This document shows positions 1 through 64,000 of a DNA stretch of 64,000 nt, piece by piece. The DNA is taken from the IMG/VR virus record IMGVR_UViG_3300014205_000007, positions 34,090-98,089 of that record. One strand, 5' to 3'. The DNA is from a virus (Duplodnaviria > Caudoviricetes). The position numbers and the translations under genes were made by a program. Position 1 is the first letter of the stretch. Every line of letters begins with the position of its first letter. The notes beneath the pieces are model-generated. The model was not told the origin of the DNA and made no database searches. It saw only the letters and a list, made by a program, of their open reading frames with translations.

Positions 1-116
1 CGCTGCTCTGCATAGTCGATTATCGACGGTATGATTTGCAGAAAGTTTGCATCGGCCGGGTCCTCGGCGAGAAGGTTTGCCAAGGTCGTGACATACGTGG
101 CATAGGTCAGACTCAT
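1..116 (-). CDS. 5' part of a virion (adaptor-like) protein, runs off the window edge
   Basis: ATG at 116 overlapping the stop of 113..481; MSLTYATYVTTLANLLAEDPADANF... open to base 1. Confidence 0.55.
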   Translation of the reverse strand, partial: MSLTYATYVTTLANLLAEDPADANFLQIIPSIIDYAEQ

Positions 117-481
117 GGTATCCTCTCCACCCAGACGCTTTGGGCTTCATTCCAAGTGTATTTCTTGTTATTTTGGGGCACAGAAACCGGCGCCTGCCAG
201 CGGCAGGTTTGCTCGTCGAGCGCCCAAGCCGGGTACGGCTTGGGCGGAATAAACGCATCGCGATCGGCGTCAAACGTATCGCCAGGCCCCGCATAGTTCT
301 TCCTGAACGTGCCGTTGTAGGAGGTCTGTTTCCAGATCGTCTCCGGTCCAAACAAGCGCTGGCAAAAGGCAATGCCGATAGATTCACTTTCGTTTCCGTT
401 TTTGTCCTCGATGTCATCATCAGCGATGACGACGACGCGGAGCACGATATGTTTCTCGTCCAGTTCTGCAAAGTGTGCCAT
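113..481 (-). CDS. tail-fibre-associated small protein
   Basis: MAHFAELDEKHIVLRVVV...WKQTSYN...FRKNYAG...AFIPPKPY type, which usually follows glycine-rich fibre genes. Confidence 0.65.
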   Translation of the reverse strand: MAHFAELDEKHIVLRVVVIADDDIEDKNGNESESIGIAFCQRLFGPETIWKQTSYNGTFRKNYAGPGDTFDADRDAFIPPKPYPAWALDEQTCRWQAPVSVPQNNKKYTWNEAQSVWVERIP

Positions 482-490
482 TCGGTCCCC

Positions 491-1327
491 CTAGTACACA
501 AAGGCGCCGCTGGACGTGAAGGTGTGAATGGTATTGCCTCCAGAGGAGGTCACCGTGCCGCCCGTAGCCACCTGTATCCCAGCATAGCTGATGATCACCA
601 CGCCAGACGAGCCATTGCCTCCATTTGATTGTGTGGAACCGCCACCGCCACCGCCACCCGAGCCCCTGTTGACGGTTCCGTTGCCGCCTGCCGTGCCGTT
701 GGCCTTACCATCACCACCTACGCCGGATGATCCGCCCGCGCCACCCGTGCCGCCTTCGCCGCCACCGCCACCGCCCGCAGCATAAATAACCGCCGAGCCG
801 GAGATAGAATTAGATGTTCCATCGCCACCCGCGCCGCCGTTAGTGGCGCTCGGGCCATTGGCGCCTGCGGCGCCCGATCCGCCGCCTCCGCCTGCACCGT
901 AGGCAACCGCGCCAGCCACCGCGCTGCCACCATCCCTACCAACCGGAGCCCCCGTGCCGGTGCCCCCCGCGATCCCAGAGCTTTGACCACCACCACCACC
1001 GGAGCCGCCGTTGGCACCAGTAAAATTGGAACCTTCGCCTGCACCACCACCACCACCACCCGTGGAAGTGACGCTGCTGAATATCGATGAATTGCCAGTG
1101 CCACCCTGAGTACTGGCGGCAGTCGAACCGCCGCCGCCAGCGCCGACAGTAACAGTGTAGGACCCAGGATTGACGGTAAAGCCACCGGCTGTGCGGTATT
1201 CCCCAGCGCCGCCGCCGCCGCCGCCGTAGCCATAGGCGCCACCCGCCCCGCCGCCAACGACAAGATAAGTAACCGACAGCGCCGGCTTGTAGGTAATTAT
1301 CAGCGCTTGATGGGAGACGCCTGCCAT
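491..1327 (-). CDS. glycine-rich tail fibre/receptor-binding domain protein
   Basis: YLVVGGGAGG...GGGGGAG, polyglycine tracts, GSSGVVIISY and HTFTSSG end. Confidence 0.7.
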   Translation of the reverse strand: MAGVSHQALIITYKPALSVTYLVVGGGAGGAYGYGGGGGGAGEYRTAGGFTVNPGSYTVTVGAGGGGSTAASTQGGTGNSSIFSSVTSTGGGGGGAGEGSNFTGANGGSGGGGGQSSGIAGGTGTGAPVGRDGGSAVAGAVAYGAGGGGGSGAAGANGPSATNGGAGGDGTSNSISGSAVIYAAGGGGGGEGGTGGAGGSSGVGGDGKANGTAGGNGTVNRGSGGGGGGGSTQSNGGNGSSGVVIISYAGIQVATGGTVTSSGGNTIHTFTSSGAFVY

Positions 1328-1328
1328 A

Positions 1329-4300
1329 TCAGGTCAAGCCTACGCCAGAAATGATCCAGTTGCCGCTGGCGATCTTGAACGCCGTGGCGATGCCGTTGGC
1401 GGCCAGGGTACGGCTGCCGGTTGTCCCCGCCGCCGCCAATGTCATGGTGTCGGTAGTGATAGCAATAGTGACGGTGTTGATCTGGTTGGTGAAGGTGATC
1501 ACCGAGCCGATGGGATAGCTGACCGACCCGTCAATGGTGAAGGTGCGGGCGTTGTTGTCGGCGGTGGGATGGAGGATGCACTTCTGCGCATCGGCCAATA
1601 CTGTCGAGTACGCGGTGGACTGCGAATTGATCGGGATGCCGGAATAGATCGGAACGCCTTCAACGGCGATGACACCAGCTGCACTACGCGAAATCGTCGT
1701 GTCTGACGCGGCCCCCAACTCAATGGTGCCAGTGGTAATCGACGCCGAAGTACCGACCGAGAAATTCTCCGATGTCGATATGGTCGTGCCGTTGTCGGTC
1801 AGACCAGACGCAGCCAAGGCCGATGTGCCGTTGCCTTTGTAGATCACGTTGGAAGTGAGTGTGGTCAGTCCTGTGCCGCCGTCTGCGACATTCAGAGTTC
1901 CCGCCATAGTGATCGTGCCGGCGCCGACAATGGGGCCACCGCTGAACGTCAGTCCGGTTGTGCCGCCCGACACATCGACGGAAGTAACCGTGCCAACACC
2001 ACCAACGGAAATCCAACTTGTGGCACCCGATCCATTCGTTGAGAGAACGTAACCGCCCGTTCCTGCATCAGGCGGTAGGGTGAGTGTCGTAGCAGCCGTG
2101 GCAGAGTTGGAGGATTGGATCGTTGCGGGAAAAGCACCCGCCGCGGTGTTGGCGAGAACAAGCTGACCTTGAGAGGTCTGCTGCACTCCCAAAGTCGGGG
2201 TGATGGTTAGCGACGGAACACCAGTTGCGCTGGCATTCAGGACACCCCCGTTTGCCGTCGCAAGCCCTGCAATCACATTAGCAGAGGACGAATAGAGTAG
2301 TTGATTGATCGTCGTCGTTGCCGGATAGGTGGCCGTGGACCAAGCTGGTGTTGTGCTTAATCCAGAAAGAAGGACTTGATTTGCCGTCGCGGTCCCAGCC
2401 AGAATGCCAAACGCCGAGGCGGTCGAATAAACAATGCCTCCGTTAGACGCAGTGAGGTTGGCGTTGCTGCCCCCGTTAGCCAACGGTAGCACGCCTGAAA
2501 CATCCGTGGTGAGCACCACGGCTCCAAATGTCGGAGCCCCCGCAGCGTTGCCGTGCAGAACCGTCGTCGTGGTGCCCAGTGACCCAAGAGTCGCCGGGGC
2601 CGTTGCTGCGCCTCCGCCCAAAACCAACTGGTTCGCAACAAGCAGCGCAGATGACGTGATCGCGGATGTGGATGAGAAGTACGGAATCCCACCCGAGGTG
2701 GCCGATGTCGGATAGGATATGACCGCCCAGGACGGCGTTGTGGATGATCCAGACAGAAGCGGTAGGCTGGCCGTCGCCGTCCCGGAAAGAATTGCTCCAG
2801 CAGAGGCCGTCGAATAGAAAATACCACCGTCTGACGCCGTCAGATTGGCGTTAGTCCCGCCTCTCGCCAGAGAAAGCTGTCCGGTCCACCCCGCAGTAAT
2901 GGATGTGGCTCTCAGGAGAGATGTTGCCGGCGTTCCCCCAAGGGTCAAGGTGACATTGGTGTCGTCGCCATTGGTCAAGGCGGCTCCAGTAATGTCCCCT
3001 CCAGAAATCGTCGCCCACGCAGGAGCAGCAGAAACAGCTCCCGTGCCGGTTTGGCTCAAGTACTGCTTGACCGCCGTCGTATTGCCGGAAAGCTTTGAAA
3101 GGGTATTGGCGGCCGAGGCATAAAGCGTATCCCCGAGCGCATAGGTGCTTTGAGCCGTACCACCCCTAGCCTCAGACAGCGTGCCAGTCCACCCAAGGGT
3201 CAATGACGCCGCGGCCAGAAGCGCCGTGCTGGGCGAACCTCCCAAGGCCAGGGTGACATTCGTATCGTCGGTCTTGGTCAGTGCCGACCCGGTGACGGTT
3301 AGATTGCCGGTCGTCGCACTCAATGCAAGAGGAGACGATGCCGAAACCGCAAAGGTACCCGAGGCATCAGGGAGTGTTAAGGTAGGGCTACCTGCCGTTG
3401 CTTGCGGCGTAATCAGAACCGTCCCGGATGTATTCCCCGTTAGAGCTAGAGTTCCAAGAGTTGTGCCGGCGATTCCAAGAGTGGGAGTCGCTGTCGCTGT
3501 AATTGTATTGGCCGTCCCCGAGGCGAGGATCGTCCCCGCGGCGCTGGTTGCAGGGTAGGTTGATGTGGACCATGATGGAGCACTGGACGCCCCGGATCGA
3601 ACGATCTGTCCTGCCGTCGCCGTCCCGGAAAGAATATCCAAAGCCGAGGCAGTAGAGTAGACTATTCCCCCGATGGATGCGGTTAAATTCGCATTCGTAC
3701 CACCAACGGCGAGCGGGATTTGCGCATATTCCCCTAGGACGCCGCTATTGTCGTAGAGCACCCGCGTATTGGTGCCGGACGCAACCGTCGTTGACCCAAC
3801 CACCAGATTGACCGCTGCACCAGAGGCTGGAGCCCAACTGGAGACACCAGACCCATTGGTGGTGAGCACATAGCCACTGGTGCCAGCCGAAACCGGCAGT
3901 GTCAGAGTCCACGCCGCCGACGCGCTGTTGGAGGATTGCAGCGTCGTTGCAAAGGCTCCAACAGCCGTATTGGCGAAGATAATTTGCCCTTGCGAAGACT
4001 GCTGTATGCCGAGTGTTGGGGCAATCGTCGCAGTAATCGTGTTGGCCGCTCCGGAGGCAAGAACGGTTCCAGCCCCTGAGGTTGATGGGTAGGTCGATGT
4101 TGACCAGGATGGGGCCGCCGACGTTCCAGACAACAGGGCTTGACTGGCTGTGGCAGTCCCGGAAAGAATGGCCGCAGCCGACGCCGTGGAGTAAAAAATT
4201 CCCCCGTTGGAAGCGGTCAACGCGGCGTTGGTGCCTCCGTTGGCCAGTGGCAATATAGAGCTTCCGACCGCCGCCGATTGTGAAAGATCGATAGACCCAA

Positions 4301-4955
4301 ACGCCAGGGATGTTCCGCCAGCTCCCAAACGAAGAATTTGATAAGCGCTGCCAGAAAGCGACGTGCCTAGCGCCGTGCTTCCAGTGGTATTTGCTGCTAT
4401 CGAGTAGGCATTAAGCGTAATTGATGCGTTGACCCATTCAGTGTCGTAGTTGGTGTCGGACGCCTTGGCGAGAAACTGACTGGTCGTGCCTCCAGCGGGG
4501 ACATTTCCAGTTGCCAGTCCAAGGGCGGACGGCGAAACCTTATATGTCAATCCGTCCGCAGCGTGATAGATCGGAATGCCGTCCGCCACGAGATTTGGAA
4601 TGGATAGCGCGGTCATGCCCGCAATCGCCTTCATGGCGTTGGGGAATGTGACCTTCTGCGAGGTATTGGAGCCAGCCACATAATTGATGGCAAAGCTATC
4701 GTCCACCGCCATGCTTGGATTGGCGGATAGATCGTTGACATCGAGATATAGGGTAAGCCCAGAAGACAAAAGACCGCCACCCGCCAGCCCAGGGCCAGTG
4801 TTGAGCACTGTTGATGTGGGGAGGAACCCAGAGGCAAGCCCCCCAATCAGTGCCGTAGTCACGCGCTTGGTTGTGCCGCCCTGAACAATAGGGGCATATT
4901 CCGTGCCATCAAGTCCAATGGCGATGGGGAGCTGGAGGATGTTAGTGTTGGACAC
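1329..4955 (-). CDS. long tail fibre with internal repeats
   Basis: 1208 aa T/S/A/G-rich; four LxxGGtNAxLTASxGGIxYSTASA modules and two DDTNVTLxLGG modules. Confidence 0.75.
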   Translation of the reverse strand: MSNTNILQLPIAIGLDGTEYAPIVQGGTTKRVTTALIGGLASGFLPTSTVLNTGPGLAGGGLLSSGLTLYLDVNDLSANPSMAVDDSFAINYVAGSNTSQKVTFPNAMKAIAGMTALSIPNLVADGIPIYHAADGLTYKVSPSALGLATGNVPAGGTTSQFLAKASDTNYDTEWVNASITLNAYSIAANTTGSTALGTSLSGSAYQILRLGAGGTSLAFGSIDLSQSAAVGSSILPLANGGTNAALTASNGGIFYSTASAAAILSGTATASQALLSGTSAAPSWSTSTYPSTSGAGTVLASGAANTITATIAPTLGIQQSSQGQIIFANTAVGAFATTLQSSNSASAAWTLTLPVSAGTSGYVLTTNGSGVSSWAPASGAAVNLVVGSTTVASGTNTRVLYDNSGVLGEYAQIPLAVGGTNANLTASIGGIVYSTASALDILSGTATAGQIVRSGASSAPSWSTSTYPATSAAGTILASGTANTITATATPTLGIAGTTLGTLALTGNTSGTVLITPQATAGSPTLTLPDASGTFAVSASSPLALSATTGNLTVTGSALTKTDDTNVTLALGGSPSTALLAAASLTLGWTGTLSEARGGTAQSTYALGDTLYASAANTLSKLSGNTTAVKQYLSQTGTGAVSAAPAWATISGGDITGAALTNGDDTNVTLTLGGTPATSLLRATSITAGWTGQLSLARGGTNANLTASDGGIFYSTASAGAILSGTATASLPLLSGSSTTPSWAVISYPTSATSGGIPYFSSTSAITSSALLVANQLVLGGGAATAPATLGSLGTTTTVLHGNAAGAPTFGAVVLTTDVSGVLPLANGGSNANLTASNGGIVYSTASAFGILAGTATANQVLLSGLSTTPAWSTATYPATTTINQLLYSSSANVIAGLATANGGVLNASATGVPSLTITPTLGVQQTSQGQLVLANTAAGAFPATIQSSNSATAATTLTLPPDAGTGGYVLSTNGSGATSWISVGGVGTVTSVDVSGGTTGLTFSGGPIVGAGTITMAGTLNVADGGTGLTTLTSNVIYKGNGTSALAASGLTDNGTTISTSENFSVGTSASITTGTIELGAASDTTISRSAAGVIAVEGVPIYSGIPINSQSTAYSTVLADAQKCILHPTADNNARTFTIDGSVSYPIGSVITFTNQINTVTIAITTDTMTLAAAGTTGSRTLAANGIATAFKIASGNWIISGVGLT

Positions 4956-6803
4956 TTAGCTTCCCCACGTCAAAACGGTGCCAGGGAGATCGGCTGCCGT
5001 AATTTGCACCGCCGCACCCACAAGTCCCTGCATATCTGCGCCAAGTTCGCAAAGAACGGGCCGACATATCTGAACTGTTCCGCTTGCTCCACCTTTCTGA
5101 ACGCCGAAGTATATCGTTCCTGACGCCGGGTAAAGAAAGACGCACGACTTGAATTGCCACGCCGAATTACTTTCAAATGACGACGAATTTACAATCGAGT
5201 TGGCGTACATCCACACAGCCCCATCATCTGACGTATACGGCCCCTTGACCCAAGCGCCAAACACACAATACTTACCAGAAAGTCCATTATATGTGCTTGT
5301 ATCTACGGTAAAGCCGTATACGTCAGATGATCCTGATGATAAAAGCTCTAGCTCCCATACTGGGGTCGGAGCATAAGGAAACGCGACGCTTGATTGACGC
5401 CAAACGCCGCCGCCAGAGGCGGCCACCACCCCCCACAGGCTGAGGTCAACATTGGCTAGATTGATGGATTCCAGGCCAGCGTCACGAACGCTTAGTGGAA
5501 AAACACCGTAGTTGATAACAGACAATGATACGGGGGTCACTTCGAATGGCCTCGAAAACCCCATGTTGGAGGCCGACTGCACGTTTGTAATTGCCCCATA
5601 GGACGGGGACTTTCCCGCGTCGTTCCCATAAACACGCAACAAGGGCCTCACCTCCGTTGTCCTGTTGCCAAATACTGTCAAGGCATCGCTTCCAGGGACA
5701 AATGCAAAACATTCTATGGCAGTGGAGGACGTGCTACAGCAGGTTATGCTGCCCTGACATGGAAACGCCGCGGCTATGGTTGTCATCGAGGCAGCGCCGT
5801 TGATGATGATGTCGGCCTTTATGTTGACAGTTGTCGGCGACGTAAAGGTGTGCCCAACAGATGCATTGGCCTCGAAGTAACAAGTATCTACCGAAAACCC
5901 ACGCACGTTTCCTGATAGGAATATTCCTCCCGCATCACAGTGCTCCGCCAGACATTCATTAAACTTGATTGCAAAGCATTCGGTAATGCGGAATCCGAAC
6001 CCCGTCACCATCAACGCCTTGACGCTAGACAGCAGCACTTCATTGGCTTGATCTGGCAATGTTAGGCCATCTCCTGTAAGGCTAATCATGTCGATGTCAT
6101 CAAATACCGAACAGAACGCCCAACCAACGTAGATGCCAGAAACTGTCGTCCCCGTGACCCGTAAAGACCGATAGGTGCCGTGAGCAGCGTATCGGATATA
6201 TATGCCATACTGAGCCACACCGGCCCCATCAAAGGTCATCCCAACAATCTCAATGTTTTCGTGCCGCCCCCCAGACGTAGCCGCAAGCCCTTCAAGGATT
6301 TTAGTCACGCCTACGGACGCGGTTATATTGGAACGGCGCTTGCCATCTCCGAACAGTTTTATGCCTGTTGTGGCAAGCGCCGTTCCAATGGTTAAATTGG
6401 ATGAGATCAGGTAACTGCCCGCTGGAAAATATATGGCGGGCCTTATGGATAAGGATATAACGTAATCAATAGCGGCCTGAATCGCTGCCGTGTCGTCAGT
6501 TACACCATCGCCCACGGCGCCAAAGTCTTTAACTGAATATACATCGGCGCATTTTCCCTGCCATGTCCGTGTCGCACCCGACGCTTGTGTAAATCCCTGA
6601 TAGGAGGGAGCGGCGTCCCCGTTCCCAATAATGGCGTACCCTTCTGTGCCCCGCGGGAAGTTGACCAGCGAGGCAGGCAGAAGGTCGGCCACCTGTTGCG
6701 TCGTACATTGTGTCGTAATCTCGCCCTTGACCACAGCAAGGCGCTCGGTGCCATCCAGAACACCGGCCGGGGGCAGTTGCGTAATCTTGATTGCACCGGC
6801 CAT
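4956..6803 (-). CDS. tailspike/depolymerase, pectate-lyase-3-like beta-helix
   Basis: YSVKDFGAVGDGVTDDTAAIQAAID...IYFPAGSYLI motif. Confidence 0.8.
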   Translation of the reverse strand: MAGAIKITQLPPAGVLDGTERLAVVKGEITTQCTTQQVADLLPASLVNFPRGTEGYAIIGNGDAAPSYQGFTQASGATRTWQGKCADVYSVKDFGAVGDGVTDDTAAIQAAIDYVISLSIRPAIYFPAGSYLISSNLTIGTALATTGIKLFGDGKRRSNITASVGVTKILEGLAATSGGRHENIEIVGMTFDGAGVAQYGIYIRYAAHGTYRSLRVTGTTVSGIYVGWAFCSVFDDIDMISLTGDGLTLPDQANEVLLSSVKALMVTGFGFRITECFAIKFNECLAEHCDAGGIFLSGNVRGFSVDTCYFEANASVGHTFTSPTTVNIKADIIINGAASMTTIAAAFPCQGSITCCSTSSTAIECFAFVPGSDALTVFGNRTTEVRPLLRVYGNDAGKSPSYGAITNVQSASNMGFSRPFEVTPVSLSVINYGVFPLSVRDAGLESINLANVDLSLWGVVAASGGGVWRQSSVAFPYAPTPVWELELLSSGSSDVYGFTVDTSTYNGLSGKYCVFGAWVKGPYTSDDGAVWMYANSIVNSSSFESNSAWQFKSCVFLYPASGTIYFGVQKGGASGTVQICRPVLCELGADMQGLVGAAVQITAADLPGTVLTWGS

Positions 6804-6814
6804 GCTATATTCCC

Positions 6815-7054
6815 TTAGCTTGACGGACGCATAGAGCCGTTTGTATCGGCTCCCGCGCTGTTTGCACGAGAAGAGCGCTTCTGCTCTGCGTCGCGCATGG
6901 CAACGCTTACTCGCTCCGCCAAGACAACCGCCGCCCCGGCGCCTTGCAGTCCAACGGCCTTTACGGCGGCATCAAGGAGATTGATTAATGCCTGCGCCTC
7001 CTCAACGCTATAATCAACGCGCACATCACGTACTTGTACGTCCATTGACATCAC
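6815..7054 (-). CDS. small hypothetical protein (possible fibre chaperone)
   Basis: EEAQALINLLDAAVKAVGLQGA helical ORF between fibre genes, GAGGA RBS. Confidence 0.5.
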   Translation of the reverse strand: MMSMDVQVRDVRVDYSVEEAQALINLLDAAVKAVGLQGAGAAVVLAERVSVAMRDAEQKRSSRANSAGADTNGSMRPSS

Positions 7055-7158
7055 TCATTCCTCTCGTGTTCTCTAAATGGCTGAAACAAAATTTGGCCTC
7101 GGCTACCAGAGCGGCATGTCGGGTCATCGCCGCCTTTTCATTGATTGACGACCACCCC

Positions 7159-8151
7159 CTAAGCCGCGTTTTTGATGATGGCATAGTTATATGTGGACGT
7201 GTCCGTAGACCCGGCCGCAACGGTAAACCCAACGCCGGCCGTGATGGTCATAACCGTAGGTGCGGTCACAATCACCCCCCCGACGGTGTTGAGTGAAATA
7301 ACAATGGCGTCCGTCACCGCAACCGTGGTGTTGCTCACGACAACAGGAGTGATGCCCGTTGCTACAAACGTGCCGACACGTCCATTTGCGCCCTGTTTAA
7401 GAATCGGACCCGCCGCCGCAACCGTATATGTCGTGGACGCGGAAACAGAAACAAGTGGAGTCACCACCGACGTCGCCGCAAAAACACTGCGCGGTCGCGT
7501 TGCACCACTGGCGCCGATATCATAGGTATTGTCGGCAAAGGCGATAAAATTACCTCCTCCGGTGACTTGCCATCGCGCCGTATTGTTATTTTGCAATGTT
7601 ATTACTGCGGTCCCACTAGCGGCAAGGATCATATTGCGAGCAACGCCGGTCCCACTATTCGATGTGCCGATGAAAAACTCATTCCCCACCCACGAAAAAA
7701 CTCCCCGCTCATAGTTGGCGCCAGCGCCCGAGTAAGTATTATAAATGCGGAGCGTTTGTGCATTCGTTCCGTTGCGTACAGCAAGCACGTTAGCAGCATC
7801 GCGGGCTAAAAACAGATCGGTAGACCATCCCAGAGTATTGGTTGACCCAAGCGCCTGATCGGCCGTAAACGTCTGAGCAATGGACACCCCCGCCAATGTT
7901 GTTGATGTGGCAGGCAACGTCATCGTTGTGGAGTCCGTCCCAGAAAACGTAAGGGATTGCGTAATCGTAAGTGTTTTCCCGGCAGATATCGATAATGCCG
8001 ACGTGGCCGTCCCCAGCAAATACGTCCTGAGCGCCACGTTTTGATAGATCAACGGCGTCGCTGCGGCTTGACTAGCGGCCCCAAAAAAGTAATTACTGTC
8101 CGTTAGTCCGGACGTTACGGGCGTCGCCGTCTTAAAGTCAAACGTTGCCAT
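7159..8151 (-). CDS. tail fibre/virion appendage protein
   Basis: T/A/G-rich; C-terminal ~70 aa near-identical to 10341..11843. Confidence 0.7.
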   Translation of the reverse strand: MATFDFKTATPVTSGLTDSNYFFGAASQAAATPLIYQNVALRTYLLGTATSALSISAGKTLTITQSLTFSGTDSTTMTLPATSTTLAGVSIAQTFTADQALGSTNTLGWSTDLFLARDAANVLAVRNGTNAQTLRIYNTYSGAGANYERGVFSWVGNEFFIGTSNSGTGVARNMILAASGTAVITLQNNNTARWQVTGGGNFIAFADNTYDIGASGATRPRSVFAATSVVTPLVSVSASTTYTVAAAGPILKQGANGRVGTFVATGITPVVVSNTTVAVTDAIVISLNTVGGVIVTAPTVMTITAGVGFTVAAGSTDTSTYNYAIIKNAA

Positions 8152-8207
8152 TGCCCATTTTCCCCAAAATTTAGATCAAGTAGATCACGCGGCACAAAGG
8201 CACCCCG

Positions 8208-8765
8208 TCAGGGGTTTGGCTCATAGTTAAGAGGATTCCCATCGCCCGCCTCGGTGACGATAATATCCCCACCCGTTTCCACCCCCCACCTAAATTCATC
8301 AACGCCCCACACCATAATCAGATCGATCCACTCAAACATCAAGGAATCAACACCAGTTAAAAAATAGTACGCCGACTCCTCGACGACCGTGTCCTCTCCC
8401 TGTACTGTTGGACTAGCAGGATTCGGTACGGAGGTAATTAAATCTTCTCCTAACTGCGTGTCGATGATCGAGCCGCTTTCCGTAGTCAGCCAATTGGTTT
8501 CATCGACTGCGTATGGCTCGGGGTATGTATTCATCAACGGCGGTGGGTCGGGCGGTAGAATAAGGAGCTTGAATTGGTAAGCTAGGCCATCGTAACAACG
8601 CGGACAGACGTATACGTTGAGGTTCTGAGGCGAAGACCCGCCAACGAAGTCGTACTGGTAGCGCATGCGAATCTGAGAAGTGACCCATCCGCAACGAAAA
8701 CAGGTCACCCAAGGACCGTCTGCAGGGTTGTTCGTCGCTTGTTTCGGATGGGGCCGGTGCGCCAT
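8208..8765 (-). CDS. conserved virion-module protein with CxxC...CxxC
   Basis: CFRCG...VCPRCYD...PPDPPP; position in the neck/tail module. Confidence 0.55.
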   Translation of the reverse strand: MAHRPHPKQATNNPADGPWVTCFRCGWVTSQIRMRYQYDFVGGSSPQNLNVYVCPRCYDGLAYQFKLLILPPDPPPLMNTYPEPYAVDETNWLTTESGSIIDTQLGEDLITSVPNPASPTVQGEDTVVEESAYYFLTGVDSLMFEWIDLIMVWGVDEFRWGVETGGDIIVTEAGDGNPLNYEPNP

Positions 8766-9577
8766 CAGAACTTCCTCCCGTGAGCCTTTAGCGCGGACTG
8801 TCTCGCCGCGTGGGCTTCTTCTGGGGTATCAAAAATCCCAAGATGCAAATTCTTGCGTTTTTCTCGTGTTCCAATGCTTAGCCTAGCGCGCCAGCGGCCC
8901 GTAAACTTACCCTCGCTGTAGTGGGGATGGACACCACGGTATGGATTATTTCCTCCGCGTCCCGCTCCATAAAGCGCCTTGCGCAATTGTTCATCGGCAT
9001 TGCTGGCATCCTCTTCATATAGGAACACGTAACCGCCCAAGGTACGCCTATACCGCTTGCGTTGGCACATCTCCACAATAGCACCGTGATTCTGATCGTA
9101 GGCGTCCGCCGCTACCCGAATGCTATCGTAAACCTTCCCGTCGTTTAGGCAAACAACACGACGCGCCATAGCCTTGGGCCCCAAGCGCGCGTATTGCATA
9201 AACCTCTCTTTATTGCGCAGTCCTTCTTCCCTGAGACGGGCTCGTTCTTCATCAGATGTCATCTTCGGGTGGTATCCTTGGCCGCCCTTGGTCGCGTTGT
9301 ACTCTGGATGCATTTCTTTAATTAGGTCTTGCTCCAGACGCGCGGCGTCCAAAACATCATCCGCCTCAACCAATACCGACCAATCAAAGGCGTTAGCTGG
9401 GTGGTCCCGTAAGGCCTTACAGAATATCCCGTAAGCGTGCCCATTTTTTGCAGCCCGGTAGTGGCCACGACGACGCTTATCTAGAGTTTGCGTCGTAACC
9501 CCGATGTAGCGTTCCTTTGTGAGGCAGTTCACCGCAAGATAAACTATGGCCGGTCGGCCAGGAGAAAACTTTGGCAT
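8765..9577 (-). CDS. free-standing GIY-YIG homing endonuclease with NUMOD1 and AP2 domains
   Basis: IVYL...RYIGVT, R and E/PEYN core; VVCLNDGKVYDSIRVAA (NUMOD1); YRGVH...WRARL...HLGIFDTPEEA (AP2). Start moved to the ATG at 9577 after GGAG. Confidence 0.85.
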   Translation of the reverse strand: MPKFSPGRPAIVYLAVNCLTKERYIGVTTQTLDKRRRGHYRAAKNGHAYGIFCKALRDHPANAFDWSVLVEADDVLDAARLEQDLIKEMHPEYNATKGGQGYHPKMTSDEERARLREEGLRNKERFMQYARLGPKAMARRVVCLNDGKVYDSIRVAADAYDQNHGAIVEMCQRKRYRRTLGGYVFLYEEDASNADEQLRKALYGAGRGGNNPYRGVHPHYSEGKFTGRWRARLSIGTREKRKNLHLGIFDTPEEAHAARQSALKAHGRKF

Positions 9578-9645
9578 GCACTCCATATAGCACAGGAACG
9601 CACGGGGAACAAGCGTATGGAGTGAGTTTTCCATAAAGTTTCTAT

Positions 9646-10338
9646 CTATCGGAAATAATTCGAGAACGTCGGCATTATTGCGACGCTGACTCCGTCCTCC
9701 GTATCGGTCGAGGATGCGTCTCTCCAAGCGTCGAGATAGTCCTGCTTCCTTTGTGCCTCCAAGTCCCGTGCGTAAATACGAGCGAGCCTATGAGCAAGGC
9801 CAGCCACGTACACGTCAAGGAATCGATAAGGCATATCCAGCGTGACACCGGAGGCTATGGCCGTATCCTGTATCTGGGACAGGATACGGACATTCAGGGT
9901 ATAGGTTGCGGTCCCATCTGGAACGGGCCACATGGTAATAGTCGGATTGATCGTTTTCTGGCAGTAGTAGGACGTAGGAACAGCTTGCAGCGTTTTATTG
10001 CTTTGACTGTCGTAGTCCTGCGCCGAAAGAGGCCACATCAGCCGATCCGTCGTAACGCCATTTGAGTTCACCGACATATACACATCACGTATGGCGATAA
10101 ATCGATCAGGAAGTGTATATGTCGCCGTTCCCTGAACAAGAGTTATGGGATATACTTCCTGACGCCAAAGGTTCGGCTGGAGATTTCCTAAACCAACCTG
10201 CACCAGATTGCTCTCCACATCAGCATCCGTCATATGCTGAGAGGTGATCTCCGTTCTACGAATTCCAATGCGCGCATAGGCGCTCATCACCAGATTGGAT
10301 ATCGCGGGATTGAATGCGTAAGTTGAACTCGATGTCAT
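9646..10338 (-). CDS. head-to-tail adaptor/neck protein
   Basis: MTSSSTYAFNP start, QGTATYTLP, MWPVPD motifs; synteny. Confidence 0.6.
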   Translation of the reverse strand: MTSSSTYAFNPAISNLVMSAYARIGIRRTEITSQHMTDADVESNLVQVGLGNLQPNLWRQEVYPITLVQGTATYTLPDRFIAIRDVYMSVNSNGVTTDRLMWPLSAQDYDSQSNKTLQAVPTSYYCQKTINPTITMWPVPDGTATYTLNVRILSQIQDTAIASGVTLDMPYRFLDVYVAGLAHRLARIYARDLEAQRKQDYLDAWRDASSTDTEDGVSVAIMPTFSNYFR

Positions 10339-10340
10339 GG

Positions 10341-11843
10341 CTAGGCCGCGTTTTTGATGATGGCATAGTTATACGTCGATGTATCGGCAGCCCCGGCAGC
10401 AACCGTAAACCCTGACGCGCCCGTAATCGTAACGATATAGGGTGCCCCAGAAATCGTGCCGCCGACCGTATTCAGCGAGATGGCAATCGCGTCCGTTACG
10501 GCTATGCTCGTGTTGTTCACCGTAACAGGAGTCGCTCCGTTGGCCACGAATGTCCCCACTCGCCCATTGGCGCCCTGCTTGAGTGTTGGGCCGGATGCCG
10601 CAACGGAGAATATGGTGTTTCCCGCAAACGTCTGATTGCCCGTGAATGATTGAGCCGCGTCGGTGCGCGCGATGGTCGCCGACGTGCTCGGAAACGTCAT
10701 CGCCGTACTGTCTGTTCCAGACAGAGTCAAACTGTTGCTTGCCGTCAGGGTTTTTCCGTTGGCTATCGTCAAGGTCGATCCAACCGACGGAGGAGTGATA
10801 ACGACCTTGTTGACGGTTCCTAAGACGCTGAGCGACGAAATTGGAGCGATTATAGCCCCCGTTCCGACATTGAGCGTGGGAGCGAAACCGTATCCCGTAC
10901 TGGAGTACCCGACAAGGCCATAAGCAAACAGGCCAGCCCCGGTCACGGCCGGGACAGCGGTCGTGGAAATGTCTACTGTCCCCAGAGCCGAAACTGACGA
11001 GCTATTGGTCGTCAGCACTGGGACGGTGCTCGTCGTATAGCGGATATCGGTTCCGATATAGGAAGCGGAATTGGCAACCTGCACGGAGCCATCTACAGTA
11101 TCCAACGTGTGAACAAACGAAACGGCGCCGCCGATATTTAGAGAGACGTTGTCCAGGTTATCTGCGATCCGTGCCGATATGTCCTCCCAGATGATCGAGC
11201 CCGCCGACCCGGAAGACGACGTGAAAACGGTTGCCCCTCCAGAGCTGTTGATAACATTAAACGACCCATCCTCGGCCTCGAATTGGGTCAAGGCATTCGT
11301 CGCCGTATAATTTACAGCATTCGTTGCCCCGCTCTGGGCATCTATATGAACATCATGCACATCGAGCTTTGTCGCGTTGCTCCCCGATATCGTCAGAATG
11401 GCACCAGATGTCCCCTGGAGGTCAAGGGAATGCAGATAAACCGTACCGGAGTACGCCGCCGTCATGTTCCCCGTGACATAGACGCTGCGCGCCTGCTGCC
11501 CCTGGATTGAAACGCCGGCCTTTAGGGTGACGTTCTCGACGTAGTTTCCCGGTGCAACGTCAATTGTCGTGCCGCTGGTGGCCGCCGTTATCGCTGCCCC
11601 GATGGTGAGAAACGGATTGGCGATGTCCCCGGCGTTGGTGTCGTTTCCGTTCTTGGCGACATAGAACAGCCCCGTCTGAGGGATTGACGACCGTGGCGCA
11701 AGGCTCCCAAGCGTAGACGTTACGTAGGTATTGACCTGGCTCGCCGTCACCTTGACGTTTGCCCCGGATTGAACGCCAGCGACAAGCTCGACCCCGGTGA
11801 GGGCCGATGCTGCGGGCATTCCTGAGATTTTGGTATCCGACAA
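10341..11843 (-). CDS. tail fibre/appendage with beta-helix region
   Basis: TTG start 11843; SDTKISGMPAA anchor; FYVAKNGNDT...PFLTIGAA...IDVAPGNYVE. Confidence 0.7.
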   Translation of the reverse strand: MSDTKISGMPAASALTGVELVAGVQSGANVKVTASQVNTYVTSTLGSLAPRSSIPQTGLFYVAKNGNDTNAGDIANPFLTIGAAITAATSGTTIDVAPGNYVENVTLKAGVSIQGQQARSVYVTGNMTAAYSGTVYLHSLDLQGTSGAILTISGSNATKLDVHDVHIDAQSGATNAVNYTATNALTQFEAEDGSFNVINSSGGATVFTSSSGSAGSIIWEDISARIADNLDNVSLNIGGAVSFVHTLDTVDGSVQVANSASYIGTDIRYTTSTVPVLTTNSSSVSALGTVDISTTAVPAVTGAGLFAYGLVGYSSTGYGFAPTLNVGTGAIIAPISSLSVLGTVNKVVITPPSVGSTLTIANGKTLTASNSLTLSGTDSTAMTFPSTSATIARTDAAQSFTGNQTFAGNTIFSVAASGPTLKQGANGRVGTFVANGATPVTVNNTSIAVTDAIAISLNTVGGTISGAPYIVTITGASGFTVAAGAADTSTYNYAIIKNAA

Positions 11844-11853
11844 GGTGAAGCCC

Positions 11854-12114
11854 CTATTGCAAAAGGATGAACGAAGTTCCATCCTCCATGAGAATGTAGC
11901 CAGAATTCTCCATGAGGATGTAACCCGTTCTGCCTTCGCCCCAGACCAATTCGTAAAGGCCCCACATCAGAAAATCATTGAACCCGCCCCACACTAGCTC
12001 AAGCTGCGTTGTTCCCTCGGGTCCAATGATAAGCGACGCGGTTCCGATCTGCGTCTGGAACTGCAGTCCTTCGCCAAACGCGAGCCCCGTATCTGAGTCA
12101 ATCAGCCCAGGCAT
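11854..12114 (-). CDS. small virion adaptor-like protein
   Basis: repeated LxWG and ILME(N/D) motifs; AAAGGT RBS. Confidence 0.5.
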   Translation of the reverse strand: MPGLIDSDTGLAFGEGLQFQTQIGTASLIIGPEGTTQLELVWGGFNDFLMWGLYELVWGEGRTGYILMENSGYILMEDGTSFILLQ

Positions 12115-12126
12115 ACCTTTCGGCCC

Positions 12127-13128
12127 CTAGAGAAGGTATGATTGCCTGAAGACGGTTGAAACTGAGCCCGTCCCGCTATTGAGAGTTACCCGCGCATAGG
12201 CTGGTGTATAGGCGTAGTTTCCCTGCGCCGTCGCTATTGCCGCCACAAACGCCGCGTCTGGGTGATTGACCCATATCATAGAGGCGGGCGCCACGGCATC
12301 GGGATAGGACGCATTCGGGTCTTGGAGCGTTTGTGAAATGGTGTAACTCACGGTTCCGCTGACCGTTGCCTGAATAGCCACCTGCGCCATGGCGGCATAA
12401 TCGTCAAATCTGACCCATGAGGAATCGGCTACCGTATTGGTCCCAACGATGACCGTTGTCGCCACCGCCCCGGAGGTCAGAACAGAGGTCACCGTCTGAT
12501 AGGACAGCACAGAGGACGCCGCCGCCCCCGATGCCCCGGTAATCACCTCGCTGATGGGCGACCCGAACCAATCGGTTCCCGCCAACGTAAAGGTGATCCC
12601 CGTATCGTTTCCGCCCGATGTCACGATGACCCGTCGTGCCAGCCCGGACCCGACCGTCATCAAGGTGGCAATCCCGGCGCGTCCAACCGTCAGGGCGCCA
12701 GCGGCGGCCCCGGAAATAGCGATGGAGGAGATGGAATAGTAGGTTTTCTGGCTCGCTACCGTCGATGCGTTTGGCCCCGTCAAAGTCTCGGTTTGAGAGG
12801 ACAGTCCGGATACCGATTGGTATAATCCAGTGATGGTAAAGGTGCGGTTGGAAATATCCGAACCGGACGTGATATAGATGCGGTTGTTGGCGCCGAGGTA
12901 GGCAACGGCGCTCCCGGTCGGAACGGCCGAGCAGATCGCCCCGTTCAACACAAGGTTAGCTGCACCAGAGGGGGTTTGCGAAAGACAGACGTTGTTGGCT
13001 GTGGTGCCGTTGGTCAGGGCACCTTGAAGAACGAGGTATTGTGCTCCCGCCGCCTTTTGCGAGGTTGAAATCCCGTCGTCATCGGCGGAAGCCAATGGCC
13101 CGACATTCACCGTCACCGGCCGCCCCAT
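12127..13128 (-). CDS. virion structural protein
   Basis: two internally repeated Ig-like units (ITSGSDISNRTFTITG / VTSGGNDTGITFTLAG). Confidence 0.6.
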   Translation of the reverse strand: MGRPVTVNVGPLASADDDGISTSQKAAGAQYLVLQGALTNGTTANNVCLSQTPSGAANLVLNGAICSAVPTGSAVAYLGANNRIYITSGSDISNRTFTITGLYQSVSGLSSQTETLTGPNASTVASQKTYYSISSIAISGAAAGALTVGRAGIATLMTVGSGLARRVIVTSGGNDTGITFTLAGTDWFGSPISEVITGASGAAASSVLSYQTVTSVLTSGAVATTVIVGTNTVADSSWVRFDDYAAMAQVAIQATVSGTVSYTISQTLQDPNASYPDAVAPASMIWVNHPDAAFVAAIATAQGNYAYTPAYARVTLNSGTGSVSTVFRQSYLL

Positions 13129-13208
13129 AACAAAACCTCATTTCAATTGCAGATTGGTTGGGACGCAGAACCGTGACGAAGACTTGAACGTCTATAGCTT
13201 TGGAACGC

Positions 13209-14198
13209 TTATTTCTTATGGAACCCCTTCAAGGTTTCAGCCAGCATGGCCCGCTTGCGCATTTTAGGGTTATCCGAATGCTCGGCTTTCTCCAGCTTCT
13301 TTTCTGGAATCTTTTCTCCCTTCGGAACTCCCAAGGCTTTGTGGAGAGCCCCCTTGTTCTGGGTTGCCCCCGCGATCCAATTTCCCGCCTTTCCGCCTTT
13401 GGCGAATTTCTCACCCGAGGGGCGTTCCGTGGCATCGCCCTTCTTCCAGTCGCGCTGCATCACGGAGCCTCCGGAGGCGCGCTCAGGCTTGCCGGGAAGG
13501 CCCGTTTTTTCCCATTTGTCCGCAGATTCGTCCATGCGTCTGGCTTTTGCCAACCCACCCAGGATGTTAGCTCCACCCAAGGCCGAAGATGTGCCCAAAA
13601 GGCCGCGTGCAATCTTCCCAATTCCAGGCGAAACCATAAGCGCGCCCGTCCCTGCGGCTCCGAGGGCCGCGTTGCCAACGTCGCGGCGGGCATCTTTTGC
13701 CTTCCCACGCAGATATTCAGGCACGGGATCGCTCGACTTCTTATCGACCTTCCCACCGTCCGCGCGGCACACCGAGCCGCCTTTCTTGAAATCCTTCCCA
13801 TCGGCCCGCTTGGTGGCGTCTCCCGTGGTCCACCCACCCCTGCCTTCGCCACGGTTCGTAGGAACCGCCCCACCAGAGGCGTACTTATCCGACCCATCCC
13901 GTTTGGGCATGCCCTGCTTGACCCGTTCCGTGGCCTTGGGCATATCCGACGTGGGATTTCCGGTCAGCTCCTTGACGGGGTTGGGGCCGATGGCTTTACC
14001 CGTCATTTTCCGGTTGGGGCGGTCAAGGCGCATCTTCGCCATGCCGCCCTCAACCTTACCCCCAGAGGCCCGGCACATTCCACCCGCCTTCAACACATGC
14101 GGGTTGGAATGGTTGCCTGTTTTCACCCCATGGATGGACTTGTTCCCAGGCCCCTCTGAGAGGTACTTGGACATATAGGACTTCATCGGCGTTTTCAT
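13209..14198 (-). CDS. basic K/G-rich internal virion protein with repeated xAxGGxV motifs
   Basis: seven GG motifs; C-terminal NWIAGA...GALHKALGVPKGEKIP. Confidence 0.6.
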   Translation of the reverse strand: MKTPMKSYMSKYLSEGPGNKSIHGVKTGNHSNPHVLKAGGMCRASGGKVEGGMAKMRLDRPNRKMTGKAIGPNPVKELTGNPTSDMPKATERVKQGMPKRDGSDKYASGGAVPTNRGEGRGGWTTGDATKRADGKDFKKGGSVCRADGGKVDKKSSDPVPEYLRGKAKDARRDVGNAALGAAGTGALMVSPGIGKIARGLLGTSSALGGANILGGLAKARRMDESADKWEKTGLPGKPERASGGSVMQRDWKKGDATERPSGEKFAKGGKAGNWIAGATQNKGALHKALGVPKGEKIPEKKLEKAEHSDNPKMRKRAMLAETLKGFHKK

Positions 14199-14245
14199 GG
14201 GGTATCCTACGGATAAATTGCGATTGGGCCGCGCGCCCCTTATTG

Positions 14246-15283
14246 TTACGATGGATTGACGGCCACGCCGGTCGTGTTGGCGGATGGCGCCCCGCCGTCA
14301 ACGTACATCTGCGCCAAGCTCGTGGCATCGGTGCCAAAATCCGTAATACCCACCATGGTATTATCCTTCATCAATAGGAGTCCACCCGAAGACGCCGCCA
14401 GCGTTGCAAGACCGCTCATCTGCGTGGACGTGGATTTGATATTGTTGATAAAGGTGCAGCGATCAAACTTCTGCCACCGATCCATAGAGGCCGAGGCGGA
14501 GGTGATAATTCCGAGCGGCGTCGATGCTGATGTCTGGAACGGGAAGTTACACTCGATGAACGTATTGCGGGGCGTGCCGGCGGCAAATTCGAGCGAAGCG
14601 TTTGCCGCCGAGCGCGCGACGGTGTCAAGCCCAACGTTGCAGCCGACAAAGGTATTCTCACCCGTAGTTCCAGTAATAAGCAACGAACGCGACCCAGCAT
14701 CGGCAGCCGACGCCGCGTCGGCCATGCCGCCAAAATCGACATTCGAGTAGAAGTTGCGGCCAGCAGAATCTGTCCAGCAAATCTGGTTCGTTCCACCCGT
14801 CGAGAACCCGTTGAATAGCGAGAAATTTGCAAACAGGCATCCCGAGGCTGTCACCGTTACGAAGTTCCCAGAGCCAAACGTGGCTTGGGTATAAGTTCCA
14901 GTCGGCGGGGCAATGCGCGCCCGCTGGGAAACCATCGTCGGCGCTGTTTCGCCGATGAGATGGCAGGCATTCTTGGACCAGACCAATGTGCCTGCCGTAA
15001 CCGTTGAATCAATCGTCTGGGCCAGCGCTGTAGACAACCGCGCCGATCCCGAAGAGGCACCATTGCCGACAAGCACGCAAACATCGTTGTTTCCTGCCGT
15101 CATTTTGGCGTGCGCACGGTAAAGGGTAGCGAAAGCCGACTGAGGGCTCGTGCCATCGTTTCCATCAGAGCCGGAAGCGGGGTTCACCCAGTACCAGTTT
15201 CCAGTGAGGGGGATTCCGCCGAGACCACCCACGAGCGGGACCCCCCAAGATGAAACGCCATTCGGAAAGTTTGTAATTGGCAT
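14246..15283 (-). CDS. virion structural protein (beta-helix-like)
   Basis: MPITNFPNGVSSWG start; WVNPASGSDGNDG...AFATL motif; downstream of MCP. Confidence 0.6.
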   Translation of the reverse strand: MPITNFPNGVSSWGVPLVGGLGGIPLTGNWYWVNPASGSDGNDGTSPQSAFATLYRAHAKMTAGNNDVCVLVGNGASSGSARLSTALAQTIDSTVTAGTLVWSKNACHLIGETAPTMVSQRARIAPPTGTYTQATFGSGNFVTVTASGCLFANFSLFNGFSTGGTNQICWTDSAGRNFYSNVDFGGMADAASAADAGSRSLLITGTTGENTFVGCNVGLDTVARSAANASLEFAAGTPRNTFIECNFPFQTSASTPLGIITSASASMDRWQKFDRCTFINNIKSTSTQMSGLATLAASSGGLLLMKDNTMVGITDFGTDATSLAQMYVDGGAPSANTTGVAVNPS

Positions 15284-15368
15284 AGCCGTTTTGTCCTGTG
15301 CCAGTGTTTCAAATTAGGTAGTGCCGACGCAGGACAAAACGGCTGGTGAGGTGTTGTTACAGATTCTC

Positions 15369-16466
15369 CTACTCAGGGGAATCGCTCATCCCTTGATGCT
15401 TGCGAAGATAGTCCGCCGCGCGACGCATCAGTTCTGGATCATCGCGCAATTTACCGATGCCACGATTACAGGCACCGCAGAGAAGCTGGCGAACCTTGCC
15501 AGTCCGATGGTCGTGATCAACGGATAGCCACCGCAGTTTTCCGTTCTTCATTTCAGTCTCAGGACTGCGGCAGATGGCACACTTACCATCTTGTTCGGCA
15601 TGCATGCGGTCATAATCCGCCAATGTAATCCCAAACGCTCTCAATAGCGCACCATTGCGCTCGACCTCCGGGAAGGCAATCCGCCGCGCGCGGTCGTAAG
15701 CCCTTTTACCCTCTGCGCTAGTGGCCGCGCCGAGAGTGCGGTGCATGGTCTCTTCCCACGCCCAGTTCCCTGGCCCGATAGGAAGCTCGACGTTAATGGG
15801 GACCAACCTCGTATTAAGCCGGAACCCAGAACGCTCGATGTCCCTCTCGAAATCCTCCAAAGAGGCCCACCCGACATGCCCCAGCGCCCGCGCAACCGTC
15901 CCCGCCCAAAGGCGCCGCACATTAGATGAGACGCGGTAAGTCTCTCTGCGTTGCGGCGCGTCAGGGTTGTCCTGCGGCAGAGCGGCGTAGTGTTTGCGGG
16001 CTTTGTTGCACGCCTCAATCGCTTCAGCCTTAGTGCGGAAGCGCCCAACGGCAATCTGCTTGTAGTTCACAGTTATCTTGGCGAACCACTTCTTTTTGGT
16101 CTTGTCCCAAGACACGCCAGCGCCGCGATTGCCCTTGTAATGTTTACGTGTCGTTTCCGCTGGCGTGAGCAGCTTCAGGTTGGCAAAGCGCAGATCAAGG
16201 TAATCCCCGTTCTTCGGAGATATGTTGTGCTTCGGCCATTCGCCGTTGACATAGAACCAAGCCAAGCGGTGAGCCAAATAAAGGCGATCATCTACCTTGA
16301 TGTACTTCCGACCATTCGCCGCAACCGATCCAGGATCGCGTGCGAACGATGCTGGCCGCGCAGTCTCACGATCCTTCCAAGCGAAGGCGCCAGCTGATGG
16401 ACTGTAATCCAGCAGCTCTTTCAGGCGTTGATGTGAAACTGCGTTTTCCACGTTCTTCCTAGTCAT
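15369..16466 (-). CDS. free-standing homing endonuclease: degenerate HNH + AP2 + endonuclease VII domain
   Basis: YLAHRLAW HNH scaffold; GVSWDK...WFAKI...GRFRT (AP2); QDGKCAIC...VDHDH...LLCGACN (EndoVII). Start at 16466 after GGAG. Confidence 0.85.
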   Translation of the reverse strand: MTRKNVENAVSHQRLKELLDYSPSAGAFAWKDRETARPASFARDPGSVAANGRKYIKVDDRLYLAHRLAWFYVNGEWPKHNISPKNGDYLDLRFANLKLLTPAETTRKHYKGNRGAGVSWDKTKKKWFAKITVNYKQIAVGRFRTKAEAIEACNKARKHYAALPQDNPDAPQRRETYRVSSNVRRLWAGTVARALGHVGWASLEDFERDIERSGFRLNTRLVPINVELPIGPGNWAWEETMHRTLGAATSAEGKRAYDRARRIAFPEVERNGALLRAFGITLADYDRMHAEQDGKCAICRSPETEMKNGKLRWLSVDHDHRTGKVRQLLCGACNRGIGKLRDDPELMRRAADYLRKHQGMSDSPE

Positions 16467-16497
16467 CCGTAAATCTCCAATTGATGCCAATTCCTCT

Positions 16498-16526
16498 ATT
16501 GTAGAGGCGCCGATTGGAGATGTCCA
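16498..16526 (-). promoter_or_regulatory. sigma70-like promoter of the endonuclease gene
   Basis: TGGACA-N17-TACAAT. Confidence 0.65.
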
Positions 16527-16536
16527 GTGCATTTAG

Positions 16537-16586
16537 GGCTATGAGCGTTACACGTTTAGAACTTAAGTCACATAACGCTCATAGCC
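16537..16586. repeat. perfect 14-bp inverted repeat GGCTATGAGCGTTA
   Basis: arms 16537-16550 and 16573-16586. Confidence 0.9.
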
Positions 16587-16603
16587 GAATTTATACTTAT
16601 TTA

Positions 16604-17515
16604 TCAAGACGCTGGCGTTGACGCCCAGATGCACCTTGGATCGTTGTACGTACTGATGTAGCGCTCGTACCCCTTAATCAGCACGTTGTCCGTGTGGTTG
16701 TCCACCCACATATCCGTCTCGAACGGAATGCGCTCCATCATCACGAGGCCATCGATGTTGGTCTTGATGAACCAGGCATAGGGTGAGGTCAGGTAGTCGT
16801 TGATCGTGTATTCGCGGATACCGGCCGGCATTGACAGGACCGCGTTGACGGTGTTGTTTGCCGTATCGGGCTGCAATTCCGTCTTCATTAGACGTTCTGC
16901 AACTGCGGTGAGCTGTACCGGGACAACCAGCTTCTGAGCCCTGGCATTGATCTTGAGGCCGGCTTCATCCACGAACTGCGCGCGAATGTTCTGGCATGCC
17001 TGGATCAGGGCCGTTTCCGTCAGATCGAGCTGAACGGAGAAGGTATTGGCCCAAGTACCCCCATCATATGGATGCGCAGTGGACGAAAGAGGCACCGCAT
17101 CACCGCCGACCGTCGGATCGTAGGTAGCACAGTTGTTGAGGACGTTGGCCGACTGGATTTCCTTGAACTGATTGAATGAGTTTGCCAAGGGGAGCTTCAT
17201 AAGATTGAAGTCCTTGACGTACTGGTTGTCGTCCAGCGATTCACGGGTGATCGAGTACCCCAATCCAACCTGGAAGGGCTGGGCATTGTAGATGTAGCGC
17301 TGGCCCGAGTTGTTATCGAATGCCGTGGCGCCGCCTTCCGTCTTGAGCTGGGCCAATCCAAGAATACGCATCTGCGCCTTGGATTCAACTCGCAGCGTTG
17401 CCTTATGGACGGTAAAGAGGTCGCTCCACTCCTTGGGAAGCTGCTGGTATTCGCCAGCAACGTCGTAAAGGCCCGGCAGGAGCAAGGACTTGATTTGTGC
17501 GGTATTAACAGCCAT
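16604..17515 (-). CDS. major capsid protein (Mu gpT-like family)
   Basis: LLLPGL, KTEGG, LGYSITRE, DAVPLSSTAHP, KLVVP, AWFIKT, KGYERY motifs; 303 aa after the decoration gene. Confidence 0.85.
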   Translation of the reverse strand: MAVNTAQIKSLLLPGLYDVAGEYQQLPKEWSDLFTVHKATLRVESKAQMRILGLAQLKTEGGATAFDNNSGQRYIYNAQPFQVGLGYSITRESLDDNQYVKDFNLMKLPLANSFNQFKEIQSANVLNNCATYDPTVGGDAVPLSSTAHPYDGGTWANTFSVQLDLTETALIQACQNIRAQFVDEAGLKINARAQKLVVPVQLTAVAERLMKTELQPDTANNTVNAVLSMPAGIREYTINDYLTSPYAWFIKTNIDGLVMMERIPFETDMWVDNHTDNVLIKGYERYISTYNDPRCIWASTPAS

Positions 17516-17576
17516 TGGATGTTATCCTTGGATAGCGGGGTCTATGCGGACCCAGGTTGAGAGAAAGGGTTTCCGC

Positions 17577-18212
17577 TTAGGTGCCCAGCGAGCCAGTGCC
17601 AGAGAGGTTCGGCTGCACGAGAACCCAGTTGTAGGCGCCCGTTGCCGATCCAGAGTAGGGACCGTTGGTGCCCGGCTGAATGCCCAGTGCCCCACCTGCA
17701 CCCGGAAGACCGCCGTAAAGGCCGATGATCCGGAACGGCAGCGTGGCGGTGTTGGCGACACCCGAGAGATAGGCCCCAGACTGGCCGGTCTGCACGTTAC
17801 CCGTGCCGATGGTGATTTCTGCGTTGAGGCCGATGTCGGTGAAGGCCACACCAGTGCCATCCGACTGGACGAGGAATACCGATCCGGGGGTGACGGGGAT
17901 GATCTTGGCCACGATGGTGCTCTGCGCCGTCGAAGCGACATCGGCACCCGGCCAGAAGTTCGAGGAGGTCATCTTGCCCTGTGCGGTGGAGAGATACTCC
18001 ACCCCATCGAAGATGCCTGCCAGCTTGGCGATGCCGTCGGCGGCGGCCCACTGGGCAATATAGCCGGTATCGAGAACCTTGATGGGGTCGCCGGTAAAGA
18101 TTTTGGTGGTGTCGTTGTAGGCGATGTTCTTCGGGATCATCTGGAAATTGGACGGCGCCCCGACGGCAGAAGTCTGCTGGCGGAGGCCGAAGGGAGCATT
18201 GATGTTTGCCAT
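17577..18212 (-). CDS. capsid decoration/cement protein
   Basis: MANINAPFGLR...IFTGDPI...GIFDGVEY; immediately upstream of MCP. Confidence 0.65.
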   Translation of the reverse strand: MANINAPFGLRQQTSAVGAPSNFQMIPKNIAYNDTTKIFTGDPIKVLDTGYIAQWAAADGIAKLAGIFDGVEYLSTAQGKMTSSNFWPGADVASTAQSTIVAKIIPVTPGSVFLVQSDGTGVAFTDIGLNAEITIGTGNVQTGQSGAYLSGVANTATLPFRIIGLYGGLPGAGGALGIQPGTNGPYSGSATGAYNWVLVQPNLSGTGSLGT

Positions 18213-18547
18213 GGATGGGGCGCCCAAGTTTGCCTTGGCTTGCCCTTTGGCCCGATGCGCGAGCTGTCAAGGATTCCTTGACAGTTGGACAGCGCAAGAC
18301 AGACGTGGGGAGCGAAGCCAAATGAATTGACCTGTCGGCGCACCACGCCTACGATAAAGGTGATGCCGACGCTCGCTCCCCTCTTTCGACTCAACCGCCC
18401 CTGGCGGTGGGAGAGTAAATTCCCGATCACATCGCGTGATGGGTACGCCTCAAGAACTGCGTGTGAATTGAGTTAATGCCGATTGCCCAGTGATTCGTCA
18501 ACAGGTATGATTGGGCTCAAGGGGCATTCAGAGTACAGGAAGGCAGA

Positions 18548-18982
18548 ATGAATTGTGACTACGCCGACATCCGCAGCCGCATTCCCGAGCCGCCGAAGTG
18601 GTTCGATGAGCACGGCGTGCCCCGGTATTGCGACTTTGCTCCAGGAGAGCAAGCAAATATCTATGCCGACGAGGTTGTGCTAGCGCTGGTCACTTGTCAG
18701 GGATGTGGTCACGAGTTTTCAGTCTGTTTTTCGCACACCATGAGCTTTGCAGTCGCCGAGGCGATCCGAGACGGCAACGACCCCCATGGTGTCAAATCAC
18801 TGGCGGACCTTATTCGCTTGCGGGAGCTGCATTATGGGGACCCACCAAATATCCAGTGCTGCCCATCTGGACCGACCATGAACAGTGAGCTACGCCGAGT
18901 CATTGAGTACTGGCAATTAGGAGGCGATGACAAGCGTCGCCTGACGGCATTAGAAGTAGACATCAGCCCAGATTGGGTATGA
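18548..18982 (+). CDS. hypothetical Cys/His-rich phage protein
   Basis: RBS AGGAAGG; WFDEHGVPRYCDF, CQGCG, LHYGDPP. Confidence 0.6.
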   Translation: MNCDYADIRSRIPEPPKWFDEHGVPRYCDFAPGEQANIYADEVVLALVTCQGCGHEFSVCFSHTMSFAVAEAIRDGNDPHGVKSLADLIRLRELHYGDPPNIQCCPSGPTMNSELRRVIEYWQLGGDDKRRLTALEVDISPDWV

Positions 18983-19036
18983 TAGTTCCTTTATCACGCT
19001 GACACCTGTGGACCGGCAACTTTGGAGAAAATCACC

Positions 19037-19366
19037 ATGTCGGAGGAGCAAGGGCTACGAGAAAAGCTGCGGGAAGCTTTCCAGAGGAAGCGATATGGTG
19101 CTGGCGATTCCTACGACCCAGACTTTGACCTATTCGATGTTGCCGCAGATGCGCTTTGCGAGCAATGGCGGCCCATAGAGACGGCTCCGAAAGACGGAAC
19201 ATGGGTTCTAGTTTGGGACATACAAAGCGAATACCAGGACCCGAAGTGGGAATCTAATCCTCATATAGCAGCGTGGCGTGATGGCCGTTTCCGCATCCAA
19301 GTCGACGGCCAGTCAACGTACCCAACTCACTGGATGTCGCTTCCATTCCCACCTTCAGCCGGGTGA
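19037..19366 (+). CDS. DUF551-like phage protein
   Basis: WRPIETAPKDGTWVLVW...PTHWMSLP. Confidence 0.75.
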   Translation: MSEEQGLREKLREAFQRKRYGAGDSYDPDFDLFDVAADALCEQWRPIETAPKDGTWVLVWDIQSEYQDPKWESNPHIAAWRDGRFRIQVDGQSTYPTHWMSLPFPPSAG

Positions 19367-19424
19367 CCGCACCGGAGCCCCAACGGTAGCTTGAACCAAA
19401 TCTAGTCTATTTCAGCTATCGGCT

Positions 19425-19658
19425 TTGCCGATGAAAGGAAGGAAGATGGATCGCGTCGGTTGGGCGTTTCACTGGAACGGCGGCAAGTTCATTGTGCACA
19501 CACCGCAATGGTCGTTCAAGCTTCGCGGACCTAGCCACGGCGGAGACTACAGCGAGCACTATGTTTCGAGCACGCGAACAGTGCAGTTCGGCAGACGGTG
19601 GCCATGCTGGAGGCTGGTGATAGTTAATCGCGCACCGCAACCAGTCTCGATAGAGTGA
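19425..19658 (+). CDS. hypothetical protein
   Basis: third ORF of a small plus-strand cassette; true start may be ~19446. Confidence 0.35.
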   Translation: MPMKGRKMDRVGWAFHWNGGKFIVHTPQWSFKLRGPSHGGDYSEHYVSSTRTVQFGRRWPCWRLVIVNRAPQPVSIE

Positions 19659-19829
19659 GGACCCGATGATTTCGACGGCAATCCGTACAGGCAGAGACCA
19701 CGCGACAGTTAATCCAAAAACTCAAGAAATAGTGCGTGGGTATTTCTAGCCCCCACGCAGGCCGAGACAGCCAGACGTTGCAGACGGGAGGTCTGCTTAA
19801 ATGATTGTAGTGGAGATTCGCACCCCCGT

Positions 19830-19871
19830 AAAACAGTAAAGGCGCCCAGTTGGATGAGCGCCCCTACTTTT
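19830..19871. terminator. bidirectional intrinsic terminator
   Basis: AGTAAAGGCGCCCA/TGAGCGCCCCTACT stem with T runs on both strands, between convergent genes. Confidence 0.6.
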
Positions 19872-19895
19872 CAAGGTGTTATTCCTGGCGGGAAT

Positions 19896-20225
19896 TTACA
19901 CCCGGAACTGGTCAATGCTTGCGCCCTTGGAAAGCTTCGCCGCCATCCAATTCGGCTTGCGGCCCCGCCCGGTCCAGGTCTGGGTAAAGTCATCTGGATT
20001 GCGGTACTTGGCCTGCATGGTGGACTTGTATCCGCGCCCGGACGCGATCTTCTTGCCGAAGACATCTTCCAGATTGAAGCCCTTGCGTTTGGCAACCTCG
20101 GCCAGCTCGGCGCGCACTTCCTTGACTTCCGTGGTCTTGCGGAACCTAATGGCTTCGACTAGATCTTCCTCAAGCTTGAGGAGTTCCTTCAGACGCATGT
20201 TGTTGAGTTCACGACTTGAGTACAT
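19896..20225 (-). CDS. hns: H-NS family nucleoid-associated protein
   Basis: KYRNP...TWTGRGRKPNW signature plus N-terminal coiled coil. Confidence 0.9.
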   Translation of the reverse strand: MYSSRELNNMRLKELLKLEEDLVEAIRFRKTTEVKEVRAELAEVAKRKGFNLEDVFGKKIASGRGYKSTMQAKYRNPDDFTQTWTGRGRKPNWMAAKLSKGASIDQFRV

Positions 20226-20329
20226 TGCAGCTCACCTGTTTGACTGGATACTTTTGCGACACACCGCGAGTACGCCTACCCGATAAGGATGGAATATTAC
20301 TATGGACAATGGCAATTTCAAGGTGGGTG

Positions 20330-20545
20330 TTAGGGTTGACGGCTCGGGCTATCGAGCCCTTCGCCTATCTCCGCCCTTTCGGGCTCCGATAGAGGCTTCG
20401 CCTCTGAGTAGCGCCCCGTGAACTTCCTCTTCACCCCATTTTCGGAGACCAGATATATGTCCCCGTGAACCTTGTGGTCATAGGGCTCTAAGGTGCCGTC
20501 TGCCTTGCGGACAAACAACTTCTGGCCGCGATACGGAACACCCAT
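20330..20545 (-). CDS. hypothetical protein
   Basis: GAGGGG RBS, 71 aa. Confidence 0.5.
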   Translation of the reverse strand: MGVPYRGQKLFVRKADGTLEPYDHKVHGDIYLVSENGVKRKFTGRYSEAKPLSEPERAEIGEGLDSPSRQP

Positions 20546-20552
20546 TTACCCC

Positions 20553-20822
20553 TCACTCATTGTCTGCGCTACGGGCACTCGGCGCCGAGTTAAGAATATC
20601 CCAGATGCCGGTCAACTTAATGAGTTGCATGTAATTTGGGTCTTGTTCGGCCCGGCGCTTCACTGACCCACGGAACTCGGCGTCTTCGAGGCATCGCCGC
20701 TTAACGAACTCCACGCCTTCGTCCGTCACGAAAAGATTCACCTTACGATCGGGTTCGCACACCACAGATTCTTTTTTGATCTTCGCAAGAGCGTCTAGGA
20801 GGGTTTCCTCGTTCATGTCCAA
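20553..20822 (-). CDS. hypothetical protein with weak similarity to an MCP segment
   Basis: GAGGT RBS; MDMNEETLLDALAKIK vs MCP LDLTETALIQACQNIR. Confidence 0.5.
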   Translation of the reverse strand: MDMNEETLLDALAKIKKESVVCEPDRKVNLFVTDEGVEFVKRRCLEDAEFRGSVKRRAEQDPNYMQLIKLTGIWDILNSAPSARSADNE

Positions 20823-20903
20823 TGTATTACCTCACTCAGCCGCTCTTGCGGCTATCGAGCCATCTTGCGAGATAGGCGAAGCACCCGTGGTGCGAGCCGT
20901 CAC

Positions 20904-21014
20904 TCATTGATAGAAAAAGCTGTAAACGGCCATAAACGCACAGAAAACAAGCAACACCTTGCCGGGCCACCACATTGAGCGCCAAAGGTCTGCTGCAAAT
21001 TGCAATCTTGTCAT
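20904..21014 (-). CDS. 36-aa single-pass membrane peptide
   Basis: GGAG RBS; MTRLQFAADLWRSMWWPGKVLLVFCAFMAVYSFFYQ. Confidence 0.5.
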   Translation of the reverse strand: MTRLQFAADLWRSMWWPGKVLLVFCAFMAVYSFFYQ

Positions 21015-21395
21015 GAGCCTACTCCATAAACGATCCGGCGACGGGTACAGCCAGCCACCTAGCCGCCCGCCGCCGCCCAGGGTTCTCTCCGCATTATGAA
21101 GGCGCTGCAGGAACCCCAAACCCCGCCCACCTTTTCGGTCGCCATTGAGGCGAATTAGATGCGCAATCCACGGCGCCGTAGGTATGCGTTGCCCTGAGAA
21201 GTCTACCAAATCGGCGCCAAGCCTACAGTCGCCATCCTCTCAGACCGTGAAATGGTATTAGCGTCGGCGCCTCAGTGGTTCCCGTCTGGCCAATGGATGG
21301 GGTGAAGATGTCCCACCCACTAGCTCTCCCTGTGGGACGCAGGCACGACTAGCCGTTAAGTGACGGGCTGCGACGCTAATTTCTTCTACTGTTCC
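21015..21395 (-). ncRNA. candidate ~380-nt structured RNA/leader
   Basis: promoter just upstream; closing helix ATTAGCGTCG/CGACGCTAAT; several stems with G-U pairs on the minus strand. Confidence 0.45.
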
Positions 21396-21401
21396 GTCAC
21401 C

Positions 21402-21430
21402 ACTATAGCGACATGCGGCCTCAATGCCAA
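21402..21430 (-). promoter_or_regulatory. sigma70-like promoter
   Basis: TTGGCA-N17-TATAGT. Confidence 0.65.
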
Positions 21431-21510
21431 GACCACCGCAACGGTCAATACCGAAACAGCAGACAGGACAAGGAATGCCATGGTGGCACAGAGGATGGGA
21501 CTAAGGCGCA

Positions 21511-22143
21511 TTAATCAATCGCCATGTTAGACCTGTCATAGGCAGGTCTTGCGGCTGCGATATCTTCCTGTAGAGTCGGATCGACAGCCTGTCGCACGAA
21601 GGTATTGGCTCTGGCCTGTGGCGTGTTGACATCGATCCCGGCAGACGCAGCAGCAAGACCGCGCTCCGACTTGGCGCGGTACATCTTTTCATCGGCGGCG
21701 CGCTTGAGATCGGACATTGCTTCCTTGTGCAGGACTTCTGGACGCTCCCACAGACCCAAGTCCCCACAAATGATGCCACCCTTGGCTTCGAGCGAGCCGA
21801 ATACGCCTGGATGGCGCTCGTGAGGCACGCGGGTCCAGCCCCCGTTCATATGCAGCCCGGAATGATACTGGCTGTCAACCTGATTGCGAACCGTCTCTCG
21901 TTTCCATTCGTACGCCCAGCCTTCCGGCTCGTACTGCTTGGCGAGGGCGTAGGGATCATCGCCAGTCGAGGTCTGGGTGCGCCAGATGGGCTTGCCGTCG
22001 CGCCCGATGGCCACGGCCCGACCACGCGGGGCGGTGACATTGGGAGCACCGCGGGCATTGCTCGCGACCGCGGCGTTCATCACCTCGGCATCGGCCATTG
22101 CCTCTGCCTTGGGCTGCTTATGGGTGTCCTTACGGGGCGCCAT
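21511..22143 (-). CDS. conserved head-module protein
   Basis: PEGWAYEWKR...GWTRVPHERHP...LGLWERP; lies between scaffold and capsid genes. Confidence 0.6.
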   Translation of the reverse strand: MAPRKDTHKQPKAEAMADAEVMNAAVASNARGAPNVTAPRGRAVAIGRDGKPIWRTQTSTGDDPYALAKQYEPEGWAYEWKRETVRNQVDSQYHSGLHMNGGWTRVPHERHPGVFGSLEAKGGIICGDLGLWERPEVLHKEAMSDLKRAADEKMYRAKSERGLAAASAGIDVNTPQARANTFVRQAVDPTLQEDIAAARPAYDRSNMAID

Positions 22144-22147
22144 CGTT

Positions 22148-22597
22148 CTATTCCTTACCTTCTAGCTGTGCGCTGTTCTCGTCTGTGATATACTCATACT
22201 TTGGACGCGCGCTGGCCCAATCCTTTTCCCACGATGGGTCAATGTTATTTTCACAGCATTCGCGCGCAACGCACCTTGCTTCGGCGTCCTTGCTCAAGCG
22301 CCACATCTGGGCAGCATACCGCCGATAGGCTGACATCGGAGACAGCCTGGAATACATAATCCGCGCCGCCTCTTTTTGCTCGGCCGTTAAAAAAATGGCG
22401 CGCACCTTGACCGCAAACGGAACCTTGGCTGCCTCTTCACCGTAACGGGTGAACCCATTCGCAGGGGCGTGCCGCCATACAGGTTCTTCCATATAGCCGT
22501 TATCTGGATTAACCTTGCTGTCTCGAACCAAGCTCCTCAAAAGGGTGTTGACCTCATCAATAAACTGGCGCGGGTCCGGGATGTGCCTCATCATCAC
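22148..22597 (-). CDS. hypothetical protein containing a copy of the scaffold C-terminal motif
   Basis: IFLTAEQKEAARIMYSRLS...YA aligns with scaffold VRLNPDEQSMATQMYPNLS...YA. Confidence 0.6.
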   Translation of the reverse strand: MMMRHIPDPRQFIDEVNTLLRSLVRDSKVNPDNGYMEEPVWRHAPANGFTRYGEEAAKVPFAVKVRAIFLTAEQKEAARIMYSRLSPMSAYRRYAAQMWRLSKDAEARCVARECCENNIDPSWEKDWASARPKYEYITDENSAQLEGKE

Positions 22598-23664
22598 CGA
22601 TACTTCCCATCGCGAATGGCCATCGCCTTGTTGCGTGCGTACTTCTCGCGCGCTTCCTGGGCCGAAAGATTGGGATACATCTGTGTCGCCATGCTCTGCT
22701 CATCGGGGTTCAATCGAACCTTGCCGCCACTGGACACGCCATTCGATCCATTCTTGGGCGCTGAGTTGCGCGAGACCGGCGCGGCGACGACGGGCTTCTT
22801 CTTGGGTTCCGGCTCCGTCTCCACCTCGGTATCCTCTTCGCTGGCCTCTTCCTCTTGTGCTTCCTCGCTCAGTCCGAACTTGGCGTTCAGCGCTTCGAGG
22901 AATTCCCTGGAGTTGAGCGGCTTTTCCTCAACTGTCGTGAAGTAGTCGGCAAACTTCAGGAACTTGGTGTTGAGCTTGGAGTCGGTGATGAACTCGCGGT
23001 TCTCGTTAAGCCAGTCGGCAACCTTGGTTCCAACACCCTGGCGGATCGACGTAATGTAGTCGTCCGGGGTGAGCTGCTTTGGCTCTTCTTTCTTCGGCTC
23101 CTCCCGCTTTGGAGCGTCCTGATTGGCTACCACGGATTCAACAAGGCGCTTGGCCCTTAGAAGCTCCTGCTCGACCCCGGACTTGCCGGCTTCAAGCTGG
23201 GCCATGTGGGCAGCGGCAACAGCAATCGCCTCACGCGCGTTCTGCGCTGCGCGCTTGTCGCCCGCATCTTCAGCAGCAAGCTCCTCACGCTTCTGGAACT
23301 CGATCCACTGCTTCTGAGCGTTGAGCGCCGTTTCGATGTTAGAGGTGTCGCTGGCCACCTTGTCATAGTGGGCACGCGCGGCATAGTATTCGTTGTCCTT
23401 GGCCTTCTTCTCTGCCTCGGTCAGTCTGGCATCGCGCGATTCAACCTGCGTCTTCCATTCGTCCTCTTTCCGTCGCAGAGCCTCGGCATGCTCCTTGCGG
23501 ATAGTCTCGATGACGTCATCGGCCGGCTCGGGCTTGCGCTCCCTGGCTGGCTTTGTGTCCTTTGCCTTTGGCTCTTCCGGCGGCAGCCAACCAAGAGCAG
23601 CGTCAACACCGCTTGGAATGTCGATATCGACATCAATCAACAGGTCGCGGTTTTCGTTATTCAT
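22594..23664 (-). CDS. capsid scaffolding protein
   Basis: acidic coiled coil; PVVAAPVSR...VRLNPDEQSMA...EKYARNK C-terminus. Confidence 0.7.
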   Translation of the reverse strand: MNNENRDLLIDVDIDIPSGVDAALGWLPPEEPKAKDTKPARERKPEPADDVIETIRKEHAEALRRKEDEWKTQVESRDARLTEAEKKAKDNEYYAARAHYDKVASDTSNIETALNAQKQWIEFQKREELAAEDAGDKRAAQNAREAIAVAAAHMAQLEAGKSGVEQELLRAKRLVESVVANQDAPKREEPKKEEPKQLTPDDYITSIRQGVGTKVADWLNENREFITDSKLNTKFLKFADYFTTVEEKPLNSREFLEALNAKFGLSEEAQEEEASEEDTEVETEPEPKKKPVVAAPVSRNSAPKNGSNGVSSGGKVRLNPDEQSMATQMYPNLSAQEAREKYARNKAMAIRDGKYR

Positions 23665-24044
23665 GCGCTCGCCTCAACCCGTTCTGCCGATTCCCCTTCA
23701 CGGGTTTCTGACACCGCACCCCAGAACGCTTTGTTTGCCGACTCGGGCAGACAGTGAAATCTCATGTAGGCATGCCATACTCCGTCACGGAACCCGACCT
23801 CTGGCCTCGTCCGCCACGCTACGCAATGCACGTCGTCATGTTGTGACTCCGCTGCGTGCAGGCCAGCATCAATCTTTTCAATCACGGCATCGCACACGGC
23901 ATCCACTCCGTCCCCTCTCAAGTGTATGGCCCTGTATGCGATGCGATGAGAGGAGCATGCGCACGGCAAATCGTCGTAGTCCAAGCGGTCACGCGCCAAA
24001 AGAATGTCGCGAACGCGCTCACGGAGTCGCTCGGTCGGTTCCAT
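23661..24044 (-). CDS. hypothetical protein
   Basis: translationally coupled at both ends; VAWRTRPEV. Confidence 0.5.
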   Translation of the reverse strand: MEPTERLRERVRDILLARDRLDYDDLPCACSSHRIAYRAIHLRGDGVDAVCDAVIEKIDAGLHAAESQHDDVHCVAWRTRPEVGFRDGVWHAYMRFHCLPESANKAFWGAVSETREGESAERVEASA

Positions 24045-24535
24045 TACCGCACCGTCCGTGGGTCTTTCACCCGCATCTTGATCGATGACCAGTGAAACCG
24101 TTTGCAGTTGACGTACTCTTCCGAGCTATCGATGGAGCGCAGAAAAACCTCGCCCGTGGTGTCGGCGGCCTTGAACAGCACCCAATCCCCTTTCTCGGGG
24201 ACAATGCCTTCATAGGGCTGGCCGTTGACCATCCACTTGAACGCAGTCGGCCCAGCCTTGATGATGCAGCCGACTTTGGCCTGATAGCGGGTTTCCGCAA
24301 CCTCGTTCTCAGATGTGATGATCCTATAGGCTTTCCCGTTGACGTCGGTGCCGCGCGCCGCAACGTTGGGGCGCACATAGAGGCCGATCAGAACCTCTTC
24401 ATCGAGCACCTCGTACTGGTCAAGATCGCCGAGGGCTGCGAAAATCGCCGCCTTCTGCTCGTCGGGCGTATCCATCTCGGAACGCTTGTAGACATCGGAC
24501 TTCAGCGCCGTAATATTGACTGGATTACTGGTCAT
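24044..24535 (-). CDS. GroES-like co-chaperonin
   Basis: VLIGLY...KVGCIIKAGPTAFK...KGDWVLF...VKDP; start after GAGGGGA. Confidence 0.65.
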   Translation of the reverse strand: MTSNPVNITALKSDVYKRSEMDTPDEQKAAIFAALGDLDQYEVLDEEVLIGLYVRPNVAARGTDVNGKAYRIITSENEVAETRYQAKVGCIIKAGPTAFKWMVNGQPYEGIVPEKGDWVLFKAADTTGEVFLRSIDSSEEYVNCKRFHWSSIKMRVKDPRTVR

Positions 24536-24589
24536 TCTTGTCCCCTCTAGAAAACATGCGGGAACGCACAACAAATCAGCCTCGCATTC

Positions 24590-24817
24590 TTATTCCGACA
24601 TCAAATCCGATTCTATCTCTTCGAGCCACGCTATGGCATGGGTCAAAGCCTCTCGGTATCCGAGAGCGTGTGAATATCCCATGGACGTGGCCGCCACGTC
24701 ACCGACAACCCGACAGCTTCCCGTCGCTAGAGCCTCGGCGTTAGACTCGATAACATCGTTGACCTTACGCACCAAGCGCTTGTGAAGCTCGGACTCATAG
24801 GATGTATATTTGCTCAC
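24590..24817 (-). CDS. hypothetical head-module protein
   Basis: EALATGS...YSHALGYREAL helical ORF upstream of the GroES-like gene. Confidence 0.55.
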   Translation of the reverse strand: MSKYTSYESELHKRLVRKVNDVIESNAEALATGSCRVVGDVAATSMGYSHALGYREALTHAIAWLEEIESDLMSE

Positions 24818-25054
24818 TTATGCGGCCCACGCCGAGCATACCGACAAATCCTGCGTGACAACAGGAGAAGGACTGGCCTTGGCGCTCACGGCGCATTCCC
24901 CGAAAGAAGGTGCCCCATATCTCGGCCTCCAATGCTTGCAGTTGCCACACTGATGCACCGGAATATCCTCTATGACCGCAAGGTCAATCACCTGTAGGGC
25001 CGGCGCTGAAAGACCAACGGAGCCAACATTCTTTTTCTCGATCTTAGTGGGCAT
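24818..25054 (-). CDS. small Cys-rich protein (CxxCxxW...GxC...C..W)
   Basis: CGNCKHW...GEC...CSAW; start after GAGG. Confidence 0.5.
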   Translation of the reverse strand: MPTKIEKKNVGSVGLSAPALQVIDLAVIEDIPVHQCGNCKHWRPRYGAPSFGECAVSAKASPSPVVTQDLSVCSAWAA

Positions 25055-25229
25055 GCTTGCCTCTGCGGTCGTTGCCATCGCTTTGTGCAGGAGGTATCTG
25101 CCCCGTCGTGAGGTAGACAAAGAGATCCTCTGCCTCGATGCACAGCACATCGGCCGGCTTCCACGGCGTATCAGGGTATCTTGCCCGCACAATGTGGAAA
25201 CACTGCAACCTAAGTTCCGGCTCGGTCAT
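25044..25229 (-). CDS. small helical protein (LRLxC family)
   Basis: ELRLQCF...AEDLFVYL. Confidence 0.5.
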   Translation of the reverse strand: MTEPELRLQCFHIVRARYPDTPWKPADVLCIEAEDLFVYLTTGQIPPAQSDGNDRRGKHAH

Positions 25230-25237
25230 GGGTTGCC

Positions 25238-25459
25238 TCAGTGCGTGTGCTTGCTCTTCATGGCTTCCGCCTCTTCATTCTCGTCATTCTCGTCACGCTG
25301 GATGTCCTGGGCGACTTTTGGAAGCTTTCCGTTATTGACCCATTTCGTCAGCATGTCGGCGGCCAGGAGCAAAAGCTCAGGCTCATCGTGTGAGGATGCT
25401 TCATGGGCAATGCGCAGGCATTCAAGGCGCATGAAGTCGTCTGGAATCTGGCTGCTCAT
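25238..25459 (-). CDS. small helical protein (LRLxC family)
   Basis: AGGAG RBS; MRLECLRIA...AADMLTKWV. Confidence 0.55.
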   Translation of the reverse strand: MSSQIPDDFMRLECLRIAHEASSHDEPELLLLAADMLTKWVNNGKLPKVAQDIQRDENDENEEAEAMKSKHTH

Positions 25460-25468
25460 AAGGTCTCC

Positions 25469-25603
25469 TTATTTCTTAACCGTACCGGGCGCCGAGCCAT
25501 AAGCCTTGGCCTTGTCCAATCGGCCCTGACCCCCACCGGCCCCGGCCTTGGAAACCTTGATCGTGCCCTTGGTGGGCTGCTGTGCTGGCGGTGCCTTGGC
25601 CAT
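25469..25603 (-). CDS. 44-aa basic peptide (not in the ORF track)
   Basis: MAKAPPAQQPTKGTIKVSKAGAGGGQGRLDKAKAYGSAPGTVKK. Confidence 0.45.
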   Translation of the reverse strand: MAKAPPAQQPTKGTIKVSKAGAGGGQGRLDKAKAYGSAPGTVKK

Positions 25604-25675
25604 GGTGATGCCCCATAAATGTGAGAAAAACGCTTAGCACGATTCTGCCAAGCGATGGCTTTGAGAAGCTGTGGA

Positions 25676-26221
25676 TTACTTACACGACCCGCCGCGCTTG
25701 AACTTGGTTTCCTTTTGCCCCTTATGCAGGCTGGATTCGTGCTTGTGCACCATCTTGGAGATCATCTTCTTGTCCTCGGCGGCATCGGGATGGACCTTGC
25801 CACCCATCGCCCGTCCGATCCGTCCACCCTTGGCCATAGGCCCCTGCGGAGGTATCGGGGGACCAGATGGCGGCATAGACGGCCCTGAAGGCCCTGGCGG
25901 CGGCCCTGGCGGGCCACCCGGCATCGCCCCAGGCGGCGGCATAGGCATAGGCGATGCCCCACCCTCCTTGGGCATGATGATGACGTTGACATTGGTGCCG
26001 GCGCTCTTGCCGTCCTTGCCCATCTTGCGGCCAGGACGATCCAGGCGGGACTTGGCCATCCCACCTTCGACGGGACCGGGCATATTGGCTGCCCCGACAG
26101 CGCCTCCAGAGGCATAGGCTTTGACCTTCTGGCCTGCAACCTTACCTGATACCTTTGAACCCATGAACTTGGAAAGCTTGGCGGCCATCCCGGACTTGGC
26201 CTGATCGCGAATGTTCTTCAT
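25676..26221 (-). CDS. basic P/G-rich internal virion protein with xAxGGxV motifs
   Basis: YASGGAV, MAKGGRI, RAMGGKV, FKRGG; HPDAAEDKKMI. Confidence 0.6.
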   Translation of the reverse strand: MKNIRDQAKSGMAAKLSKFMGSKVSGKVAGQKVKAYASGGAVGAANMPGPVEGGMAKSRLDRPGRKMGKDGKSAGTNVNVIIMPKEGGASPMPMPPPGAMPGGPPGPPPGPSGPSMPPSGPPIPPQGPMAKGGRIGRAMGGKVHPDAAEDKKMISKMVHKHESSLHKGQKETKFKRGGSCK

Positions 26222-26268
26222 GGGTCTTATTCCCCGTTGGTCTTGAGGATCGGGACTATAGGCTGATT

Positions 26269-26478
26269 CTACTCCGATAGAATGGTGCTCGTGAGCTTTG
26301 CCTCAATCCCGTCAAGGCGGTCGCGGATTGAGGCAACAGCGGCGAGATAGGCTGGAAACGGTGCCTGATTGCCCATCGCTACTTCATAGCGGCACTTGGT
26401 TTCATAAAGGTCAAGCGCCCGCGTGAGTGCTATCATCTCTGAGTCATTTAGAGTTAGGGTGTACGTATATGTGGTCAT
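26269..26478 (-). CDS. hypothetical protein
   Basis: ATGA-coupled to the upstream gene. Confidence 0.45.
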   Translation of the reverse strand: MTTYTYTLTLNDSEMIALTRALDLYETKCRYEVAMGNQAPFPAYLAAVASIRDRLDGIEAKLTSTILSE

Positions 26479-26711
26479 GAGCGGCTGACCATCGTGTTAA
26501 AAATGTCAACATAAACACGGGGAGCCTCTGTCTTCGGGAAGTACGGCCCCATCACACAGCCAGCTTCACGCACAAGCCCAATTGCCGCGCCCGCATCGCC
26601 TTCGGCCATCTTGGCTTCTGCTTCCAAAAGGAGATTTTGATATCTCCGTTCAATGTCGTTAGGCGGAGGAATGTACGTCAGTCCTTCCCGAGCAAATCTA
26701 CGCATCACCAT
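26475..26711 (-). CDS. hypothetical protein
   Basis: overlaps the stop of the LPD23-like gene. Confidence 0.45.
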   Translation of the reverse strand: MVMRRFAREGLTYIPPPNDIERRYQNLLLEAEAKMAEGDAGAAIGLVREAGCVMGPYFPKTEAPRVYVDIFNTMVSRS

Positions 26712-27832
26712 TCTCTCCCATATTTATCCTCTCGTTCCGTCTCCCATGGTGGCCTCGCTTTTCTTTGTTCGTCATCGAGCGCGCGTCTGCGCTGAACATT
26801 CCTCGCTTCAAGCTCACCGAAGGCGCGGGCATATTTTTCATAAGGGTTTCCTTGCGCCAACCGCATCAGCGTGTTGGCGATATCGCGGGCTTGCGATACA
26901 TGAGATTCCAATGCGTCAACCCACTCCGTATCGCCGCGATGACGCGCCGCATCTTGTTCGCGCCGAAGCCCGTCGTATGTTGCAACCGCATCTGGAAGCG
27001 CCGCTATGGCGTTGCTCTGTTCTTGGGCAAGGACGTGCGGGTTGGCCCCCGGAGAAAAGTCTTCCTTGCCTTGGACGTAGTGCTGCAGCTCGTGAAGCCC
27101 AACGTCCGTGATGTCCGGCAGGCTCGGGGCGTCGATATCCATAACCCCTTCTCCCCCAGGCAAAATCTCCCGCATTGAGCCCAAGTGGCTGTCTGGCCTA
27201 AACGCTCCCTCTGGGTGTTTCATGGAAGGGTCCAAAGAGTAACGATAGGCTATTGCTTTGGCGCTCGGATACGCTTCGAAGAACTCTGGATGCATTAACC
27301 CAGAACGCATTGCGGTGCCGTAAGTTTCACCGACGTCGTATAGATCGCGGCCAGCCGCATTCGTTAGTCGCGCATCGTTATCCGGTATCTCGTACCGCCA
27401 TTTCTGATCTGGACCCTGGAACCATCCTGTTTCCTTCCATACCGCATCGCGTGTGGCCCCGCTTTTAGCGAGTTCATGCGCTCGTGCCATCATGGATAGA
27501 TCGGCTGTTCTGGCTCCCGGTCCGGCAAATATCCCGAGCAGCGGCAGTCCCGTTTCAGCGGCCTTGGCCCATTCTCTATCCTTGAGATTACCGTAGGTTT
27601 GAGCAAGGAGTTGTCCTGTTCCATACCCTCCCATGGTAGGAGATAGGGATTCAGCGACGGGCATCATATAGTCTTGCGGTCTGTCTGGGAGGTTTCTGAT
27701 CTCGCCTTGGTAAAGTGATGGATCGCCGGGAGGGGGGAGCGGAGCGGCGGTATGGTCCTGTTCTCTTTCCAGAAGAGCTGGACCGTAGTGTTTGGTCAAT
27801 GCCTTGATGATTTCATCGTCTGCCATAGACAT
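26705..27832 (-). CDS. LPD23-like domain protein with HExxH motif
   Basis: TGWFQGPDQKWRYEIPD; HELQHYVQ; GELEARNVQRR. Confidence 0.7.
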   Translation of the reverse strand: MSMADDEIIKALTKHYGPALLEREQDHTAAPLPPPGDPSLYQGEIRNLPDRPQDYMMPVAESLSPTMGGYGTGQLLAQTYGNLKDREWAKAAETGLPLLGIFAGPGARTADLSMMARAHELAKSGATRDAVWKETGWFQGPDQKWRYEIPDNDARLTNAAGRDLYDVGETYGTAMRSGLMHPEFFEAYPSAKAIAYRYSLDPSMKHPEGAFRPDSHLGSMREILPGGEGVMDIDAPSLPDITDVGLHELQHYVQGKEDFSPGANPHVLAQEQSNAIAALPDAVATYDGLRREQDAARHRGDTEWVDALESHVSQARDIANTLMRLAQGNPYEKYARAFGELEARNVQRRRALDDEQRKARPPWETEREDKYGREW

Positions 27833-27884
27833 TGACCTTGATATGGTGTTGACAGATGCTCACTATCGAGTTCGCATCTTGCGC

Positions 27885-28304
27885 TCAAGCCGCGCGGCTT
27901 GACTCACGAGATTTGATAAGGTCCAGCACGGCCCAAGCGTCTGCGCCAGAGACTTTGATCGTGTGGTCATGGCGCCAGTCAGAACCTTTATCATCACCGT
28001 CAGACTCGTTGTGATGAATGTGGATCACAAGATCGATTTCACATCCCTGGTACTTTCCAGATTCATACTTTTCTATCGTTTTCACCGACCCACTCGACAT
28101 TGACACGCCTCCTAGATTGCACGCATGTTCAATCGCTGCCCTATGCGATCGATGTCGGCTACGCGCGCCTTGATCCGCTTTCACTGCTCTTCGTTTGGAA
28201 CATTTGCAGTGCACTCGCTCAAAGTTTTCTAACACTATCCACGCTTTCGCCCATTCCTTCCCGTGCCATAGGACAAGCCAACGGTAACGGATACGTGCGA
28301 ACAT
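27885..28304 (-). CDS. hypothetical protein(s); second start at 28100 likely
   Basis: GAGGAG RBS before 28304; internal GGAGG before MSSG at 28100. Confidence 0.4.
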   Translation of the reverse strand: MFARIRYRWLVLWHGKEWAKAWIVLENFERVHCKCSKRRAVKADQGARSRHRSHRAAIEHACNLGGVSMSSGSVKTIEKYESGKYQGCEIDLVIHIHHNESDGDDKGSDWRHDHTIKVSGADAWAVLDLIKSRESSRAA

Positions 28305-28306
28305 TT

Positions 28307-28383
28307 ACTCCTCGCTTCAACCCGATGGGAGGTGAGAAGGCAACCAACTCTCAACTTGCGCCGGGAGGGTTGCCTGAAACAAA
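28307..28383 (-). promoter_or_regulatory. structured leader element, copy 1
   Basis: shares ACTCCTCGCTTCA, ATGGGAGGnGAGAAGGCA and GTTGCCTGAAACAAA with 46749..46822. Confidence 0.65.
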
Positions 28384-28390
28384 TCTTACC

Positions 28391-31024
28391 TCAGTTCACA
28401 GTATAGGTAAATGGCGGTAGTCTTGACGCATCGTACACTGGCCCACCCACTGACTTCTCTTGTGGATCAGGCTTCTGTTGAACGATTTTCAGCAACGCTT
28501 CGGCAAGCTCTCCAAGCGCTCGGTGATAGAGTTCCCTCTCTGCCTGCGACTGGTCATCCGCATCGACCTTACCGCCCATAGCCATTGATCCACCCTGGCC
28601 TTGACTTTTGGCTGGGGTGATTAGCCCGGACATCTGGTTCAACTGCTGGTCTACGATGGGGTCAGCGTCTGGGTGAACACCGACTGTCTGGGCGACCTTC
28701 AGAGCTTCCACCGAGAGTTTGGTCTCTCGGTTCTGGTGTGAATCATAAGCCTTGAAGGCCATCTCCTGGTCCTTCTGGCTCAACTGCTTGCTCTTCAGTG
28801 CGAGTAGGGCTTCCTGGTTGGGATCGGACTGGGGCAGAGCCGAGGAAGCCTGATGCGCGATCTTCGATGCTTCGATATTTTCCTTGGAGGCCAGTTGATC
28901 CTTTTTGAGTTGTGTGTCACTCTCGACTTTCTTGGCCGAAATTTGCAACTGTCCCTGCTTGGTCTGGCTATCCAGCATTCTGGCCTGCGCCGAGATCATC
29001 GCAGCAACGGCCTTTGGATCGGGTGGCGGCTGGCCCTGTTGGGGAGCAAAGTCGGACTGTATATCATCGATCTTGACCATCGAGGCCCAGCGGGAGACAA
29101 CCCTCTGCATATTGAACACGCCCGGCATTTGCATGGCGGTCTGCAGGTAGGTGTTGGCTTTGGCCAGCCGGTGAATGTGCGATGGAACGTTGGGATCGGA
29201 GGCAGGAACGATCTCGCAATTCTCCAACGCCTGCTTGAAACGCTCCACCCGCTGTTTGTGGGCGGCGGCTACCTGCTCCTCTGTGGCGCTTTTCCCGGCC
29301 GGGATAACACCAAGGGCTGGACGTTTGTTGTCGCGCCACAGGGATTCGGGGTCTTCCTTGAACAGCTCCTGGAAAAGGCTGAACTCCTCTTTCTGGGCCG
29401 CATGGAAGGACTTGTGGACCGAGCTTTCCACCTTGGTTGCCTGCTCGATAGCCGCCAGAACAGAACCTACGGGAGTATTCTGTACTCCTTCCCCGACCGG
29501 AACCTCGGCCGAGCCTCCGAGCTTGGTTCCAACCTCACGCAAGGCCCCCATAAGAGACATCAACCCTGGGGTTACGTCCTTATAGGGGAGCGCCATGATG
29601 GCGTCCTGGATTCTCCCCCCTTGCGCTCCGGTGATATCGACGGGAGCCAAAGTTCCAGGAGCGACGCGGATTTCGTTGGATAGCTGTCGGGTGGCCCCCT
29701 TGGCAATCAATCCGCCGGGGAAGTTGGCGAACATGCCGGCGTCGATCCCCTCGCGAACCAAAGCCGTCAAGGCCATGGTGATATTGCCGAGGATGTGCAG
29801 AAGTCCAATTCCGTAGATCCCCGCAAATCCTGCCGTGACATAAGGGAAGGCAACAAAGGGAATCTTGGCTTGCACGTTGCCGTTCTCAAACCCCGGATCA
29901 CCCTCGCGCCAGTTGCGGCGGATTTCGAGGATGGTGCGGCTGTCCTTGTCAATGGTCACACGATAGGGAAGAGGAATTCCGGTCGGCTCGCCTTTCTTTC
30001 CGCCCCCTTCCAAATGCTCGAACCCTTCCAGGTCGAGCGCGCAATAGCACTCATATATGGTATAGGTCTGGTCCTCCTGCCGTTGTGGCTTGGCGTCCAA
30101 CCCTGCAACATCGGCTCGTTTGACATCGAGCACGTTGGGGGCTGAGTTGGGCGTCGTCAAGGATACGTCGCGATAAACCCCCATCTTCTGCATGATACGC
30201 ATCACCCGCTGATCCATATCGATCTGATGCGTGACGCGGGGAGCGTTCTTGAGGTCTGTGGCGTTGGACGGTATAATCAAATCCGCCCCATCGACGCTTT
30301 CGGACACGGGGCGCTGTCTCAGTGGGCAGCGATAGACCTTCTTAAACATCCCCGAGGCATAGACCGTCATTCCCAGCATGTTTCTGGTATCGGGGTAATA
30401 CTCGGAGGCCGTATTGGTGAAGAAATAGTTATAGTCCTTCTCCAGCTCTTCGGCCAGCTTGTCGTTGTCGGTGGTTTCATCGCCGTAGTTGACGGCCTTG
30501 CATGGTCCTTCACTCGGACACAGCTCGGCATAGGCTGTGGCTTGGGCGTTCAGAACTGCATCGAGGAGGATCGGATCGCGCACCCGCGACATGCCATCGA
30601 GTGGGGCCGAGCTGGCCCCGACCGACCCGCCAGGTCGTTCCAACTTCAACCCGAGAAGGTCGATGCCTTCGGCACGTTGGTTGATCCAGTCGGCGCGGTC
30701 GCGTTCGTCCTCATCGATGGCATCGAGGAGTGATCCTGCCAGTCCTCCGAGGATACCGTTCTCAATGTACTCGGCGAGATTGTCATCAAACTTAGTCGAT
30801 TTTGGGAGAGGTTGGGGATTGAAGTCGATGATGACATCCCCGTCCTCGCCGGGAATCTCCACCGCCCCTGAAAGCGGATCGACCGATGGAGCGCCCACCC
30901 CGTCCAGTTGCACGTCAATCGATACGTCGGCATCGGACAGGAAGGGCGGAATACCTCCGATGCCTCCACCGTCTGCTTTGGCTGCGGATGACTTGCTCTT
31001 TTTGGTAGCTTTGGACTTGGCCAT
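28391..31024 (-). CDS. portal protein
   Basis: 877 aa; FDDNLAE, GMFKKVY, PYRVTID, ILEIRRNW, LIDAG-like GIDAG, LPYK; coiled-coil C-terminus; downstream of terL. Confidence 0.85.
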   Translation of the reverse strand: MAKSKATKKSKSSAAKADGGGIGGIPPFLSDADVSIDVQLDGVGAPSVDPLSGAVEIPGEDGDVIIDFNPQPLPKSTKFDDNLAEYIENGILGGLAGSLLDAIDEDERDRADWINQRAEGIDLLGLKLERPGGSVGASSAPLDGMSRVRDPILLDAVLNAQATAYAELCPSEGPCKAVNYGDETTDNDKLAEELEKDYNYFFTNTASEYYPDTRNMLGMTVYASGMFKKVYRCPLRQRPVSESVDGADLIIPSNATDLKNAPRVTHQIDMDQRVMRIMQKMGVYRDVSLTTPNSAPNVLDVKRADVAGLDAKPQRQEDQTYTIYECYCALDLEGFEHLEGGGKKGEPTGIPLPYRVTIDKDSRTILEIRRNWREGDPGFENGNVQAKIPFVAFPYVTAGFAGIYGIGLLHILGNITMALTALVREGIDAGMFANFPGGLIAKGATRQLSNEIRVAPGTLAPVDITGAQGGRIQDAIMALPYKDVTPGLMSLMGALREVGTKLGGSAEVPVGEGVQNTPVGSVLAAIEQATKVESSVHKSFHAAQKEEFSLFQELFKEDPESLWRDNKRPALGVIPAGKSATEEQVAAAHKQRVERFKQALENCEIVPASDPNVPSHIHRLAKANTYLQTAMQMPGVFNMQRVVSRWASMVKIDDIQSDFAPQQGQPPPDPKAVAAMISAQARMLDSQTKQGQLQISAKKVESDTQLKKDQLASKENIEASKIAHQASSALPQSDPNQEALLALKSKQLSQKDQEMAFKAYDSHQNRETKLSVEALKVAQTVGVHPDADPIVDQQLNQMSGLITPAKSQGQGGSMAMGGKVDADDQSQAERELYHRALGELAEALLKIVQQKPDPQEKSVGGPVYDASRLPPFTYTVN

Positions 31025-31286
31025 GGCGGTGGATTGGGCCTATAATGGTTGCGGAGCATGCAGTGCGGAAAGCAGACGCACGGTACGCCATCGGCAGTTG
31101 GCCCATAAGGGAACGCGGAAAATCTACTCTTCTGGATTTAAGCCTTTGGAGTGGTGAACATCTTCAGCCGAGCGGACAGGACGACGCATGAGGGAGGACC
31201 GAGGATCGATCTCGACTAGGTTACTCTCGTGCTGACAAAACCGCTCAAAGGTGCCGCGATTAGCTGGAGTAGCGCCCAGCCATGCT

Positions 31287-31544
31287 CTAATTCACCGCCC
31301 CGTTCGCCTCGCCGCCCGCGTTCTGATTGGCTGCTACCTGCTGCCCTTGCAGAGCCTGGATATTCAACTGCATGGTGTGGAGTTCATCGAGAAGGCGTAC
31401 TGTGGCTGCGAGATGCTTCTTGACGGCCTCGGCGTCGATAGCCATGGGCTGGGTTTGGGAAACATAGGTTAGGGCGTCCTTGAGGTCAGCCTGAATCATA
31501 CCGATGGCGCGTGCGGGGGTGATGTGGATCGGTTCGTCGTACAT
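31287..31544 (-). CDS. hypothetical protein
   Basis: GAGG RBS, TAATG coupling. Confidence 0.5.
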   Translation of the reverse strand: MYDEPIHITPARAIGMIQADLKDALTYVSQTQPMAIDAEAVKKHLAATVRLLDELHTMQLNIQALQGQQVAANQNAGGEANGAVN

Positions 31545-31774
31545 TAAGCAACTTCCTCTGTTTTGTCTTCAAGGATCATGGACTTGCGGATGGCGTTAAG
31601 TTCGATGAGACGCGCTGCGTGGTAAGAGCAGCGGTCAGCGATTTGGGCCTCGGATGGACCAAAGTAGCCAACGTACTCGCTGCCTGCGGCCACCTTGCCG
31701 TGAAATTCGATCAGTTGCGACATCTCGGCAAACGTCATCCCGATAGGCTGGCTCAAGTCTTTAACTTTGGACAT
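31544..31774 (-). CDS. hypothetical protein
   Basis: coupled to the next gene. Confidence 0.45.
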   Translation of the reverse strand: MSKVKDLSQPIGMTFAEMSQLIEFHGKVAAGSEYVGYFGPSEAQIADRCSYHAARLIELNAIRKSMILEDKTEEVA

Positions 31775-31893
31775 CTACACCCATCTGGGGTTGCTCTGAT
31801 TCGACAAGAAGATTATCATCTTCACGCAGACCGCACCACAGCGGAAGCGTTGGAGAAAGTCACCCGAGCGGTATCAGGCAAGAGGGAGACAGA

Positions 31894-32154
31894 ATGAGCT
31901 ATCACATAGACCCAGCAACTGGCCATGTCATTCTATCCCGCGCATATACCGCCTCAGACGGCAGCCCCAGCTTCGACCTCACACAGCATATCAAGGACAT
32001 CGTGAAGGAAGCTCTTGCAGAGCGGGGGTTTCATAGTCTCTGCCCTCAATGCGGAGGCCCGCGGCACCAGATGCGAATGCAAGACGCGAGAGTTACCGCT
32101 AAGTGCTCATCGTGCGGTATGTTCTATGTTGCGCCTGTAACCGTAGGACCATAA
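31894..32154 (+). CDS. small zinc-ribbon protein, counter-oriented
   Basis: GAGGGAG RBS; CPQCG...CSSCG. Confidence 0.55.
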   Translation: MSYHIDPATGHVILSRAYTASDGSPSFDLTQHIKDIVKEALAERGFHSLCPQCGGPRHQMRMQDARVTAKCSSCGMFYVAPVTVGP

Positions 32155-32170
32155 CGATACGGTACATGGG

Positions 32171-33940
32171 TTAGCGTAGGTAATCCCCTGCTACAGAGTT
32201 CGTGCTCGGTCTCTGCCTAGCGAGGTCTTCTTCCTCTAGGGCGCGTTCCTCGCGGCGAATGGCAATGTTTGTATCCCGCAGATGACGCAACGCCATGACA
32301 ACCGCGTCCACCACGTCGTCATGCTGGCCTTTTGGAAAAAGGCCCATATCCACAATCACGTCTTGCGCCCAATCTCTCCATACCCACGCCTTCAGATCGG
32401 GACCACACTGCTTGCAGTGCGTCTTGCCGTGCATAGAGCACACCCATCCACCAGGAGCATACACCATTTCATCGGTAAAAATGTCCACGACCGAATGAGC
32501 GCGCGACCACTTATCGCCTCTGGCAGGAACAAGTCTGGTGCCCCACGAAGAGTTAGCGTACAGTCGCTTCAGTTCCGCCGCCACGTCGTGCCCCCGAGCG
32601 GAATCTTCAATCAACAGCCTGTCCACCTTGCGCTTGGAGCAAGTAAAATTCACCCATTCGGTCAACCCCCATTTGGGAGCACATCGCCGTAGGTACGCGC
32701 GCTCATCCTCATCGGGATGACGCTGAACACGCTCCCCATGCAAGGGGAGTCGCTTCTTCCAAGCGTCCACCATCATCAGGCAACGATTGCCTGTCTTTGG
32801 ATGGTCGTAAGCTGATATAACTACCAACGCCGAATAGTCGTTGTGCTGTTTTTCCTTGAACGCCGTATCCACGGAGGCGAGGGTGAATATGGGAATGAAG
32901 TCATAAACTCCGCTTAGTGGAACCTCGTAATACTGCCACCAATCTTCCTTGAATAGTCCTCCGCCACGCGGGGACGGGCGCTGCTGGTACTGTCCGGCCC
33001 ACAGATATGAGTTCGCCTTATAAGACTCCAGGACATTTGCTGGATACCGATCCTCCCAGGCCAGTTCGCCATCGTATTGGCGAGGGTCTTGGCCGTCGTT
33101 CCATCCCAAGTAATGGGAGAAGTGCCGTCCAGACTCGTACTCCATGGGGATAACAAGGTGACAATAATCCTTCGGAAGATGCTTGCGAATCTCCCCGCAA
33201 GCATCGTCCTCATAGAGGCGCTGCATGATAATCACGATAGCATCGCGACGCAGATCGTTCAGGCGGTTCTGCATCGCTTCTCGGACCCACGTCGTTACGT
33301 TTAGGCGTGCTTCCGGGCTCTCTGCTGTGCCCTTTAGGGCGTGGGGATCATCGAGAATGACGCGATGCCCGCGAATACCCGTTCCGACCGACCCAAACGA
33401 CGAAGCCAAACTTGAGCCCGTCTTATCGTTGGTGACCATAATCTTTCCGTCACCAACGACGTTGAATACATGCCCCCACATCTCCCGATAAGCTTCGGAG
33501 CAGATCAAGTCTCGGAATTTGGCGTTATCGCGCTCGGTGAGAGTCGGAGAATATGAGAACGAAACATACCGCAAGTGCGGCAGCCCCATAGGACCCCATT
33601 CCCATGCCTTCCAGAAGACTTGAACGCATAAGCTTTTCATAAACCCCGGCGGCACATTTGCCACGAGGCGATTGAGAGGCTTTTCTTCACCGTCTATGTT
33701 AACGATTTCACTGCCGGTGATAGCCTCTAGGTGAGCGCACAGGCATTCTAACGGCCACCCATCCACAAATGGGTCAACTGGCTCCAGAACGTGCCAGAAA
33801 TAGCGGATGAACTCCATCAGCCCCCCGTAGGGGTTGGACTGGCGCTTTCGCTCCTCCCTCAGGTACTTTTCTTTAAGCGCCTTTGCGTATTGCTCTTTTA
33901 AGGCCCGCGGACTGGCACCTGAGGGTGCGGGTACGTCCAT
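32171..33940 (-). CDS. terL: terminase large subunit
   Basis: NVPPGFMKSL Walker A, VILDDPH Walker B, IMQRL, GQYQQRP, SVDTA, HDDVVD nuclease residues. Confidence 0.93.
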   Translation of the reverse strand: MDVPAPSGASPRALKEQYAKALKEKYLREERKRQSNPYGGLMEFIRYFWHVLEPVDPFVDGWPLECLCAHLEAITGSEIVNIDGEEKPLNRLVANVPPGFMKSLCVQVFWKAWEWGPMGLPHLRYVSFSYSPTLTERDNAKFRDLICSEAYREMWGHVFNVVGDGKIMVTNDKTGSSLASSFGSVGTGIRGHRVILDDPHALKGTAESPEARLNVTTWVREAMQNRLNDLRRDAIVIIMQRLYEDDACGEIRKHLPKDYCHLVIPMEYESGRHFSHYLGWNDGQDPRQYDGELAWEDRYPANVLESYKANSYLWAGQYQQRPSPRGGGLFKEDWWQYYEVPLSGVYDFIPIFTLASVDTAFKEKQHNDYSALVVISAYDHPKTGNRCLMMVDAWKKRLPLHGERVQRHPDEDERAYLRRCAPKWGLTEWVNFTCSKRKVDRLLIEDSARGHDVAAELKRLYANSSWGTRLVPARGDKWSRAHSVVDIFTDEMVYAPGGWVCSMHGKTHCKQCGPDLKAWVWRDWAQDVIVDMGLFPKGQHDDVVDAVVMALRHLRDTNIAIRREERALEEEDLARQRPSTNSVAGDYLR

Positions 33941-33979
33941 AAGTAGCCACCCCCCTCAGGTTACTTACGATTCACTTAT

Positions 33980-34444
33980 CTAGTGTCTCGTGGATAGCCC
34001 AAGCTCTTTTTCAAGCTGCTTCACAACGTCGTCCAGTTGTTCGTCGGGCATGTGGGAGAACTCACCAACATCGCCTGTTTCCACCTGCTTAATATAGAAC
34101 CTGCGCAATTCTCCACGCTTTACCTCCGCCTTAATCGCAGCGTCGTACTTGCCCTCTGCCTCTGCCGCCTTACCCAAAAAATCCAGCCTCTCCATGTGCG
34201 CTTCGAGGGTCAGCAATCCACGCGCATCGGCCTGTATCTGAATCCTTTCCGAGGCACGCTCCAGCCCAAGGGTAATCATGGGGCCTAAAAGCTCATGCTT
34301 TAGAAGCTTTTGCACCTCGCTATCGATGGCCGCATCGGACATTTTCTCGGCGTCGTACGCCAAACGATACGCCTCTCTGCCGTTCTTCTTGTTGAGGTAC
34401 GCAATACGGAACGCCTCCTGCTTTGGGGTCAGCTTTCTTGCCAT
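33980..34444 (-). CDS. terS: terminase small subunit
   Basis: LTPKQEAF...AYRLAY HTH; directly upstream of terL. Confidence 0.8.
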   Translation of the reverse strand: MARKLTPKQEAFRIAYLNKKNGREAYRLAYDAEKMSDAAIDSEVQKLLKHELLGPMITLGLERASERIQIQADARGLLTLEAHMERLDFLGKAAEAEGKYDAAIKAEVKRGELRRFYIKQVETGDVGEFSHMPDEQLDDVVKQLEKELGLSTRH

Positions 34445-34464
34445 CCCGTTATCCCATGGCTCTC

Positions 34465-34779
34465 TTACTTGCTCTCGCCCTTCAGATACGACTCGAATTC
34501 TTTGGCAGCGGACAGAATGTTTGCAACGCTGTCAATGTCGCTCAGGTGTTCTGCAAGCTCAACGGCATGCTCCAAGGCAATACGCCTGCACTCTACGTCT
34601 GATAGTTCGTAAATTTCCATGCTTACTTCCCTCCACGCCAAGAAGTCCTCACCCTTACTCCATCGAACTTCTGTAGGATCGTAACCTACACCAGTCGTGG
34701 GCATCAGATAGACCGTTTTCACTGCTTTCTTGCCATCCACTACGTTGACTTCCTTATCTGGCAAACTGCCTGAGTTCAT
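34465..34779 (-). CDS. hypothetical protein with C-terminal helical RxxALE...A..F..YL domain
   Basis: CRRIALEHAVE...ILSAAKEFESYL. Confidence 0.5.
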   Translation of the reverse strand: MNSGSLPDKEVNVVDGKKAVKTVYLMPTTGVGYDPTEVRWSKGEDFLAWREVSMEIYELSDVECRRIALEHAVELAEHLSDIDSVANILSAAKEFESYLKGESK

Positions 34780-35713
34780 CGAGACTCATAAAAGCTGTTG
34801 GCATCCCTTCTTTCTTGAGAAGCAACGGGAAGGCCCCTTGCGCAACCTTAAAATCTGGAACAGAAGCATACACCTGATCTGGGAATGCAGTGAAACAATA
34901 TCTCTCGTATGACTTAACGAGAATATTGCCCGTAGCCTTGTCGCACCAAGCATCAAGCTCGAACGGAATGCGCTCCATCCGAAAGAAATTCTTCCTTCCC
35001 GTGAGAACAAACCACCCCCGCTCACTGGGAAGCGCACCCCACGATGTGACCGGCAACGGGCTGATACGCTCCGCTTCGTCGCTGATGGATGGATGAACGA
35101 CTAAGACGGATGCCTGCTGCCCACAAGAGGCGTGCCAATCGATAGCCCTCTTAATTCCTTCCAAGCTGAGGTCATCGGTATCCTGGATGCCCGGTCCGGG
35201 CGCCCCATCAATCGACATCCACAACCTGGAATTATGAACAGATACAGCGCCCATGGCGTCCCTTGTGGCCCTGTGTGCCGCAAACAGCCCGTCTCGTATT
35301 TCAATTGCCTGACGCACAATGGCTCTATTGCTTACGTTGAACCGAATACACGATCCAAGCCCTACCTGAAAAGGGAGTGCGTTATAGACTGGACGCAGAG
35401 GTGTGTAGCGATCCTCTGTTAGCTCTCGATCCGTGTAATTCGGGTCAGATGACACCTCTTGGACGCTGAGAACGGCCCTGCGTGTGTCGAAGAGCTTATC
35501 ATTGACGCCGGAAAGTGCCTCGCGAGCCATTCCCTGGCTCACTGGCAGAATGGCCCCACGCACGGCGTCCAGCCTGCGACGCATAGCAATGGGCAGCGCG
35601 TTGGGATCGTCGCCATCCATCGACACTACACTCGCCTTAGCCAAGGCAGGCGCGCTGACGATTGCCGCAGCCGCTATTGTACCGAACGATCTGCGCGTAA
35701 TTGCCATTGCCAT
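34754..35713 (-). CDS. major capsid protein paralog with N-terminal twin-arginine (Tat) signal peptide
   Basis: ITRRSFGTIAAAAIVSAPALAKA; colinear matches to MCP such as YNALPFQVGLG and MERIPFELD...NILVKSYERY. Confidence 0.8.
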   Translation of the reverse strand: MAMAITRRSFGTIAAAAIVSAPALAKASVVSMDGDDPNALPIAMRRRLDAVRGAILPVSQGMAREALSGVNDKLFDTRRAVLSVQEVSSDPNYTDRELTEDRYTPLRPVYNALPFQVGLGSCIRFNVSNRAIVRQAIEIRDGLFAAHRATRDAMGAVSVHNSRLWMSIDGAPGPGIQDTDDLSLEGIKRAIDWHASCGQQASVLVVHPSISDEAERISPLPVTSWGALPSERGWFVLTGRKNFFRMERIPFELDAWCDKATGNILVKSYERYCFTAFPDQVYASVPDFKVAQGAFPLLLKKEGMPTAFMSLDELRQFAR

Positions 35714-35753
35714 TAAGACTTCACCCCAGTGAAAGATAGAAGGGATCTACGGT

Positions 35754-36281
35754 TCATGCCTTTGTCTCATCATTCGTTACCTCTGGCCACTCTGGCTGCT
35801 TATCGGTTCTGGCCATTCTAGCGTAGCATTTAACCGTAATGAAGCGGTGATCCACCACACCCCAGATATCAGTTGTATGATCGATCTCTGCGCGAGATTC
35901 GATAATCTTTCGCGCCTCTTCGTTGCTGTTACGATATTGCTCTCGGGTAGCGACCATCTCGGTGAATATGCGTGGCTCCCACACGTCGTGCTCAAATTTG
36001 TTCCGCCAGTACATGGTCCCTTCGGTCTTGCTCAGGTACGCTTTGACTTGCTCTCGGACGTCAAAGGCGCAATATGCTTCAGCGAGAGCGCGATCAAACG
36101 GCTCATTCCTGCACGTATATCCAGAAGCAAATTCGACGTATGGAACCCCCTCGCAAACCACGCGACATTGCGGCCCATCGGCTTGTTCAGGAATCGACTT
36201 GAGCCAATCAGATACATCCTGAAACGTTTGTCGCGTCCCAGGGTACTTCATGGATGCAACCGCTTTGAAATTGCCTGTCAT
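35754..36281 (-). CDS. hypothetical protein
   Basis: likely start MTGNFK after GGAAGAGG; MYWRNKFE, VKCYARM. Confidence 0.5.
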   Translation of the reverse strand: MTGNFKAVASMKYPGTRQTFQDVSDWLKSIPEQADGPQCRVVCEGVPYVEFASGYTCRNEPFDRALAEAYCAFDVREQVKAYLSKTEGTMYWRNKFEHDVWEPRIFTEMVATREQYRNSNEEARKIIESRAEIDHTTDIWGVVDHRFITVKCYARMARTDKQPEWPEVTNDETKA

Positions 36282-36300
36282 GCCTCTTCCTTCCCGCACA

Positions 36301-36648
36301 TCAGCAATCGCCCTTTTCATCAACCACGTCTGGCGCCTCTCGGCGTTGCTTCTGCTCTTCCAACTCGGCTGCGACCTCAGTCTCCAAGGTTGCGATATCA
36401 ACGTCGATGTTGAACTTGGACTTCAAAATGCCCGTCTTGCCTACAATGGTTCCGGTCAAAAGGCCGGCAGACGCCGAATTGAACGCTGCCAGCATCTGAT
36501 CTTCAATGCTTGGCCATAGGCTCTTGGGAAGGCAGAACAGGGCATGCGTAGAGAGAACCGAACGCTTCGGACGACTTGCATTTGCGCGGATCGCCTCTTT
36601 GATGTCCTCGATCAGGCCGTTGGCCTCTTGTATCTCTTTCGGCGTCAT
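36301..36648 (-). CDS. hypothetical protein
   Basis: GGAG RBS. Confidence 0.5.
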   Translation of the reverse strand: MTPKEIQEANGLIEDIKEAIRANASRPKRSVLSTHALFCLPKSLWPSIEDQMLAAFNSASAGLLTGTIVGKTGILKSKFNIDVDIATLETEVAAELEEQKQRREAPDVVDEKGDC

Positions 36649-36652
36649 GTCT

Positions 36653-36859
36653 TTACTCCCCTAGATACTTCAATTTCGGCAGGCTCACCTTCACCTCTCT
36701 GGTTGCCTCTACCCTGGCTAGGTTCATGGCGAGGTGCTGCTTTCGGCTGATGGGACGGTGACCGTATTGCTTGCGCTTAGCCATGACCTTGATCGGGCTC
36801 GCCGACTTGATGAAATCAAGCTGGTCCTCTACGTCCTCTTGCGTTGTTCCAAATGGCAC
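36653..36859 (-). CDS. hypothetical protein ending VSLPKLKYL
   Basis: in operon; shares its C-terminal motif with the neighbour. Confidence 0.45.
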   Translation of the reverse strand: MPFGTTQEDVEDQLDFIKSASPIKVMAKRKQYGHRPISRKQHLAMNLARVEATREVKVSLPKLKYLGE

Positions 36860-36862
36860 GAT

Positions 36863-37082
36863 TTACTCGTTCTCCATGAACTTGAGCTTAGGGAGGGTGA
36901 GGGGAACATCCCTCATGGCATCAGATCGCTCAAGCGCCTTTAATCGCTGATCTCGCGCATCTGGGGGCCTATTCAAGCCGATTCTATTCAGGTGTATGGT
37001 TCTCAAGCCCTTGTTGAGCTTGAAAATCTCACACCGCTCCTCGCCTTCGTGATCTTCCGTAAAATCAGAGACGTCCGACATG
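36863..37082 (-). CDS. hypothetical protein ending LTLPKLKFM (start approximate)
   Basis: likely start MSDVSDF. Confidence 0.4.
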
Positions 37083-37083
37083 G

Positions 37084-37500
37084 CTAGTTCGCCGTTTGCC
37101 CAAAATTGCCGCAATTGACGTAGTCGCCGCCTCCGCCACCCCAAATCGAGCGCACATTGCCAGAGAGCTTCGAGGCTTCATCCCGCCCCAATGCCGCAGC
37201 ACGACACTCTGAAAGACGATTGTTGATGTACCCCTCACCCAAAACAACGCCAGATTCAACCAACATCTGGCGGCGACTACGGATATGGTCCGTCTTTGCT
37301 TTACACGCCAGGGCGCGGGCCAGCTCCAGGACTTGCATCTTCTCAGCCTGTCCGAGATGGGCGTAGAGACTGTCCATCCTCTGTGAGCGTTCCAGGAGGG
37401 CCAGGTCGTCGATGTCGGAGTTCAACTGCTGTAGGGTGACGTTGGCGTTGACGAGCTGAGATGGGTTCATGCGTCTTCCGGGAGTTGTAAACGCACGCAC
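37084..37500 (-). CDS. hypothetical coiled-coil protein
   Basis: in operon; likely start MNPSQL. Confidence 0.45.
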   Translation of the reverse strand: MRAFTTPGRRMNPSQLVNANVTLQQLNSDIDDLALLERSQRMDSLYAHLGQAEKMQVLELARALACKAKTDHIRSRRQMLVESGVVLGEGYINNRLSECRAAALGRDEASKLSGNVRSIWGGGGGDYVNCGNFGQTAN

Positions 37501-37503
37501 GCT

Positions 37504-37794
37504 TTAGTCGTTCTGGTGATCCAAGAGCCAATCTGGCATAGTCGTGGCCGAGCGAATTCGATGCACTTCGCCGGGAGCAGTCTGGCCTTCTGACGCCTGA
37601 TTCGTCAACTCTATCCCTGCATCTGCCTGTAGACGACGTAGACACCGGAGATCGGATTCGATCTTTTCCAGGAACCCAGCATTGGGGATACCCTGATAGG
37701 CGTTGGGGTTATCGGCCCACTGCATGATGAGAGCGTCACGACGTGCGACGATGGAGTCGATGGCGCGCTCGTAGTCTTTGGGATTGAGGCTCAT
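37504..37794 (-). CDS. hypothetical protein
   Basis: GAGG RBS. Confidence 0.5.
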   Translation of the reverse strand: MSLNPKDYERAIDSIVARRDALIMQWADNPNAYQGIPNAGFLEKIESDLRCLRRLQADAGIELTNQASEGQTAPGEVHRIRSATTMPDWLLDHQND

Positions 37795-37800
37795 GTCGGG

Positions 37801-38088
37801 TCAACCCTCCTCTTTGCCTTTCCATGCCCCCATCTTATCTAACTCTTCGTAAATATTTTTTCCGAGGTCGAATTCTACGTTTATGGCACCCTGCTTCCTC
37901 GGATCGCCGCCAAACAGGCCGATAACAGACATTTTATCTGCGACGGTGACGTAAACTTTTGGATACTCGACCACTACGCATCGCGCTGCACTAGACCCGG
38001 CAAGCTCCTGGTGAAACCGAAGCTGCTGCTCCTCGTCTTGAAACTTGAACGTGATTACCTCAACGATCATGCCATACCCCTTTCCCAT
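37801..38088 (-). CDS. hypothetical protein
   Basis: ORF in run of small genes. Confidence 0.45.
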   Translation of the reverse strand: MGKGYGMIVEVITFKFQDEEQQLRFHQELAGSSAARCVVVEYPKVYVTVADKMSVIGLFGGDPRKQGAINVEFDLGKNIYEELDKMGAWKGKEEG

Positions 38089-38155
38089 CGCCCATAATCG
38101 TTAATGCCTGCCGCCGATCAATCTCTGTCATGCCCTGCCTCTTGGTCCTTTTGAG

Positions 38156-38359
38156 CTAAAGGTTTGCTACCGTCCCCACCCTGGCACAGGTATAGCCTCT
38201 CTGGATCGACCAATTTGGGTTTTCAACCGTCCATTTGGCGAGAACCTGTTGGCCTCCGAGCATGCACTGGAATGAATTGATCTCCGGGAAGAGTGGGATG
38301 TGAACGTCTCGGCAGGATTGGCCGGCAAGCAGGCTACAGGCTAAAAACACGAGTTCCAT
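38156..38359 (-). CDS. small secreted Cys-containing protein
   Basis: MELVFLACSLL...C...CMLGGQ..LAKW...NPNW....YTC, an alphaproteobacterial-type small protein. Confidence 0.6.
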   Translation of the reverse strand: MELVFLACSLLAGQSCRDVHIPLFPEINSFQCMLGGQQVLAKWTVENPNWSIQRGYTCARVGTVANL

Positions 38360-38651
38360 GCGGTGGGCTCCCTCACCTTTGAAGATTACGCCCTACCCTT
38401 GTTGACGCTTCACCCCTGAAAAATACCCTGCGGGTTCACCCCGCGTTTAGATTATCGCCTTACCAGTGACGCAATATTGCGAGATATTACAGATGTTCCG
38501 CGGGCAACCCCCGACCTGAGACTTGATGGTGTCGCGTAGTATCAGGCGCCCAACGGAACCACCGCGTAACTGTAGCGTTTAGTCTGCGTTAGTGACCCAG
38601 AAGTTGCGTACCCTGAGTTCCAGCACTTCCCCCGTGCTAGAATGGTGATCC

Positions 38652-38698
38652 AGAGGCCCCTCCGCGCGTTAGGTTTGTACCTTGCGGAGGGGCTTTCT
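38652..38698. terminator. GC-rich hairpin, probable terminator
   Basis: AGAGGCCCCTCCGC/GCGGAGGGGCTTTCT stem. Confidence 0.55.
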
Positions 38699-38972
38699 GT
38701 TGATATTGCATCCCATCATGATTCGGGCGGTCTTAGAACCCTGCGCATAGGTTATGGTTTTACGTCCCCACACTTCACGCAGAATACCGGGCTGGAATAC
38801 TCACTCCACTCATGGGGGCACGAAGTGTGCCCCTTGAGATCGGATGGCCATTTCATCCTGGCTTTCTTCAGGACTTCCTTGAGCCAGTCTGATGAGACGG
38901 ATACTGTTGATGGGTTGTTCTGGTTCACGCTGAGGTCTCGGATGGGCTGGCGTCGGTGCGGTCATCGCTATG

Positions 38973-39260
38973 TCAGTCTTTCTTCAATTCCTTGATAGCA
39001 CTTAAGATGCGTCTCTCGCTACTCATGACCTCTTCCTTAAACCCCATCATTCCATGCAGAATACGCGCCTCGCCGGAGGATATAGCCTCGGAGACGGATT
39101 CCGTAATAGACCCTTGGAAGCGCCGGAACATCTCTCGCGTCTCATCCAAAATAGCCCGCGGCATTTCCCGCACGTCGTCGCGGAGACGGTCCAATTGACG
39201 GCGCATGTAGCGCACATCGTCTTCTAGGCCAGATACTTTATCCTTCATGTCATTTGCCAT
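38973..39260 (-). CDS. coiled-coil hypothetical protein
   Basis: coupled to the upstream gene. Confidence 0.5.
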   Translation of the reverse strand: MANDMKDKVSGLEDDVRYMRRQLDRLRDDVREMPRAILDETREMFRRFQGSITESVSEAISSGEARILHGMMGFKEEVMSSERRILSAIKELKKD

Positions 39261-39498
39261 TGGCGCCGCCTATAATCTCTAGCCTTGCGCAGACGTAATA
39301 ACCGTATCTGGTTCCGTATTTACCATGCGAAACCCGTGTGGGAACAGGGATGCCGCCCTGAGCTTCACATGCCGCCCTCCAAGCTGCCTCTTGCGGACCC
39401 AACACCGTTATCAAGTAGTAGATACCGGCAGCACAGCCAAGGACCGCGACAGCAACAAGCACCCCAACAACCCACAGAACAATATCCTCAACGGCCAT
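39250..39498 (-). CDS. small membrane protein
   Basis: N-terminal TM; ACEAQGG...C motif. Confidence 0.55.
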   Translation of the reverse strand: MAVEDIVLWVVGVLVAVAVLGCAAGIYYLITVLGPQEAAWRAACEAQGGIPVPTRVSHGKYGTRYGYYVCARLEIIGGANGK

Positions 39499-39730
39499 TT
39501 ACGCTCACCTGAGCTGGAATACAATTCACTACCTTCAAGTCGATGGGCCTCTGAATCATCATGGCTAGCGCGAATGCCACCACAGCCAAATGAAACGCGA
39601 TCTTTTGGCGATCTGGCCACGTAATACCGACCGCCACCCACACAAGGAACCCAAAACCGACGCCCCACAGCAGATCGAGCGCGGGGCTGATCCACCAAGG
39701 ACTACTTGCCATTTGTACGCTTCCTCTCAA
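39488..39730 (-). CDS. two-TM small membrane protein
   Basis: two hydrophobic segments. Confidence 0.45.
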   Translation of the reverse strand: MRGSVQMASSPWWISPALDLLWGVGFGFLVWVAVGITWPDRQKIAFHLAVVAFALAMMIQRPIDLKVVNCIPAQVSVNGR

Positions 39731-39911
39731 GCTGCTTGCTGCGCTCTAGTACAAGCTGGCGTATCGCGTCTGACTTGGATGGGATTGGGTCCAGGGACCG
39801 CCTGACGCTCTCTAGCGCATCGCGGAACTCCTTATCAGCCCTAATGGTGATAACGCCCGCGTCGTATTTAAGTGGGGATGTGTTCGCCATGCCGCGCATC
39901 CTATCACGCAC
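39702..39911 (-). CDS. ribbon-helix-helix transcription regulator
   Basis: ITIRADKEFRDALE...PSKSDAIRQLV; at a divergent junction. Confidence 0.65.
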   Translation of the reverse strand: MRDRMRGMANTSPLKYDAGVITIRADKEFRDALESVRRSLDPIPSKSDAIRQLVLERSKQLERKRTNGK

Positions 39912-40288
39912 TACGTCGAAATCAAGTAGTACGGTTGCCTGTGGATAAGAGTTCTTCTGATGACGAATTACCTATTGACGACGTATTACGGCTAAGGCAT
40001 AGTCCTAATCACAGAACGAGACCAAACGTTGGCCCATCACACCCCGGTCGGGTGACTTTCTCCGTAATCCCAACGTCTGCGTGAACCAAATCTTAACCCC
40101 TCCTACCAGAGAGACGAGACCCATGAAATTCCATAACATGCCGACCAATATGGTCCCAGAGTCACCCCTTCTTGAGCCCGTCGATGAAGCAACAGAGGAC
40201 GGAGATTGGAGACAGGTATCTGACTGCCTACCTCTCTCTATTCGAGAGATGCTTTTAGGTGGGTATAAAGTGAACGACTGAAGTTCGA

Positions 40289-40597
40289 GTGTTGACGCCG
40301 AGGAAGTCAATACTTCCTCGGCTATCTCGCCGCCAAGAAGCGCGGCTCGATAGGGCCTTTCGGCCATGGGGAGGGTATATGTTCGGCAAGGAAAAGCGTT
40401 GGTCAAGGGCGTCAGACGAAGACGTAGATACTCCCGATATTGACGAATTTCTTACGGAGGTGATCGACGTTTGCAAGCGATTCAATATGTCAATCGGACA
40501 CGAGGACGGACATGGCGCATTCTTGGTGCGCCGCGGATTCTGCGTCGATTATGCGGAATGGCTTTGGGGTGCGGGCATTGATGAACCGAGAGATTAG
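40289..40597 (+). CDS. hypothetical phage protein (likely start ~40379)
   Basis: IDEFLTEV..VCKRFNMSIGHEDGHGAFLV. Confidence 0.5.
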   Translation: MLTPRKSILPRLSRRQEARLDRAFRPWGGYMFGKEKRWSRASDEDVDTPDIDEFLTEVIDVCKRFNMSIGHEDGHGAFLVRRGFCVDYAEWLWGAGIDEPRD

Positions 40598-40606
40598 ACT
40601 AGGCTG

Positions 40607-40825
40607 ATGACCCGCACATACGAAGAATTAGCCAATCTCTGGAAACGCCTCCCGGACCACTATAAGTGTCCAGATGGGGTCAAGGTCTTCATGGACGAGA
40701 AACCTGTATGGGTTCGACTCTCACTCGTTACCGAGGCTGAGTGGTCAATACTGACTTGTGTTGCATCAGCGCATGAAAGTCACGAGAAGCAGCGATTGAA
40801 GAGACGTATTGCGAGGGGAAAATGA
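40607..40825 (+). CDS. hypothetical protein
   Basis: in plus-strand operon. Confidence 0.4.
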   Translation: MTRTYEELANLWKRLPDHYKCPDGVKVFMDEKPVWVRLSLVTEAEWSILTCVASAHESHEKQRLKRRIARGK

Positions 40826-41031
40826 ACTTGAAACTAGCCATTTGCGTTTGCACGGACACGGGGCAAGAAATTCTGCGCACCGACGCCTCACCATTGGAGG
40901 CTATCGAGGTGATGCGCGAAGCCTGCGCCAACCCGGAGTATCAATCGGTCTGGGCACGCGGCAGTCTCGCGGACGGCACCCCGCAAATCGTGTATCTCGC
41001 TGAGCTGGAGCAGAGGTTTCCCCTGCCGTAA
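40822..41031 (+). CDS. hypothetical protein
   Basis: ATGA overlap, GAGGGG RBS. Confidence 0.45.
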   Translation: MNLKLAICVCTDTGQEILRTDASPLEAIEVMREACANPEYQSVWARGSLADGTPQIVYLAELEQRFPLP

Positions 41032-41313
41032 GGTCGAGGCCAGCGGCAGATTATACCGCTGGCCTCGTGTTGAGTGCGTACCCTACGAGAGCGTAGCGCC
41101 GCGTAAGGTTGGAGCCCGGCAACACGACACCCCCTTTTGAAGGATACGCACCGTGGATATCTTGGCACTTTTGCTCATCAGCGTCACCGTGGTTGGTGTA
41201 ACTTGCTGTGGACTGTTTGTGCTGTTCATGATGATCGAGGGATGGGAGTAATGTGCGCCGTATGATCGAGAGCGATTTGCCGAACTTGCTGACCAAGAAA
41301 TAGGAGCGATGAC

Positions 41314-41517
41314 GTGTTGATACCTTCACTGCGCAGAGCGCGGCGCGGTTGGCCCGAACGGCTACCGGATGCGCCGGGCGAGCTAGTGAGCCTGATTGAA
41401 GATGCAATGATTGACTTCGGCCCCGACGGGCATTGCGACGGCGCGGACTATATAGCCGCGCTGGTCATGCAGTGGGTTCGTGAGAACGCCGATTTTCAAA
41501 AGTCAGACGAGAACTAG
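41314..41517 (+). CDS. hypothetical protein
   Basis: AGGAG RBS; DFGPDGHCDG. Confidence 0.45.
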   Translation: MLIPSLRRARRGWPERLPDAPGELVSLIEDAMIDFGPDGHCDGADYIAALVMQWVRENADFQKSDEN

Positions 41518-41528
41518 GGGAGCAGTTT

Positions 41529-41984
41529 TTGCCGACGATAGACGAGACGATAGCCTTCATACAGAAGGCGCACGCGGGACAGACCGACAAGGGCGGCCAT
41601 GATTACTGGCGCCACCCGGTATCGGTTATGAACCGCCTGCCGAATGACGCCACGGAGAGCGAGCGGCATGCCGCGCTGTTGCATGACGTGCTTGAGGACA
41701 CGGAATTCACGGCCGAGGACTTGCAGGCACTCGGTTACACTGACGATGTGATCCGCACGGTTGAACTGTTGTCGCGCCCGCCGGGGCTGACCTACATGGA
41801 ATGGATACGGTCACTCGCAGTAAGCGGCAACCGCGCCGCTATTCGCATCAAGATAGCTGATAACGAAGACAACAGTGACCCCGCGCGCATTGCGACGCTG
41901 CCGCCAGAACAACAGGACATTGTGATACGCTACGAGCGGTCACTGCGCATCCTGCGCGCGGTCGATTTGCAGACGTCAGCTTAG
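41529..41984 (+). CDS. HD-domain hydrolase, RelA/SpoT small alarmone hydrolase-like
   Basis: AHAGQTDKGG..YWRHP, AALLHDVLEDT, IKIADNEDN. Confidence 0.8.
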   Translation: MPTIDETIAFIQKAHAGQTDKGGHDYWRHPVSVMNRLPNDATESERHAALLHDVLEDTEFTAEDLQALGYTDDVIRTVELLSRPPGLTYMEWIRSLAVSGNRAAIRIKIADNEDNSDPARIATLPPEQQDIVIRYERSLRILRAVDLQTSA

Positions 41985-41991
41985 TCAACTA

Positions 41992-42240
41992 ATGGAGCCA
42001 CCCTGCTTGACGAGTATCTTAAGCCGAACCCCAGACCACTACGGCTACCACTACGGGTTCTCGCCTGACGACCCGCGTCAGGTCAACGTGCGCCTTGAGC
42101 CACAGAACAACCCGTCCGCCCTATGGCATGCATACGTCGGGGGAGAGCGGGTGCCGGGAGCCTACGGGACAAAAGCAGAAGCCGAAACCGCTGCGCTGAC
42201 CTGGATCAAGAATAATCCGTTGCCTGGGAACGAATGTTGA
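41992..42240 (+). CDS. hypothetical protein
   Basis: WHAYVGG...YGTKAEAE. Confidence 0.4.
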   Translation: MEPPCLTSILSRTPDHYGYHYGFSPDDPRQVNVRLEPQNNPSALWHAYVGGERVPGAYGTKAEAETAALTWIKNNPLPGNEC

Positions 42241-42614
42241 ACATGGGGGCAGAATCAGCTATACTAGGGTTGCAGCACAAAGTTTCATGTGAAACGTGCG
42301 GGGCAATCCTTCTGGATGGCCCAGAGTGCCTGGGGTGTAAAATCCTGCGCAACGTCGAGGTCAAGCGCAACGGGTGCTGGCGCTGGACCGGAAGCACCCG
42401 TAAAGAGTTTGGCGTCATCCGCACCCCTAACGGGGTCTTCAGTGCCCACAGGGTTGCATGGGCCATTTGGCGCGGGGATGCCCCCTTCGGAGCGCAGATC
42501 GAGCAGACGTGCGGTAACTATGATTGCGTCAACCCGGATCACCTTGCCTTGAGGATCGGCCCCACACTCCACGACAGCCTCAAGCCTAGCGCGCCGCCTT
42601 CACCAGACGATTGA
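42234..42614 (+). CDS. HNH-fold protein, catalytic His apparently lost
   Basis: CWRWTG...SAHRVAW...IEQTCGNYDCVNPDHL. Confidence 0.65.
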   Translation: MLNMGAESAILGLQHKVSCETCGAILLDGPECLGCKILRNVEVKRNGCWRWTGSTRKEFGVIRTPNGVFSAHRVAWAIWRGDAPFGAQIEQTCGNYDCVNPDHLALRIGPTLHDSLKPSAPPSPDD

Positions 42615-42882
42615 TTTCTGTCTTGGCGTTATGTACCGCCGATAGCATCTGGGGAACGGTCGCCTTCACCGCCCTGGCAGCCTCCTCCACGGACTTCCCA
42701 GACAACACCATGGCAACGCCACGCTTTAAGTTCTCTTCACTCAGTCTCGACATTTCTGGACTCCCGCACTTGATCTCTCGCACCACATCAATACCCCAAT
42801 TAAACAACTCCGCAACTCGTTCCGCCGAGTATCCGTATTGGATAACGTATTTCTGGATGCGCTGAAAATCCTTGCTTCTCAT
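42586..42882 (-). CDS. double HTH-like regulator
   Basis: GYSAERVAELFNW and GKSVEEAARAVKA. Confidence 0.5.
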   Translation of the reverse strand: MRSKDFQRIQKYVIQYGYSAERVAELFNWGIDVVREIKCGSPEMSRLSEENLKRGVAMVLSGKSVEEAARAVKATVPQMLSAVHNAKTEINRLVKAAR

Positions 42883-43033
42883 CGTGCAGCCACAACCTTA
42901 ACCTTCGGCCGTTTCTTGGCGGCGATGCGCTGCGAGACGTTGTGAAACACTGGAGCCTTGACGATCTTTCCTTCTTTGGTCAGCTTATAGCCGGCCCCTA
43001 TGGGTTTGGTGGCCATGTAGTTTCCCCGAAATA

Positions 43034-43369
43034 TTACGCAGCACAGTCTTTTCTTTCCTCGGCAAGCAGATCGAGTATCTTGCCCACGACGCCTTCTGGT
43101 TCTCCGTCCATGGTCCTCGGCATTCCTGACCTGACCGCTTCAACGGTGCACCCGTGTTGAAGGGCAAACGAAACGGCAATGCAGGCTTCCTGAACCGAGA
43201 TGTCACGATCCGACCCGGTCTTGGTGGGATGACAAAAAATCTCCCCTATGCGTCCATCCGGGTAATAGCCGATGGTGGCAATGTAACGCTGGAGCGGATG
43301 ACCTGGGACGCCTGCCTGGAATTCAAAGGTATCAGACACGCGCCGGTTAGGAAGAGTTTCCCTGCTCAT
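43034..43369 (-). CDS. stand-alone TSCPD/NrdJ C-terminal-like domain protein
   Basis: RETLPNRR...TIGYYPDGRIGEIF...SFALQHG. Confidence 0.7.
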   Translation of the reverse strand: MSRETLPNRRVSDTFEFQAGVPGHPLQRYIATIGYYPDGRIGEIFCHPTKTGSDRDISVQEACIAVSFALQHGCTVEAVRSGMPRTMDGEPEGVVGKILDLLAEERKDCAA

Positions 43370-43376
43370 GCATCAC

Positions 43377-43688
43377 CTAAGCCCTAGTGCGCCACGCACT
43401 GTCAAAACTGGATAACGCGCGCTCCAAATCATACATCCCATCGGCCAGCTTGCCAAGCTTGAAATGGTTTCTTGCTGCTACAAGGTAGTCGATGTCCGGG
43501 TTGAGGTCGCGGCGCATGTTCTGCACTGCGGTTTCCATGCGCTCCTGAAGGTAATGCACCTTGTTCTTGAGTTCCTGGTTGTGCTGCATGAGGGATCGGT
43601 TCTGCTGCAATAGGTGCTCGTGCGCCACGAGAAGGTTTGCAAGCGCGTCCTCGCGATCCTCATGTTGGATGAGTGCGGCTTCAGCCAT
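43377..43688 (-). CDS. coiled-coil hypothetical protein
   Basis: AGGGGAAG RBS. Confidence 0.5.
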   Translation of the reverse strand: MAEAALIQHEDREDALANLLVAHEHLLQQNRSLMQHNQELKNKVHYLQERMETAVQNMRRDLNPDIDYLVAARNHFKLGKLADGMYDLERALSSFDSAWRTRA

Positions 43689-43706
43689 AAGTTCTTCCCC
43701 TTTGTT

Positions 43707-44870
43707 TTAAGCTGCTTCCTTGCCTGCGACGCTGGCTTGCCCGATATGCGGGGCGATGAAGTGTAGAATAGAAGCGTCTTTAACCGATCTCAAAAGGATA
43801 GGGCGCCCCTGTTCTGGGAGCATGGAGATTGAGATTTCCTCGTTATCAGGCCAGTCGGCCAAGGATTCCTCTAGGAAATGCTTATTGACGTGAAAGCTGC
43901 GCTGCGCGTCGAGAACTTCCGCGTCGATCTCGTCTCTGGCGTCGTCGAGCTTTCCACCTCCGGCCGATACAACCATGCCATCTTCTTTCAATTCGACATG
44001 AACGGTCTGGTATTTGCTCAGTCCGGTGGAGTAGACAACACAGGTGCGTTTCACCGCTTCTTTCAAAGCTGATGGATAGACCTTTGCCACCTCAGAACTA
44101 TTGACCATGATGGCTTTGAGGTGCTGCTCGTATTTCTCGTAAGCCTGACCCATGATCTTGGTGGTGAAGAGCATATCGGGAGTTTCGATCTGAAACAACG
44201 ATCCGGCCCTGACAGTGACGTTGGCGGCGCCTAATTGGCCAAGCAGGCGAAGAACCTCTGGCACGGCATCGGTGGGAACTGTGGTTGGCTTGAGTGTTTC
44301 TGCCCCATTGGGAAGCTCCGCCAATGCAAGTGCCATGCGTTTGGAATCGAACCCAACCGCTGCCAGCTTTCCATCCTCACGGGGATGAAAATGCACCCCG
44401 TATAGCCCCGGCTGCCCCATGATGTTCTTGGATGCGGCATAGTGTGTGCGCCCCATCAATTTGGCAAGGACATCAGCTCCGATGGAGAATTCTATGGCGT
44501 CGCTTTGCACCGCGGCAATGCTGGGAAAATCTTTGGGCTCCAATACCGAAAGAACGGATTTGAAGTGTCCCGACGTGACGTGCAGCCGCGATCCCTTCAA
44601 TTCAAACCCCACCTGAGCGCCTTGGTGCAGGTTTTCGGCGATCTCACAGAGAATTTTGCCTGGGACGGCCACAGACCCGTCATGGTCCATTTGGGCTGGG
44701 GCGGAGGCGGTTGCCTCGCGCTCCATATTGATCCCCGACACAAACAGAAACCCGTCCGACGCACGCAGAAGAACGCACGACAAAATCGGCATCGTGGACT
44801 TATCGGGGACGCACCCCTTCACCGTCTTGAGGATCTTTTTGAGGTGGATGGCTTCAATGACAAATCTCAT
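43707..44870 (-). CDS. dnaN: DNA polymerase III beta sliding clamp homolog
   Basis: STMPILSCVLLRA, GSVAVPGK, DFP, LYGVHF, AVGFDSKRMA, FTTKI; ~387 aa. Confidence 0.85.
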   Translation of the reverse strand: MRFVIEAIHLKKILKTVKGCVPDKSTMPILSCVLLRASDGFLFVSGINMEREATASAPAQMDHDGSVAVPGKILCEIAENLHQGAQVGFELKGSRLHVTSGHFKSVLSVLEPKDFPSIAAVQSDAIEFSIGADVLAKLMGRTHYAASKNIMGQPGLYGVHFHPREDGKLAAVGFDSKRMALALAELPNGAETLKPTTVPTDAVPEVLRLLGQLGAANVTVRAGSLFQIETPDMLFTTKIMGQAYEKYEQHLKAIMVNSSEVAKVYPSALKEAVKRTCVVYSTGLSKYQTVHVELKEDGMVVSAGGGKLDDARDEIDAEVLDAQRSFHVNKHFLEESLADWPDNEEISISMLPEQGRPILLRSVKDASILHFIAPHIGQASVAGKEAA

Positions 44871-44875
44871 GGAGC

Positions 44876-45406
44876 TTACTCCCGTGGACCATAAGCTATG
44901 GTGGCTGGGCCATCGTGGCGCCAATTCCACACGTAGAAGGCGTGATTAAAGGACGGAGACTTTTCTCCTGGAAACCAAACGACGCGCTTTAAAAAGACCA
45001 CCTTCTTATACCACGCTGGGTGATCGGCAAAAAGATGCGCCCGCGTCTTGGCGCTATCAAAGTCTATCCTTAGAAGCATTGCCACCATGCCGCGGCAAGG
45101 CTCCATGAGATCAAGCGCGTGCTCGATGAACTCTTGTGCCATATTATAGGGCGGATTTGTGATGATGGCTGTTGCCTCTCCAGCGCTTTTAAAGTCGAGA
45201 AAATTATCGCCGTTAACGGCGTCCGTCTCCACGACCTCAAACCCGTTGCGCCGCAAAACATCAGACATTGCGCCCCCGCCAAATGCTGGCTCCCAGCACT
45301 TCCCGCCGACCCACGGCAAATGCCCCACCAAAGTCTGCGTGCACCAACTAGGTGTCGCGTAAAAGTCGTTTTCCTTGCGTTCGTATCCGCTGGCCCTCTG
45401 GCTCAC
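44876..45406 (-). CDS. DNA adenine methyltransferase
   Basis: DFYATP, WEPAFGGG (SAM binding), IITNPPY. Confidence 0.85.
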   Translation of the reverse strand: MSQRASGYERKENDFYATPSWCTQTLVGHLPWVGGKCWEPAFGGGAMSDVLRRNGFEVVETDAVNGDNFLDFKSAGEATAIITNPPYNMAQEFIEHALDLMEPCRGMVAMLLRIDFDSAKTRAHLFADHPAWYKKVVFLKRVVWFPGEKSPSFNHAFYVWNWRHDGPATIAYGPRE

Positions 45407-45645
45407 ACCAACCTCATCTCTGCCTCGAACCCGAGATCAATAAAATCCTGCACTGCTCTGGTGGCTCGGTTATAGCTCAGCTCGAATTCGTGGGTTCGTG
45501 TATCATTGCCGAGGGTGTCGTAAGCCCCTAGACTTTTGGCTCCATAGGACGCCGCAACCCCGATAACCGTGGCGTCCATCATGCGCCTCTCTGCTTCGGT
45601 TCTAGGGTGGTAGAAGGCTCTGATTCTTGTTGGCTCGTAGTGCAT
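45403..45645 (-). CDS. hypothetical protein
   Basis: coupled to the MTase gene. Confidence 0.4.
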   Translation of the reverse strand: MHYEPTRIRAFYHPRTEAERRMMDATVIGVAASYGAKSLGAYDTLGNDTRTHEFELSYNRATRAVQDFIDLGFEAEMRLV

Positions 45646-46007
45646 GGATGAACATCTCTCGGTTCTAACGCAGCACTCGGAAGATTGTCTTGACGGAGCG
45701 TACGGTACTCTATGGACTGGCCACGTTCTTCGGACCGACGAATTGCGCGCAGCATGCCGTTACTTACACCGCGATCAATGTAGACAACACGCGCTTCAGC
45801 AACATCGCCCCAAGCAAATCCAGCCGTCATGCCTATTTCTCGATCCTGCGGGATAAGATCGTTGAGTGCGCCGTCTTGAGCGTAAAGAAGATGGCTGGCG
45901 AATGGAGCCTCACCCCTACTCAAACTATCTACAAGACACGCCTTGGCATACGCGATATTACCCTCAACATCGCCCGCCAATGGACTTTCTATCACCACCA
46001 ACCTCAT
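45579..46007 (-). CDS. conserved phage protein (VIESPxAGD family, nucleoside deoxyribosyltransferase-like fold)
   Basis: VVIESPLAGD...RGEAPFASHLLY...VYIDRGVSNGM. Confidence 0.65.
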   Translation of the reverse strand: MRLVVIESPLAGDVEGNIAYAKACLVDSLSRGEAPFASHLLYAQDGALNDLIPQDREIGMTAGFAWGDVAEARVVYIDRGVSNGMLRAIRRSEERGQSIEYRTLRQDNLPSAALEPRDVHPCTTSQQESEPSTTLEPKQRGA

Positions 46008-46018
46008 GATTCCTAACC

Positions 46019-46279
46019 TCAAAACGGTACGTCCTCTGGGAACCTATCGCGGAGCACCCAATGATAAGCGTCTCGCCACTGGCTCAAAGCAGCAAACGCC
46101 AACCAAGCACCGACCGCAAGCAGGACGGCATAGGCTATCCACCATTCCCACAGGGGACTGGCAAAAAATGATGACGAGCGCGGCAGCATCAGCTCGATCT
46201 TGGCCAGGACAATGGGGTACAACAGAGCCAGGACGGTTACAAACAGCGCCGATACAATGCTCCAGATGGTGCGGATCAT
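46019..46279 (-). CDS. two-TM membrane protein
   Basis: two hydrophobic helices. Confidence 0.5.
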   Translation of the reverse strand: MIRTIWSIVSALFVTVLALLYPIVLAKIELMLPRSSSFFASPLWEWWIAYAVLLAVGAWLAFAALSQWRDAYHWVLRDRFPEDVPF

Positions 46280-46743
46280 CGTTGCCCCTCCTCAACTTCC
46301 AATTCGCCACGGCAAGGGCGAGCGAAAATCTCACATCGATAAAGGACTTGTCCAAGGGTTTCCCCGATGGACGTGCGACCGCATCGCTTCTTGAAATCTC
46401 TCGCCCGACTGAGGTCAATATACTTTTCACCTAGATCGTATCGGGTATGCTCCATCCAATCTTTACGAGCCGCATCAAGCGCGCCTTGTTCGCCGATAAA
46501 CTGCGTTCCAAGTCCTCGGATGGGCGCCTTGCACAGTTCGTCGTCGTCCGGGTTCCGATAATGCCTCACATCATCGTCAGGACGCTTGCGGTACTTCACC
46601 CTCCTGGCCACTTGGTGCCGTGAGGTATGATAGCTAAAAACATCGGAGAACCCATCCGCCTTTGCGGATGCCGGATAAAGCAGATACATCACAAGAAGAA
46701 CGGAGCCTATTAAGACCCCGATGATGGTTGCAGTTCGTAGCAT
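46276..46743 (-). CDS. secreted Cys-containing protein
   Basis: signal peptide ...PASAKA; C-terminal RCEIFARPC. Confidence 0.6.
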   Translation of the reverse strand: MLRTATIIGVLIGSVLLVMYLLYPASAKADGFSDVFSYHTSRHQVARRVKYRKRPDDDVRHYRNPDDDELCKAPIRGLGTQFIGEQGALDAARKDWMEHTRYDLGEKYIDLSRARDFKKRCGRTSIGETLGQVLYRCEIFARPCRGELEVEEGQR

Positions 46744-46748
46744 GCAAA

Positions 46749-46822
46749 ACTCCTCGCTTCATCATTATGGGAGGGGAGAAGGCAGCACGCATCAACAAAC
46801 GCCAACCGTTGCCTGAAACAAA
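46749..46822 (-). promoter_or_regulatory. structured leader element, copy 2
   Basis: homologous to 28307..28383. Confidence 0.65.
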
Positions 46823-46824
46823 AA

Positions 46825-47019
46825 CTACCCTACATTCACCACCTGAACTCTATATTGTGCTGCTAGTTTACCTGCTCTTTGTCTGGCTTCAAAGACAGGC
46901 AGGTCTCTACCTACAACCTGTGGCTTGTTATCCACCCCAATAAGAATCAGGTTGTGCTTGTTCTTCTGGGCGCCCTTGCGGATTTCGATCCGGGAGAGGA
47001 CGTGGAAGTCTGGTGTCAT
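46825..47019 (-). CDS. hypothetical protein
   Basis: small ORF after dnaB. Confidence 0.4.
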   Translation of the reverse strand: MTPDFHVLSRIEIRKGAQKNKHNLILIGVDNKPQVVGRDLPVFEARQRAGKLAAQYRVQVVNVG

Positions 47020-47041
47020 TCAACGGACCCCATCAATGTGC

Positions 47042-48475
47042 TCATCGCGAATAGCTCGCATTCCTAAGTGCATTCGCTCCAACGTCCACAAAGGCGTCGA
47101 TGATGCCAACGCGGCCGTTACGGTTCTTGTCCACGGCGATCTCTATCTTGTTGCAAACCTGCTCAAGCATGTTCTGCCTAGCCTGCTCTGCCTCCACCTC
47201 GTCATAGCGTTGCTTTTCAAGATAGTACGCCGCCCGGTAGAGAAACATCACAACCGATGCGTCTTCCTCAATAGCGCCTGATTCGCGCAAGTCAGCCAAA
47301 CTCGGGCGCTTGTTTTCCCTGCCTTCGACCCCTCGATTTAACTGGCAAAGCCCAATGACAGCAACGTCTAAATCTTTGGCCAGCGTTGCCAATCCATCGG
47401 ATATTTCCGCCAGCTCGCGGTGTCGCATACCTTTGTAGCGGTCGGAGGCTCGCACCAAACCGATATGGTCCACGACAACCAGCCCCAGAGGGGTTCCGTC
47501 CTTTGAGAGCTTACCCGCAAGCTTCGTTGCGCGGGCGATAATATCAGCAACAGTGAGCCCGCGCTGCTCTTCAATGTGGATGGGTAGTGTTTTGAGCCCC
47601 TCGTAAGCAGTTCTTAGCCTGGATATCCCCCGCTCATCCACACGCCGCATGGCGATGTCCTCGTAATTTATCGGCTCACGGTTGGTGTACGCCATGTCCG
47701 ACAGCAGGCGAGCGCCCAACTGCTGGTCCAGCATCTCCAGCGAGAAAAATGCCACTGGATACCCGGCTTTTGCCGCATACCGAATAGCCGAAACAGCAAA
47801 CAAACTTTTCCCCATCCCAGGCCTTCCGGCCACGATTGACAATTGCCCCTTGGGCCAGCCGCCTATCATCTTGTCAAGATCGAGCAGCCCCGTTGTCGGA
47901 TTATCCAGAGCGACAGCCCCTTCTAACGCCTTGAGGGCAGAATCCGCCGCCTCGGCGGCAAGGTAGCTACGCCGCTTCCCCGTCCGCATAGAGGCCATGA
48001 CCTCGTCAACCTGCATCATGGCTGATTGCGCCAAGTCGGAAACGGATTGATACCCGGCGCCGGACCCAAGGGTAAGCTCTGATCCGATCAGAGAAAGCCT
48101 GCGCCGCTGGGAGGCGTCCAAAACTGTTTCAATAGCGTCGGGAAGCGATATCAACCCAACGCGGTACAGGTTTTCCTCGATCAGCCGGCGCAAATAATCA
48201 CGAATGGTCACCGTTGGGGCAACCTCGCTATCTCCGATTACCGCGCAGACAGCCTCAATCGATGGTTTTCGCCCCTCCCCATGCAACCCCAGAAGTACAT
48301 CCATGATGCGATAGTGCAAGCTGCCGTCAAAGTCATCGGCCGTCAGTTTTTCAGAAACGTCAGCAATGGCGTCAGGCTGCACAAGACACGAAACGATAAC
48401 AGCTTTTTCATAATCGTTGCTGTATGGGTCAGCCGGAACTGGGTCCAGCGTTTGAATGCGGATTTGCGGTCTCAA
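47042..48475 (-). CDS. dnaB: replicative DnaB-family helicase
   Basis: VAGRPGMGKS, FFSLEM, VVVDHIGL, LCQLNR, RPSLADLRESGAIEEDA, KNRNG. Confidence 0.95.
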   Translation of the reverse strand: MRPQIRIQTLDPVPADPYSNDYEKAVIVSCLVQPDAIADVSEKLTADDFDGSLHYRIMDVLLGLHGEGRKPSIEAVCAVIGDSEVAPTVTIRDYLRRLIEENLYRVGLISLPDAIETVLDASQRRRLSLIGSELTLGSGAGYQSVSDLAQSAMMQVDEVMASMRTGKRRSYLAAEAADSALKALEGAVALDNPTTGLLDLDKMIGGWPKGQLSIVAGRPGMGKSLFAVSAIRYAAKAGYPVAFFSLEMLDQQLGARLLSDMAYTNREPINYEDIAMRRVDERGISRLRTAYEGLKTLPIHIEEQRGLTVADIIARATKLAGKLSKDGTPLGLVVVDHIGLVRASDRYKGMRHRELAEISDGLATLAKDLDVAVIGLCQLNRGVEGRENKRPSLADLRESGAIEEDASVVMFLYRAAYYLEKQRYDEVEAEQARQNMLEQVCNKIEIAVDKNRNGRVGIIDAFVDVGANALRNASYSR

Positions 48476-49323
48476 CGCTTGCCCCCAACGATGGCCTGAA
48501 TTTGCTTCAAGGCGTCGCTTGTCGGCGCCGCCGACGGATTGGATTTGGTCTGATTTTGCTTCACCGCCGCCGAATATCTTTGGTCCTGCTCTCGTCGCCT
48601 GCGGACCATTTGCGCCAGTTGCGCCCCGACCTGAGCTTCCAAGGGTCTGCGGCTGTTTTCCTGAACGTAGCCGGCCGCCTGGATCAGCGCGAGGTCAAGG
48701 TCAAGATCGTTGCCTCCGAACTGCCCAAGCCAGAATTGGCGCACCCCGTTGAGCAGGACAAGTCGTCCTTTTTCGAACCTTGCCCCCTCGTGGTCTTGGG
48801 GGAAAAAGGGGGAATCTTTTTCTAAGGTAGGAGAATCTTCCCGAAGGGAAGATACTATACGCGCACGCGAGGGGGGCGCCGTAGTGTCAGGCTGATTAAC
48901 GGTTTTGCCTGACACAACCGCCGTAGTGTCAGGCTGCTTAACCATTTTTGTGTCACGCTGCTTAACACTTTCGCGCCCATGATCTCTCTCTTTCGTGTTA
49001 GTAACCTGTTGAGAAACTCGAATTTCCTTGAGTGCATCGGTGATCTGGCATTGAAGCTCGAAGGTTGATTTACCGCGCCCATGCCCTCTCGTTGTGGAGA
49101 CGAACAGACGTAGCTCATCGAGGTGGGCCGACAGCGTCTGGCGACTCCATCCAGTGATGGCCTCAAGCTCGCGCAGTGATGCGTGCAGCACACCATCCTC
49201 GCCGGCAATATGAAACAGAACCAGCGCGAGGTGCTGCGCAACGCGCGTGACCTCGCCTGAATAGAGTACGGCGCGCAGCCAATCGGGGGCGGGCGTCTGG
49301 TTATTCATGGTCGGGGCTGTCAC
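48472..49323 (-). CDS. replication initiator (N-terminal winged HTH)
   Basis: ASLRELEAITGWSRQTL; internal iterons; upstream of dnaB; GTG start after GGAGG. Confidence 0.75.
   Translation of the reverse strand: MTAPTMNNQTPAPDWLRAVLYSGEVTRVAQHLALVLFHIAGEDGVLHASLRELEAITGWSRQTLSAHLDELRLFVSTTRGHGRGKSTFELQCQITDALKEIRVSQQVTNTKERDHGRESVKQRDTKMVKQPDTTAVVSGKTVNQPDTTAPPSRARIVSSLREDSPTLEKDSPFFPQDHEGARFEKGRLVLLNGVRQFWLGQFGGNDLDLDLALIQAAGYVQENSRRPLEAQVGAQLAQMVRRRREQDQRYSAAVKQNQTKSNPSAAPTSDALKQIQAIVGGKR
48877..48966. repeat. iteron-like direct repeats, putative replication origin
   Basis: CGCCGTAGTGTCAGGCTG(A/C)TTAAC at 48877-48900 and 48919-48942, GTGTCACGCTGCTTAAC at 48950-48966, inside rep as in lambda O. 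Confidence 0.7.
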
Positions 49324-49599
49324 CGCGAAGCCTCCAAATAGAAGGCCGGACGAATCAACGCCACACGGAGCCAAGGATGGCACAAAAAGCACACATACGC
49401 AGTGTTTACGGGTCTAGTGTATTTCGTGTTGACACCGCCACTGTATGTGGTAGGCATAGCAACGCCTCCTTGGAGCTGGCGTTCGCGCTGCTCCGATTGA
49501 TGTGTAAGCCTCGGCGCCCCGGCAGGGTGGCCAGTACAGTCCAGACCTCCATAGGGTCTAAGACTGGAACGCGAAACTGGACTTGGATGATTTTGAAAT

Positions 49600-49627
49600 A
49601 GGGCCACCCCGGCAGGGTGGCCTTTTT
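49600..49627 (+). terminator. intrinsic terminator of a counter-transcript
   Basis: AGGGCCACCC-CGGCA-GGGTGGCCTTTTT. Confidence 0.65.
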
Positions 49628-49725
49628 CATTTCCGCGCTACGCCGCGACAGGACTCGGACGCTAACCCAACAATCCACGAGTCCACAAGGCGCATTCGTG
49701 CCACACTATAAACAAAGAGGTGGCG

Positions 49726-50832
49726 TCAAGCCACCTCCCGGTCCTCAAAATTGATCGGCAGCCGCCCGTGGTAATTGACCCCGCGCACCCCAGGTTTACG
49801 CACCATGTCCTTGACCAAGCCTTTACGGATCAGCTCTGCCGAGGCGCGTCCGAAGTTGTGCAGATTGAGGTTAGGCCAATAGTTTTTCGACTGTATCCAA
49901 TGCTGGTAGTACATATGCAGGTCCGTTGCCGTGATGGGCTTGGCCCCTTCATAGGATGGCTCGGTGGCCTCCTCGTAGAACTGACGTACCTGGATAAGGG
50001 GGTCTACCGCCAGTTTTGGGGTGTGGATAAGTGCCTTCGGCTCGGGGTCGTTATCGGCCTCGGAAAGGTCATCCTCGATCTCCTCCTTGGCTACCGATTC
50101 GACCGGATCGGGGCTCTTGGGCCACAGACCAACGCCTAGGGCAAAGCAGATCGGCTTGGCACAGATGAGAAGGGTCCCGAGGAAAAGCATCAATGCGCGC
50201 TGCACGCCAGCAACGGACAATCCCGTATCAGCCGCCAGACCGCGGGCGCCTGGGTCAGGATCGATGAATACCGGGGCTGGCTTTACCTCGATGTTGGAAA
50301 AGGCAACGTCAGCCTTTTTGTTGCGTAGCGCCTGGATTTCCGATTTTGCAATGTCGCGGTTGACGTTGGCCTGTTTGGCGAGTAGGAGCGCCCCGATGCT
50401 TTCGGTCTCCCCCTGCATGTCATCGAGGAGCCGATTGAGAACGACGTCCTTTTTGACCTTGGTCTCGGCGTCGGCGGATAGCTGGGCAGCGTAGGTTTTC
50501 TCGGCCATCTCCGTCTTGGTGACTCGCTCTTTAATCCCGAACTGGTAGAATGTGAGCCCAGAATACAACATTCCGCACAGGACAAAAAGAACCAGTCCGG
50601 TTGCCGTCAGGTAGTTTTTACCGCGCAGCAAGGCGCCGACAAAGCAGGAAAAAAGGGCGATGACCACCACGTCCACGAACAGTGATCCGGCGCCGTAGAT
50701 GGCTTCACCGCGTGAAGTAGAGGCCCAGGTGATGGCTGTGTCAAAACTACCACTGGCGGTAATTGAGAGGCAGACAAGGCCAGAGAGAATCGCTAGAACG
50801 CAGAGGACGTACCGCCCGAAAGGACCCGACAT
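49726..50832 (-). CDS. multi-TM coiled-coil protein with C-terminal wHTH-like domain
   Basis: three N-terminal TM, coiled coil, fourth TM, ITATDLHMYYQHW...FGRA tail. Confidence 0.6.
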   Translation of the reverse strand: MSGPFGRYVLCVLAILSGLVCLSITASGSFDTAITWASTSRGEAIYGAGSLFVDVVVIALFSCFVGALLRGKNYLTATGLVLFVLCGMLYSGLTFYQFGIKERVTKTEMAEKTYAAQLSADAETKVKKDVVLNRLLDDMQGETESIGALLLAKQANVNRDIAKSEIQALRNKKADVAFSNIEVKPAPVFIDPDPGARGLAADTGLSVAGVQRALMLFLGTLLICAKPICFALGVGLWPKSPDPVESVAKEEIEDDLSEADNDPEPKALIHTPKLAVDPLIQVRQFYEEATEPSYEGAKPITATDLHMYYQHWIQSKNYWPNLNLHNFGRASAELIRKGLVKDMVRKPGVRGVNYHGRLPINFEDREVA

Positions 50833-51008
50833 AGAGAAAACCCCCGATAATTCACTGGTTTTGATGCGCCTCCTACGCGGTTATCAACAATAAAGAAACG
50901 CCCCCAAGTACGATGGTACTGAGGGAGCGTGAAAGGTCAAGTCACGGATTGTTTTAGGAGTTCACGGGTAAGTGCAACTTACCTATCGCGATCTGGTCGT
51001 TGCTCCGC

Positions 51009-51087
51009 CTACTCAGATATCCCGCACATAGCCTTGAATATCTTGCCGCGGTCGGCCCTATAGCGTCCCGAGCAATTAATGCAGTTG
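51009..51087 (-). pseudogene. 3' remnant of the ATP-grasp gene split by the IS
   Basis: joining across the TSD restores VEFNC-INCSGRYRADRGKIFKAMCGISE*. Confidence 0.8.
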
Positions 51088-51146
51088 CGGTATTGTGGAG
51101 CATACGCCACAAGAAGTGAATCCCCCTGCACCCAACATTATGGGGC

Positions 51147-51593
51147 ATGAACGAGAGATCGAGAGGCGCGCGCTACGCCATATCAGCGCTCAAGAACAAG
51201 CGGGCCACGCTTGCCGCTGAGATCGTCCAGCTAGAGAGTCAGATCAAGGCTCGCAAACACAGCCTAGAGCATGTGGACGCCTGCTTACGGCTGCTGGACC
51301 CGTCCGTGGACGTGGACGCCATCCCCAACAAGAGAGTGGCCAAGCACATCAACCTGTTTCGACAGGGAGAGTTGGGGCGATTGGTCCTCGGCGCACTGCG
51401 TAATGCCCACGGCAAGCCGTTGAGCACCGCCGACGTCGTCGACGTCGTCGTCGCCGACGGCGGATACGGCGACGCCGCTCGCGCCGCAATGCGCGCTCGC
51501 GTCAGAAGCAATCTCGCCTATTTGGAGCGGCGGGGGAAGGTCGAGAAGGTTGGCGAGCGCGGGGGCGCGCGATGGGCGCTCATCAACACCTGA
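51147..51593 (+). CDS. IS passenger: coiled coil + wHTH hypothetical protein
   Basis: ISALKNKRATLAAEI...LFRQGELGRL...PLSTAD. Confidence 0.65.
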   Translation: MNERSRGARYAISALKNKRATLAAEIVQLESQIKARKHSLEHVDACLRLLDPSVDVDAIPNKRVAKHINLFRQGELGRLVLGALRNAHGKPLSTADVVDVVVADGGYGDAARAAMRARVRSNLAYLERRGKVEKVGERGGARWALINT

Positions 51594-51678
51594 GTCATTG
51601 AGACTCATTGACGCCAGAAGAATCGTCTATGCTGGCCCAAACGCGACGCGAATCGCTCGCCAGGCCATTGGGTGGACC

Positions 51679-52440
51679 ATGACATCTCAGCATCTCGAAC
51701 TGCGCGGCACCCGCATCAAGGAAGACAGCAACGGCTACCTCTGCCTCAACGATCTCCATCAGCATTCCGGCGCATCGGACACGCGCGCTCCAAGCAAGTG
51801 GCGGGCGCTTCCGACGATCAAGGAATTGGAGCGGGCGCTGCAGGATAATAGCAGATTTTCTGCCATTATCGAGAAATCGTCTTCTGGAGCAGCGGCTTAC
51901 TCAAAACGTGGGAAGGGTGGCGGCACGTTCGCCCATCACATCTTGGCTCTGGCCTACGCGGAATACTTGAGCCCGGAATTGGCGATCGAGGTGCGCGACA
52001 CGTATATTCGGCTGCGTTCCGGTGACGTCGAGTTTCTCGACGAGGTGCGGCGGAAGGCCGACGAGGCACGCAAGTGGAATGGGGCGCGAGATGCCTCCAA
52101 GGCAGCGCGGGAGCGCTTTACCGGCGTGCTGGCCGAGCGTGATTGCGACGGCAGCGACATCGGCTACGTCACGAACGCGATCTACGTCGTGCTGCTCGGC
52201 GGCAAGGCGCCAGAGGTCAAGAAGAACATGAACCTCCCGGCTGGCGCCAACCTGCGCGACAATCTCGATCTCAAGTCTCTGGTGCAAACGATGGCGACCG
52301 AAGTGATGGCGAGCGAGCGCATCGAGGACGACCCCGAGTGCAAGGGGCGCTATCGCTGCTACGACGCCACGGCACGCGCTGCCTCGTTCGTGAGGGATGC
52401 TTTCGACCGCGAGCGCGAGGACCGCAAGGCCCCACGTTAG
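51679..52440 (+). CDS. IS passenger: KilA-N domain protein
   Basis: GYLCLNDLH..SG....APSKW, GKGGGTFAH..LALAYAEYLSP. Confidence 0.85.
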   Translation: MTSQHLELRGTRIKEDSNGYLCLNDLHQHSGASDTRAPSKWRALPTIKELERALQDNSRFSAIIEKSSSGAAAYSKRGKGGGTFAHHILALAYAEYLSPELAIEVRDTYIRLRSGDVEFLDEVRRKADEARKWNGARDASKAARERFTGVLAERDCDGSDIGYVTNAIYVVLLGGKAPEVKKNMNLPAGANLRDNLDLKSLVQTMATEVMASERIEDDPECKGRYRCYDATARAASFVRDAFDREREDRKAPR

Positions 52441-53420
52441 CCCTTGGCGTGTCGCTGCCAATAGCCGGTGAAGTCCGGTGACGCTTTCTTGCCAAGCGCA
52501 TTCTTGGCAACGCGCGTCACCTGCTCGCCGTTAGCAGTGCGGCGGTTGTCCTCACGCCAAGCAGCCTCTTGAGCAAAGCGCAGCAGATAAGGGCCGCTGA
52601 TGTGGTGATGGTGGCCAGCCTCGCCGCGACGCAGGCGCGAGAAGTAGCTTTCCGCCTGATTGGTACAGGCGCCATCAAGGCTGTAAGCCTCTTGGTGGTT
52701 GATGCGCTTCACCTCGAACCGCGCATGCAGATCATTCCAGCTTGAAGCTTCATCGGCGTGTAACGTCGTGCCCTTGACGACGCGGTGCTTGATCCACGCA
52801 ATGGCTTGGCTCTCCGAGTTGAACACGCCCGGAAGGGTCTCGCCACCACGCTCGCGGATGACGACCACGCACTTGCGCTTGCCGCTCATGTTCTTGCGCA
52901 AGCGGCGGTCAACGCGCTCCTCGCGCAAATTGGAAGGCTTCACGTAGCCACCGAAAAATGCACCATCAACTTCCGCCTCGGAACGGTCATCGCCGATGAC
53001 GCGGCCCTTCATATCTTCGGCCATCGACTCGCGCAGCTTGTGAGCGAGAACGAATGCCGACTTGTAGGAAACGCCCAGATCGCGCGACAGGGCGAGCATG
53101 CTCTTACCCTTCACCTCGTTGCAGAAGATCGCGATGGCGGCGAGGTAGCCGCGCAGCGGCAGCTTGTGCGAGGCGAACAGAGTTCCCGAGGCGATGGAGA
53201 AATCCTTCTTGCACGCACGGCAGCGGAAGCGCGGCGCCTTGTTCGGACGGCGGCAATCGTAGGCGTCCAGCGAGCCGCAGTGCGGGCACACCGGAGCGCC
53301 GTCCGTGTCGGGCCAGCGCACCTTACGGAACAACGTCTCCACCTCGGCATCCGGCATGCGGAACACCTTCCCTAGCGAGAGGGTCTTGGCTTGGCGGGAG
53401 AGGAGGAAGTGCTGGGACAT
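52437..53420 (-). CDS. tnp: IS1595-family DDE transposase
   Basis: MSQHFLLS; CPHC...CRAC zinc ribbon; EVDGAFFGG, HADE, TNQAESYFSRLRR. Confidence 0.93.
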   Translation of the reverse strand: MSQHFLLSRQAKTLSLGKVFRMPDAEVETLFRKVRWPDTDGAPVCPHCGSLDAYDCRRPNKAPRFRCRACKKDFSIASGTLFASHKLPLRGYLAAIAIFCNEVKGKSMLALSRDLGVSYKSAFVLAHKLRESMAEDMKGRVIGDDRSEAEVDGAFFGGYVKPSNLREERVDRRLRKNMSGKRKCVVVIRERGGETLPGVFNSESQAIAWIKHRVVKGTTLHADEASSWNDLHARFEVKRINHQEAYSLDGACTNQAESYFSRLRRGEAGHHHHISGPYLLRFAQEAAWREDNRRTANGEQVTRVAKNALGKKASPDFTGYWQRHAKG

Positions 53421-53504
53421 GTCATCATATCCGATGTAAACTACATCGAATGTGATGATGCGACACCCCGTTGTCAATGATAAACACATCGGATATGATG
53501 ACAT
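53419..53504. promoter_or_regulatory. 19-bp perfect inverted repeat flanking the divergent tnp/regulator promoter region
   Basis: ATGTCATCATATCCGATGT 53419-53437 and 53486-53504; TTGACA on minus strand at 53472-53477. Confidence 0.7.
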
Positions 53505-53520
53505 TTATCGCTAGATACCG

Positions 53521-53754
53521 GTGGGGGACGCTTTGCGGGACGACGAATGGGCCGAAAAGGCCAAAAACCTGCTTAAGGCCGAACTAAAGCGGCGAGGCGT
53601 TGGCTATCGCGAGCTGGCGGAGAAGCTGACGGCGATGGGGTCGCCAGAGACAGACAGAAACCTTGCCAATAAGATCAGCCGGGGTGGGTTTACGGCGGGG
53701 TTTTTTCTTCAATGCTTGGCGGCGGTTGGATCGAAAGAGCTTCGGCTTGACTGA
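53521..53754 (+). CDS. IS passenger: DUF6471-like HTH protein
   Basis: LLKAELKRRGVGYRELAEKL...NLANKISRGGFTAGFFLQCL. Confidence 0.8.
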   Translation: MGDALRDDEWAEKAKNLLKAELKRRGVGYRELAEKLTAMGSPETDRNLANKISRGGFTAGFFLQCLAAVGSKELRLD

Positions 53755-54397
53755 GACTAGGAGTTTGACCGGGTGCAACGTCCGTAATCCAGTTCAGCCA
53801 GTTTACGTCTTTAGCCTGCTCGTATTGATCTACGGGAAACAGGAACGTTACCCTCTGGAATGAACAGTGCCGAAACGTGCACGTCCTGACCAGTGTCGCG
53901 TTGTAATACATCTGGCCTTTTTTGAGTAAGACTGCATCACAAATCGGGTACTTTTGCTCGGTGACGTTGTTCGAATACTCAAGGACTAAATTAGACGGAC
54001 CTATGATCTCGCAGTTGATGAACGTCTTGTTGTCAATTAGCGGATGCGATGGCAGGCAAAAATCTGACAGGTATATTCGCTTGTCCTCAAACGTTTTGGC
54101 CATCGGGTCGACGAACCCGCTGCGCTCATACAGGCGCGCATTGTATTTCGTACGAACCCAGGTGCGATAAGCGGCTGTGAATAGCCAATAAGACGTTGCC
54201 GCTGCCGTCAGGCCAGCGAAGCCCGCAATGACCCACGAAGCCGGTGAATATCGCGAAAACGCTTCGGTGATATGAACGGCCCATGCCGGGACTAGGAAGC
54301 TACTCACGATGCCAAGCCCTTGGACAAGCTGCCATAGGGACCATCGCCATTCGATGTTCTGAAAAAACCGATTGATACGTTCGGTGAGATTCGCCAT
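53690..54397 (-). CDS. IS passenger: two-TM membrane protein
   Basis: two TM helices, then KTFINCEIIGP domain. Confidence 0.6.
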   Translation of the reverse strand: MANLTERINRFFQNIEWRWSLWQLVQGLGIVSSFLVPAWAVHITEAFSRYSPASWVIAGFAGLTAAATSYWLFTAAYRTWVRTKYNARLYERSGFVDPMAKTFEDKRIYLSDFCLPSHPLIDNKTFINCEIIGPSNLVLEYSNNVTEQKYPICDAVLLKKGQMYYNATLVRTCTFRHCSFQRVTFLFPVDQYEQAKDVNWLNWITDVAPGQTPSLSQAEALSIQPPPSIEEKTPP

Positions 54398-54437
54398 TCG
54401 CGTACCTTACACCAGTGGTCTTTGCGCCATAATACCG

Positions 54438-54957
54438 TGCAGTTGAACTCCACGACCTTGAGGCCATGGTGCGGTGTCCGAGCCACGTCAAGAGCATAGA
54501 ACGTGGCAGGCACCCACTTGCGCGCAACACTCATCGCAAACTCGGCAAGATCCATGCCGGCGAACGCCTTTAAATCGTTGGCAGGCTTGACAAACACAGG
54601 GGATTTCCAGGTTTTGTGCTTGACCGTTCCAAGGAGTTGGGTGTCGTGGTCATAATTTAGACCGAGGCTAAATCCAAGGACTGGACCATAAATCGTCTGG
54701 TCGAATGTGCGCGCGTCGTAGAAAATATGCCAAGACTTTGGAACTTTATTCTGCTGCCACAGGCGTATAATCTTAACGCTCCCAAAGGGGATGGCGTCCC
54801 TATCTAAGTCTTCCGGGTCATCGCATGTAATGTCGTCGGTGAATGGTATAAGTCCGAAACGAACCGGGTTGATACCAGATTTGGAACACGCATCAAGGTC
54901 ACGCGCGATTTCAGCATGCGGGACGAGAACGTCTTGAATCGCAACTGTCAGTGCCAT
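54438..54957 (-). pseudogene. 5' part of ATP-grasp (DUF4343/R2K-like) gene interrupted by the IS
   Basis: IPFGS, VFVKP..DLKAFAG, YALDVA, KVVEFNC. Confidence 0.75.
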
Positions 54958-55021
54958 GTTCCCGCTCAGTTACATTTACGGCTTGAGGTTCAAGAGTTGG
55001 GCTTGATATTCCCGTTCGGGA

Positions 55022-55228
55022 TCATGCCACTCTCTTTCCTCTTGCGGCAAGAATAGTCCTGATCTCTTCTGCAGCCCTTAGCTCTGCCGCTTCCCCAGCG
55101 TATCTGAGGACGATGGAGATCAGAGACATATCCCAAGTCTCTGGTTTATCCTCGTCAAACCCAAGGCACTTGGCTATGAGCTTGGCGCGCTGTTCGTTGG
55201 CCATGGTTAAAAGTGTGAGTTCGCTCAT
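55022..55228 (-). CDS. hypothetical protein
   Basis: GGAGG RBS, ATGA coupling. Confidence 0.5.
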   Translation of the reverse strand: MSELTLLTMANEQRAKLIAKCLGFDEDKPETWDMSLISIVLRYAGEAAELRAAEEIRTILAARGKRVA

Positions 55229-55437
55229 CTCGGTTCCTCCGATACACCCGCCTTCATCATCCCCTTACGCATCTCGGCCCTTATGACCTTCATGGCCGCT
55301 GTGCACCCACAGGAATGAGACTTCGCCTTATCGGGATACCCACACCTTACGATGACCTTATGCGCTGCTTCTCGTGCGGCGCGGTCGAGCCAAGTCTCTG
55401 CATCTGATAGGATGTGGAGGGTGATGTCGGCGCTCAC
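55225..55437 (-). CDS. hypothetical protein
   Basis: GTGA coupling. Confidence 0.45.
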   Translation of the reverse strand: MSADITLHILSDAETWLDRAAREAAHKVIVRCGYPDKAKSHSCGCTAAMKVIRAEMRKGMMKAGVSEEPR

Positions 55438-55670
55438 TGCTTACGCTCCATCTTATCAAGGTATTCCGACAGGGCGGCCTCTATGATTGCCCGCTTGGTG
55501 GGGGTGAATGGAGGCTTCTGACGCTTGATGAACTTGCTCAACCTCTCTTGGAGAGGGGTGGCAAGGTCTACGGTGACGGGACTGTAATGCGGTCTGCTGT
55601 TTTCCATAGAAGGGTACCTTAAATGCACGCGGCGGGTGCCGTCAAGGCCATTCTTGGCTTGACTTACCAA
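55434..55670 (-). CDS. ribbon-helix-helix regulator
   Basis: PVTVDLATPLQERL...TKRAIIEAALSEYL; at a divergent junction. Confidence 0.6.
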   Translation of the reverse strand: MVSQAKNGLDGTRRVHLRYPSMENSRPHYSPVTVDLATPLQERLSKFIKRQKPPFTPTKRAIIEAALSEYLDKMERKQ

Positions 55671-56260
55671 TACGTCAGAATTAAAGTTGGGTCAGGGTGA
55701 AGGCCGATCAGATGGCCAAGAACTTTTAGCCACGAAAGGTCACTTACATGATCGCTGCCTTTGATGACCTAGGAACCTTGGCCGCAATGGCTCTGCGGGA
55801 CGCGGTCGAGACCGCAATCCGTGGCCTTGAGGTTGAGATAAAGCGCGAACCTGCAAAGGGCTGCGCCCCGAGGCTGAGAAATATTTTGAACGGCAGCACG
55901 CCGAGCAGATGAAAGCGATTGAGCAACTGCGGCGCCTACGGGGTGCCGCACACAAACGAGTGTTCGATAGCCAAGGCGCAACCCCTCAGTAAAGGCCGCT
56001 TAAATGGACCAGTTCAAATACTCCACCTATGCCGCCAACTACCAGTACGGCACCGATGAACCGAACTCTCTCATGACTTCCTATACCCCCAATCTAGGGG
56101 TTATGACAGGTAGAGAAGCCTTTGATAGAGTGATAAGCTCTCCTAGGTTTTTGACTTGGGAATTTGAGTTGAGAGAGAAGCATTCTAAATCACGCTGACC
56201 TTTCAGCCCCCGCTCACGTCGAGAAAGTCACCCAATTGTTTTTGCAAGAGGATAAGGCAG

Positions 56261-56602
56261 ATGAAGCTATTCGCCCAAGGGGACGTTTTGTTGGAGCTTG
56301 TTGACGACGCCGAGCCGACAACACCCATCGGAGTCGACCCCGATGGCGCCGTGGTTCTCGCCCGCGGTGAAGTCACGGGACACCGCCACGCTTTTTATGG
56401 CGGGCAGGTGCTTATGTTCCGCGATGACGGCCTCGCTCACGGAGTCCCGCCAGAACTCTACATCGGACACATCAAGATTGCAGACGTGTCTGCCGAGTTG
56501 AGACACGAGGAGCACGCCACCATCACTCTCCCGAAGGGAACCTATCGGGTTCGTCGCCAACGTGAGTTTGATGCTGGCGAAGTCCGCGTGGTGGCAGACT
56601 AA
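56261..56602 (+). CDS. conserved phage protein (QGDV...GEVTGHxH...HEEH family)
   Basis: motif; usual partner of DUF6745 genes. Confidence 0.7.
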   Translation: MKLFAQGDVLLELVDDAEPTTPIGVDPDGAVVLARGEVTGHRHAFYGGQVLMFRDDGLAHGVPPELYIGHIKIADVSAELRHEEHATITLPKGTYRVRRQREFDAGEVRVVAD

Positions 56603-57744
56603 TGGAGCAGATTACCAAAATAACGCCAGAGCAAGCGGCACGTTTTGCCGAATGGGCGAAGGAGTGGATAGCTATTGGACTATCTACGGAACCGGCCGAT
56701 TTTGACAAGGCGACCGATGCGGCGTTGCACTCGTATGCACTGTTAAATCTATCCCGACCAAAAGTCATTCTGCGCATGTCGTCTCCGTACGGGGCAACAT
56801 TGGGCGGCGCATTCGCTTGGGGATTGCTTCGCGAGATGAAGCAGCAGGTCCGGTCGCATGTCCGGTCGCAGGTCGAGTCGCAGGTCGAGTCGCAGGTCGA
56901 GTCGCAGGTCCGGTCGCAGGTCTGGTCGCAGGTCTGGTCGCAGGTCGAGTCGCAGGTCCGGTCGCAGGTCCGGTCGCAGGTCCGGTCGCAGGTCGAGTCG
57001 CAGGTCGAGTCGCAGGTCCGGTCGCAGGTCTGGTCGCGGGTCCGGTCGCAGGTCCGGTCGCAGGTCCGGTCGCAGGTCGAGTCGCATGTCGGGTCGCAGG
57101 TCGGGTCCGCAACTTCTAATGACTACGGAGGCGCCTTCTGGGCCTCTTGGGGTGCTTATGTATCATTTATGCGCGACGTCCTTGGGTGGCGTGGGGATAC
57201 GCTAGACCGCTTCTCAATTGACGAAGATCTAATTCGGTCGTGCGGGTGGGTCTGGTGGCACGAAGACGTGCTCGCGATTTCAGATCGGCCGAGTGAAATT
57301 CACCGCGATGAGCGGGGGCGCCTCCACAACGAAAAAGGCCCGTCAATGGCCTATAGAGACGGATGGCGGTTATGGCACTGGCACGGCATTCCCGTCCCAG
57401 AAAGCGTGATCCTGAACCCGGAAAAGATTACAAGCTCACAAATCGACAAAGAAGCCAATGCAGAAGTCCGCCGCGTCATGATTGAACGATACGGATATGG
57501 GAGATACCTTGCAAAGTCCCCCATCATTCATGAGGATGAAACTGGGAAGTTGCGCAAGCGTAGAAATAAGAAGGGCGACGAAATTGCGGTTGTCGAGGTC
57601 ATTAACGGAACACCTGAGCCAGACGGAAGTCGGAATAGGTATTTTCTAAGCGTCCCCCCAGAGTGCGCTACGGCATGTGAGGCAGTTGCATGGACTTACG
57701 GTCTATCGGCAAAAGAATATGAGGCGTTGCAGGTTAGGACGTAA
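56602..57744 (+). CDS. DUF6745-like protein with SQV(R/E/W) tetrapeptide repeats
   Basis: SCGWVW...SDRP...RLH..GP..YRDGW; [10 protein letters not shown]; YFLSVPP...AVAWTYG. Confidence 0.75.
56842..57105 (+). repeat. 22 tandem 12-bp coding repeats TCGCAGGTC(CGG/GAG/TGG)
   Basis: directly visible. Confidence 0.95.
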
Positions 57745-58007
57745 CCGCGGGGTTGACGCCGTCAAGTCACGGACTTGACGGCTACCTCGCAAAGGGCTCG
57801 GTAGAGCCTTCGGCTCTGAGTGAAGGGGTAGGCTTGTGGATTGGGGTCGGATCACAAAGGCTATGGCCGATCTGGCGAACGCCGAGGATGGGACCGCAGC
57901 ATGGGTCGCCACGCATAGGCTCCCGGAGTGGGAGAAGGATTTCATTAACGCCCTGTCCGCTTTGATCGACAGGGAGGTCGCTAGGGTTACGCGAGAGGAG
58001 TAAGAGA

Positions 58008-58808
58008 ATGTCCGCCGCAAAGAAGACCACAGAGATTACCACTGTAGAGCATCAGATGCCTACACCCCAGCATTCAGGGGAAGGCGGAACCATCCTCGCC
58101 ATGATCGAGAAGGTTCTGACCATCCCGGACTTCCCGGTGGAGAAGCTGGAAAGGTTGTTTGACCTGCACCAGAAGGCGCAGGCCGACAGTGCCCGTAAAG
58201 CGTATCTAGCCGATCTCGCCCTGATGCAGCCAGAACTTCCTGTGATCGAGAAAAAGGGCACCATCAACACCAACGAAAAGGACAAGCAGGGCAACAAGAC
58301 CGGCAAGCAGATCAAGCAGAGTTCCTATGCCCGATGGGAAGACGTGGTGGAAAGCATCCGCCCCGTCATGGCCAAGTACGGCTTCTCAATTTCCTTCAAG
58401 GTAGACCAGACAGACCCGGCTCGGATTGCGGTCACGGGAACGTTGGGGCACCGCGACGGACACACAGAATCCACCACCATGTCACTGCCGCTAGATTCAT
58501 CTGGCTCAAAGAACAACGTGCAGGGATGGGGAAGCTCGGTCAGTTACGGCAAAAGATACGTGGCGTTCGCGTTGCTTAATGTCGTCGCCCGAGGGGAAGA
58601 CGACGATGGCGCAAAGGCAGGTCAAGAGTTCGTCACGGATGAACAGGCTAATACGCTCTTGCTTCTCATCAAAGAGACGAATTCCGACCCCAAGCAGTTC
58701 TTGGACATCCAGGGCGTGGAAAACGTGTCCGACATCCTTGCTTCTAGCTTCGGGTCCGCGGAAAGATTGCTTCTGGCGAAGAAGCGTAAGCTGGGAGCGC
58801 CGGTATGA
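58008..58808 (+). CDS. erf: ERF-family ssDNA annealing protein
   Basis: YARWEDV, L.HRDGH, VQGWGSSVSYGKRY...EDDDG. Confidence 0.88.
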   Translation: MSAAKKTTEITTVEHQMPTPQHSGEGGTILAMIEKVLTIPDFPVEKLERLFDLHQKAQADSARKAYLADLALMQPELPVIEKKGTINTNEKDKQGNKTGKQIKQSSYARWEDVVESIRPVMAKYGFSISFKVDQTDPARIAVTGTLGHRDGHTESTTMSLPLDSSGSKNNVQGWGSSVSYGKRYVAFALLNVVARGEDDDGAKAGQEFVTDEQANTLLLLIKETNSDPKQFLDIQGVENVSDILASSFGSAERLLLAKKRKLGAPV

Positions 58809-59470
58809 GGTGTGGCCGGATCATTGAGTGCTCTCAGGGCACGCCAGAATGGCACGCTGCACGATGTGGGCGGGTGAGCGGATCGCGCATCGCGGACGTG
58901 ACCGCTAAGGGCAAGGGGAGTGCTCCCAGCGTGACGCGGGCCAATTACCTTGCCGAGGTCGCCGCCGAGCGATTGACCGGGCTCCAGGAGCCAGGAGGGT
59001 TTCAATCCGCAGCTATGCGTGACGGCAAGGATCGCGAGCCAAAAGCGCGCGGCCTCTACGCCTTCCTGCATTGTAACGTGCCCGTCTCAACGGTCGGCTT
59101 TGTCTTGCACCCTACATTCGAAATGGCCGGTGCATCTCCAGACACACTGATCGGAGATGAAGGGCTGGCCGAGCATAAGTGCCCCCTCATTGCCACGCAT
59201 ATGGATTGGCTGCTCGGAGGCTCCGTTGATGGGCGCTACCTCAAGCAAATGCAATGGCAAATGGCATGTACGGGAAGGCTATGGACTGATTTTGTGTCCT
59301 ATCATCCGTCGCTGCCTTTTGAGATGCAACTTCATGTGCGCCGCATACCCCGTGACGACGCGATGATCGCTGACCTAGAAAAAGAGGTGCAAGCCTTCCT
59401 GCGGGAAGTGGATGAGCGGGTAGATAAGCTAAGGAAGCTCTACCCCGGTAGTGTATCGGAGGCGGCATAG
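58805..59470 (+). CDS. YqaJ/lambda-exonuclease family protein
   Basis: QGTPEWHAARCGRVSGS, GASPD, EHKCP, QMQWQM. Confidence 0.9.
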   Translation: MRCGRIIECSQGTPEWHAARCGRVSGSRIADVTAKGKGSAPSVTRANYLAEVAAERLTGLQEPGGFQSAAMRDGKDREPKARGLYAFLHCNVPVSTVGFVLHPTFEMAGASPDTLIGDEGLAEHKCPLIATHMDWLLGGSVDGRYLKQMQWQMACTGRLWTDFVSYHPSLPFEMQLHVRRIPRDDAMIADLEKEVQAFLREVDERVDKLRKLYPGSVSEAA

Positions 59471-59680
59471 ATGTGGAAGCCTATTTCTCAGTACCCGACC
59501 ACTCCAGGAGATCAAGGCCCAATCGTGCTGGCCCGGACCAAGGAAAAAGAACCGTTCCTGGTGGTCTACGTAGAGGGGCAGTTCTACGAGTGCCCCGCGT
59601 CACCGATTTACTACGGCAACAGACAATGGGGAAATCGAACAGTTAGCGGCCTCGTGGAGTTCATGGAGATACCGGCATGA
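59471..59680 (+). CDS. hypothetical protein
   Basis: GGAGG RBS. Confidence 0.5.
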   Translation: MWKPISQYPTTPGDQGPIVLARTKEKEPFLVVYVEGQFYECPASPIYYGNRQWGNRTVSGLVEFMEIPA

Positions 59681-59868
59681 GGTATTATGTGTGGTACTCC
59701 ACCGGCCCATACGACGGTCATGAGTTCGTCAGTTTCGAGACGGAAAAGCAGGTGGTTGACTTGCTAAACCTATATGCCTCGAACACCCAATTCAAATTCG
59801 ACGTAATCTATGGCTCCGAGGTTAAGTTCAAGCCAGTGGACGTCGTCAAAGCATATGAAAAGGCGTAG
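59677..59868 (+). CDS. hypothetical protein
   Basis: ATGA coupling. Confidence 0.5.
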   Translation: MRYYVWYSTGPYDGHEFVSFETEKQVVDLLNLYASNTQFKFDVIYGSEVKFKPVDVVKAYEKA

Positions 59869-59871
59869 CCG

Positions 59872-60183
59872 ATGGGTAACAACGTCGTCGCAGTTCTCTA
59901 TACCGACATGCTGAAGGAAATGGAAAGCCCATCGGCGGGTCGGCGTCTACACGAGGGCGTCCTGTCTCTACTCAACAACCGCGAGCCGTTGAAAGGCTAC
60001 ATGGGATTTGGCAACGCCTTCTCGTGGGATCATTCTTCAGCCTATCAGGTCTGCGTTGTCGGTCGAAATTCGGGCTGGCGGGTTGGCTACAATACCGAGG
60101 TCCCGCCCGAAGTGCTGGACGCCATCGTCCAAGCCCTGAAAAACAGGGGCTACAAGGTGGCGAGTCCGAAGGCAAAAGCATGA
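59872..60183 (+). CDS. hypothetical protein
   Basis: in operon. Confidence 0.5.
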   Translation: MGNNVVAVLYTDMLKEMESPSAGRRLHEGVLSLLNNREPLKGYMGFGNAFSWDHSSAYQVCVVGRNSGWRVGYNTEVPPEVLDAIVQALKNRGYKVASPKAKA

Positions 60184-60434
60184 ACATACTCATCGGCCAT
60201 GACGGGCCGTTTCTATTGAACGGTCTGCACGTCCTGGTAACCGACAACGCAACAGCGGAACTGCCGCCAGAACGCTGGGACTGGTCACGCTGCCGTTCTC
60301 CATCGAGAGCCAAAAGACGTCGCTCCATGAAATGGGTCATCACGAGAGATCCTGCCTGCTATCAGGTCGGACATCGGCTGTTGGTTCACCCGACCCTGTG
60401 GCTTCAAATTCAAGATAAACTGGAGAACGCATGA
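60180..60434 (+). CDS. hypothetical protein
   Basis: ATGA coupling; DWSRCRSPSRAKRR...LLVHP. Confidence 0.5.
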   Translation: MNILIGHDGPFLLNGLHVLVTDNATAELPPERWDWSRCRSPSRAKRRRSMKWVITRDPACYQVGHRLLVHPTLWLQIQDKLENA

Positions 60435-60537
60435 CCGAGACTCAAATCATCCTGTGGAGCATGCGTGGTTGGGTCTTCTCCTCTGCTCTGGAGGGGCGTT
60501 CGCTGCAGGTCAAGTGGACTGGGCGGTCTCACTGTAA

Positions 60538-61098
60538 GTGCTGCGGAGCGAGACTTTGACATCTATATCCGCCCGCGCCCTTGCTGCCTCTAATCCTCAA
60601 CCGCAGGCCAAAAAGCCAAAGCCAAAAGAACTATGCCCGACCTGCAAACAAGTCGTTCCGCATCCAAGAAATTACGAAAGACATAAGGCCCTTTTTGGTC
60701 TACTGCGCCCAGCGTTTTACTATTGGCCAGACCCGGATGTAGTGGAGTTCAGGCCCAACGACACCGAGCACCTTCGCTCATGGCTGTTGGTAAAAGCAAA
60801 ATGGTGTGAGCATGAAGACTTGAAAATTTCCGGCCAGTCGAAAAAGTACGCTATGATTATGGCCATGGCGTTCATGAACCGTAAGCGGGCCAAGGCCGCC
60901 GTAGACTTTGAGGAACTGCCAGACGGCATTCGAGCCTACTGGCCAAAGTCGGTAGCGTACACAAAATGTAGTGAGTCACAGTTTATCAAGGTCATAAACG
61001 ACGTCACGGAAATCGTTGAATCGATCATAGGCGTAGACGTTAAGCAGATGCGCGAGAACTACAAGCGAGACGTGGCTGATACGGAAAGTGAGACATGA
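60538..61098 (+). CDS. NinB/DUF1367-like protein
   Basis: RNYERHKALFGLL, LRSWLLVKA, PKSVAY. Confidence 0.55.
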   Translation: MLRSETLTSISARALAASNPQPQAKKPKPKELCPTCKQVVPHPRNYERHKALFGLLRPAFYYWPDPDVVEFRPNDTEHLRSWLLVKAKWCEHEDLKISGQSKKYAMIMAMAFMNRKRAKAAVDFEELPDGIRAYWPKSVAYTKCSESQFIKVINDVTEIVESIIGVDVKQMRENYKRDVADTESET

Positions 61099-61358
61099 AC
61101 GCAATGGAAGGCCGCATCGGCCGGTTTCCCGTGGACTTGGATTTGGGCGAAAGCTCTATTCGAGCGGCAGCGTCGATGATGAGCGCTCGCGTGGAGGAGC
61201 TAACTATCTTCGCTTGCTCCATCGTATCTGGGGACCTAGATAAATACGACCATCTGAAGTGCAAGTTTGTAATGGTTCCTCCCCAACTCATGGCCAATAA
61301 GTATGCATGGGCTGCTCTTTGTCGCGATATGATGGTCTGGTCCGATCCGACCAATTAA
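61095..61358 (+). CDS. hypothetical protein
   Basis: ATGA coupling. Confidence 0.45.
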   Translation: MNAMEGRIGRFPVDLDLGESSIRAAASMMSARVEELTIFACSIVSGDLDKYDHLKCKFVMVPPQLMANKYAWAALCRDMMVWSDPTN

Positions 61359-61368
61359 GGTGTAGGCG

Positions 61369-61818
61369 ATGGCCCAGTTCATCAAACCCCCAGGCTACGG
61401 AGAGCCTAACTTCAAACCGTCGCGGTCTGAACGCGAAAAGGCGAAGCGTAACCATAAGTCTGCCCAGGAGCGCCGAGAGGGCAACTGCGACAGGCACAGA
61501 GCCATGGTTAAGCGGTTGCCGTGCGTCGTGTGCTGGAAGGCACCCCCGAATGACGGCCACCACATGAAAAGCACGGTCAGGGCACGTAATGAGCGGGGCA
61601 TGGGCATGAGGGCGACAGACCGAAATCTCGTCCCGTTGTGTCGAAAACATCATGACGACTTGGAGAGCTACGGATCAACCAGGGAGATGGAATGGTTTCT
61701 TGCTCAACAAGTAGAGGACCCGGAGGGGTTGGCCGAGAATCTATATAATGCTCCGCTCGATGTTCGGATAAGAACAGCCATCGTCGCAGCACATCGTGGG
61801 TTGAAGGTCAAGATATGA
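61369..61818 (+). CDS. DUF968-like HNH-fold protein
   Basis: LPCVVC...DGHH...GMGMRATD..LVPLCRKHH. Confidence 0.7.
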   Translation: MAQFIKPPGYGEPNFKPSRSEREKAKRNHKSAQERREGNCDRHRAMVKRLPCVVCWKAPPNDGHHMKSTVRARNERGMGMRATDRNLVPLCRKHHDDLESYGSTREMEWFLAQQVEDPEGLAENLYNAPLDVRIRTAIVAAHRGLKVKI

Positions 61819-62267
61819 TCCTATCAGGTCAATCCATTCGTAAGCGTGGGATTATTTCACCTTTTAGCGAGCGGCAAAAGTTTGCCGGAATGAGCTACGG
61901 ACTCGGTCCAGCGGGGTACGACGTGCGCATCGCGCAGACATTGAGGCTTGGAGCAGGCCAATCAGCGCTCGCGTCCACCCTAGAGCATTTTGATATGCCA
62001 CGAGACGTGCTTGGAAAGGTCGCCGATAAATCTACGTGGGCGCGAAACTTTCTTGCCGTGCAGAATACCATAATTGAGCCTGGGTGGAACGGATTCTTGA
62101 CTTTAGAGCTGAGCAACCATGGGGATACCACCTTGAACATCGAGGAAGGTAGTCCAATTGCTCAGGTCATTTTTCATCTTCTGGACGAGCCAAGCGAGAA
62201 CCCGTACGCAGGAAAATACCAAGGACAAGATGCGCGGCCTGTTCCAGCCATTTTGGAGCCAGAATGA
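61815..62267 (+). CDS. dcd: dCTP deaminase/dUTPase family protein
   Basis: GYDVR, DKSTWAR, IEPGWNGFLTLELSN, PIAQ, YAGKYQGQ. Confidence 0.88.
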   Translation: MILSGQSIRKRGIISPFSERQKFAGMSYGLGPAGYDVRIAQTLRLGAGQSALASTLEHFDMPRDVLGKVADKSTWARNFLAVQNTIIEPGWNGFLTLELSNHGDTTLNIEEGSPIAQVIFHLLDEPSENPYAGKYQGQDARPVPAILEPE

Positions 62268-62488
62268 CGCTTCTGGATCAAATCGCCGTCCTTGAGGCCG
62301 TGATAAACGGCGAGCCGTATACAAACGATGACGTGGGGCAGGCGATAAAGTCACTGCACTTCTTGGAAAAGTGGGAGCCTGAGATCAGGTGCTCAATCTC
62401 CACTTGGAAGGCCGCAAGATCAGACCCCGCCATAGCCAGTATCGTCAACCAGTTTCCAGATGCAAAGATAAAGGATGGAGGCGAGTGA
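62264..62488 (+). CDS. hypothetical protein
   Basis: ATGA coupling; QFPDAKI end. Confidence 0.5.
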   Translation: MTLLDQIAVLEAVINGEPYTNDDVGQAIKSLHFLEKWEPEIRCSISTWKAARSDPAIASIVNQFPDAKIKDGGE

Positions 62489-62735
62489 AATGAGCGAGAT
62501 AGAAACAATTCCAGAGCCAGCCGAGGAGGGGCCATCCATTGCCGAGGCCCGCAACGGCGCAATGGAAATCATGGCCGATGTTCTCGAATACCTCTATGGA
62601 TCGCGAGTTGAGGACGGCGTTGAAACGCCGGCTGGGCATGCGGCTTGGGCAGCCTGGGATTTGATCCTCGCACTCACTGCGTCAGTAAACGAGAGTGAGG
62701 AAGAAATTTCAACAGAAGAGTCAAATCCCGCTTGA
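62475..62735 (+). CDS. acidic hypothetical protein
   Basis: GGAGG RBS before MSEIE. Confidence 0.45.
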   Translation: MEASEMSEIETIPEPAEEGPSIAEARNGAMEIMADVLEYLYGSRVEDGVETPAGHAAWAAWDLILALTASVNESEEEISTEESNPA

Positions 62736-63203
62736 CGCGATTAACCATGCGTTGATACAATTCGGCATACAGCGTTTGGAGAGTAAAAGTCTATGGTCTT
62801 AGTGTATTTGGACTGTTGTGGCGGTCTCAACATTTTTGAAGCGCCCAATGGCGACGTCTATCTTCACCACCCATTGGAAAACGTACTTATCGGGCCGCTA
62901 GATGCTCCCGATGATGCCCGCGAAGTGGCACATCAAGTCCTGCATTAAGAGATGCCGCGGACTTTATGTGCCGTTTGAGGGCATGAATGGGGATGGCTGC
63001 GCCTACACCCTAGACCGTAGCCAGAAGCACTCATGATTGGCATATGCAGTCCAAGCGGAGCGGGGCGGCCCGAGAGGACCTGCTATGCGGCGGGCTATTC
63101 TCTCGGGCCGATAGGGTTTTAATCCACAGCAGAGTAGTCTATAAACTCTCGGACTCTGATATAGTTCCACGTCAGATAGGGTCAATGCTAAAGGACATTT
63201 CCA

Positions 63204-63707
63204 ATGTCTGAGACAGTCGTAGAGACAGAGCATACGCCGGGACCTTGGGCAGTCTCTGACGAGCACCCAAAACGCTCCGTTCTCGAAGTTATTACCGGAC
63301 ACCATGTGATTGCCTCTCTGCACAACGCGCCGGAAGCGAACGGCAGCGGCTATTGCGAAGGCAAGAAGGACGCCGATGGCATTTGGCGCGACGACTACGT
63401 TCGGCAGGCCAACGCCCGCCTGATAGCCGCAGCGCCAGATATGAAATCGGCACTGGAGAAGCACCAGGCGTTCTTCGACAAGCTCGTGGCGCATTGCTTC
63501 GGCAGCGACGCCAGCGAGGCGGGCTCAGATCTCGACTACAGCGAGTTCCTGGAGTTCGCCGAGGCGGCCGGCCTGCTCACGACTGAGGGCTACGACCCCG
63601 ACAAGCACGGCCACGGCGCCGACAGCGCGCCCGGCGACACATGGTACGTGCCCACACACATAGGCCGCTCCGCTCTCTCCAAGGCCAAGGGAGGCGGCAA
63701 TGTCTGA
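63204..63707 (+). CDS. phage protein with HTPGPW...ANARLIAAAP motif
   Basis: motif typical of small accessory phage genes. Confidence 0.7.
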   Translation: MSETVVETEHTPGPWAVSDEHPKRSVLEVITGHHVIASLHNAPEANGSGYCEGKKDADGIWRDDYVRQANARLIAAAPDMKSALEKHQAFFDKLVAHCFGSDASEAGSDLDYSEFLEFAEAAGLLTTEGYDPDKHGHGADSAPGDTWYVPTHIGRSALSKAKGGGNV

Positions 63708-64000
63708 GACAAAGCGCACAATATCACCGGCTCACCGCATCATCCGAACCGCTCGCGACTTGGTCGCCGGCAGGGCCTTCGACTACAAGGCCCGTAACGG
63801 CCGCACGGTGGAAATCCAGGGCGACGATGGGGAGCGTTGCTTCATCGTCCATAGCGACTTCATGTTCGCCCTGGAGAACGCGCTGACGGCGTTTGACGAG
63901 AGGCTGAAAGCGAACCCGCGCGACGATGACGGGGATGCGTTCTTCCGCCTCTATGGGCTGTCGTCGGGTCACGTGCTGACCGTTGCCGATATCGACGACC
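63700..64000 (+). CDS. hypothetical protein, runs off the window edge
   Basis: GGAGG RBS, ATG at 63700, open to the end. Confidence 0.5.
   Translation, partial: MSETKRTISPAHRIIRTARDLVAGRAFDYKARNGRTVEIQGDDGERCFIVHSDFMFALENALTAFDERLKANPRDDDGDAFFRLYGLSSGHVLTVADIDD

Follow-up and report, generated by a model that had tools for sequence, protein, structure and literature searches.

The operator of the homing endonuclease I-TevI has 15 of 20 nt in common with the homing site of the enzyme and is bound as tightly as that site, with cleavage reduced about 100-fold, and putative operators of the same kind have been noted for I-TevII as well as I-TevIII (PMC2988022). A hairpin that sequesters the ribosome-binding site, together with a promoter internal to that hairpin, has been described for I-TevI (phage T4 td intron), for segB, and for mobE of phage Aeh1 (PMC2988022). 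A further point of comparison is F-CphI of cyanophage S-PM2, which the abstract of its description places in a DHHRN family of homing endonucleases with an endonuclease VII (Endo VII) catalytic motif (PMC6083498). The last is the set of phage homing endonucleases that combine an HNH_3 domain (PF13392) with an AP2 domain (PF00847).

The locus described here shares features with each of these systems. It lies in a 64-kb stretch of DNA, referred to below as the window, taken from an uncultured virus record of 98,089 bp that has direct terminal repeats. On the minus strand, the gene for the major capsid protein (MCP; 17515-16604) is followed by a 137-nt spacer, the gene for a free-standing homing-type endonuclease (16466-15369), and a fiber-like gene; the spacer is AT-rich, with a GC fraction of 0.41 versus 0.56 for the window. 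The MCP, taken from the list of open reading frames, has 303 residues and is predicted to adopt a Mu gpT-like HK97 fold (Pfam PF10124, E = 7e-6). Homologs were found at more than 200 loci, and a search of the phage GenBank collection returned a single match, which is distant. The MCP codons for V-L-I-K-G-Y-E-R-Y-I occupy 16684-16657 on the minus strand, and the motif K[GAS]YERY is kept in MCPs with identities as low as 31%. This conserved coding stretch, which the repeat arm discussed below copies, is proposed as the sequence that the endonuclease recognizes. A phage identical letter for letter is present in landfill and groundwater metagenomes, and the contigs from the second of these do not span the repeat. 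Among public sequencing runs, none listed as RNA contains the region.

The most likely start codon of the endonuclease gene is the ATG at position 16466, which gives a protein of 365 residues; the start at 16532, that of the 387-residue form in the list of open reading frames, lies upstream of the promoter. The 365-residue form has GGAG 8 nt before its ATG and agrees with its homologs. Pfam recognizes HNH_3, AP2, and Endonuclease_7 (E = 3e-25) domains, the first two within the N-terminal 180 residues and the last as a C-terminal nuclease with the Endo VII (DHHRN) motif, and matches in the PDB include Hpy99I, T4 Endo VII, and plant AP2 domains. About 40 full-length homologs share 35 to 53% identity with the protein. 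In an alignment of 32 sequences, D317, H318, H320, R326, N334, and two CxxC pairs are invariant (CxxC...DH.H...R...CxxCN), which indicates that the predicted catalytic motif of the nuclease domain is intact and which is the hallmark of the F-CphI (DHHRN) family (PMC6083498). The catalytic His normally found in HNH_3 is missing here, and this part of the protein is therefore probably a binding module; relatives at L034 and L046, in the same slot behind the MCP, keep the HNH_3 motif. The window family matches the HNH_3-AP2 enzymes in both of their domains but differs in having replaced the catalytic His of HNH_3 and in having added a second nuclease domain at the C terminus. Like F-CphI, the enzyme is a phage nuclease that is free-standing, has an Endo VII-type motif at its C terminus, and is encoded beside a conserved gene, whereas the N-terminal half here consists of degenerate HNH_3 plus AP2, and the neighbor is a capsid gene where that of F-CphI is psbA; the abstract of the F-CphI report makes no mention of a target mimic (PMC6083498).

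The distribution of the gene is that of a mobile element with a preferred site. Among close relatives, the nuclease is absent from behind the MCP in L002, L017, L018, L019, L020, and L021, and it is present in the window and in L001, where the same nuclease domain, in the same place, carries a different N terminus without HNH_3 or AP2. A search of the rest of the L002 record for a homolog of the endonuclease gave none. Such patchy presence at one locus among syntenic relatives is as expected of a homing gene. In an unbiased sample of 76 MCP loci, 20 are nuclease bearing (HEG+) and 56 are without the nuclease (HEG-). All of the top viral homologs of the endonuclease that were checked (those matching over their full length or with both N- and C-terminal matches) lie directly behind an MCP of the same family, and at least four nuclease architectures use this slot. 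These observations indicate that the endonuclease family is specialized on the region just 3' of this family of MCP genes. In a search for pairs of loci suited to revealing co-conversion tracts from recent transfer, none had nucleases more alike than their MCPs.

Between the MCP stop codon and the endonuclease promoter lies an inverted repeat with two 14-nt arms (16537-16550 and 16573-16586) that are 100% complementary and are separated by an AT-rich spacer of 22 nt (16551-16572). The inverted repeat occurs once only in the 98-kb genome, and the arm itself has its sole genomic occurrence here, which rules out a dispersed repeat. The promoter-proximal arm and its flanks (16527-16552, referred to below as the mimic) reproduce the MCP site in inverted and degenerate form. 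When the 22-mer at 16531-16552 (plus strand) is compared with the MCP codons for I-K-G-Y-E-R-Y-I (16678-16657, minus strand), 18 of 22 positions are identical. This is the top non-self match on both strands of the window, the runner-up reaching 16 of 22; matches of at least 18 of 22 are expected about 0.005 times in the window and about 2e-5 times within ±150 bp, and we therefore rejected chance similarity as the source of the match. The bare 14-mer, with three mismatches, is not significant (8 found versus 4 expected), whereas the flanked 22-mer is, and it is therefore the flanks that carry the signal. Three of the differences from the MCP fall inside GYERY, all of them at third codon positions (GGC/GGG, TAT/TAC, and CGT/CGC), and the fourth turns the Lys codon into TAG. 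If one 2-nt gap is allowed, the whole of 16527-16552 aligns to 28 nt of MCP antisense (16657-16684). The MCP-proximal arm repeats the core of the site in direct orientation, with flanks that do not match the MCP, and the two arms compared with their flanks agree at 16 of 22 positions, fewer than the 18 of 22 shared by the mimic and the MCP. Taken together, the alignments indicate that the repeat arms derive from and mimic the K-GYERY coding site of the capsid gene. The first-pass annotation of this DNA had reported the perfect 14-bp inverted repeat, its GYERY-like arms, the 18-of-22 match, and the synonymous nature of the differences, all of which we reproduced. It had also called the arms a tandem operator; the arms are palindromic and not in tandem.

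The repeat abuts a predicted sigma-70-type promoter of the endonuclease gene on the minus strand (16526-16498), composed of TGGACA (16526-16521), a spacer of 17 nt, and TACAAT (16503-16498), with 10 of 12 matches to the consensus (1 such promoter found versus 0.3 expected). The near arm ends 10 nt before TGGACA, as had been claimed, and the 18-nt mimic ends 7 nt upstream of the same -35 element, so that both adjoin the promoter without overlapping it. Further downstream, an inverted repeat at 16521-16473 (minus strand; I2) is predicted to fold into a hairpin (-21.3 kcal/mol, z = -2.7) that hides the Shine-Dalgarno sequence. Its 9-bp stem, AUCUCCAAU/AUUGGAGAU, has the 5' arm in the promoter spacer and the 3' arm at the Shine-Dalgarno GGAG (16478-16475), with the -10 element inside the loop. 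This hairpin could be formed only by read-through RNA from the MCP gene; a transcript from the endonuclease's own promoter lacks the pairing segment, and the locus is accordingly predicted to carry a ribosome-binding-site-sequestering hairpin with an internal promoter. The same design is found at L169, L174, L285, L264, and L298.

These features resemble those of the T4 intron enzyme. As in I-TevI, a noncoding look-alike of the presumed target lies at the enzyme's own promoter (18 of 22 nt here, 15 of 20 nt in I-TevI), and as in I-TevI, segB, and mobE, a hairpin would hide the ribosome site on read-through RNA, with the enzyme's own promoter firing from inside that hairpin. There are also clear differences. 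The window nuclease is free-standing and I-TevI is intron encoded; the window enzyme joins an Endo VII-motif nuclease to an AP2/dead-HNH binding module, whereas I-TevI is a GIY-YIG enzyme; the target in the window is a presumed one, in the neighboring capsid gene; and the copy in the window stands in inverted orientation, has been doubled to give a perfect palindrome, and lies upstream of the -35 element, whereas that of I-TevI lies over the promoter. This upstream position is more typical of activators and, taken on its own, counts against an operator.

We propose that the repeat is a putative homing-site mimic used as an operator in the manner of I-TevI, since an inverted copy of a conserved site close to a nuclease promoter, and the recurrence of such copies across lineages, fit the I-TevI precedent. 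We assign this reading a probability of roughly 0.45, as the binding of the copy, its cleavage, and its regulatory effect are each inferred. In the model, the endonuclease would recognize the highly conserved K-GYERY coding DNA, and a noncoding, inverted copy of that site, 7 to 10 nt upstream of the enzyme's -35 element and duplicated into a palindrome in the window phage, would be bound through the dead-HNH/AP2 module without productive cleavage. Binding to the copy would tune the transcription of the enzyme's own gene, much as I-TevI represses its own. The palindrome may provide two sites or may add an RNA hairpin, which would form 18 bp in MCP read-through RNA. The second hairpin would hide the ribosome site on read-through RNA, and the nuclease would therefore, we propose, be made only from its own promoter.

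The recurrence of site copies was examined with a position weight matrix 18 nt long, derived from 77 distinct, unbiased alleles of the K[GAS]YERY codons and applied to the sequence between the MCP stop and the start of the nuclease gene or, where a nuclease is absent, to 120 nt. Against a natural-sequence background of 1.05 million positions, inverted copies with p < 0.01 are present at 6 of 42 HEG+ loci (the window, L169, L285, L171, L174, and L323) versus 2 of 159 HEG- loci (L018 and L011), and in the direct orientation the corresponding counts are 1 of 42 and 1 of 159. With dinucleotide shuffles as the background and p < 0.05, inverted copies are found at 8 of 42 HEG+ versus 8 of 145 HEG- loci. 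When each spacer was aligned to the antisense of its own MCP, the segment containing the site gave scores of at least 22 at 5 of 41 HEG+ versus 1 of 143 HEG- loci, and other MCP segments and the direct orientation gave 0 to 1. Three of the five HEG+ alignments (the window, L323, and L282) map onto the site, and the other two (L196 and L184) map elsewhere in the segment. The scans thus indicate that inverted copies of the MCP site recur before homologous or analogous endonuclease genes, with no enrichment of the direct orientation, and this recurrence at nuclease-bearing loci is a new observation, on which the proposal that the K-GYERY site is the homing site is based. It lends partial support to the first-pass annotation's inference that the arms mark the target of the enzyme and act as its operator, in that site mimics are tied to capsid-adjacent nucleases; the part that concerned alleles fared less well, as discussed below.

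The most complete counterpart of the window locus is L169, whose nuclease is 34% and whose MCP is 49% identical to those of the window. Here the MCP stop is followed by a 13-bp perfect palindrome on a copy of the site, the predicted promoter TTGACG-N17-TATACT, a hairpin that hides the Shine-Dalgarno sequence, and the nuclease gene. At L323, which belongs to a clade of MCPs with KAYERY, the copy reads A-Y-E-K-Y in an alignment of 44 nt, and the -35 element aligns with the antisense of T-D-N codons; this indicates that the site copy tracks the MCP clade. The prediction that the repeat would be kept beside homologous endonucleases is therefore borne out at L169, where the whole layout is retained, but not at most loci with a homologous nuclease: about 85% of HEG+ loci have no recognizable mimic, and L040, whose nuclease is the closest homolog compared (49% identical), has an inverted repeat of unrelated sequence, in which we found no co-variation of the arms with the MCP. 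The nucleases that do have a mimic are without a common DNA-binding domain, since that of L001 has no HNH_3 or AP2 and that of L323 has no Endo VII domain. Within the subclade of the window phage, single inverted copies directly after the MCP stop are seen at L018, which has no nuclease, at L001, which has a different one, and, in weaker form, at L019. The L018 copy is near perfect, has no promoter after it, and is identical to the window copy at 15 of 18 positions. Its divergence is presumably no less than that of neutral sequence between the two phages, so that it may be what remains after a nuclease was lost.

A first alternative is that the repeat is a plain RNA or DNA hairpin that ends the capsid message, as a stabilizer, a processing site, or an insulator separating the highly expressed MCP gene from the nuclease promoter, and that it happens to stem from an old inverted duplication of MCP sequence and is not bound by the nuclease. 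The palindrome is indeed predicted to be very stable (-24.5 kcal/mol, z = -6) and to be the dominant structure in its context, with a loop of 14 to 22 nt and the tail CUAAAUGCAC. Most relatives have hairpins of unrelated sequence between the MCP gene and the nuclease gene or the next gene, and the window and L169 keep perfect arms despite different arm sequences, so that the pairing itself seems to be maintained. Set against this, the palindrome does not resemble an intrinsic terminator, there being no U tract, nor any site in 16350-16750 that looks like a terminator, and it matches no Rfam family, the sole match being a microRNA-type hairpin below threshold (25.7 bits versus a gathering score of 82). 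In minus-strand RNA, the spacer adds four pairs to the stem, three of them G-U, and leaves a loop of 14 nt; this strand-specific extension is real but is uninformative, because the two strands fold about equally well (-24.5 versus -23.2 kcal/mol), a further point against this alternative. For L018 and L019, which are without the nuclease, pairing between the single copy and the GYERY codons is predicted in the minimum-energy fold, a point in favor of the alternative. The differences between mimic and MCP, though, are not biased toward G-U-compatible changes (0 of 4 in the window, 1 of 7 in L323, 2 of 5 in L169, and 0 of 3 in L018), and long-range pairing of the mimic with the MCP codons in the mRNA is therefore unsupported. 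A plain hairpin would also leave unexplained why single, unpaired inverted copies are enriched at HEG+ loci only, and we regard this alternative as unlikely.

We likewise consider it improbable that the repeat is a nonfunctional scar, left when some of the cuts that the nuclease introduces in the MCP site or close to it were repaired by template switching or fold-back synthesis, with gene conversion maintaining the copies and the promoter arising later inside them. Several observations do point this way. The homology exceeds that of a plausible operator (28 nt in the window, 44 nt including the -35 element in L323, and 32 nt in L285), and a copy persists where the nuclease is absent (L018) or truncated, as in the remnant at L282. 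The register of copy and promoter also differs among loci, the copy lying 5 to 8 nt before the -35 element in the window, L323, and L285, over the -35 element in L262, and over the -10 element in L194; that the copy touches the promoter at these loci, in whichever register, we also count for the operator reading. In L282 and L323, moreover, the mimic co-varies with its own MCP at the Arg codon. Two of these features, the length of the homology, which is greater than an operator needs, and the co-variation at the Arg codon, for which gene conversion is another possible source, count against the operator reading. A neutral 14-bp perfect palindrome should nevertheless decay, and two lineages whose nucleases are 34% identical each carry a perfect one. 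The mimics of L282 and L323 share a derived change and a block identical at 12 of 12 nt in spacers that have otherwise diverged, which suggests constraint. Finally, the repair events would require a repeated inverted insertion some 60 to 130 nt past the break that spares an essential gene, for which there is no documented mechanism. Were the copies repair scars after all, they would still point to the cutting sites of these enzymes.

The more radical suggestion of the first-pass annotation, a guide or antisense role for the hairpin RNA against competitor capsid genes, taken here to include RNA from the copy in the 3' untranslated region and capsid mRNA as a target, is very hard to credit: the sense transcript does contain the promoter-proximal arm as antisense to the MCP site, and this arm is nearer to the alleles of other phages (17 of 17 nt with L007) than to that of the window, but the RNA matches no known family, the genome has no partner nuclease besides the endonuclease itself, the arm allele is rare among relatives, and the antisense stretch would be locked in a perfect intramolecular stem.

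To our knowledge, it has nearly always taken bench work to learn what a free-standing homing endonuclease targets. If the operator reading is correct, a conserved look-alike of a neighboring coding site at the promoter of such a nuclease would point to its target from sequence only. Autoregulation in the style of I-TevI would then extend from the intron enzymes of T4 to a family of capsid-colonizing nucleases in uncultured soil and water phages. The locus would also supply compact parts, namely, a site-specific binder together with its operator, for testing in Escherichia coli. It is rather doubtful that several unrelated architectures of capsid-parked homing endonuclease all maintain, at their own promoters, inverted versions of their target sites that work as self-sensing operators; if they do, the genome sequence by itself could reveal both the recognition site and the regulation of an uncharacterized homing endonuclease, and the palindromic form in the window phage would serve a dimeric enzyme of the Endo VII type.

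The homing-site mimic was also thought to display a susceptible capsid allele, to which the self allele of the window would be the immune counterpart. Our comparisons do not bear this out. The HEG- relative L002, with the codons GGC TAC GAG CGC TAC, is a single base away from the window allele, and L018, also without the nuclease, keeps its near-perfect single copy, which further weakens the distinction between immune and susceptible alleles. It is true that two HEG- relatives, L003 and L007, carry the codons of the arm, as had been predicted for phages without the endonuclease, but the exact arm allele is present in only 2 of 56 HEG- and 1 of 20 HEG+ MCPs of the unbiased sample. Since it is rare in both classes, the allele test does not discriminate between them, and we no longer count the occurrence of the arm allele in HEG- relatives as support. 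A pattern scan returned about 95 MCPs with exactly the codons of the arm, a number that is biased by design because the scan selects for the motif. The codons at the window's own MCP site (TAC and CGC) are the preferred ones, as codon bias predicts (TAC 12 versus TAT 2).

Codon choice at the site nevertheless differs somewhat between the two classes of MCP, a faint hint the other way that we also list in favor of the operator reading. Site codons are rarer in HEG+ than in HEG- MCPs, a weak signal (Mann-Whitney p = 0.02) that is uncorrected for phylogeny. The clearest instance is the Glu codon, for which, again uncorrected for phylogeny, GAA was seen 18 times versus 19 expected in HEG+ MCPs and 14 times versus 29.6 expected in HEG- MCPs, so that a strong preference for GAG in HEG- MCPs is absent from the HEG+ MCPs.

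Head and fibre modules meet in a mosaic junction at the 3' end of the major capsid protein (MCP) gene (window 16604 to 17515, minus strand), since three different genes follow the MCP gene among six closely related loci from other phages (L001, L002, L017, L018, L019, and L021), whose MCPs are 79 to 83% identical. Within the MCP family of the window, the slot directly after the MCP stop codon is occupied by endonucleases of at least four architectures (HNH_3-AP2, HNH_3-EndoVII, HNH_3-AP2-EndoVII, and Cys-rich-EndoVII), as seen at L001, L034, L040, L046, L053, L072, L137, and L169. In an unbiased sample, the slot harbored an endonuclease at 20 of 76 MCP loci, or approximately one-quarter.

The endonuclease of the window (15369 to 16466, minus strand) is a three-part chimera in which HNH_3 and AP2 domains are joined to an Endo VII/DHHRN nuclease domain at the C terminus. 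The catalytic His of its HNH_3 domain is substituted, and the L034 and L046 types retain an intact HNH_3 motif. The catalytic residues of the Endo VII/DHHRN domain are all invariant among 32 homologues. The 387-amino-acid open reading frame called from position 16532 probably includes 22 codons that do not belong to the gene. Just upstream of the gene, its Shine-Dalgarno sequence GGAG is paired with a segment in the spacer of the endonuclease's own promoter, forming a hairpin (16473 to 16521, minus strand) whose loop contains the -10 element. Judging from the sequence, this hairpin would hide the ribosome-binding site in RNA reading through from the MCP gene, and RNA initiated at the endonuclease promoter would leave the site exposed. 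The same design is present at L169, L174, L285, L264, and L298.

Codon choice at the conserved K-GYERY site of the MCP was compared across loci at the positions equivalent to window 16657 to 16674. Among nuclease-free MCPs, the Glu of GYERY is encoded by GAG far more commonly than gene-wide usage predicts, with GAA observed 14 times against 29.6 expected; among nuclease-bearing MCPs there is no GAG bias (18 GAA against 19 expected), and both sets of counts ignore phylogeny. The site reads GGA TAT ... TAT ATC CC in L001 and L017, and with these codons the K-GYERY-IP region is itself a local palindrome of 7 to 8 bp, which the predicted structure of the mRNA shows folded into a hairpin.

At L282 and L278, about 30 to 90 nucleotides past the MCP stop codon, an HNH_3-AP2 nuclease survives as a remnant truncated at its 5' end, which starts immediately after the inverted, noncoding copy of the MCP site. 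The promoter and about 100 codons have been lost, and the inverted copy has been kept. For window 14200 to 18300, short contigs that match this phage with zero differences occur in a groundwater metagenome (2022) and in the landfill metagenome (2018) from which the phage probably came.

Follow-up and report, generated by a model that had tools for sequence, protein, structure and literature searches.

A paralog of the major capsid protein carrying a predicted twin-arginine leader, encoded ahead of the DNA-packaging genes of an uncultured tailed phage

The window analysed here (a stretch of 64,000 nucleotides) comes from an uncultured phage of ~98 kb in which a second gene related to the major capsid protein (MCP) sits ahead of the DNA-packaging genes. 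This paralog gene is located ~300 nt upstream of the terminase small subunit gene (terS), shares its strand and lies 18 kb from the MCP gene. The features of the locus are the following:

34754..35713, minus strand: coding sequence of the MCP paralog with its predicted Tat leader, 319 aa, stop codon TAA at 34756-34754 (open reading frame list, MCP homology, HK97 fold)
35721..35727, minus strand: Shine-Dalgarno-like GGGGTGA, 7 nt ahead of the ATG at 35713 (read from sequence)
35633..35713, minus strand: predicted Tat-type signal peptide, residues 1-27, with n-region MAMAI, TRRSF, h-region GTIAAAAIVSAPALA and a c-region that could be cut between ALA and KA or between AKA and S
35681..35698, minus strand: twin-arginine motif T-R-R-S-F-G, residues 6-11, its RR conserved in homologs
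34853..35581, minus strand: predicted HK97-fold core, residues ~45-287 (AF2 pLDDT 73.8, pTM 0.73)
35345..35395, minus strand: conserved strand block RPVYNALPFQVGLGSCI, residues 107-123, matching MCP residues 73-89
34853..35032, minus strand: conserved C-terminal block, residues 228-287, including MERIPFE and SYERY
34757..34852, minus strand: C-terminal extension, residues 288-319, absent from MCPs (alignment)
34465..34779, minus strand: small downstream gene, 91-104 aa, likely start GTG 34740, with no Pfam or PHROG match
33980..34444, minus strand: terS (phrog_1595, phrog_51)
32171..33940, minus strand: terminase large subunit, terL (phrog_38, E 7.7e-65)
16604..17515, minus strand: canonical MCP, 303 aa (PF10124, phrog_371), the parent family of the paralog

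The reading frame of the paralog is intact across all 319 codons and is preceded by a good ribosome-binding site. Its GC content (0.51-0.57) is similar to that of the flanks, indicating a native composition, and its GC3 is 0.57 as compared to 0.62-0.72 for the MCP, portal and terL genes. Short contigs from two groundwater metagenomes, sequenced in other studies, are 100% identical to parts of the gene, leader included (35564-35777), and the paralog sequence is therefore not the artefact of a single assembly; no sequence variants were seen in these contigs. The small downstream gene is probably translationally coupled to the paralog, since the SD-like AAGGAAG before its GTG start overlaps the paralog stop codon. 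A promoter and terminator scan around the paralog gene returned nothing usable, no tRNA was found within the window, and neither further Tat-leader genes nor a TatA gene were found in the 98-kb phage genome. The resident MCP is 54.8% identical to the annotated MCP in MW202675. The phage encodes an H-NS-family protein and relatives of its MCP infect Proteobacteria and cyanobacteria; the host is probably Gram-negative, a proteobacterium.

The first-pass annotation of this DNA had described the open reading frame as an almost full-length MCP copy, aligned colinearly with the resident MCP through a series of peptide pairs and shortened in several internal segments. All of the quoted pairs were recovered in colinear order, alignments confirmed the shortened segments, and the combination of BLASTP (E 2e-14) with the predicted fold supports a near full-length HK97-type MCP paralog. 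The BLASTP match covers the C-terminal block, in which paralog residues 228-287 are 47% identical to MCP residues 242-301. When this block was removed, the strand block (core YNALPFQVGLG) still scored z=5.9 against 500 shuffles; the remaining quoted blocks were not significant individually (z 0.2-0.6), are colinear and find support in the alignment of the family and in the fold. The strand block keeps 12 residues identical to the MCP and only one identical codon, which indicates an old similarity at the protein level; on the same grounds, a recent gene conversion of this block was rejected. Within the C-terminal block, MERIPFE is encoded by a 21-nt run that is identical between the paralog and MCP genes. 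At the other end of the protein, the MCP-type N-terminal motif (xxLLPGL) is replaced in the alignments by the leader and a linker. The C-terminal extension, modelled with low to moderate pLDDT and with helices at residues 295-299 and 311-318, ends in an L-x-E-L-type helix common to three homologs (P0002, P0003 and P0004). Searches with phmmer matched MCP-type proteins. Against the curated MCP profiles (PF10124, PF25209, PF05065 and phrog_371) some members of the paralog family gave weak matches, and the window paralog itself had no Pfam, PHROG or NCBIfam family match.

The earlier reading would have been refuted by the lack of an HK97-type fold, and such a fold is predicted by AF2, Foldseek and VIA-align. 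In the AF2 model 207 of the 319 residues reach a pLDDT of at least 70, and the spine helix corresponds to residues 129-160. Residues 84-110, in the E-loop region, and 165-175 are shortened and modelled poorly, the former with pLDDT below 50; P0002-P0004, which form one subclade, lack the E-loop segment altogether. Foldseek matched the model with probability 1.0 to the HK97, D3 and T5 MCPs (E 5e-8 to 3e-6) and, again with probability 1.0, to encapsulins. VIA-align gave Z 12-13.9 with 192-226 aligned residues over paralog residues 45-287, and a structure atlas placed the paralog at TM 0.60 to an MCP cluster. When solved structures were searched by sequence, none matched the paralog family and one weak match was obtained for the MCPs. 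A complex prediction combining the MCP with paralog residues 29-319 scored 0.29 against a mark of 0.32, a value that says nothing either way.

The N-terminus of the paralog reads MAMAITRRSFGTIAAAAIVSAPALAKASVV. As had been noted from the sequence, it starts with TRRSF, an uncharged stretch and ALA-KA. Residues 6-12 (T-R-R-S-F-G-T) conform to an S/T-R-R-x-F-L-K-type motif, with G-T at the consensus L-K, and are followed by 17 uncharged residues (SFGTIAAAAIVSAPALA, mean Kyte-Doolittle hydropathy, KD, 1.65), then K and the possible sites ALA/K or AKA/S. When all 98 kb of the genome were searched for RR ahead of a hydrophobic stretch free of charged residues, the paralog was the only match at the start of a gene-sized open reading frame; the others were short out-of-frame open reading frames or internal sites. 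Among 12 family members, 11 carry [S/T/D]RR at residues 4-7 and then an uncharged region of 13-23 residues (mean KD 1.2-2.2) that leads to a charged residue, with small-x-small sites at residues 25-35; S or T precedes RR in ten of these 11. In all 11 leaders the h-region ends in a proline and the small-x-small sites follow, an arrangement compatible with cleavage. Two gene calls that had no RR recover it from an upstream ATG. Four of the eight leaders tested exceeded the curated cut-off of TIGR01409 (16.7 bits), with 24.2, 23.1, 20.1 and 19.8 bits, and one homologous leader exceeded that of PF10518 (25.3 bits; cut-off 22.7 bits). The window's own leader gave no TIGR01409 or PF10518 match even at E≤10. 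A second ground for refuting the earlier reading, an RR missing from homologs or a true start downstream of it, thus did not apply. Because the leader is kept in 11 of the 12 members of a monophyletic family, several of them passing curated Tat profiles, the alignments indicate that it is neither a chance feature nor the product of a mis-called start.

These relatives, all metagenomic, were collected by HMMER from 1.84 billion proteins. The leader-bearing proteins and one leaderless protein form a single clade (100/100 support) next to the window phage's MCP and that of a second phage, L024, and the tree thus assigns the paralog family a single origin, branching from the MCPs of this phage lineage. 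The L024 phage (85.9-kb contig) carries both a canonical MCP and a leader-bearing paralog, the latter consisting of a 39-aa leader plus linker and then a full-length MCP-like body 34% identical to its own MCP. The leaderless member, P0010, still persists; its gene is translationally coupled to a gene for a single-pass membrane protein, and the accessory region in which it lies also includes an Acb2/Tad1-like anti-defence gene. A single-sequence word-indexed search of 5.8 billion clustered proteins returned the paralog itself only and no close relative, and its profile version added only two MCPs of the ordinary kind and the leader-bearing P0013. Among cultured and deposited phages, tblastn matched nothing beyond the MCP C-terminus, and scans of IMG/VR with the protein and with two alignments detected canonical MCPs only and no additional leader-bearing copy.

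Comparison of the two phages carrying both genes indicates that the paralog evolves much faster than the MCP: the window and L024 paralogs share only a 53-aa local match, whereas the MCPs are 53% identical and the terS proteins 56% identical. The window copy has by far the longest branch of the family, with 3.13 changes per site against 0.5-1.35 in the other members. It had been suggested that the paralog could be a capsid mimic, and a mimic might be expected to track the MCP of its own phage. This expectation was not borne out. Identity of the window paralog is 26.0% to the MCP of the same phage and 22.8-24.8% to foreign MCPs, the corresponding values for the L024 paralog are 36.2% and up to 37.6%, and no alignment column is shared uniquely with the own MCP, so that concerted evolution or mimicry of the own MCP was rejected. 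The tree and the codon comparison show the MCP duplication to be old.

In both phages where the head module is visible the paralog gene lies outside it, at 18 kb from the MCP gene in the window phage and at ~22 kb in the L024 phage, and in five loci the family gene is found shortly before terS. Across the paralog loci no conserved partner gene was found except terS and three small genes of differing order; a DUF6197 gene is coupled upstream of the paralog in loci L028 and L003 only. Since the gene stands outside the head module in five loci, evolves fast and has lost the E-loop in one subclade, its sequence and context argue against the paralog building capsids in the ordinary way.

The reading that we favour, with a confidence little above even, is that the gene encodes an old, fast-evolving HK97-fold MCP paralog in which a cleavable Tat signal stands in place of the very N-terminal end of the MCP, and that the repurposed fold is exported by Tat to the periplasm or inner membrane. 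We infer the Tat export, the cleavage, the periplasmic location and the type of host from the features described above. The paralog would be made during infection from the co-directional array running into terS and terL and would fold in the cytoplasm, where the host TatBC would recognise T-R-R-S-F and the mildly hydrophobic h-region. After crossing the inner membrane it would be cut behind ALA or AKA, and a capsid-like domain of ~290 residues would be freed or remain membrane-associated in the periplasm of a Gram-negative host. There it would build no capsids and the old fold would serve an envelope-side task. Against this reading count the failure of the window leader to reach either Tat profile, the long branch and internal deletions of this copy, the absence of a TatA gene from the phage and the persistence of P0010 without a leader; nor do we know of a task for a capsid fold in the periplasm. 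The likeliest one might be superinfection exclusion of related phages, by binding those capsid-docking virion parts (ejection or core proteins) that cross the periplasm; this role is a guess to which we attach a low probability. In its broader form, a clade of large SU10-portal-type phages would Tat-export a folded copy of the shell protein, and the periplasmic mimic would capture incoming ejection or core proteins of kin, or hitch-hike competitor capsid subunits out of the cytoplasm, a proposal that we regard as doubtful.

Export is not the only use to which such a leader could be put. It might instead act as a handle docking the protein to the membrane or to TatBC and keeping the capsid-like domain on the cytoplasmic side of the inner membrane, where it could anchor, poison or decoy the MCP, scaffold, procapsids or a capsid-sensing defence, a partner possibly hitch-hiking out by Tat. 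The conservation of the leader fits this equally well, the two best-kept blocks of the paralog are core strands common to the MCP, and the leaderless P0010 is the member coupled to a membrane protein and neighbouring an anti-defence gene. Uncleaved Tat signal anchors do occur, for instance in Rieske proteins, and two leaders of the family gave weak matches to PF10399. However, small-x-small sites behind a proline-ended h-region in every leader fit cleavage, and upon insertion of the leader the positive-inside rule would leave the body outside. Moreover, the paralog shows no tracking of the MCP of its own phage, it lacks the conserved N-terminus of the MCPs, and a copy binding its own MCP would damage the assembly of its own phage. 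We therefore consider such docking improbable. An ordinary minor capsid component at the vertex or near the portal, with an N-terminus that is an assembly or maturation leader merely resembling a Tat signal, is the least probable of the readings and in our view very unlikely. MCP paralogs forming special capsid positions are known, T4 gp24 at the vertex being one, and the near full-length HK97 fold and the strand shared with the structural genes would suit this role. It is difficult to reconcile with curated Tat cut-offs being passed in half of the leaders tested, with a complete n/h/c architecture in 11 of 11, with a gene 18-22 kb from the head module, with the E-loop deletion and with a rate of change far above that of the MCP.

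A separate question is whether the window gene still serves any selected function or, as a remnant of the leader-bearing family, is decaying. The exceptional terminal branch and the several internal deletions suggest that the window copy may be drifting, and decay would also be consistent with a leader that fails both Tat profiles, with the want of a Pfam or PHROG match, with the absence of a close relative among the 5.8 billion clustered proteins and with a GC3 below that of the MCP, portal and terL genes. Against this stand the intact frame with its SD sequence and coupled downstream gene, the retention of the RR, h-region and AxA site together, the well-modelled residues of the HK97 core and a strand block that keeps its 12 residues despite codon saturation. 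We judge the loss of function to be quite unlikely, though less so than the minor capsid role.

A literature search found no description of a capsid paralog with a Tat leader, in agreement with the statement of the first-pass annotation that it knew of no such system. The textbook view is that tailed phages assemble their capsid proteins in the cytoplasm, and a conserved HK97 family with a Tat-type leader departs from that picture. If the Tat-leader interpretation is true, the HK97 fold must either have been taken over for work in the cell envelope, or the Tat receptor must be exploited by phages in a way so far undescribed, and periplasmic capture or hitch-hiking would amount to a new type of phage-versus-phage exclusion derived from a structural protein. 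The window contains a full-length example together with its parent MCP gene, both genes also occur in a second phage, and the tree gives the family one origin, so that the question lends itself to direct testing by simple experiments.

Among known systems the nearest is the resident MCP itself (PF10124 Mu-like_gpT / PF25209 Phage_capsid_4 type), with which the paralog is homologous and colinear, sharing its fold and branching within its lineage. The paralog differs in having a Tat-type leader in place of the MCP N-terminus, shortened loops, the C-terminal extension, a site before terS, faster evolution and no Pfam match. Bacterial Tat signals (TIGR01409/PF10518; TorA, NapA, formate dehydrogenase) share with the family leaders the [S/T]RRxΦΦK motif, the Ala/Gly-rich h-region and the charged c-region with AxA; their passengers are cofactor enzymes whereas that of the phage is a virus shell protein, its leader is inherited within one phage gene family, and the window leader is too diverged to reach the two profiles. 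The T4 Imm and Sp, T5 Llp, phi80/N15 Cor and P22 SieA proteins are phage-encoded, sent to the envelope, fast-evolving, non-structural and encoded outside virion modules. Any likeness of these exclusion or receptor-masking proteins to the paralog lies only in a possible mode of action, since they rely on transmembrane helices or on Sec or lipoprotein signals and none has a capsid fold; neither sequence nor fold, nor any PHROG or Pfam match, relates the paralog to the known exclusion families. Encapsulins, some of which were first reported from culture supernatants, re-use the HK97 fold outside virions and are the top structural match to the paralog, tied with phage MCPs (Z 13.5-13.9). They are, however, cytoplasmic cargo shells without a signal peptide, encoded in cellular operons with cargo genes, while the paralog is phage-encoded, nests among phage MCPs and has no adjoining cargo gene; it gave no encapsulin Pfam or NCBIfam match and is encoded in a phage genome alongside terminase, portal and MCP genes, leaving a likeness of fold only. 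The capsid-fold proteins of satellites (Ccm of cf-PICIs, the P4 Sid/Psu context) and T4 gp24 are likewise second capsid-fold genes with a role distinct from the shell, and a cf-PICI capsid is found among the fold matches of the paralog (9gyi, Z 12.6). Those proteins are cytoplasmic during assembly and have no export signal, whereas the paralog is encoded in the phage's own genome and carries a Tat-type leader.

The window covers bases 34090-98089 of a 98,089-bp IMG/VR virus record that has direct terminal repeats and is rated complete; its DNA derives from a landfill metagenome. Nearly all genes in the first 55,000 or so positions of the window are on the minus strand, and are arranged in the order of transcription as follows:

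47042-48475, minus-strand array: DnaB-type helicase
43707-44930, minus-strand array: sliding clamp, followed by about 9 kb of small genes without known function
34754-35713, minus strand: capsid paralog ORF, followed by one small coupled gene
33980-34444, minus strand: terS
32171-33940, minus strand: terL, 589 aa
28391-31024, minus-strand array: portal, 877 aa
19899-20012 (G000:C1:53988-54101), minus strand: H-NS-family DNA-binding domain (PF00816, 62 bits), upstream of a scaffold-like gene and the MCP gene
17577-18227, minus-strand array: gene for a 216-aa protein, upstream of the MCP gene
16604-17515, minus strand: major capsid protein (MCP), 303 aa, matching PF10124 and phrog_371
15369-16532, minus strand: HNH/endonuclease VII fusion, 387 aa, directly downstream of the MCP gene

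The large ORFs beyond the HNH/endonuclease VII gene are presumably tail genes.

The paralog ORF is genuine, comprising 319 codons with GGGGTGA 7 nt ahead of its ATG. Among the blocks that the first-pass annotation had aligned with the MCP, two are significant: the C-terminus (47% identity over 60 residues, BLASTP E 2e-14) and the YNALPFQVGLG block, which scores 5.9 SD over shuffles even after removal of the C-terminal block. The other blocks are colinear and singly not significant. An AlphaFold2 model built on a 26-row family alignment reached a pTM of 0.73, its confident core consisting of the spine helix (residues 129-160) and the C-terminal sheets, with weaker parts in the leader (1-29), the E-loop region (84-110) and residues 165-175. 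Foldseek and VIA-align matched this model exclusively to HK97-type MCPs and encapsulins (probability 1.0, Z 12-13.9, residues 45-287), and the ESM Atlas model of the paralog matched an MCP cluster with a TM of 0.60; an HK97-type fold, on which the earlier proposal of a capsid mimic depended, is thus predicted. Taken with the similarity to the MCP, these results identify the protein as a near full-length HK97-fold MCP paralog whose loops are trimmed and whose C-terminus is extended by 32 residues.

The N-terminus of the paralog reads MAMAITRRSFGTIAAAAIVSAPALA-KA. In profile searches this leader matched neither PF10518 nor TIGR01409; apart from faint similarity to the signal-peptide portions of YbiJ/BhsA, it had no match. 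When 1.84 billion representative proteins were searched exhaustively by phmmer with the paralog, 21 matches were returned, and the ones resembling it most closely along their length each start with a twin-arginine leader, such as MTDDISRRDLVKGAAIGAAAVAVPLDAALA in the metagenomic protein P0003. Two gene calls seemingly devoid of the RR motif, on contigs L024 and L028, regain it when started from an upstream ATG that follows a G-rich site (MTEVDRRELMVG... and MADDISRRDLVKN..., respectively). Retention of the motif in homologs was accordingly borne out: RR lies at residues 4-7 across 11 leader proteins, is preceded by S or T in 10 of them, and is followed by 13-23 uncharged residues (mean hydropathy 1.2-2.2), then by a charged residue and, at residues 25-35, by small-x-small sites. 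TIGR01409 scored above its curated cut-off in four of eight leaders and PF10518 in one. As judged from sequence, the leaders of this single gene family have inherited all the predicted elements of a cleavable Tat signal. A true start downstream of RR, at Met32 or Met44, is unlikely because this conserved segment, served by its own Shine-Dalgarno site, would be lost.

In a maximum-likelihood tree of 27 proteins, all leader-bearing proteins and the leaderless P0010 form one clade (100/100 support) that attaches beside the MCPs of the window phage and of a second phage carrying both genes (L024, an 85.9-kb contig). This single clade next to the MCPs of the lineage indicates that the combination of leader and capsid protein arose once, by duplication of the lineage's own MCP. 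The L024 paralog consists of leader and linker (39 aa) and a body 34% identical to that phage's own MCP from MCP residue 4 onward; the gene for this 305-aa canonical MCP follows some 22 kb further downstream on the contig. MCPs and terS of the two phages are 53% and 56% identical, respectively, as compared to a mere 53-residue local match between their paralogs, and the window paralog has the longest branch of the tree (3.13). Between paralog and MCP, the YNALPFQVGLG block shares 12 identical residues and one identical codon, so that its similarity is old and maintained at the protein level. That each paralog might track its own MCP was tested and rejected. A 21-nt run of MERIPFE codons is identical in paralog and MCP (approximately 34960-34980 and 16720-16740) despite saturation of synonymous sites elsewhere, and may reflect either chance or a small patch of gene conversion.

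The paralog gene lies a few small genes ahead of terS in five loci (window, L024, L026, L028 and L003). On the L028 contig, which encodes P0002, the leader-bearing paralog is preceded by additional MCP-like pieces (L028:1-372 and L028:1799-2347): a partial gene ending in the C-terminal MCP block (HMM E 3e-28) and a 182-aa ORF weakly similar to the N-terminal part of the MCP (E 8e-4). In L028 as well as L003, the paralog follows a DUF6197 gene to which it is translationally coupled. P0010, which alone in the clade lacks a leader (L033:9561-10873), resides among early or accessory genes (RecT, LexA-like, Acb2/Tad1-like) and shares 4 nt with the end of the gene encoding a 147-aa single-pass membrane protein. 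The Acb2/Tad1-hairpin gene (L033:7692-7955) lies nearby, as do genes for an outer-membrane beta-barrel protein and a GapR-like protein.

The H-NS-family gene recurs at the same place in the L024 phage (L032:10541-10870), L033 also has one, and the gene hints at a proteobacterial host; together with the hosts known for cultured phages that encode related MCPs, it suggests a Gram-negative host with a periplasm. Neither a TatA gene nor another Tat-like leader was found in the phage genome. The homology, fold and leader architecture of the paralog are established, as are the single origin of the family, the position of the gene and its rapid divergence. From the leader, we consider export of the window paralog slightly favoured, a cautious estimate given that no other leader in the family is as eroded. 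Alternatively, the protein might be a membrane tether on the cytoplasmic side or a decoy, which we regard as rather unlikely, or a decaying gene in the window genome, which is improbable; an ordinary minor capsid subunit is more improbable still. For an exported paralog, the most coherent guess, itself an unlikely one, is exclusion of incoming kin phages, since, to our knowledge, no virion part other than ejection or core proteins both contacts the capsid shell and subsequently passes through the periplasm.

No paper describing a capsid homolog with a Tat signal turned up in full-text literature searches, in agreement with the first-pass annotation, which knew of no such system. New here are a full-length leader-bearing capsid paralog with its parent MCP in one genome, a second genome holding both, the tree with a single origin, the paired paralog/MCP rate comparison and the negative test of own-MCP tracking.

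The terL of the L024 phage (L024:12917-15646, equivalent to L030:2655-5384) encodes 909 aa with a LAGLIDADG domain, which looks like an intein or homing insert. Loose synteny was observed around the paralog, three small genes lying upstream of it in the window and downstream in L024. Two adjacent small minus-strand genes (36653-36859 and 36863-37144) are paralogs with C-terminal motifs ...LPKLKYLGE and ...LPKLKFMENE (45% identity over 31 aa), and their L024 homologs lie on the opposite side of the capsid paralog. Finally, short contigs from two groundwater metagenomes of other studies are 100% identical to the window phage (33938-34088, 35128-35337, 35564-35777 and 35789-36046), so that this phage, or a strain nearly identical to it, also occurs outside the landfill sample.
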